Shown: piece after piece, positions 1 through 12,777 of the stretch
How positions within the stretch are numbered: the stretch's first letter is position 1
How the letters are laid out: each line of letters opens with the position of its first letter
IMG/VR virus record: IMGVR_UViG_2579778842_000009
Source of the DNA: a virus
Taxonomy: Duplodnaviria > Heunggongvirae > Uroviricota > Caudoviricetes
Strand: one strand, 5' to 3'
DNA length: 12,777 bases
Notes under the pieces: model-generated
What the model saw: the letters and a program-made list of their open reading frames with translations, nothing else
The model's database searches: none
What the model was told of the DNA's origin: nothing
Translations under genes and position numbers: made by a program

Positions 1-238
1 TTTCACGTTCCAGCTCTTTCAGACGCTGACGTTCAGCGCTGGTGAGCCCACCATCACCGCCCCCGGTATCCCGCTCATGCTGGCGAACCCAGACACGCAG
101 AGTCTCCGGCGTACAGCCAATCTTTGGGGCAATGGAACAAATTGCCGCCCACTGTGAGTCATATTCATCCTGACTTTCCAGAACCATACGAATCGCCCGC
201 TGACGGACTTCGGGGGAAAAACGAGTATTTTTAGTCAT
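1..238 (-). CDS. IS3-family transposase OrfA (HTH DNA-binding subunit), N-terminal 79 codons; 3' part lies outside window
   Basis: Reverse-strand translation from ATG at 238: [79 protein letters not shown]. This is the typical IS3-family OrfA N-terminus, with a GAGG ribosome-binding site about 9 nt upstream. Confidence 0.8.
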
Positions 239-292
239 CCTGTTTACCTCTTTCTCAGGGAGTTTAGTCTCCAGGATTTCCGGGGCGGTTCA
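1..292 (-). mobile_element. IS3-family insertion sequence (IS629/IS1203/IS3411-like), left end only; continues beyond window start
   Basis: Minus strand from 292 reads TGAACCGCCCCGGAAATCCTGGAGACTAAACTCCCTGAGAAAGAGGTAAACAGG then ATG of orfA. The TGA-initiated terminus and the orfA leader match my recollection of the IS629/IS1203 left end. The boundary at 292/293 is inferred from where IS30-like coding sequence begins. Confidence 0.65.
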
Positions 293-640
293 GTCTCAGT
301 AAATCAGGCTCTTACCGACAAATTCCTGAGTTTACCGTCAGAACTCAGAAAATCACTGACATGGGACAGAGGAATGGAACTGGCCAGACATCTAGAATTT
401 ACTGTCAGCACCGGCGTTAAAGTTTACTTCTGCGATCCTCAGAGTCCTTGGCAGCGGGGAACAAATGAGAACACAAATGGGCTAATTCGGCAGTACTTTC
501 CTAAAAAGACATGTCTTGCCCAATATACTCAACATGAACTAGATCTGGTTGCTGCTCAGCTAAACAACAGACCGAGAAAGACACTGAAGTTCAAAACACC
601 GAAAGAGATAATTGAAAGGGGTGTTGCATTGACAGATTGA
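293..640 (+). pseudogene. IS30 transposase, C-terminal fragment (N-terminus missing due to IS3-family insertion)
   Basis: Frame is open from 293 with no start context. Translation VSVNQALTDKFLSLPSELRKSLTWDRGMELARHLEFTVSTGVKVYFCDPQSPWQRGTNENTNGLIRQYFPKKTCLAQYTQHELDLVAAQLNNRPRKTLKFKTPKEIIERGVALTD matches the IS30 transposase C-terminus as I recall it. Stop TGA at 638-640 lies inside the inverted repeat. Confidence 0.8.
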
Positions 641-1322
641 ATCTACAGCGGCTTTCTTTAATGATTGTTCGGCGGATATGATCGCTCCAGGTATCCCGGC
701 GATTATTGCTGCCACGGGTGAGGTAATATTCCGCCAGTTGCTCGTCATACTGCGCCAGTGCGCCTTTATCCAGCGGTTGATAGCTGTTTTCATGCACCAA
801 AATGGAGGCCGGTAAACGCGGCTTAAGATCCGGATTATCCGCAGGCCAGCCAAGGCACAGCCCAAACAGCGGCAGAACATGCTGCGGTAATTTAAGCAGT
901 TTCGTCACCGCTTCAATATTATTGCGCAGGCCGCCGATATATACCCCGCCCAATCCCAGCGATTCCGCTGCGATTAATGCATTCTGCGCCATCATTGCCG
1001 TATCAACGACACCGAGCAACAGTTGTTCCGCCAGGCCGAGCTGAGCATCCGGACAGATCTGTAAATGGCGGTTAAAGTCGGCACAGAACACCCAGAACTC
1101 CGCCGCTTGCGCTACGTGTTTTTGCCCGCCGGTCAGCGTCACCAGTTCTTCACGTAACGCTTTGTCGGTAATGCGAATAATGCTACTGCACTGCAAAAAA
1201 CTGGAACTGGACGTCGCACGGGCGCTGTTAATAATCGCCTCACGCTGCGCTTCGGAAATGGGTTCATCAGTGAAATGGCGAATGGAGCGATGGCCACAAA
1301 TAAGTTCAATGGTTGGCGTCAT
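591..1322 (-). CDS. nfsA: Oxygen-insensitive NADPH nitroreductase NfsA, 3'-truncated by IS30: native sequence to about codon 225 (648-1322), then 18 IS-derived codons to a stop at 591
   Basis: Translation MTPTIELICGHRSIRHFTDEPISEAQREAIINSARATSSSSFLQC...TWSDHIRRTIIKESR is E. coli NfsA. After KESR the native C-terminus (PFILDYLHKQGWATR as I recall it) is replaced by CRFNLSMQHPFQLSLSVF, read from the IS30 inverted repeat. Confidence 0.85.
   Translation of the reverse strand: MTPTIELICGHRSIRHFTDEPISEAQREAIINSARATSSSSFLQCSSIIRITDKALREELVTLTGGQKHVAQAAEFWVFCADFNRHLQICPDAQLGLAEQLLLGVVDTAMMAQNALIAAESLGLGGVYIGGLRNNIEAVTKLLKLPQHVLPLFGLCLGWPADNPDLKPRLPASILVHENSYQPLDKGALAQYDEQLAEYYLTRGSNNRRDTWSDHIRRTIIKESRCRFNLSMQHPFQLSLSVF
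622..647. repeat. IS30 right terminal inverted repeat
   Basis: Sequence GTGTTGCATTGACAGATTGAATCTACA on the + strand; its reverse complement begins TGTAGATTCAATCTGTCAATGCAAC. nfsA coding sequence resumes immediately at 648. Confidence 0.6.
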
Positions 1323-1593
1323 TATCTTTTTCTCTTTCTGAACGTGAATATTGCGGTGGACGGTTCATCAGCTGTGGGGCAAGACGTTTTGCCACCTGAA
1401 GAATAACCACCACCGCAGCGGGAAGCATGAGCAAAACACCGAGAAAAATCATCAGAATCTGCACTTCTGGCCGAGAAAATGGCTCAGGCAGCGACAGGGA
1501 GTCGCTTACCGACAGCAGCGCCACCGCCAGTAGCATCATTCCGATAAATTCCAGTATCAACACGCCTTTAGGCAATTTACCGATCGCGCGCAT
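1306..1593 (-). CDS. ybjC: Small inner-membrane protein YbjC (DUF1418), first gene of the ybjC-nfsA operon
   Basis: 95-aa ORF MRAIGKLPKGVLILEFIGMMLLAVALLSVSDSLSLPEPFSRPEVQILMIFLGVLLMLPAAVVVILQVAKRLAPQLMNRPPQYSRSEREKDNDANH with two hydrophobic helices. Its stop overlaps the nfsA start, as in E. coli. Confidence 0.85.
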   Translation of the reverse strand: MRAIGKLPKGVLILEFIGMMLLAVALLSVSDSLSLPEPFSRPEVQILMIFLGVLLMLPAAVVVILQVAKRLAPQLMNRPPQYSRSEREKDNDANH

Positions 1594-1752
1594 ACGCTTC
1601 CCTCTGCAAAGTGAGCCTTCAGTCTAAAACTTTTCACTGTATTGTGTTTAACAGTTATAGCTTTTAGCAATTAATGCAACAGGTTAAACCTACTTTCAGC
1701 GAATACATTTTAGCGTGATCATTACAGGCATAAATCTATGAGGAGAGAAATA
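1594..1752. promoter_or_regulatory. Divergent promoter region for ybjC-nfsA (minus) and grxA (plus)
   Basis: 159-bp AT-rich spacer between divergent starts. grxA is a known OxyR-regulated gene in E. coli; I did not map a specific OxyR site or the -10/-35 elements. Confidence 0.4.
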
Positions 1753-2010
1753 ATGCAAACCGTTATTTTTGGTCGTCCGGGTTGCCCTTACTGTGTGCGT
1801 GCAAAAGATCTGGCTGAGAAATTGAGCAATGAACACGATGATTTTCAGTATCACTATGTAGATATTCGTGCGGAAGGGATCACTAAAGAAGATCTACAAC
1901 AAAAGGCAGGTAAACCCGTAGAAACCGTGCCGCAGATTTTTGTCGATCAGCAACATATCGGCGGCTATACCGATTTTGCTGCATGGGTGAAAGAAAATCT
2001 GGACGCCTGA
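1753..2010 (+). CDS. grxA: Glutaredoxin 1
   Basis: MQTVIFGRPGCPYCVRAKDLAEKLSNEHDDFQYHYVDIRAEGITKEDLQQKAGKPVETVPQIFVDQQHIGGYTDFAAWVKENLDA with CPYC active site. GAGGAGAG ribosome-binding site lies 5 nt upstream of ATG 1753; the longer ORF from 1738 (MRREI...) is probably not the true start. Confidence 0.9.
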   Translation: MQTVIFGRPGCPYCVRAKDLAEKLSNEHDDFQYHYVDIRAEGITKEDLQQKAGKPVETVPQIFVDQQHIGGYTDFAAWVKENLDA

Positions 2011-2019
2011 TCGTCTGAC

Positions 2020-2052
2020 AAGCCCTCGCGTTGAGGGCTTTACTGATTTTTT
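2020..2052 (+). terminator. Rho-independent terminator after grxA (hairpin shared with the convergent ybjM 3' end)
   Basis: Stem AAGCCCTC (2020-2027), loop GCGTT, stem GAGGGCTT (2033-2040), followed by TACTGATTTTTTCTG. The T-run is present only on the + strand. Confidence 0.6.
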
Positions 2053-2417
2053 CTGTGCTGTGGTTTAAACAAACTACTGATAAATAAGAAACACAGTGCC
2101 CCCAGCGCACACCAGAACACCGCACTTAATAACCATGCCAGCTCTTGCCAGAATGAGCGCGTCGGTGAAAAAAACAGCCGCATAATGAGCATCGAACAGG
2201 GTGCCGCCAGCATTGCGCCAAACAGAGGTTTCAGGACTTCTCTACGCTGTGAAAAGAAGCTGGCGACTGCTCCAGGAAGAATGAAAAATAGCAAGCCGAT
2301 TTCAGGATGCCCGGCAGCCCGAAAAGCGCCTTTCATGTGCGTCGCCAGAAAAAGGCACACCACAATGAAGAGGACAAAACAGCAGATTGCCCCCGCCCAA
2401 CGTTGTTTATGTTTCAC
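2040..2417 (-). CDS. ybjM: Inner-membrane protein YbjM
   Basis: 125-aa hydrophobic ORF MKHKQRWAGAICCFVLFIVVCLFLATHMKGAFRAAG... matching E. coli YbjM, in the conserved position between grxA and ybjL. Confidence 0.85.
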   Translation of the reverse strand: MKHKQRWAGAICCFVLFIVVCLFLATHMKGAFRAAGHPEIGLLFFILPGAVASFFSQRREVLKPLFGAMLAAPCSMLIMRLFFSPTRSFWQELAWLLSAVFWCALGALCFLFISSLFKPQHRKNQ

Positions 2418-2686
2418 TCGTTCCTCCTGACACTGCGTCTATCGAACACATTTTTCGCCAGTGTGGCGTTCAGTAAGATAAAGCCGCTTCGCATTCCATG
2501 CTAATATAGGCCAACGCAATTCATATAGCCGTTGATACCTAATGTGATTACACTAGTAAAATATATTGTTACTTTACTATCGTTTAGGTGCGCTGAATGA
2601 ATCTGCGCCCTGAATTCTGGTAAAAAACATTATCGTAAATTACCATTTCTTTCAACAGCTTACTAGTAAACAAGAAGTTAGCCTCC

Positions 2687-4372
2687 GTGAATATAAACGT
2701 CGCCGAATTGTTAAATGGGAATTACATTCTGTTATTATTTGTGGTCCTCGCGCTTGGGCTATGTCTCGGAAAGTTACGACTTGGTTCGATCCAACTGGGT
2801 AATTCCATTGGCGTTTTAGTCGTATCGCTGTTATTAGGCCAACAACATTTCAGCATTAACACCGATGCGCTTAATCTTGGCTTTATGCTGTTTATTTTCT
2901 GTGTTGGGGTTGAAGCCGGACCGAACTTTTTTTCCATTTTTTTTCGCGATGGGAAAAATTACCTAATGTTAGCACTGGTGATGGTTGGCAGTGCGCTGGT
3001 GATCGCCTTAGGGTTAGGTAAGCTGTTTGGCTGGGATATTGGCCTGACGGCCGGTATGTTAGCAGGCTCTATGACGTCGACACCGGTTCTGGTCGGTGCT
3101 GGCGATACACTGCGTCATTCCGGCATGGAAAGCAGGCAGCTCTCACTGGCACTGGATAATCTGAGCCTCGGGTATGCCTTAACCTATTTAATCGGTCTGG
3201 TGAGTTTGATTGTTGGTGCGCGTTACTTGCCGAAATTGCAGCATCAGGACTTACAGACCAGCGCCCAGCAAATCGCCCGCGAACGTGGCCTGGACACTGA
3301 TGCCAACCGTAAGGTTTATTTACCGGTGATCCGCGCCTATCGCGTCGGCCCGGAGCTGGTGGCCTGGACCGACGGCAAAAATCTGCGTGAACTGGGTATT
3401 TATCGACAAACCGGCTGCTACATTGAACGTATTCGACGTAACGGGATTCTGGCAAATCCAGACGGTGATGCCGTGCTACAAATGGGCGATGAAATAGCGT
3501 TGGTAGGCTATCCCGACGCCCATGCCCGACTCGATCCCAGCTTCCGTAACGGTAAAGAAGTTTTCGATCGTGACCTTCTCGACATGCGTATCGTCACTGA
3601 AGAAGTGGTCGTTAAAAACCATAACGCTGTAGGTAAACGTCTCGCACAACTGAAGTTGACCGATCACGGTTGCTTCCTTAACCGCGTCATTCGTAGCCAG
3701 ATTGAGATGCCGATAGATGACAACGTCGTGCTTAACAAAGGTGACGTTTTACAAGTCAGCGGTGATGCCCGTCGCGTAAAAACCATCGCCGATCGCATCG
3801 GCTTTATCTCGATTCACAGCCAGGTCACTGACCTGCTGGCATTTTGCGCCTTCTTTGTTATTGGGCTGATGATCGGGATGATCACCTTCCAGTTCAGCAC
3901 ATTCAGTTTCGGCATGGGGAACGCTGCCGGGTTGTTATTCGCCGGAATTATGCTGGGCTTTATGCGTGCTAACCACCCGACCTTCGGTTACATTCCGCAG
4001 GGTGCATTAAGCATGGTGAAAGAGTTCGGCTTGATGGTGTTTATGGCAGGCGTTGGTCTGAGCGCCGGTAGCGGTATTAATAACGGCCTGGGCGCGATTG
4101 GCGGTCAGATGTTGATTGCCGGATTGATTGTCAGTCTGGTGCCCGTGGTTATCTGTTTCTTGTTCGGTGCTTATGTATTGCGAATGAACCGCGCGCTGTT
4201 GTTCGGCGCAATGATGGGCGCACGTACCTGCGCGCCGGCAATGGAGATCATCAGTGATACAGCTCGCAGTAACATCCCGGCGCTGGGCTATGCGGGCACC
4301 TATGCAATCGCCAACGTCCTGCTGACGCTGGCAGGGACAATCATCGTCATGGTATGGCCAGGATTAGGATAA
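2687..4372 (+). CDS. ybjL: Putative transport protein YbjL (AAE-family transporter with two central TrkA-C/RCK-C-like domains)
   Basis: 561-aa ORF with GTG start ([29 protein letters not shown]...), hydrophobic N- and C-terminal halves and a soluble middle, matching E. coli YbjL. Confidence 0.9.
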
Positions 4373-4484
4373 AACTGAAGTTGCCCTGAAAATGAAATTT
4401 TTTTGCACAACCGCAGAACTTTTCCGCAGGGCATCAGTCTTAATTAGTGCCACTGCTTTTCTTTGATGTCCCCATTTTGTGGAG

Positions 4485-4530
4485 CCCATCAACCCCGCCA
4501 TTTCGGTTCAAGGTTGATGGGTTTTTTGTT
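4485..4530 (+). terminator. Candidate rho-independent terminator downstream of ybjL, on the host side of the prophage junction
   Basis: Perfect 10-bp stem CCCATCAACC (4485-4494) and GGTTGATGGG (4512-4521), followed by TTTTTTGTT. The 17-nt loop is long but can form an inner CCG/CGG pair. Confidence 0.5.
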
Positions 4531-4607
4531 GCCTGAAATTTAAGATGTTTAAAATCATGATGTTAGAAGCACTGTTTTTTAACGATGGCGACAAAATGGC
4601 GGCAGCG

Positions 4608-4826
4608 TCAAAGAGAGAGCGCCACCTGTCCTGATTTCATTGGATGCGGCTGAACTGGATTCGACTCTTTTGGTGTTGCAATCGAACGAACAAAAGTTTC
4701 ATGGGTAACAAAAGTATGGCTGCAGTTAATGTTCTGGCACTGGTTATAACGCTCTTTGGTCAATGAAGATACCTGAAAACTGCTGCGAGTATGGGCGGCA
4801 CTTCCACACAGTGGGCAAATCATCAT
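4608..4826 (-). CDS. ogr: Ogr/Delta-family zinc-finger late-gene transcriptional activator
   Basis: MMICPLCGSAAHTRSSFQVSSLTKERYNQCQNINCSHTFVTHETFVRSIATPKESNPVQPHPMKSGQVALSL has the CxxC...CxxxxC zinc finger and resembles P2 Ogr (72 aa). GGGGAGA ribosome-binding site lies about 9 nt upstream of ATG 4826. The longest ORF extends to 4859 (MNLAKMGRTRK...) but that extension is probably untranslated. Confidence 0.8.
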   Translation of the reverse strand: MMICPLCGSAAHTRSSFQVSSLTKERYNQCQNINCSHTFVTHETFVRSIATPKESNPVQPHPMKSGQVALSL

Positions 4827-4863
4827 TTTTCGAGTTCTCCCCATTTTTGCTAAATTCACAACA

Positions 4864-4890
4864 ATGATACCGTATTATTCCATTTTGCAA
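4864..4890 (-). promoter_or_regulatory. Candidate sigma70 promoter for ogr in the D-ogr spacer
   Basis: Minus strand reads TTGCAA, 15 nt, TATCAT within the 57-bp gap between the D stop and the ogr ORF. Spacing is suboptimal, so this is weak. Confidence 0.25.
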
Positions 4891-4916
4891 ACTTAAAAGT
4901 TCTCCATTGCGAAGAA

Positions 4917-6017
4917 TCATTCCATTTCGAAATCATCAATCCTCACTTCAAGCTCCAGACTGGTCGTAAAACCGTTATCCGGGCTGACGGTATGTGTCAG
5001 GGTGGTAATGGTCCATTCCGCATCATCTATCGGCTGTTTAAAACCACTGACCTTCACAGACATTTCCGTGTAGAGATCTGCCCGCCCTTCTGCCAGTTGT
5101 AGAGAAAATGACGCAACGCCGCGTTGCAGGCGTTCCCACTGCATTTTCGCCGCTCGTTCGGCGTTGCTCCGGTTGGCATAGGTGCGATTAAGTACCAGCA
5201 CGTTTTCATCCGTACCCACCAGGTAATCGCCCTGCTTCGCTTCTGGCTCTTTCTTCTGCTTCTTAGTTCTGCGCTTACGCTTCACCGTGGTGCTTTCTTT
5301 CTTCGCAGGTTCGCGGGTATGCAACCAGCTGGCAATTACGCCCGTGTAGGCTCCGCGATCTGCCAGGGTAAATCGGTGACTGTCGCCGTCCTTGCGTGTG
5401 ATAGTGATCACTGGCAGAGGTTTACCAGTGGCGCTTTTGCCCTGCCCCTGCCGGATGAATAACAGATTGCCATTTTTCACCGACGCGATGGCACCGTACT
5501 GTCTCGCCAGCCGCATCAGAAAACTGCCGTCACTCTCATTAGTCTGGTCTATATGCTCCACGGGCTTATCCGACAGGTCTTTACCCAGTGCCATCTTCAG
5601 CTTGTGCCGCGCGGCAATTTCCTGCACCACTTCCCCGACGGTGGTCTTATGCCACGATTTTTCACGGCGGGTATTCAGCGTTTCCCGAAAATCAGCACTT
5701 CGCGCCCGGATAGTCAGGCGGTCCGGTGCGCCAGTGTGTTCAATCTCGTCCACTGTGAATGCCCCTTTCGGGAAAAGCGGCTGCCCCTTCCAGCCCAGCG
5801 CCAGCGTAATGACCGCACCACGGCGCGGCAGCACGATTTTTCCGTCAGCGTCATCCAGCTCCAGATCAAGCTGGTCCGCTTCAAAGCCCCGGTTATCCGT
5901 CAGCGTCAAACTCATCAGGCGGTTATCCAGCACAGTGGTGATATCCCTGCCCTCAATACTGATGCTGAATGCGGGAGTTTTGTTGCCTTTGTTAAGCAGT
6001 TCAGAGCTGAAATTCAC
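4917..6017 (-). CDS. D: P2 gpD-like tail protein (phage late control gene D family)
   Basis: 366-aa ORF immediately upstream of ogr and overlapping the U stop by 4 bp (ATGA), in the position and about the size of P2 D (which I recall as about 387 aa). Confidence 0.8.
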   Translation of the reverse strand: MNFSSELLNKGNKTPAFSISIEGRDITTVLDNRLMSLTLTDNRGFEADQLDLELDDADGKIVLPRRGAVITLALGWKGQPLFPKGAFTVDEIEHTGAPDRLTIRARSADFRETLNTRREKSWHKTTVGEVVQEIAARHKLKMALGKDLSDKPVEHIDQTNESDGSFLMRLARQYGAIASVKNGNLLFIRQGQGKSATGKPLPVITITRKDGDSHRFTLADRGAYTGVIASWLHTREPAKKESTTVKRKRRTKKQKKEPEAKQGDYLVGTDENVLVLNRTYANRSNAERAAKMQWERLQRGVASFSLQLAEGRADLYTEMSVKVSGFKQPIDDAEWTITTLTHTVSPDNGFTTSLELEVRIDDFEME

Positions 6018-6499
6018 GACAGCAGCCCTCCCACCGTTTTACTGATATCGCTTAAGGCAGACGTTGCCGTGTCCTGCAGATTATTCAGTTGCGCACTGAG
6101 ATCACCGAACATATCGGACAGGGATTCATCCACTCGTTTGAGCGACAGGGTGAACTCAATCCGGCGCGGCATACCGTCGCGGAAAAACTCCGTTTTAGTC
6201 TGATTCAGTCCCTCAATCACATACATACCGTAAATCGTGCCGCTGCCTTCAATCAGGGGCCATGCTTTCCCCTGTTCTGCCATCTGCTCCAGTGCCAGCA
6301 ACGACAGCCTGCCGCCTGTTATCTCCGGCATAAGAACACCGGAAAGCGTCAGCATGTCGTTTTCCGGTCCCAGAAACTGCGTGGACGGACGTCGGTTTAC
6401 CCGACTGTTTGCCGCATGTCGCCAGCTGCGTTGATACTGCAGTTCCTGATACGGCACGGTGCGCAGCATAAACACGTACAATCCCAGCACCATCATCAT
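6014..6499 (-). CDS. U: P2 gpU-like tail protein
   Basis: 161-aa ORF between T and D with ATGA overlaps at both ends; size matches P2 U (which I recall as about 159 aa). Confidence 0.8.
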   Translation of the reverse strand: MMMVLGLYVFMLRTVPYQELQYQRSWRHAANSRVNRRPSTQFLGPENDMLTLSGVLMPEITGGRLSLLALEQMAEQGKAWPLIEGSGTIYGMYVIEGLNQTKTEFFRDGMPRRIEFTLSLKRVDESLSDMFGDLSAQLNNLQDTATSALSDISKTVGGLLS

Positions 6500-9400
6500 G
6501 CGTCGTATCCCCCCTGATCGCTGTAGTTACTCCTGGCTTTTGCCTTCAGCCTGCGTTCACGTTCATCAAGCTGGCGTGCCACCTCCCGAGCAATATCCTG
6601 CGCACTTTGTCCTGGCTGCGTCTGAATGATGATCTGCGTCGGTACCTCAATCCGTTGAACGAGCGGCACAGTGGCTGCGCGACTCACAATTGCTTCTCCA
6701 CCTTTCGCGGGGAGTGCCAAAGGGTGCAACGGTGGAAGCTCTGCTGGCGCGGCAGCAACGCCCATCATTCCGGCAACAACGGCAGCCAGTGCAGCTGTAT
6801 TTCTCCGGCTGGTCACATTTGCCGGGCCGTTAACAATTTCCGGCCCGTTTTCACCGACGATGCCAAACTGCCCGCGCGGGATATACCCGCCGCTGTCATA
6901 CATCCCCGCAAAGCCATACCCCCATGACGGAAAACCACCCGATGGCATCATCACTTTACCGTCTGCATTCACCGTCGCAGGTTGCTGACGCGTCACGCTT
7001 TCCGGCAGTTTTGCCTTTGCGGCCTCTTTACTGACAATGCCAAGTTTCTCCAGCAACCAGGAAACGCCGGATTTCAGGGAGTCCAGCGGATGCATGACCA
7101 TATTCAGCCCTTCCGCCAGTGCCTCTCCGAATCGCCGCCCCATTGCCGCTGCACTCTGCAGTTCGGCAGAGGTCGACTTAACGGGCGTCAGCAGATCAGT
7201 AAACCAGCCCCACAGCGCCTGTACTTTGTCGCCAATCCACTGGAACACGGGCTTAAGCGGTTCGAACGCTGCACTGACGGGACCTGCCGCCGCTTTGAAT
7301 CCTTCCACCACGCCACCAAGAAATGCGGTGATGGGTTGCCAGTATTTCCAGACAACCAGCGCCACGCCCGCCAGTGCAGTAACCACAAGACCTATCGGAC
7401 TGAGCAGAGCACCTAACAGACCAGATACGGCATACAGGGCAACGCGCAGCATCGCCAGTGGACCAGATGCCAGTACTCGCAGCACCGTGCCTGCGGCGAC
7501 CAGTCCACCGCGCAGTACCGACAGAGGATTCATAAACATCACAGCAACAGCACGTAAACCGGATAATCCAGACCGCAAAAGTGCAACCGGCGCACCTGCT
7601 ACAGTTTTCAGGGCATTTCCCGTCAGTGATGCCGTGCGGCGCAAAGACGACAACGGCGCAGTAAGTAAACCTGCTGCGTTGCCCGATGAAGCAAACCCGC
7701 GTCGCAGCAGTGCCAGTGGAGCGCCAGCCAGCCAGGACAACGCGCTGCGGGTTCGGGTTACTGCTGCCGTAACGGAAGGTAACGTTTTGATACCCAGCAC
7801 AGAGAATCCCAGACGGATCACTGCCAGCGGCCCCAGCACTGCAGCCAGCGCCACCGCTAAGGTTCCGAGGCCTACGGTAACCGCAGCCACCACAGCGGCT
7901 ACTTTCATCAGTGTGCCTGTCAGTTCCGGGTTAGCTTCCACCCAGCGGCGCAACGCCCCCGTGATGCTTTTCACCGTGTACAGAATATCCATCAGCGGCT
8001 GGCGCAGCGTTTCGCCCAGGCTGCTGAAGGTGTTCTGCGCTCCGGTTTTGACCAGCAACCACTGCGCAGAAAGTGAGTCCTTGTTAATGTCGGATTCTTT
8101 CTGCATGGAGCCGAGCGCATCATTGCCCGCTGTCAGTTTTAGCTGGCGCTGCAGTTCCGGCAGGTTGTTTGCCAGTTTCGCCGCGTCATCGCCAAACTCT
8201 TTACCAAACAACATGGTCATGGCAGACAGACGTTTATCCTGCGGCAGTGCGTTCACCTTCTCCAGTACGCGCTGGATAGTTCCCATCGCATCCTTCGTCA
8301 TCTGCTTTTCAATCACTTCAGGATTGAGTTTCAGCAGATTCATCCCTTCAAAGAAACTCTTGCTTTGCATGGTGGCAATGGACAATTCACGCACCATCGC
8401 GTTTGCTGCACTGGCTGCAACCTCCGGCGCAGCACCCAGAGTCAGGAAGGTGGAACCCAGTGCCGCCGCTTTACGATAATCCAGACGGTCAGCCACACCG
8501 CCCAGACGTTGCATCACATCGATGATGTCCGCCCCTTTCGACATGGCGTTATCATCCAGATAGTTCAGCGCATCGCCGAGCTGTTCAATATTGCGGGTAG
8601 GTATTTTGTAGAGCTGGGCGATTTTCCCCAGACTTTCTGACAGTTCATCCGCTGGCAGCTCAAAGGCTGTTGCCGCCTTTGCTGCCGTACTGGCGAAGGC
8701 CAGCAGGTCACGTTTCTGGTCTTCCCAGCTGTCGTCAGGGTTTGCGACGTTCATGCGCGCACCACCTTCAACCAGTGCAGCGAAGTCCACCGCACCGTTT
8801 TCCATCGGCAACTGTTCGCTGGCAGCCTTGATGGCATCCTGCATTTCATAAAAACGTGCAGTGCGGTTGCCATTATCGTCACGCAGACCATTGACCTGCT
8901 TTGCCACACCTTTCATGGCATCTTCCATGCTGGTATAGCTTTTTACTGCCGCCATCACTGGCGCACCCATTGCCAGCCCTGCAGCCGTGGTAGTGGCTCC
9001 GGCTCCTGCGATGCGATCGCGCACTTCAAGCCGTCTTGAGTATTGTTCTCTGGCAGCGTTCATCCGTGCCTGTTGTTCACCCAGACGTTTAAGTGCTTTT
9101 TGCTGGCCCTCCAGTGCCTGCCTTGTTTCTTCAGCATTTTTCTTAAGTTCTCGCTGGGCACTACTGAGTTGTCTGGTATCAATCCCTGATTCTTTAAGTG
9201 CCTGACGTTGTCTCTGGACCGCCCCCAACAAGCCGTTATAGGTCTGCTGAAGTTCCTGTACTCGTGTTTTGGCCTGACTGAATAACTTTGCCTGCGCGGC
9301 GGTTGGCCTGTTAGTGGCAGCAAATTGTGTGGCGAGTTTTGCCGCCTCTTCGCGGGCTGCGTTCAGGTTGTTGGCTGTTATGGCTAGTTGCGAGCGCGTC

Positions 9401-9573
9401 TTGCGAAATTCATCAATTCTGCCAGCCTGCTTATTCAGTTCTTTGAGGCTGTTTCGGGTATTCTGAATTGCGCCAGCCAGCTCTTTCGAACTGGCCTGTG
9501 CAGCACGGAATGGGCGGGTGAGTTTGTCAACCGCATTAAGAATGACCTGCAGGCGCAGGTTATTATCACTCAT
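6496..9573 (-). CDS. T: Tail tape measure protein (gpT-like), 1025 aa
   Basis: N-terminal coiled-coil-like Ala/Gln/Arg/Lys-rich region, a central run of Gly/Ala/Leu-rich hydrophobic segments, and a Gly-rich C-terminus; located between E/E' and U. Confidence 0.85.
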   Translation of the reverse strand: MSDNNLRLQVILNAVDKLTRPFRAAQASSKELAGAIQNTRNSLKELNKQAGRIDEFRKTRSQLAITANNLNAAREEAAKLATQFAATNRPTAAQAKLFSQAKTRVQELQQTYNGLLGAVQRQRQALKESGIDTRQLSSAQRELKKNAEETRQALEGQQKALKRLGEQQARMNAAREQYSRRLEVRDRIAGAGATTTAAGLAMGAPVMAAVKSYTSMEDAMKGVAKQVNGLRDDNGNRTARFYEMQDAIKAASEQLPMENGAVDFAALVEGGARMNVANPDDSWEDQKRDLLAFASTAAKAATAFELPADELSESLGKIAQLYKIPTRNIEQLGDALNYLDDNAMSKGADIIDVMQRLGGVADRLDYRKAAALGSTFLTLGAAPEVAASAANAMVRELSIATMQSKSFFEGMNLLKLNPEVIEKQMTKDAMGTIQRVLEKVNALPQDKRLSAMTMLFGKEFGDDAAKLANNLPELQRQLKLTAGNDALGSMQKESDINKDSLSAQWLLVKTGAQNTFSSLGETLRQPLMDILYTVKSITGALRRWVEANPELTGTLMKVAAVVAAVTVGLGTLAVALAAVLGPLAVIRLGFSVLGIKTLPSVTAAVTRTRSALSWLAGAPLALLRRGFASSGNAAGLLTAPLSSLRRTASLTGNALKTVAGAPVALLRSGLSGLRAVAVMFMNPLSVLRGGLVAAGTVLRVLASGPLAMLRVALYAVSGLLGALLSPIGLVVTALAGVALVVWKYWQPITAFLGGVVEGFKAAAGPVSAAFEPLKPVFQWIGDKVQALWGWFTDLLTPVKSTSAELQSAAAMGRRFGEALAEGLNMVMHPLDSLKSGVSWLLEKLGIVSKEAAKAKLPESVTRQQPATVNADGKVMMPSGGFPSWGYGFAGMYDSGGYIPRGQFGIVGENGPEIVNGPANVTSRRNTAALAAVVAGMMGVAAAPAELPPLHPLALPAKGGEAIVSRAATVPLVQRIEVPTQIIIQTQPGQSAQDIAREVARQLDERERRLKAKARSNYSDQGGYDA

Positions 9574-10002
9574 CGTTGGCCCCGCTTCTCTGAATCGCTT
9601 TATACCGCCATTCCAGCACTTCGGTCAGCGGCATAACGTCAGTAACGGATGGCGGCCAGTGAAAGATGGTGGCGATATCAGCCACCAGATCGTCAACCGT
9701 CAGGCTGTCGGTAAACCGGCAAGCACCGACTTCTTCAACAAAAAAGTGACAACCTCAACCGACATGGCAGTGAGATCTGCCGGGTCCATCTCTGCAATTT
9801 CCTGTGCAGTCAGTGCCGGACTGGAGATGCGGGGGATCACGGTCATCATCGCGTTCACATCCATATCCATAATGGCCTGCAGGCGTGTACCGCGCAGCGC
9901 ACCGGACTGCGGTTTACGCAGCACAATTTCGGTAATTTCTGTTTTACCGCGCTTGATAGGGGTATCCAGTTGAATGGTCTTTTCAGTCTGCTTATCACTC
10001 AT
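9566..10002 (-). CDS. E+E': Tail assembly chaperone E+E' fusion made by programmed -1 ribosomal frameshift
   Basis: Slippery heptamer T_TTT_TTG in the E zero frame (+ strand 9739-9745). The -1 frame stays open for about 59 codons (...FFVEEVGACRFTDSLTVDDLVADIATIFHWPPSVTDVMPLTEVLEWRYKAIQRSGANDE) and stops at TGA 9566-9568, overlapping the T start ATG by 8 nt. Confidence 0.65.
9700..10002 (-). CDS. E: Tail assembly chaperone gpE (zero-frame product)
   Basis: 100-aa ORF MSDKQTEKTIQLDTPIKRGK...VEVVTFLLKKSVLAGLPTA with an AGGA ribosome-binding site 8 nt upstream; sits between FII and T as in P2. Confidence 0.8.
   Translation of the reverse strand: MSDKQTEKTIQLDTPIKRGKTEITEIVLRKPQSGALRGTRLQAIMDMDVNAMMTVIPRISSPALTAQEIAEMDPADLTAMSVEVVTFLLKKSVLAGLPTA
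9739..9745 (-). other. -1 frameshift slippery site TTTTTTG for E/E'
   Basis: Minus strand reads GTC ACT TTT TTG TTG, an X_XXY_YYZ heptamer in the gpE frame located 13 codons before the E stop. Confidence 0.65.
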
Positions 10003-10027
10003 TTTGTTGTCCTGTAAATTGGGTTCT

Positions 10028-10045
10028 GGCGCGGAATCCCGCGCC
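10028..10045 (-). other. Intercistronic GC-rich stem-loop between FII stop and E start
   Basis: GGCGCGG, 4-nt loop, CCGCGCC: a perfect 7-bp stem beginning 11 nt after the FII stop. No T-run follows on the transcribed strand. Confidence 0.4.
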
Positions 10046-10056
10046 GTTCAGATACA

Positions 10057-10572
10057 TCAGAGGCCGAGGGCGTTGCGGTGCGCTTCCATCAGGTCCACAC
10101 CGTCCACAATTTCCACCATGTTGATAAGGTCCACTTCATAGAGCACCTCACCATTGATGGTCAGCTTCGCGTAGCTGTTGGTACTGGTCACTTTGGTGGT
10201 GTTGCTTTCGCCCGTCTTCCACTCACCGGAGTCCACTTCTTTGTGACGTCCACGCACCACAAGCTCCACGGCCTGCACTTCCCCGGTATCGTCACGCTGG
10301 ATAGAGCCGGTAAAGCGCAACTGGATGCCATCCACCGTGGCTTTGCCCATCTGCTTAAACAGCAGCAGTTCAGTGCCACCAATGGAAAATTCTGTGTCCA
10401 GCGCACTGTCATCAAGCCCCAGATCCACATCCACTGCCCCCGGCATTCCGCCGCCGCGATACTTCTCATATTTGCGGGTGAATTTCGGCAGCGTCAGCGA
10501 CTCAACGATCCCCTGCCAGTTGTTCCCGTCGTTAAACAGGTTCAGGTGTTTTAATTTGCGTGGTAAAGCCAT
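10057..10572 (-). CDS. FII: Tail tube protein (gpFII-like)
   Basis: 171-aa ORF MALPRKLKHLNLFNDGNNWQGIVESLTLPKFTRKYEKYRGGGMPGAVDVDLGLDD..., matching the size of P2 FII (which I recall as about 172 aa); lies 9 bp downstream of the FI stop. Confidence 0.9.
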   Translation of the reverse strand: MALPRKLKHLNLFNDGNNWQGIVESLTLPKFTRKYEKYRGGGMPGAVDVDLGLDDSALDTEFSIGGTELLLFKQMGKATVDGIQLRFTGSIQRDDTGEVQAVELVVRGRHKEVDSGEWKTGESNTTKVTSTNSYAKLTINGEVLYEVDLINMVEIVDGVDLMEAHRNALGL

Positions 10573-10581
10573 GTTGTCCCC

Positions 10582-11754
10582 TTACGCGCTGACCTGGCTG
10601 GCGAAATTCACCAGGTACTGATCGGTGATGCGCTGACGCAACATCAGGTTTTCAAGTGGCGGCACTGGCGTGTAGTCGTAGTCGATGGTGAGTTTTCCGG
10701 CTTTCAGAGTGTCTTTGTCGTTCACCGACTCGTCCAGCCAGCAATCACCACCAATGAGATACCCCTGACTGACCAGGCTGCGCATTTTGGCGCGGATGCC
10801 CTCGATAATGTCGCGCGCCAGCGACGGGTTCAGCGGTTTGTCCACTGCCCACATGTGCGCTTCTGCCATTGTGTCCGTCAGCACCTGCGCCGTGCGGGTG
10901 TAGTTTTCGAAGGCAAAGAGCGGGTCATCACTCAGGCAGCGGGAACCCCAGAAGCGGAAACCGTCTTTACGCACAAGCGTGGTGACGTCGTTCTGGTTCA
11001 GCAGACCTGCATCGGTTGCCGGGTCCTGCAGATCCCAGAACACATCTGCAGAAATTCCGGTGACACCGTTCACGCCCACGTTGGACAGGCTTTTGTGCCA
11101 CCCAGTCTGCTCATCAATTTTGGCACGCAGACCAAGCGCACGGGCGGTGGCATATGCCGTTGCTTCGGCATTCAGCACCGTGTCCCAGCCAGTAAAGTCG
11201 GGCCAGATCAGCATTCCTTCGCGCTGGCTGAAGTTTTCACGGTAAGTGATCGCCTCCTGCACCGTCTTGCAGCCATACGCTGACAGGTAAGCAAACCCAC
11301 GCAGGCTTTGCGCCACACTCAGCAACTCAGTAGCAACGGCTTTGTTATCGTGACCTGGCACGCCGAGAATGCGCGGTTTAACGCCGAGCTGTGTCTGGGC
11401 AGATAACAGGGCTTTCATGCCTGTTTTTTTACCTTCAGCAGTCACTGCGCCGATGATATTGGTCGTGGTTTCTTCTTCCGTTTCACCCTGCGGCACACGC
11501 ACAACAACGGTCACGGGTTTTGCCTGGTCAGCGATGGCATCCAGCGAACGGGCCAGCGTGCCGGACTCACCCGCTTTACCGCTGGCAGTCAGCACATCAG
11601 TGATCAGCACGGGTTTATTAAGAGGAAACATTTTTGCATCGGCATCATCGCCCGTGCAGACCATACCCACGATGGCGGTGCTCACCGTGGTAATGGATCG
11701 GGTGCCTTCGTTGACTTCAACAACGCGCACCCCGTGGTGGTAATCCTGAGCCAT
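10582..11754 (-). CDS. FI: Contractile tail sheath protein (gpFI-like)
   Basis: 390-aa [57 protein letters not shown]...[24 protein letters not shown], closely resembling P2 FI. AGGAGG ribosome-binding site 9 nt upstream of the ATG. Confidence 0.9.
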
Positions 11755-11830
11755 AGTGGCGAACCTCCTGATTGGATTAGGCTTCGCCCTATGTTGAAGT
11801 GATTGTGCCTGACAAACAGCTAAGCGCAGT

Positions 11831-11848
11831 TGTACCGTTATTCATACA
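11831..11848 (-). promoter_or_regulatory. P2-type late promoter (PF-like) activator site: TGT-N12-ACA dyad for Ogr
   Basis: TGTACCGTTATTCATACA (TGT, 12 nt, ACA) centred about 85 bp upstream of the FI ATG. This fits an Ogr site at about -55 with a roughly 30-nt leader. Confidence 0.55.
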
Positions 11849-11896
11849 AAATGACGGTATTTGTCTGCTTGCAGGGATAATCAACATAATGCTGAT

Positions 11897-12463
11897 TCAG
11901 GGGGATTCATTGCTCTTATTTGCCGGAAATTTTCTATAAATTGTGGAAACACCCACATCAAAAATCAGTGCAATACGCTGTCTTGATTCTCCGGCCTCGA
12001 GTAAACGTCCAATCTGTGCCCACTGTTCGGTGGTCAACTTAGGACGGCGTCCACCTACTCTGCCTTTAGCACGAGCTGCAGCCAGCCCCGCCCTGGTACG
12101 TTCAACTATCAGTTCGCGTTCCATTTCAGCCAGGGCCCCCATGACATGAAAAAAGAAACGGCCCATTGGGGTGCTGGTATCAATACTGTCAGTCAGGCTT
12201 CGGAAATTCACGCCACACTGGCGCAACTCTTCTATCAGCGTAACAAGATGCCGCATACTGCGCCCCAACCTGTCCAGCTTCCAGACAACCAGCGTGTCTC
12301 CTGCCGATAGTGTCCTGAGCAGTTTTTTCAGCCCCGGTCTGTCGGACTTAGTGCCACTGATTTTATCCTCAAAAATCCGCTCACATCCCGCGCAGTTCAG
12401 CGCACTACGTTGCAAATCGGTGTTCTGGTCATTTGTTGACACGCGTACATAGCCAATAAGCAT
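11897..12463 (-). CDS. pin: Serine recombinase, DNA invertase of the Gin/Pin/Hin/Cin family
   Basis: MLIGYVRVSTNDQNTDLQRSALNCAGCERIFEDKISGTKSDRPGLKKLLRTLSAGDTLVVWKLDRLGRSMRHLVTLIEELRQCGVNFRSLTDSIDTSTPMGRFFFHVMGALAEMERE... is near-identical in motif content to Gin/Pin, with the catalytic Ser in YVRVST. AAGGAG ribosome-binding site is 6 nt upstream of ATG 12463; the ORF-track start at 12469 directly abuts the RBS and is unlikely. Confidence 0.85.
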   Translation of the reverse strand: MLIGYVRVSTNDQNTDLQRSALNCAGCERIFEDKISGTKSDRPGLKKLLRTLSAGDTLVVWKLDRLGRSMRHLVTLIEELRQCGVNFRSLTDSIDTSTPMGRFFFHVMGALAEMERELIVERTRAGLAAARAKGRVGGRRPKLTTEQWAQIGRLLEAGESRQRIALIFDVGVSTIYRKFPANKSNESP

Positions 12464-12518
12464 GATCATCTCCTTGAATAAAAATCGGGGATGATGCCAG
12501 TTAGTCGTAATCGCTGCA

Positions 12519-12544
12519 TTTTCTTAAACGTTGGTTTGGGAGAA
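12519..12544. other. gix/hix/pix-like 26-bp invertase crossover site (invertase-proximal boundary of an invertible segment)
   Basis: TTTTCTTAAACG TT GGTTTGGGAGAA compared with gixL TTCCTGTAAACC GA GGTTTTGGATAA and hixL TTCTTGAAAACC AA GGTTTTTGATAA (both from memory). The AAAC, 4 nt, GTTT core is conserved and the right half matches gix at 10 of 12 positions. It lies about 70 bp upstream of the invertase start, as gix does relative to gin. Confidence 0.6.
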
Positions 12545-12777
12545 GCGGCAAAACGGGATGTAGGGACAGGGGAAAATCAGATACCGGACATGGCCTCTTT
12601 TGCCAGTGGTGATGGATGGATGAAATTACCCAACGGGAAAATCCTGCAATATGGTCGTGGTGCGGTTACGCCGACATTATCGACGCAAACAATGAGAATT
12701 ACATTCAGCATCCCTTTTCCTAAAAAAGTGGACTGCGCCATGCTTACTCATTCTGGTGATGGTGGTGCGCCTTTAGG
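12531..12777 (+). CDS. Partial ORF: putative alternate (silent-orientation) tail-fibre C-terminal variable cassette, reading from the crossover site into the invertible segment; continues beyond window
   Basis: Frame open from 12479 to the window end: ...GLGEAAKRDVGTGENQIPDMASFASGDGWMKLPNGKILQYGRGAVTPTLSTQTMRITFSIPFPKKVDCAMLTHSGDGGAPL. The KLPNGxIxQxG ... FPxxFP motifs resemble C-terminal receptor-binding regions of Mu S/e14 Stf-type tail fibres. Internal ATGs at 12491, 12494 and 12590 exist, but the frame runs through the crossover site. Confidence 0.4.

Follow-up and report, generated by a model that had tools for sequence, protein, structure and literature searches.

Recurrent IS30 insertion at codon 225 of nfsA in Escherichia coli and its possible bearing on nitrofuran resistance

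Nitrofurantoin is a first-line drug against urinary infections, and the loss of nfsA is the usual first step on the way to resistance. A DNA stretch of 12,777 nucleotides that is filed as a Caudoviricetes virus in IMG/VR (record IMGVR_UViG_2579778842_000009; hereafter the window) contains an E. coli nfsA gene whose 3' end has been exchanged for one end of the insertion sequence IS30, which raises the question how this allele arose and whether it still encodes a working nitroreductase. The first-pass annotation of the window had described NfsA as intact up to R225 and its last 18 residues (CRFNLSMQHPFQLSLSVF) as foreign material from the right end of IS30, and both statements hold. A sequence search of the PDB aligned residues 1-225 with entry 1F5V and seven further entries with 0 mismatches, and the alignment stops after R225 (Table 1). 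The IS30 inverted repeat GTTGCATTGACAGATTGAATCTACA at positions 623-647 is identical to the right repeat of intact IS30 copies, and homology to nfsA begins directly beside its end, at position 648. The insertion point thereby lies after nucleotide 675 of the 723 nucleotides of nfsA, within codon R225. The exact 243-residue fusion protein is on record as RefSeq WP_021544783.1. Since ybjC, with which nfsA is co-transcribed, is intact, its promoter presumably still drives the fusion gene.

Table 1. Features around the nfsA-IS30 junction, in positions of the window.
Feature	Position	Strand	Remark
Chimeric nfsA ORF, 243 aa	591..1322	-	NfsA residues 1-225 plus 18 IS30-encoded residues; stop TGA at 591-593
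Native nfsA codons 1-225	648..1322	-	Protein 100% identical to K-12 NfsA / PDB 1F5V
IS30-derived codons 226-243 (CRFNLSMQHPFQLSLSVF) and stop	591..647	-	In place of native PFILDYLHKQGWATR (helix I)
GC, nfsA nt 674-675	648..649	.	Right copy of the duplicated 2-bp IS30 target; left copy outside the window
ybjC (DUF1418)	1306..1593	-	Intact gene upstream of nfsA; overlaps nfsA start
IS30 3' fragment (IS30 nt 867-1221, 355 bp)	293..647	+	Right inverted repeat at 623-647
C-terminal transposase remnant, 88 aa, in IS30 fragment	374..640 (ORF)	+	
Left end of IS629/IS1203-like IS3-family element	1..292	-	Interrupts IS30; runs past the window edge

In related genomes the same junction belongs to an intact IS30 of 1221 bp (for example L001, 3139-4359) with the dinucleotide GC on both sides, and on the far side of the element lie the last 45 nucleotides of nfsA, followed by rimK and ybjN. 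The corresponding empty site was found in strain 2018-06-4CC (L019). It has a single GC at the position where the carriers (L001, L003-L007) read GC-IS30-GC, and the 3800 bp and 1400 bp compared on its two sides match the carrier ETEC1749 with 0 mismatches. The nfsA DNA at 648..1322 is likewise identical in the window, in this empty-site strain and in ETEC1749 (L003). The empty-site strain encodes a normal NfsA of 240 residues (end RPFILDYLHKQGWATR); hence, the native C-terminus, which closes with ESRPFILDYLHKQGWATR, is not the one seen in the window, a possibility that the first-pass annotation had named as a potential objection. The comparison of GC-IS30-GC in the related genomes with the single GC in the identically flanked strain L019 shows the nfsA lesion to be a plain transposition of IS30, accompanied by the 2-bp duplication that is typical when IS30 enters a hot spot. 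IS30 targets nearly palindromic hot spots and duplicates 2 bp upon insertion (PMC9333248). Accordingly, IS30 entered a preferred target in nfsA between codons 225 and 226 and duplicated the GC of codon R225, translation passes from R225 into the right inverted repeat of IS30, and the last 15 residues of native NfsA (helix I, PFILDYLHKQGWATR) have given way to 18 unrelated ones. The anatomy of the fusion and the target duplication are both directly visible in the compared genomes.

The allele is not private to the window. When the contiguous presence of window positions 289-1700 in a complete E. coli genome was taken as the criterion, 44 of 5426 genomes were found to carry the same junction. 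In two more genomes, GF66.2 (L007, 1306-2526) and DX6, IS30 occupies this nfsA dinucleotide the other way round and gives rise to a 246-residue fusion, which brings the directly counted prevalence of IS30 at this site to 46 of 5426 finished E. coli genomes (about 0.85%). The tail of the 246-residue fusion also begins with CRFN, as the first 12 nucleotides are common to both ends of IS30. The carriers MS20659, ET201 and MEI003 have nfsA-region haplotypes that are 1.3-1.5% diverged from the window, with the nearest SNPs on either side of IS30 at distances of 41-116 bp, and the IS30 sequence variant differs in each of them. Several forms of the fusion protein are also recorded, namely the exact 243-residue form (P0001) on 611 public contigs, a second one (P0016) on 13 contigs and several rarer ones; the exact 243-residue protein is indexed in 702 blocks. 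A single clonal insertion spread by descent was also considered, and it was rejected in view of the SNPs beside the element, the different variants of IS30 and the copies in opposite orientation. From these comparisons we count at least five independent insertions at the site. Since diverged nfsA haplotypes together with different IS30 variants mean repeated origin, the codon-225 site is an IS30 hot spot.

In this regard, a review, in summarising Whiteway et al. 1998, states that IS30 insertions were found in nfsA among mutants selected with nitrofurans and that the gene has a hot spot for IS30 (PMC11936445), and we infer from this summary that the hot spot described here is the same one. Our literature search for nfsA or nitrofuran together with IS30 returned no description of the nfsA::IS30 allele and none of an IS30 target consensus. 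Compared with the IS30 hot-spot targeting known from lambda LHS (Olasz et al. 1998; PMC9333248), the nfsA site is alike in the 2-bp duplication and in the reuse of the same dinucleotide in both orientations and in independent backgrounds. It differs from the LHS-type hot spots in being weakly palindromic, with 5 of 12 symmetric positions, a score that 16% of window positions reach as well and that therefore does not discriminate, and its resemblance to the lambda LHS region is restricted to a loose similarity of A-tracts and T-tracts. The fusion of MS20659, an independent carrier from human blood, additionally has the exchange G66R next to the active-site residue Q67 (P0033). Moreover, IS1 lies inside the nfsA-ybjL stretch in 4 of 60 evenly sampled genomes (H111, H113, H121, H169), and in H121 nfsA is annotated twice, i.e. 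it is split by IS1. Hence, IS insertions in the nfsA-ybjL region look common.

On the left side of nfsA, the window is organised in a different way from the related genomes. IS30 is complete in the 44 related genomes, whereas the window contains just its nucleotides 867-1221, with no left end and no intact transposase gene, and for this reason the remnant cannot excise and is immobile. The terminal repeat TGAACCGCCCCGG... (TGAAC...) of the IS3-family element ends at position 292. Its orfA starts at 236-238, residues 1-79 of the product match PF01527 (HTH_Tnp_1, E = 7e-9), and the element is 99.6% identical to IS1203-annotated copies, with a full length of 1311 bp in the ETEC1749 locus L002. 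An apparent SNP at IS30 nucleotide 866 proved to be the last base of the IS3-family repeat and no polymorphism. The gene rimK was not found in the window, where all DNA to the left of nfsA is made up of 355 bp of IS30 (293-647) and the end of the IS3-family element (1-292). This agrees with the first-pass annotation, which had also proposed that the downstream genes were displaced or deleted. Displacement would apply if the join to the left of nfsA is real, with window 1-647 being the copy from the leuX island; the related genomes keep rimK beyond IS30.

The origin of this left-hand part can be traced to one strain background. Window positions 1-647 are identical (647/647) to a copy of IS30 interrupted by the IS3-family element in the leuX island of ETEC1749, a pig ETEC strain (L002, 5822-6468), and positions 293-7700 match, without a difference, the nfsA locus of that strain (L003), which holds an intact IS30. 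The two IS30 copies of ETEC1749 are 1.11 Mb apart, inverted, and have 355 identical bases in common. Because 1-647 and 293-7700 match two separate loci, the window is a recombinant of ETEC1749-type leuX-island and nfsA loci that came about by inversion, gene conversion or an assembly join. In a real event the nfsA-linked IS30 would carry, or would have recombined with, the IS30 copy interrupted by the IS629/IS1203-like element; in the case of gene conversion, the interrupted IS30 would have been copied into the nfsA site. The last 355 bp of IS30 alone would then stay beside nfsA, the lesion could not be reversed by IS30 excision, and rimK-ybjN would no longer be adjacent.

It might also be that the join between the IS3-family element, the IS30 fragment and nfsA is an assembly chimera over the 355-bp exact repeat, and that the real genome has an intact IS30 followed by rimK, as in ETEC1749. 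The two exact matches to loci 1.11 Mb apart overlap in just this identical IS30 segment, and the join is absent from all 5426 complete genomes. A draft assembly with the same allele (L011, 10676-10770) seemed at first sight to have a deletion beside nfsA::IS30, which was rejected, since a single scaffold N stands 86 nucleotides into IS30 and is followed by unrelated prophage DNA, i.e. it is a scaffold join. The artefact option stays because no finished genome has the join and because of this scaffold N inside IS30. However, the IS30 copies are mutually inverted, which makes a real inversion or gene conversion equally possible, and ETEC1749-type chromosomes are visibly rearranged. We regard a chimera as somewhat unlikely but still as a serious candidate. 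The nfsA-IS30 junction itself is unaffected by this alternative: it is confirmed in 44 finished genomes and is real whichever origin the left-hand join has.

The biological meaning of the insertion depends on the question whether the fusion enzyme works. In crystal structures R225 forms a hydrogen bond with nitrofurantoin, touches most of the bound ligands and is held in place by E99 from the other side of the dimer interface (PMC8286842, PMC9912195), and the foreign sequence starts at the residue immediately after it. Within the replaced segment, F227 is one of eight residues that were treated as active-site positions in directed evolution, where it was individually mutable (PMC7738182). Among 88 enterobacterial NfsA cluster representatives, the mean frequency of the top residue is 96.4% for residues 226-240 versus 87% for residues 1-225, with F227, L232, H233, G236 and R240 being invariant, and the tail pattern P-x-I-L-x-Y-L-x-x-x-G is kept in Frp of Vibrio and, less strictly, in NfrA1 of Bacillus. 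The new tail CRFNLSMQHPFQLSLSVF departs from this conserved hydrophobic/Gly pattern and contains a proline. Matched AlphaFold2 runs (same alignment, monomeric, shallow, sequences 80% or more identical) gave a mean pLDDT of 79.9 with a helix at 226-234 for native NfsA versus 62.9 for the fusion, where residues 226-243 are below 50 and form no helix, although such confidence values are no predictor of stability. Taken together with the conservation and with the position of the junction next to R225, these models make it probable, in our view, that the nitroreductase activity of the fusion is lost or strongly reduced. In the searchable literature no enzyme assay, MIC or other phenotype was found for the 243-residue fusion allele.

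The opposite reading would be a neutral hit in a preferred IS30 target, in which the fusion keeps most of its activity, being changed 15 codons from the end, and persists by drift or hitch-hiking with unchanged nitrofuran susceptibility. Every named active-site residue up to R225 is retained; the ligand and cofactor contacts R15, S41, Q67, K167, R203, R208 and R225 are all present in the fusion (roles according to PMC8286842 and PMC9912195). F227 tolerates substitution, the fusion scores far above the cut-off of the NfsA equivalog model (409.6 bits versus 223), and several lineages inherit the allele stably, with 611 contigs carrying it. A strong target preference is known for IS30, and a hot spot can give recurrent insertions without any selection. 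Nevertheless, no segment of NfsA is more conserved in the Enterobacteriaceae than the replaced tail, whose pattern reaches homologues in Vibrio and Bacillus; the new tail breaks this pattern and introduces a proline, the prediction for the fusion has lower confidence and lacks the terminal helix, and nitrofuran selection yielded IS30 insertions in nfsA, as the review's summary states (PMC11936445). On balance, neutrality seems rather improbable to us. A third reading looks at the neighbouring genes instead of NfsA: the 1.2-kb IS30, whose transposase is antisense to the operon, could uncouple rimK-ybjN from the stress-inducible ybjC-nfsA promoter, and in the window both are even physically separated. 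IS30 lies between nfsA and rimK in all carriers, and rimK is no longer adjacent at all in the window, but insertions occur in both orientations, which speaks against a specific effect as promoter or terminator, and no known advantage of reduced rimK or ybjN came to light. A selected effect of this kind is very unlikely, and it would be compatible with an impaired NfsA and not exclusive of it.

Collectively, the best overall explanation, to which we attach a fair degree of confidence, is a hot-spot insertion of IS30 that left a likely impaired nfsA as a first-step lesion and was later followed by a second event on the left side. The first-pass annotation had called the allele a possible nitrofuran-resistance allele, on the grounds that disruption of nfsA by an IS is well established as a first step towards nitrofuran resistance. 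The latter is correct, an IS30 hot spot in nfsA being among the findings in the review's summary (PMC11936445), and an IS does lie inside the nfsA coding sequence. The label itself is overstated, because in the study of Wan et al. 2021 (PMC8767348) the MICs of isolates with single nfsA lesions did not exceed the clinical breakpoint. A single nfsA lesion, even a null allele, means low-level resistance with a modest rise in MIC, and nfsB usually must be hit too. A first-step lesion of this type would decrease the activation of nitrofurantoin, furazolidone and nitrofurazone and would alone confer low-level tolerance, while clinical resistance would need a lesion in nfsB or ribE in addition. The supplements of Wan et al. 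2021 were searched for IS30, for partial alleles of 675/677 bp and for 243 aa, and nothing relevant was found there.

The allele can be placed beside known systems. In IS-inactivated nfsA mutants (Whiteway et al. 1998, J Bacteriol 180:5529; Wan et al. 2021, PMC8767348) the IS likewise sits inside the nfsA coding sequence, as the first of the two steps nfsA-then-nfsB, and IS30 with a hot spot is named specifically for the mutants of Whiteway et al. in the review's summary (PMC11936445). In contrast to these mutants, the insertion described here is just 15 codons from the 3' end and creates an in-frame fusion of near-normal length without obvious truncation, and it was found in isolates from nature, for the most part of livestock and environmental origin, instead of laboratory selections. 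Compared with the family of NfsA and Vibrio harveyi Frp (PDB 1F5V, 7NB9, 1BKJ), residues 1-225 of the fusion are identical to E. coli NfsA and keep all named FMN, NADPH and substrate contacts; it differs from the family in lacking the conserved C-terminal helix I (226-240), and its profile match stops at position 227 of 240. The mechanism is already known, since IS disruption of nfsA and target-site-specific IS insertion are textbook cases, and nothing here is new in kind. A more far-reaching idea would be that the codon-225 site serves as a mutational switch that livestock E. coli has used repeatedly under exposure to nitrofurans or nitroaromatics, with the fusion being an altered-specificity or low-activity enzyme that is kept by selection and missed by annotation. 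We consider this speculative and quite unlikely; if true, the fusion would be a determinant that is systematically missed in resistance surveillance.

That annotation does not flag the allele is, in turn, a direct observation. PGAP names the fusion "nitroreductase NfsA" without a pseudogene flag, because its score passes the cut-off of 223 of the NfsA equivalog model NF008033 (NCBIfam) despite the missing end; the fusion reaches 409.6 bits and native NfsA 436.4, and the match of the fusion covers profile positions 1-227 of 240 and is not end-to-end. If the fusion is inactive, tools based on gene presence, protein naming or lists of point mutations would miss the allele, while a check of the last 15 residues of NfsA would catch it. 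The practical interest of the allele lies in this concealment by annotation, which may mean a gap in genotype-based resistance surveillance. Regarding its distribution, the allele is recurrent and appears concentrated in pig-associated strains: 16 of the 44 carriers are of pig or pork origin versus 1 of 60 genomes sampled at even spacing from the collection (Fisher p = 1.9e-6), and 9 of 44 versus about 32 of 60 are of human origin. The enrichment in pigs fits livestock selection, though it is confounded by lineage and sampling.

Further along the window, directly after ybjL, follows the tail module of a P2-like prophage (4608-11754) with ogr, gpD, gpU, a 1025-residue tape measure, tail chaperone, tube and sheath, which is present in ETEC1749 and MS20659 and absent in BUCT2930, where rcdA comes after ybjL. 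Elsewhere in the ETEC1749 chromosome (3.14-3.19 Mb, L020), zinT/yodB and potCD are joined via a lambdoid prophage, and the gene order is rearranged compared with K-12; the place where nfsB would be expected from its K-12 distance falls into this prophage. Finally, a serine DNA invertase of 190 residues (Resolvase and HTH_7 domains; 11897-12469, minus strand) adjoins the sheath gene of the P2-like prophage, and its position suggests an invertible tail-fibre segment beyond the window.

Follow-up and report, generated by a model that had tools for sequence, protein, structure and literature searches.

The ybjL-ogr spacer of a P2/186-like prophage: the rybB gene and a very probable attR junction at its 3' end

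Genes and features between ybjL and ogr

The spacer studied here covers positions 4373-4607 (235 bp) of the window, that is, of the whole 12,777-nucleotide stretch of DNA that was analysed. To its left lies the host gene ybjL (2687-4372, plus strand), a member of the aspartate:alanine antiporter family recognised from the list of open reading frames (ORFs), the RefSeq annotation of matching DNA and the Pfam domains Asp-Al_Ex and TrkA_C; its stop codon TAA is at 4370-4372 in both the ORF list and the RefSeq annotation of identical DNA. To its right lies the last gene of the prophage, the late-gene activator ogr (4608-4826, minus strand; stop codon at 4608-4610), identified by annotation and by Pfam PF04606 (Ogr_Delta, E=5e-22). 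The ORF list and the annotation agree with the limits given in the first-pass annotation (ybjL ending at 4372, ogr stopping at 4608, a spacer of 235 bp). It had also remarked that rcdA is absent from the window; this gene indeed lies outside it, across the prophage and immediately past the integrase end. At the host-side end of the window, an IS30-family element (1-647) has replaced the 3' end of nfsA, and the DNA can be aligned with intact nfsA loci from 648 onwards. In the porcine enterotoxigenic Escherichia coli (ETEC) strain UMNK88, the annotation lists nfsA as a pseudogene ('missing C-terminus') next to an IS30 transposase. Strains can become resistant to nitrofurans by losing nfsA, which may be relevant for a porcine ETEC lineage.

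The spacer, at first treated as non-coding, proved to contain a gene. An Rfam search detected RybB (RF00110) on the plus strand: the match, at 4452-4530, scores 105.3 bits (gathering score 40; E=2.5e-21) and covers the full model (positions 1-79 of 79). The 79-nt small-RNA gene rybB (GCCACUGC...GGGUUUUUU) is intact, 100% identical to that of K-12 and placed at 4449-4527 on the plus strand, G4449 (GCCACUGC...) being what we take to be the 5' end of RybB. Upstream of it, at 4415-4442 on the same strand, the sequence reads AGAACTT (-35) and TCTTA (-10) with a 16-nt spacer, and 6 nt separate TCTTA from the G at 4449; in our own reading, this arrangement fits the sigma-E promoter type. The rybB gene has been located in the ybjK-ybjL spacer, and its transcription was reported to depend strictly on sigma-E and to stop at a rho-independent terminator (Papenfort et al., 2006; PMC1804206); the position of rybB directly after ybjL in the window agrees with this known location.

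The intrinsic terminator of RybB extends over 4483-4530 (plus strand) and consists of a stem and a T tail, as seen from both the fold and the Rfam structure line. RNA folding gave a 12-bp stem in which 4483-4494 are paired with 4512-4523, followed by UUUUGUU (-25.2 kcal/mol, z = -3.3; none of 200 shuffles folded as well). A simple terminator scan did not flag this hairpin, the loop of which is longer than 8 nt and above the limit of the scan, and the terminator was established by folding and Rfam in its place. It is the same hairpin that had earlier been called terminator-like and probably host-derived: the first part of that description stands, whereas the second is only partly correct, as the 3' half and the T tail belong to the attachment core (see below), which is common to phage and host. 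We also considered the hairpin as a bidirectional terminator that would serve ogr, and rejected this: no T tract follows it on the minus strand, and the RNA of the phage arm between core and ogr folds no better than shuffles (z = +1.6). Finally, a scan of the window found no tRNA or tmRNA gene, which rules out a tRNA as the integration target.

Attachment core and position of strand exchange

Positions 4373-4530 are 100% identical to the ybjL-rcdA spacer of K-12, identity then falls to 8/12 in 4531-4542, and only noise is found beyond. A 401-nt probe placed across the spacer found a match in 5419 of the 5426 complete E. coli genomes searched. In the listed genomes in which it does not continue into ogr, the match stops at 4530 or 4542 and rcdA follows directly, so that the uninterrupted host match through 4607 that the first-pass annotation had named as a check was not seen. 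In 1105 of the 5426 genomes, ogr lies beside rybB; the site is occupied in about 20% of complete E. coli genomes and empty in 78%.

The other end of the prophage could be examined in UMNK88, to which the window is 100% identical over 289-12777. From attR, its prophage contains tail, head and replication genes, a 186-type CI/CII/Fil module and the integrase gene, and it ends with ...cccgtttacataaATGGGTTTTTTGTTATCTAAAACTTAtctactaccc, directly before rcdA. The 338-aa product encoded beside attL contains Pfam PF24624 (Int_N) and PF00589 (Phage_integrase) and is a tyrosine integrase. A 14-nt sequence, ATGGGTTTTTTGTT, located at 4517-4530 in the window and composed of the last 7 nt of the 3' stem of the RybB terminator plus the T tail, recurs beside the integrase gene both in UMNK88 and in a record labelled DH5alpha (NZ_CP026085.1). 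Comparison of repeats and junctions identified it as the exact core common to attR, attL, attB and attP. The earlier expectation that both the prophage-host junction and the core lie within the spacer is therefore borne out, with the junction at 4517-4530(-4542), and both the repeat and the integrase gene that were to be sought at the opposite end are present there. It should be noted that NZ_CP026085.1 matched the 401-nt probe at 100% and the window as a whole at only ~98%, with gaps. This 4.83-Mb 'DH5alpha' record holds the prophage with a GmrSD gene, a KAP NTPase gene and an IS3 in the tail-fibre region; a K-12 record has an empty site, and the label looks doubtful.

The 14-nt core is followed by an imperfect extension, GCCTGAAATTTA (4531-4542), which is of phage type in the window, is identical to attB in about one third of the empty E. 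coli sites and shares 8/12 positions with the K-12-type allele. The prophage of CFT073 has a perfect repeat (26/26) at both ends; in the UMNK88-type prophage, only 14 nt are exact and the next 12 nt match at 8/12. About 20 other imperfect repeat families were listed within 37 kb, and 14-nt repeats arise by chance at that length. Thus, the case rests on the comparison of attB, attP, attL and attR and not on the repeat alone. If the repeat were coincidental, the island could have entered by homologous recombination or transposition, for which the chance range of a 14-nt exact repeat is the point in favor; however, identical breakpoints recur in over 1000 E. coli genomes as well as in Klebsiella, attB can be rebuilt exactly and a phage record contains the matching attP, and we regard a coincidence as having practically no probability.

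The rebuilt attB, obtained by joining the left part of attR to the right part of attL (201 nt), is 100% identical to empty sites such as that of strain E2865 and is uninterrupted in 4227 of the 5426 genomes. Hence, nothing was deleted by integration. The first-pass annotation had left open whether the prophage sits at the intergenic region or replaces it; it sits there, with rcdA displaced, and does not replace it. The free attP was found in Klebsiella phage KP12, in which the integrase gene, P arm, core, P' arm and ogr are contiguous on one molecule, and the same arrangement was observed in one IMG/VR locus (L084). For the UMNK88-type prophage, attP is predicted to read ...cccgtttacataaATGGGTTTTTTGTTGCCTGAAATTTAagatg....

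Empty sites carry two kinds of attB allele after the T tail (read at L004 3218-3243 and L002 4218-4243). The first, GCCTGAAATTTA, makes the site identical to the phage over 26 nt and is found in MS7163, O157:H7 strains and altogether roughly 1300-1500 genomes, an imprecise count of empty sites for this GCCTG-containing allele, since the 80% coverage cut lets some lysogens through as well. The second, ATCTAAAA(C/T)TTA, which also occurs as ATCTAAAAYTTA, is carried by K-12, G1/2 and E2865. It is conceivable, although we attach very little weight to this, that the phage-identical 26-nt allele is the footprint of an earlier lysogeny instead of an ancestral polymorphism.

These alleles were informative for mapping the crossover. 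In the UMNK88-type prophage, the bases that follow 4530 are those of the phage at attR but those of the host at attL, which places the exchange at or to the left of 4530; this right bound comes from the K-12-type allele at attL and from one additional IMG/VR locus (L138). On the left, lysogens with GGTTGGT instead of GGTTGAT in rybB place the exchange to the right of 4517, so that the left bound is 4518. The comparison of hosts with variants in rybB or downstream of it moved this bound by 1 nt only, and two loci that diverge right after the T6 run (L132 and L137) were left out of the mapping because, with no rcdA downstream, they could not be recognised as host junctions. Judged from these junctions, strand exchange must have taken place inside the core (4517-4530), most likely within 4518-4530. 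The putative overlap region is contained in TGGGTTTTTTGTT (4518-4530), which is made up of the last bases of the 3' terminator stem and the T tail; the cleavage positions would lie somewhere in this stretch, which the sequence delimits as a region and not as exact cuts.

A crossover further to the right, in AAATTTA (4536-4542), would mean that the host carried GCCTG and the phage ATCTA, and that 4531-4535 are host DNA. About one third of the empty E. coli sites do carry GCCTGAAATTTA, and AAATTTA is common to attR and attL in the record labelled DH5alpha. Nevertheless, we consider such a position very unlikely, since all attP or phage-side copies examined (KP12, 4LV2017, CFT073 and the IMG/VR set) have G(C/T)CTG, the attL of UMNK88 has ATCTAAAACTTA and does not share AAATTTA, and the attL flank (tctactaccctgcaac) goes with the ATCTA allele in K-12 and G1/2. 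Moreover, attL in Klebsiella consists of the core, GCCTG and cgtttag, which puts the exchange to the left of AAATTTA. We suggest setting the prophage boundary at 4517-4542.

Phage arms and proposed integration mechanism

The remainder of the spacer (4543-4607) shows no homology to empty sites, and the same sequence follows the core in the attP of KP12; it represents the phage P' arm of attR. Two kinds of element were recognised in it. The first is an IHF-like site, AATCATGATGTTA (4553-4565, plus strand), with one mismatch to WATCAANNNNTTR. In relatives with otherwise unrelated P' arms, AATCAANNNNTTR is found without any mismatch and equally far from the core. IHF may bind at 4553-4565. The second is a putative pair of direct arm-type integrase repeats, P'1 and P'2 (4586-4604, plus strand), which read TGGCGACA-aaa-TGGCGGCA and form the 19-mer TGGCGACAAAATGGCGGCA. 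This 19-mer is present in exactly 2 copies in 47 kb, one per att arm and in the same orientation, where 0.01 would be expected, and it matches, as the reverse complement, the consensus tgccGCCActt described for 186-type arm sites (Nilsson et al., 2011; PMC3448106). The repeats of the P' arm end 3 nt before the ogr stop codon and are probably bound by the integrase.

Further support for the arm elements came from relatives collected in IMG/VR scans; an exact-pattern P' arm scan of species-representative genomes gave a single locus only. In relatives with P' arms that cannot be aligned, the IHF-like site and the arm repeats stand at a fixed spacing from the core. On the P side, homology among IMG/VR relatives resumes exactly at the arm repeat, even after unrelated cargo. 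The slot for such cargo, between the integrase gene and the P-arm sites, is occupied in UMNK88 by a 110-aa ORF without a Pfam match (L008 7859-8191), in CFT073 by a different 89-aa ORF (L009 2505-2774) and in other IMG/VR relatives by unrelated sequences. The P-arm repeat of UMNK88 survives behind its cargo ORF as non-coding DNA. This persistence as non-coding DNA and in spite of cargo argues for selection on a DNA site and not on a protein.

Several IMG/VR loci (L044, L015, L050, L051, L041, L021, L077 and L175) were found to combine the same core, IHF-like site and arm repeats with P' arms that are unrelated to the ogr end. A third TGGCGACA is present in some of the elements with such arms, and a long tandem repeat of the CACCAA type occurs in some of them. 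Judging by these shared sites, other mobile elements seem to use the same rybB attachment system.

Taken together, these findings very probably identify the spacer 4373-4607 as attR (B-O-P'), formed when the integrase of a P2/186-like (Peduoviridae) prophage joined attP with attB in the 3' end of rybB. On this model, the tyrosine integrase would recombine the phage attP with the host attB at the rybB 3' end. The phage has a small hairpin of its own downstream of the integrase gene (aacccgtttacataaatgggtt plus T6), the 3' half of which is the core; as a terminator at attP, this hairpin is weakly supported by folding (z = -1.6). Recombination would exchange the 5' halves of the two hairpins, leaving the whole RybB terminator at attR and the phage hairpin at attL. 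Because the phage core is the 3' half of its own hairpin, integration rebuilds a complete rybB at attR and keeps a hairpin at attL; no host base is lost, and rybB is rebuilt exactly, as tRNA 3' ends are after integration. Everything to the left of the core is host DNA (rybB with its sigma-E promoter and, before it, the 3' flank of ybjL), and everything to the right of 4542 is the P' arm, with an IHF-like bend site followed by the 186-type pair of arm repeats. Both integration and excision at the rybB site are probably catalysed by the phage integrase. We suggest that 4373-4607 should be annotated as rybB plus attR, which is better than 'intergenic', and that rybB, to judge from its sequence, should be recorded as intact in lysogens.

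Alternatively, the element could be a fixed, defective remnant, with the junction as a fossil and no working att site. In UMNK88, the last 14 residues of the integrase have been replaced through the cargo ORF that lies between the integrase gene and the P arm. However, over 336 residues the protein shares 98% identity with the full-length version, and its C-terminal catalytic-domain region is kept; both att sites, both pairs of arm repeats and the core are intact, and a full P2-like gene set is annotated. We therefore regard a defective remnant as unlikely, and even if this copy were defective, the origin of the junction would be unchanged. The prophage copy of the window is, in our reading of these sites, probably still able to excise.

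Lysogeny sets rybB, with its strongly inducible sigma-E promoter, in convergent orientation to ogr, and no more than 80 nt separate the 3' ends of the two genes. Transcripts running past the RybB terminator would be antisense to ogr, by which envelope stress could modulate late-gene expression, but this is a speculation to which we attach very little weight. Two additional observations were made elsewhere in the prophage. First, a 190-aa gene of the 'recombinase family' (11897-12469, minus strand), annotated as a DNA invertase in phage Cartapus, is located between the tail sheath gene and oppositely oriented fragments of tail-fibre and assembly genes (L008 34315-35189), which suggests an invertible tail-fibre segment for host range near this gene. 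Second, megablast did not align 9032-9460, a stretch within the tape-measure gene, to the prophage of NZ_CP026085.1, although identity to that prophage is otherwise 97-98%; this is a sign of mosaic exchange within the gene.

Relation to known attachment sites

The rybB integration site of P2-like prophages is already known and has been in the literature since 2011, and the junction described here is a textbook attR at a known hotspot that raises no new biological question. Its value is mainly for annotation, as exact att coordinates help to delimit islands at this site, which is among the common hotspots for P2-like integration in E. coli. In addition, the conservation map of the ~200-bp attP (arm repeats, IHF-like site, hairpin and core, IHF-like site, arm repeats) could guide the use of the rybB-site integrase as a tool.

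Previously, the P2-like prophages Rybb*W, Rybb*B and Rybb*Cr of E. coli W, B and Crooks were reported to be inserted at the 'rybB ncRNA' (Archer et al., 2011; PMC3032704), and PhiECO1, PhiECO2, PhiECO3 and PhiSEN1 were grouped under one integration site (Nilsson et al., 2011; PMC3448106). At its published coordinates in CFT073, PhiECO3 was located at the rybB site and has the same core. Hotspot #29, flanked by ybjL and rcdA, was described as containing only Felsduovirus-type prophages, within rybB, with defence cargo that varies and lies in other parts of the prophage (Hochhauser et al., 2023; PMC10121019). The window shares with Rybb*W/B/Cr, PhiECO1/2/3 and hotspot #29 the site between ybjL-rybB and rcdA, the phage type and the orientation that places ogr next to rybB. 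It differs from the E. coli rybB prophages only in details of cargo and allele, being of the UMNK88 type with a 14-nt instead of a 26-nt repeat and a 110-aa cargo ORF.

In Klebsiella, the island Kpn38RybB was placed 'precisely within the gene for RybB' (Hudson et al., 2014; PMC4048246). Compared with the present prophage, the integrases of Kpn38RybB, 4LV2017 and KP12 are 92-93% identical at the DNA level and their P' arms 96-97%, and they have the same core inside rybB; for phage 4LV2017, attL and attR of 19-20 nt are annotated at the same sequence. These elements differ in the host genus and in the host side of attL, which diverges after GCCTG and leaves a 19-nt repeat.

Coliphage 186 resembles the present prophage in its lysogeny module (CI, CII and Fil annotations), in arm repeats that fit tgccGCCActt and in integrating at the 3' end of a gene for a structured RNA, with restoration of that gene. 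Unlike 186, the attB of which lies in a tRNA-Ile gene, the rybB prophage targets the terminator of a small RNA and has a much shorter core. In our comparison with a phage collection, its integrase was only ~55% identical to the nearest 186-like and ~38% to P2-type integrases, which fits a different core specificity. Other att sites in small RNA or tmRNA genes include ssrA (Fels-2 and SopEPhi), ryeB/SdsR in Salmonella and ryeE/cyaR for P2-type phages (PMC3603311; PMC3448106; PMC3032704). The rybB site is similar to all of these in that the phage core and a conserved ncRNA gene overlap at the 3' end of the gene, whereas the RNA gene and the specificity of the integrase are different.

Follow-up and report, generated by a model that had tools for sequence, protein, structure and literature searches.

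The setting of the ratio of two tail-assembly chaperones by a frameshift is textbook biology, conserved across tailed phages. According to the summary given in PMC5009743, this tail-assembly-chaperone frameshift goes back to Levin et al. (1993) and Xu et al. (2004, 2013, 2014). In phage P2, a 91-aa protein E and a 142-aa fusion E+E' are made at the heptamer TTTTTTG, as stated in the section on this site in PMC3091744. For P2, and for P2 only, the passages in PMC3091744 and PMC3931495 report that the fusion is produced at a low fixed frequency and that tail assembly requires both products. As far as the accounts of its discovery in PMC3091744, PMC3931495 and PMC5009743 go, knowledge of the feature dates from Christie et al. 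2002 (J Bacteriol 184:6522) and Xu et al. 2004. It is this already known P2-type E/E+E' frameshift that is encountered here.

The window, i.e. the whole stretch of 12,777 nt that was analysed, is the right end of a P2-like prophage of the Fels-2/Elveevirus type. The nearest phage genomes are those of Escherichia phage Cartapus (98.6% DNA identity) and of Klebsiella and Salmonella Fels-2-like phages. Read along the minus strand, the genes are invertase, FI (sheath), FII (tube), E, E', T (tape measure), U, D and ogr, and the order FI-FII-E/E'-T-U-D-ogr is that of the P2 FETUD operon. The whole E/E'/T arrangement lies on this strand, with the following features:

FI, minus strand: sheath (Pfam PF04984, 2e-32)
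10057..10572, minus strand: FII, tail tube, directly upstream of E (Pfam PF04985 Phage_tube, 9e-60)
9700..10002, minus strand: gene E, tail assembly chaperone read in the zero frame, 100 aa and a stop (ORF, Pfam, PHROGs)
9752..9756, minus strand: Shine-Dalgarno (SD)-like GAGGT, 6 nt upstream of the heptamer, a candidate weak stimulator
9739..9745, minus strand: slippery heptamer T_TTT_TTG in X_XXY_YYZ phase (codons ACT TTT TTG = T86 F87 L88)
9566..9739, minus strand: E', the -1 frame extension of 57 codons, from GTT 9739..9737 to stop TGA 9568..9566
9566..10002, minus strand: E+E' fusion coding region, predicted 145 aa (E residues 1-88 plus 57 of E')
9566..9685, minus strand: stand-alone 39-aa 'GpE family phage tail protein' CDS from GTG 9685 (PGAP, phage Cartapus)
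9566..9573, minus strand: ATGAGTGA overlap of 8 nt, with the start codon of T at 9573..9571 and the stop codon of E' at 9568..9566
6496..9573, minus strand: T, tail tape measure, 1025 aa (Pfam PF10145 PhageMin_Tail, 2e-18)
U, minus strand (Pfam PF06995, 3e-44)
D, minus strand (Pfam PF05954, 3e-27)
ogr, minus strand (Pfam PF04606, 7e-22)

T, which is annotated as the tape measure in the records of Cartapus, Fels-2 and RefSeq E. coli as well, is the presumed client of E and E+E'. Its start, ATG 9573, is the first start codon past the upstream stop and is also the one used by RefSeq. On the opposite strand, three ORFs lie over the E/E' region (9518-9973, 9388-9636 and 9974-10141); since none of them has a Pfam match, they were rejected as genes. 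An Rfam scan of the window returned no known frameshift element, the sole match being RybB.

Gene E runs from ATG 10002 to TGA 9702..9700. As described in an earlier note on this DNA, the gpE frame contains T_TTT_TTG (9745..9739): the first T of the heptamer is the third base of codon 86 (ACT), which places it in the canonical X_XXY_YYZ phase. The site lies 13 codons before the E stop, as that note had counted, with TTG as the thirteenth and 12 sense codons between it and the stop. Likewise, the -1 frame of about 59 codons announced there is made up of TTT TTT plus 57 codons, 59 in all. It closes 8 nt inside the T gene, as also claimed: T starts at ATG 9573, so the E' stop ends within ATGAGTGA. 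An E'/T overlap of the form ATGAGTGA or ATGAGTAA is found in most enterobacterial relatives. The predicted junction of the fusion reads ...VVTFL followed by VEEVG..., its peptide being ...VVTFLVEEVGACR, also given as ...SVEVVTFLVEEVGACR. The apparent gap between E and T (9699..9574) had been called coding and 125 bp long; the first part stands, on the Pfam match (4e-19) and the identity to P2 E' given below, while the length is in fact 126 nt, a trivial correction.

Both frames are homologous to their P2 counterparts. E matches the Pfam family PF10109 Phage_TAC_7, described as 'tail assembly chaperone proteins E, or 41 or 14', with 67.5 bits (cut-off 25, E = 1e-18) and the PHROGs tail family phrog_103 (4e-44), and is 43% identical to P2 E. 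The E' extension alone matches PF06528 Phage_P2_GpE with 68.2 bits (cut-off 23, 4e-19) over model positions 1-37 of 37, as well as the tail families phrog_1756 and phrog_6416 in PHROGs, where the phrog_1756 alignment begins at the second residue of the -1 extension. An alignment of the -1 translation with P2 E', proposed earlier as a check, is ungapped over 57/57 residues with 32/57 identical (56%). The complete 145-aa fusion shares 49% identity with the 142-aa P2 E+E' (3e-51), again ungapped across the junction; the heptamer codons of E align with the P2 site, and F87 is invariant. When the same reconstruction was carried out on P2 as a check of the method, it gave a 142-aa fusion, equal to the published size. 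A tblastn search with the fusion found 416 phage records; among the matches listed, nearly all are in two pieces, corresponding to two reading frames. These include phages of Klebsiella, Burkholderia, Ralstonia, Yersinia, Escherichia and Salmonella, and further Vibrio, Pseudomonas, Mannheimia and other phages. In the PDB, no relative of the fusion was found by sequence, and NCBIfam has no model matching E or the fusion.

The slippery site and the open -1 frame are conserved. An in-phase heptamer is present in all 88 close relatives (87 fetched loci and the window), one of which ends at a contig end before the E' stop. Its form is TTTTTTG, apart from TTTTTTA in three of these sequences and TTTTTTT in Smp131. 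In a set of 41 genome loci drawn from a range of bacterial species, whose identity in E is 39-99%, the heptamer was found in 38; of the remaining three, two are cut by contig ends and in one (L123) E is disrupted upstream. Clustering at 80% identity yielded 15 lineages from gamma-, beta- and alphaproteobacteria, and a slippery heptamer is retained in 15/15 of these lineages. The conservation put forward in the earlier note thus extends to all readable relatives examined.

At the level of codon usage, the residue encoded just before the heptamer is Thr, Gly, Ser, Ala or Asn, yet its codon ends in T in 14/14 lineages with a T-run, while third-position T in neighbouring genes amounts to only 6-26%. 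Similarly, TTG makes up 0-18% of the Leu codons in neighbouring genes and occupies the slippery site in 10/15 lineages. The distance from the heptamer to the E stop ranges between 2 and 14 codons, whereas the heptamer itself is fixed in position. In the locus of an alphaproteobacterial MAG (L116), the T-run heptamer is replaced by A_AAT_TTC one codon upstream, which would give the same F-L-A-A-E junction; this variant is more readily explained by tandem tRNA slippage than by slipping along a run of T. Downstream of the site, the 18 codons from the heptamer to GTG 9685 are open in every relative, and 10/18 are identical to P2. Between the E stop and this internal start, 19 variable columns (summed over three subgroups) fall on -1-frame codon position 3, versus 8 and 6 on positions 1 and 2. 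Homology and heptamer conservation therefore agree with the P2 E/E' (lambda G/GT-type) tail-assembly-chaperone frameshift that had been suggested.

Taken together, we consider it very probable that a programmed -1 ribosomal frameshift at T_TTT_TTG yields E and E+E'. The ribosomal nature of the slip, its frequency and the chaperone roles are deduced by analogy, and the course of events would be as follows. A single start codon of E (10002) would be used, and most ribosomes would reach the E stop and release the 100-aa chaperone E. A minority would slip while decoding TTT in the P site (tRNA-Phe) and TTG in the A site (tRNA-Leu). Both tRNAs would then re-pair one base back on TTT TTT, 57 further codons would be read in the -1 frame, and the 145-aa E+E' would terminate 8 nt inside the T gene. 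For P2, Christie and colleagues reportedly arrived in 2002 at a shift frequency of roughly 10%. In E. coli reporter assays, U_UU.U_UU.G falls outside the most efficient -1 motifs (PMC4066793), so that a modest shift frequency is to be expected. By analogy with P2 and lambda G/GT (PMC5009743), the common E part would coat the tape measure T and the E' part would recruit tube subunits. A fixed slip frequency would in this way set the E:E+E' ratio for tail assembly, and by the same analogy neither E nor E+E' would be in the virion.

A different origin of E' is implied by current annotation. RefSeq/PGAP gives the locus of E. coli UMNK88, which is 100% identical, as two genes with no join, with E named 'phage tail assembly protein' (100 aa), and the same two-gene annotation is used in a PGAP plasmid record and in the Cartapus record. 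The frameshift is described or encoded in the records of Fels-2 (89% identical), 186, KS14 and Smp131. The earlier expectation that automated annotation would miss the fusion is thus borne out, although the gap is not left empty, as PGAP calls the 39-aa CDS there. Taken literally, such records would mean that E' is translated alone as a 39-aa protein from GTG 9685, with no frameshift. Three independent records annotate this protein, and an ATG or GTG occurs at the homologous position in every lineage tabulated. Against this, GTG 9685 has the weakest anti-SD complementarity among six gene starts tested (-2.5 kcal/mol) and is predicted to be part of the stem of a 7-bp hairpin (9687..9667). The uninterrupted 18 codons upstream of it with their identity to P2, the variation of that stretch mainly at -1-frame third positions, and the start of the phrog_1756 alignment at the extension's second residue all speak against it as well. 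Moreover, the conservation of the heptamer at synonymous sites would have no reason, and P2 E' lacks a ribosome-binding site according to the passage concerned in PMC3931495. Independent initiation at GTG 9685 is consequently very improbable, and the 39-aa CDS probably stands in for E' in the annotation rather than being a gene with its own initiation.

Equally improbable is a slip at the level of transcription, in which RNA polymerase would add an extra U on the T6 run and no ribosome would slip. The site is homopolymeric: it is T6 in this phage, and Smp131 and Xanthomonas prophages have T7. Appreciable transcriptional slippage in bacteria usually needs runs of about 8-9 or more, than which T6 is shorter. 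E. coli genes contain fewer U7/A7 runs than expected, for which such slippage is a possible reason (PMC4066793). The run is, however, always in X_XXY_YYZ phase, and A_AAT_TTC in the alphaproteobacterial locus is a tandem-slippage heptamer but a poor run for polymerase slippage. In addition, the parts of PMC3091744 and PMC3931495 that treat P2 describe a translational frameshift. The view that the open frame arose by chance and that the E-to-T gap is a non-coding spacer has nothing but the short ORF length in its favour and is refuted by the Pfam match (4e-19), the 56% identity to P2 E' and the conservation across proteobacterial classes, leaving it next to no probability. With the PF06528 match and a heptamer kept at synonymous sites in 15 lineages, the arrangement at T_TTT_TTG is more than a chance feature.

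RNA folding had been recommended in the earlier note for finding a stimulating structure downstream of the heptamer; none was supported. Folding of the 49 nt after the heptamer gave z = -0.68, a stability that is not significant, and neither is that of the 107 nt downstream. In eight lineages, the same downstream test gave z values from -2.06 to +1.70, with folds that differ. RNAalifold predicted 0 pairs downstream in a diverse set of 19 sequences, and the covariation term in the Fels-2 group was about 0. A conserved hairpin or pseudoknot of the dnaX or IS3 type, 5-9 nt past the heptamer, is therefore not supported. This agrees with P2, KS5, KS14 and KL3, for which the portion of PMC3091744 on these phages gives hairpins as absent. 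One candidate, a 6-bp stem GUCGGU...ACCGAC located 8 nt past the heptamer, was rejected: it has no compensatory change, and 133/500 shuffles were as good.

Upstream of the heptamer, GAGGT pairs better with the anti-SD than any other stretch of E (-6.3 kcal/mol), and its distance of 6 nt falls inside the range of 6-17 nt used for SD stimulators (PMC4066793). Candidate elements in other lineages are GGAGGTGG or AGGTGG. For the window alone, the enrichment of SD-like sequence is not significant (p = 0.105). Over 15 lineages, 6/15 reach p < 0.1, with a Fisher combined p of about 1e-4 if the lineages are assumed to be independent, and the enrichment is confounded by the conserved E/K-V-V codons of this stretch. 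The element is weak and not universal among lineages. It is a tentative and rather doubtful suggestion that some P2-like E/E' sites, of which this may be one, use an SD-like sequence a few nucleotides upstream of T_TTT_TTG as a dnaX-style stimulator; if true, this element would tune the E:E+E' ratio. In the published descriptions of P2-like sites that were found, only downstream structures had been searched for.

The locus is real but ordinary, i.e. a frameshift locus intact in a common E. coli prophage, and it is found in identical form in about 1000 of 5426 complete E. coli genomes. Its practical value lies in annotation, as current automated calls leave the two frames unjoined. Because RefSeq/PGAP has no ribosomal-slippage join, the 145-aa product is missing from protein databases built on such annotation.

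Compared to known systems outside the P2 group, the site shares its tandem-slippage heptamer type with E. coli dnaX, together with a possible upstream SD-like element. dnaX has a strong downstream hairpin and an efficiency of about 50%, in contrast to the present site with no supported downstream structure and a weak SD-like element. As in lambda G/GT, the gene for the major tail (tube) protein and that for the tape measure are separated by two overlapping ORFs. The lambda heptamer is G_GGA_AAG and hence differs from T_TTT_TTG, and lambda has a non-contractile tail, whereas the tail of the phage described here is contractile. In the lambda G/GT type, a -1 shift of low frequency joins the ORFs with no obligatory RNA stimulator, and more of the short product is made than of the long one (PMC5009743). 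According to the literature, lambda G or T has no sequence similarity to P2-type proteins (PMC3931495), and the resemblance to lambda G/GT is one of architecture and function only.

With the present locus, P2 E/E+E' shares the heptamer TTTTTTG, located on the homologous F-L codons, as well as the -1 direction, the 57-codon extension and the position between FII and T, and in both phages the E' stop overlaps the T start. The two differ past the heptamer, where 6 codons follow in P2 and 12 here, which makes E 100 aa long instead of 91 aa and extends the dual-coding overlap; T has 1025 aa compared to 815 aa in P2. Closer still are Fels-2 (STM2699 / STM2697.1) and Cartapus (Elveevirus), which are 89-99% identical at the locus. 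The Fels-2 record carries an explicit note on gpE+E' slippage, while Cartapus and RefSeq E. coli have two separate CDSs in place of the join. In the DNA itself, Fels-2 and Cartapus have an identical heptamer, tail length and overlap, and there is essentially no difference between them and the present phage at this locus.

Sequences resembling Shine-Dalgarno (SD) sites lie approximately 5-14 nt upstream of the slippery heptamer T_TTT_TTG in the tail-assembly-chaperone gene E, namely GAGGT, AGGTGG and GGAGGTGG. They occur at 9746-9770 (minus strand) in the window and at the homologous positions in the related loci L003, L007, L107, L114, L116 and L124. In 8 of the 15 lineages (separated at <80% identity), no site within E, or hardly any, matches the anti-SD more strongly than these. 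They could act as a dnaX-like stimulator of the frameshift, or could be a mere consequence of the conserved E/K-V-V codons. A hairpin is found within E', the -1 frame extension:

9667-9687, minus strand: perfect 7-bp hairpin, UGGUGGC-UGAUAUC-GCCACCA

This hairpin is encoded by the most conserved motif of E', L-V-A-D-I-A-T, and includes the GTG that annotation pipelines take as the start of a 39-aa 'GpE family' gene. At 52 nt from the heptamer, it is too distant to be a frameshift stimulator; it is probably a side effect of the palindromic A-D-I-A codons.

Two of the related loci depart from the usual arrangement. The one from an uncultured alphaproteobacterial MAG (L116:1201-1700) is without the T6 run. 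Two other sites in this locus would each yield the same fusion junction: A_AAT_TTC, in phase and one codon upstream, and G_GGG_GGC, which lies still further upstream. Judged by sequence, the slippery site seems shifted in position, not lost. In Lonsdalea britannica (L123:1201-1484), the E frame ends after 46 codons, and the -1 frame then carries on through the usual E C-terminus (...VTFLLPNSARSALPPA). Either the prophage has decayed, or the disruption of E is an indel introduced in assembly.

At the edge of the prophage, the rybB gene is flanked by a permease gene on one side and by a prophage gene on the other:

2687-4372: ybjL-like permease
4452-4530, plus strand: RybB sRNA (Rfam, 105 bits)
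4608-4859, minus strand: prophage ogr gene

In prophage-free E. coli genomes, the match to the window ends at 4530-4542, that is, at the rybB 3' end or just beyond. Because homology ends there, the rybB 3' end appears from these alignments to be the integration site, with the junction at about 4530-4542. The ogr-adjacent arrangement is present in approximately 1105 of the 5426 complete E. coli genomes compared.

The prophage junction is also found at 100% identity in NZ_CP026085.1 (3105856-3106456), a 4.83 Mb RefSeq record labelled 'E. coli DH5alpha'. Since such a junction is unexpected in a K-12 derivative, this strain label may be wrong.

Lastly, two genes set the window apart from P2:

6496-9573, minus strand: tape-measure gene T, 1025 aa
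11897-12469, minus strand: serine recombinase (Resolvase and HTH_7, 2e-52)

The Pfam domain of the tape-measure protein spans only residues 246-457. The recombinase gene, directly upstream of and adjoining the sheath gene FI, encodes a putative Hin/Gin/Cin-type invertase that may switch tail-fibre genes beyond the window end. P2 has no serine recombinase at the corresponding position, and its annotated tape-measure protein is 815 aa compared to 1025 aa here, which therefore predicts a tail longer than that of P2.

Follow-up and report, generated by a model that had tools for sequence, protein, structure and literature searches.

Invertase-proximal end of a highly probable Gin/Pin-type invertible tail-fibre segment in a P2/186-like prophage of Escherichia coli UMNK88

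Results

The DNA described here very probably contains the invertase-proximal end of a Gin/Pin-type invertible tail-fibre segment, carried by a P2/186-like prophage of E. coli UMNK88. By the window we mean the whole 12,777-nucleotide stretch (IMGVR_UViG_2579778842_000009), whose last part, 11897-12777, holds the features listed below. An initial annotation, made from the sequence alone, had proposed that this interval contains the silent variable cassette of an invertible tail-fibre segment. Our analysis supports that reading and places the locus in the layout of the Mu G and e14 P segments. All parts of the system, an in-frame fusion, and both orientations among natural relatives were seen directly.

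11897..12463, minus strand: DNA invertase, 188 aa, Gin/Pin/Cin/Hin subclass of small serine recombinases (Pfam, PHROG, homology)
12379..12441, minus strand: putative Fis-dependent recombinational enhancer, within the 5' coding region of the invertase (by homology)
12464..12518, minus strand: invertase leader, presumed promoter region (Shine-Dalgarno AAGGAG 6 nt before ATG 12463)
12519..12544, no strand: proximal 26-bp crossover site, pix/gix-type, two 12-bp half-sites with a central TT at 12531-12532 (site comparisons)
12533..12777, running on to window-equivalent 12904, plus strand: silent alternative tail-fibre C-terminal end, 123 codons from GLGE (translation, Pfam, PHROG)

The segment lies within an apparently complete P2/186-like prophage. 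The UMNK88 chromosome (NC_017641.1, porcine ETEC) is 100% identical to window positions 11700-12777, as are three other pig ETEC assemblies. For the flanking sequence we used 19 kb of UMNK88 around the locus (L001), in which a window coordinate equals the L001 coordinate plus 2699. The P2-type prophage genes ogr, D, U, T, E/E', FII (tube), and FI (sheath) lie on the minus strand of the window, after the host gene ybjL. RefSeq places the remaining prophage between rcdA and ybjL, with an integrase, CI/CII-type immunity, a replication endonuclease, portal, terminase, scaffold, capsid, lysis genes, and the baseplate genes V, W, J, and I. Portal, terminase, and capsid are of the P2 family, and the late gene order of the P2 record (V W J I H G ... 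FI FII E E' T U D ogr) recurs in UMNK88. With this full P2-type gene set, the element therefore looks complete.

Several features of the prophage lie away from the fibre locus. The first third of the window (1-4607) is host DNA, whose last gene is ybjL (2687-4372, plus strand). The prophage end, marked by ogr (about 4608-4826, minus strand), begins some 235 bp past ybjL, which puts the attachment junction within 4373-4607; the other prophage end adjoins rcdA. At the old/tin hotspot of P2, between the replication gene and the portal gene (L008 12300-15937; UMNK88 923299-926936), the prophage carries two hypothetical genes and one gene with a GmrSD restriction endonuclease domain. This cargo is probably anti-phage.

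The gene upstream of FI encodes an intact invertase of the Gin/Pin type. The protein matches the Pfam families Resolvase (E 2.4e-52, residues 5-137) and HTH_7 (E 1.5e-15, residues 140-183) and falls in PHROG 125, "DNA invertase" (E 4.6e-99). It is 85.6% identical to PinE of e14, 79.6% to the enzyme of a P2-type prophage remnant in EPEC E2348/69, and 73.5% to Gin of Mu. Among solved structures, Gin (3uj3/4m6f) is the top match (E 4e-91), with the gamma-delta resolvase at E 7.5e-34; together with the PinE and Gin identities, this places the enzyme closer to invertases than to resolvases. The P2 record reads G - fun(Z) - FI, with the pF promoter also in the G-FI interval, and the invertase occupies the Z/fun position. 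Thus, both the assignment of a Gin/Pin-family serine invertase directly upstream of FI and the statement that P2 itself carries Z/fun at this place held up in our analysis. The open reading frame reported in the initial annotation is present when read from its upstream ATG (11897-12469, minus strand), but the in-frame ATG at 12463 (MLIGYVRVS) is the likelier start: it lies 6 nt after AAGGAG, aligns with the start of Gin, and is also the start chosen by RefSeq (L001 9764).

The invertase retains the residues expected of a catalytically competent, enhancer-responsive enzyme. The nucleophilic Ser9 is kept within YVRVS and aligns with position 9 of Gin. In Hin, R43, K47, R48, K51, Q151, R154, and L155 are specific to Fis/enhancer-dependent invertases (McLean et al., PMC3798978). 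By alignment to Gin, all of these are kept here as R42, K46, K47, R50, Q150, R153, and L154 (numbering is Hin minus 1), of which K46, K47, and R50 lie in the basic helix B and Q150, R153, and L154 in helix 1 of the DNA-binding domain.

Homology also points to a recombinational enhancer within the invertase gene. In the P1 record, the Cin enhancer is annotated at nucleotides 19-90 of the cin coding sequence, and the matching stretch is conserved here, in gin, in pinE, in the EPEC P2 invertase, and in Escherichia phage Cartapus. Two Fis-like 15-mers fall at coding nucleotides 23-37 and 71-85 with centres 48 bp apart, although the motif is loose and by our own estimate occurs at about 1/128 positions. 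Degenerate matches to the Fis motif occur at the same two positions in the homologues scanned. The centres of the two 15-mers lie about 97 and 145 bp from the crossover-site centre; the first of these distances is 97.5 bp here and 96.5 bp in Mu and e14. This homology, together with the loose motif, suggests that the enhancer would sit inside the invertase gene, as in these relatives.

The crossover site next to the invertase is identical or nearly identical to sites of related systems. The initial annotation had described a 26-bp site about 70 bp upstream of the invertase start with the AAAC-N4-GTTT core of gix and hix. We find this site at 12519-12544, its core at 12526-12537, with its centre 68 bp and its near edge 55 bp upstream of the invertase start. 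The bare AAAC-N4-GTTT pattern occurs twice in the window against 0.27 matches expected; it is weak on its own, and we therefore compared full 26-mers. On the plus strand the proximal site (L001 9820-9845) reads TTTTCTTAAACG TT GGTTTGGGAGAA and on the other strand TTCTCCCAAACC AA CGTTTAAGAAAA. Aligned with known sites, as had been proposed, it matches the pinE-proximal site of e14 at 25/26 positions and the site of the EPEC E2348/69 P2 prophage at 26/26. The e14 sites read TTCTCCCAAACC AA CGTTTATGAAAA and TTCTCCCAAACC AA GGTTTTCGAGAG, Mu gix reads TTCCTGTAAACC GA GGTTTTGGATAA, and P1 cixR reads TTCTCTTAAACC AA GGTATTGGATAA.

A second, inverted site lies to the right of the window. Its presence had been predicted, and a repeat finder located it as the partner in an inverted pair (L001 9820-9846 and 11710-11736, with 1863 nt between the arms). 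The site itself (L001 11711-11736) is inside a P2 H-type fibre gene, at the LGLGE codons (about 346-354 of H). The shared inverted repeat amounts to about 15 exact bp, or to 27 bp at 81%. In the same sense as the proximal site, the distal site reads TTCTCCCAAACC AA GGTATGCGAGAA; the core is thus TT on the plus strand at the proximal site and AA at the distal one. The inner half-site TTCTCCCAAACC is common to both sites here and to e14 pix. A regex scan and the repeat finder revealed no third crossover site, either shufflon-like or in the three-repeat style of EPEC P2, and the repeat finder found no long inverted repeats at the locus. The absence of a third site therefore indicates a simple two-state switch.

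It is unlikely that the locus is a frozen relic, that is, a set of homologous parts whose switch no longer works and whose gp53-like cassette is a permanent silent fossil. Such a relic could possibly have arisen through poor expression of the invertase or degeneration of the distal site. In its favour, the four assemblies with 100% identity over the proximal junction show one and the same orientation. A crude sigma-70 scan of both strands of 12464..12518 found no sigma-70-like invertase promoter, and sigma-70 and terminator scans of 11700-12777 found nothing above shuffled expectation; the invertase promoter was thus not located, and no promoter is suggested for the silent cassette. The distal outer half-site GGTATGCGAGAA is degenerate and departs from the AAACC/GGTTT core. 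However, its GGTAT outer half-site is also found in the functional P1 cixR, the same distal site occurs in relatives of opposite orientation and in Cartapus, and the EPEC module inverts despite a far more degenerate distal outer half-site (GGGAAAGAAGAA). A consensus assembly also gives only the majority orientation. The invertase reading frame is intact with all its diagnostic residues, and the silent cassette and its chaperone are likewise intact. Thus, intact reading frames throughout, together with an EPEC module that flips with a much poorer distal site, make a frozen relic unlikely.

A working switch, as we favour, places an alternative fibre end on the invertase side of the segment. The plus-strand frame through the proximal site has no stop from 12482 up to the window end, and the motifs KLPNGKILQYG and FSIPFP occur in it. 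The cassette begins at GLGE inside the proximal site and reads rightward. The initial annotation had assigned these motifs to a tail-fibre C-terminus and proposed an HMM search of the partial frame; this search identifies the Pfam tail-fibre C-terminal domain Gp53-like_C (E 1.4e-8 for the window part, E 2.8e-13 for the whole cassette), and the cassette also matches PHROG tail-fibre families. The frame does stop soon after the window, 127 nt beyond its end (L001 10205), but it does so with tail-fibre homology; none of the outcomes that the initial annotation had named as refuting its proposal was observed. The cassette had also been correctly described as having neither promoter nor fused N-terminus: the plus strand has no promoter-like site, and the constant part is found in H.

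The extended sequence completes the segment. After the silent end, on the same (plus) strand, comes a 147-aa tail-fibre assembly protein. The minus strand then encodes another assembly protein, of 200 aa, and a fibre protein of 509 aa (L001 11243-12772). The latter combines an N-terminal domain of P2 H type with a Collar domain close to the C-terminus. The two chaperones, 200 aa (minus) and 147 aa (plus), are both Caudo_TAP proteins, converge on each other, and provide one per variable end. The locus order is thus H - tfa - tfa' - Hv' - invertase - FI, with the constant part, alternate variable parts, chaperones, and invertase that had been expected all present. The domains of the two variable ends are unrelated: Collar in the active end and Gp53-like_C in the silent one.

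Smaller features were noted within the segment. The convergent chaperone genes overlap by 29 nt at their 3' ends (L001 10641-10669). They also contain an 18-nt imperfect inverted repeat (L001 10579-10596 and 10705-10722; window-equivalent 13278-13421 overall), which probably reflects a shared Tfa C-terminal motif (LDYLDA / LDYIDA). The cassettes are not of the Mu S/S' types: tblastn searches with them gave no similarity in Mu or in P2 15000-24000.

The silent cassette is extremely unlikely to be an independent small gene, expressed on its own and not only as a fusion. RefSeq does annotate a 136-aa "gp53-like domain-containing protein" CDS (L001 9795-10205) from the ATG at 12494, and the Mu and e14 records likewise have ORF calls that start just outside the proximal site. 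However, the first 13 codons of this CDS lie in the invertase leader, outside the invertible segment, and the plus strand lacks both a promoter-like site and a well-spaced Shine-Dalgarno. The product would also be missing the N-terminal and shaft part needed to join the baseplate, and relatives carry the same cassette fused in frame to the constant part of H (Hc). The 14-codon "start" is a spurious one, an artefact supplied by the invertase leader.

Inversion between the two sites creates a complete alternative fibre gene. Reversing L001 9833-11723 in silico gives an open, in-frame ORF of 473 aa that runs from the 350-aa constant part, via GLGE, to AAKRDVGTGENQIPDM...WWAVGE (Hc-GLGE-AAKRDVG...WWAVGE*). 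The in-frame fusion therefore means that the cassette in the window is exactly placed as an alternative fibre end. A 625-nt query of the flipped junction (invertase 5' end, site, and active cassette) mostly returned e14-like pinE/tfaE loci and was uninformative on this prophage type. We therefore turned to a 1601-nt query spanning the sheath gene, invertase, site, and flipped cassette, which had full-length matches in other E. coli genomes.

Natural relatives carry the opposite orientation. Strains OkiPb01716 (L002) and 23CRST024 (L003) share this set of genes, but their middle block runs the other way. Against the flipped form, each aligns as a single 7300-nt block, at 96.5% and 95.4% identity, respectively. 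Against the native form, both align as three blocks, with the central 1896 nt reversed and the block ends overlapping within the two sites. The fused H gene is intact in both, and the distal site sequence is the same. Thus, the in-silico fusion and the same fusion in these relatives show that the initial annotation was correct in reading the window cassette as OFF.

Both junction forms are common among E. coli. Across 5,426 complete genomes, counting places that cover at least 80% of each query, we find the proximal junction in the window form in 246 genomes and in the flipped form in 191, and the distal junction as Hc-Collar in 118 and as Hc-gp53-like in 47, where the partner cassette may vary between genomes. 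Because the flipped relatives are only 94-98% identical, we infer inversion as an evolutionary event and do not observe it within a clone.

The opposite orientation could in principle have arisen from RecA-dependent or illegitimate recombination, or from independent cassette acquisition, rather than from the invertase. Mosaicism is a feature of tail-fibre genes, the identity of ETEC1749 and rl0044 to the window locus falls from 100% at the proximal junction to 96.1% at the distal one, and the inverted block of the relatives (94.0%) is more diverged than its flanks. Yet the shared repeat (about 15 exact bp, or 27 bp at 81%) is too short to sustain homologous recombination efficiently, the breakpoints both fall exactly at the two invertase-type sites, and length is kept to the base across the 7300-nt block, so that we give such an origin only the slimmest probability.

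Two further observations concern fibre genes in related genomes. ETEC1749 (NZ_CP122712.1) and rl0044 (NZ_CP121356.1) match the window at 100% over the sheath gene, invertase, and proximal site, and at 96.1%, with the same spacing, across the constant/variable junction of H (L001 11373-12073). This suggests that part of the fibre gene was recently replaced by mosaic exchange in prophages that are identical elsewhere. In OkiPb01716 and 23CRST024 (L002 and L003 6652-8073), the records split the intact 473-aa fusion ORF into an "incomplete" N-terminal pseudogene and a distinct "gp53-like" CDS. RefSeq/PGAP annotation thus handles invertible fibre genes badly.

Discussion

Invertase-driven switching of the fibre gene would follow the canonical invertasome mechanism, as the conserved catalytic and Fis/enhancer residues and the conserved enhancer stretch together lead us to propose. 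The late operon encodes one constant N-terminal fibre part of 350 aa, of P2 H type. Beyond it lies a 1891-bp segment bounded by the two inverted 26-bp sites and carrying two facing C-terminal receptor-binding ends, each with its own chaperone. In this model, the invertase, encoded just outside the segment, would bind both sites as two dimers and presumably be activated by Fis on the enhancer in its 5' coding region. It would cut both strands at the central AA/TT dinucleotide, and rotation of the subunits by 180 degrees, followed by religation, would then turn the segment round. In the sequenced orientation, the fibre ends in the Collar cassette (the 509-aa H), with a TfaE-like chaperone, while the gp53-like cassette and its 147-aa chaperone face away from the late promoter and are silent. 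After inversion, a 473-aa fibre with the gp53-like end would be made. We infer from these features that the enzyme is catalytically active in this strain, that it depends on Fis, and that the two ends recognise different receptors; the unrelated domains of the ends are consistent with this last point.

Invertible fibre genes as a principle have been known since the Mu G, P1 C, and e14 P segments. The kind of system, its place in P2-like genomes, and even the site sequence have been documented before. In EPEC E2348/69, segments in two P2-type prophages occur in both orientations within clonal cultures, as determined by deep sequencing and PCR (Goldberg et al. 2014, PMC4272514); the ends reported for the simpler of these segments (NC_011601 2977580-2979467) fall on the same central dinucleotides that we place here. 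A DNA invertase is also often found in the Z/fun hotspot of P2-like phages, with inversion of adjacent genes (bioRxiv 10.1101/2024.10.15.618418). Given these P2-like cases, the UMNK88 locus therefore adds an example and not a concept.

One of the closest known systems is the P segment of e14 with its invertase PinE. The two share 85.6% invertase identity, a proximal site that differs at 1 of 26 positions, the TTCTCCCAAACC half-site, and the AA core. They also share the arrangement of a fibre constant part, two facing cassettes with chaperones, and an invertase outside the segment that reads away from it. TfaE is 93% identical to the active-cassette chaperone here, and the distance from the site to the putative enhancer agrees within 1 bp. 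However, e14 is a defective lambdoid remnant with fibre genes that are partly pseudogenes, while the UMNK88 element is apparently a complete P2-type prophage with a P2 H-type constant part. The active variable end here is 61% identical to StfE, and the silent gp53-like end has no detectable match in e14.

Among P2-type elements, the remnant in EPEC E2348/69 (NC_011601 2977580-2979467) has the same setting between the fibre genes and the sheath gene, and the same order of tail protein, tfa, tfa, gp53-like, recombinase, and sheath. Its proximal 26-bp site is identical, its invertase 79.6% identical, and its segment about 1.9 kb long. In contrast to the UMNK88 prophage, it is truncated at the distal site, beside an integrase fragment, and its cassettes have diverged (protein identities of 51-61% for the variable ends and 70-90% for the chaperones). 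Cartapus (Peduoviridae, Elveevirus) has an invertase gene that is 98% identical at the nucleotide level over the first 540 nt, is annotated as "Mu phage Gin invertase homolog", and adjoins the sheath gene in the same gene order. The constant part of its H is 97.4% identical and its distal site is the same, and its proximal site is that of e14. It differs in carrying another variable pair: identity to the silent end is 48-67% in the corresponding regions, and nothing there matches the active end. Other deposited P2-like phages also have an invertase next to the sheath gene.

The Mu G/Gin and P1 C/Cin systems share the Sc-Sv-U-U'-S'v logic and the make-up of the 26-bp sites, in which 12-bp half-sites flank a 2-bp core. 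The putative enhancer here also corresponds in position to theirs, in the 5' part of the invertase gene. Gin is 73.5% identical to the invertase here, and cixR shares the GGTAT outer half-site. Unlike the UMNK88 prophage, a member of the Peduoviridae, both belong to other phage families, and their segments are larger (3 kb and 4.2 kb). Mu also differs in its GA rather than AA core and in having no detectable fibre-cassette similarity. The P1 invertase gene is oriented toward the segment, with cixL overlapping its 3' end.

The genomes that hold this prophage also contain further Pin-type invertases and e14-like invertible segments with near-identical crossover sites. In UMNK88, three places match the 11700-12777 window query, and the pinE locus of ETEC4085 matches the 625-nt flipped-junction query at 96.2%. 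Trans-inversion has reportedly been described for Fin/Hin and PinQ/e14, and the further invertases and near-identical sites thus make trans-inversion between elements plausible. The e14 P segment is reported to be inverted by a Pin-family invertase encoded elsewhere in the genome, which yields a chimeric fibre that blocks T2 adsorption (2025, PMC12529663). By analogy, the UMNK88 segment might be flipped in trans by other invertases of the cell, with the product of one orientation protecting the lysogen; we consider this combined scenario very unlikely. The fibre gene belongs to the Ogr-dependent late operon, which argues against its expression in a lysogen.

The inversion locus described here is relevant both to the annotation of P2-like phages and to the prediction of their host range. 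In annotation pipelines the silent cassette becomes a gene of its own, and the fused fibre gene of flipped genomes is broken up. If the switch is active, a single prophage would release two kinds of virion with different receptor-binding tips, a form of host-range bet-hedging.
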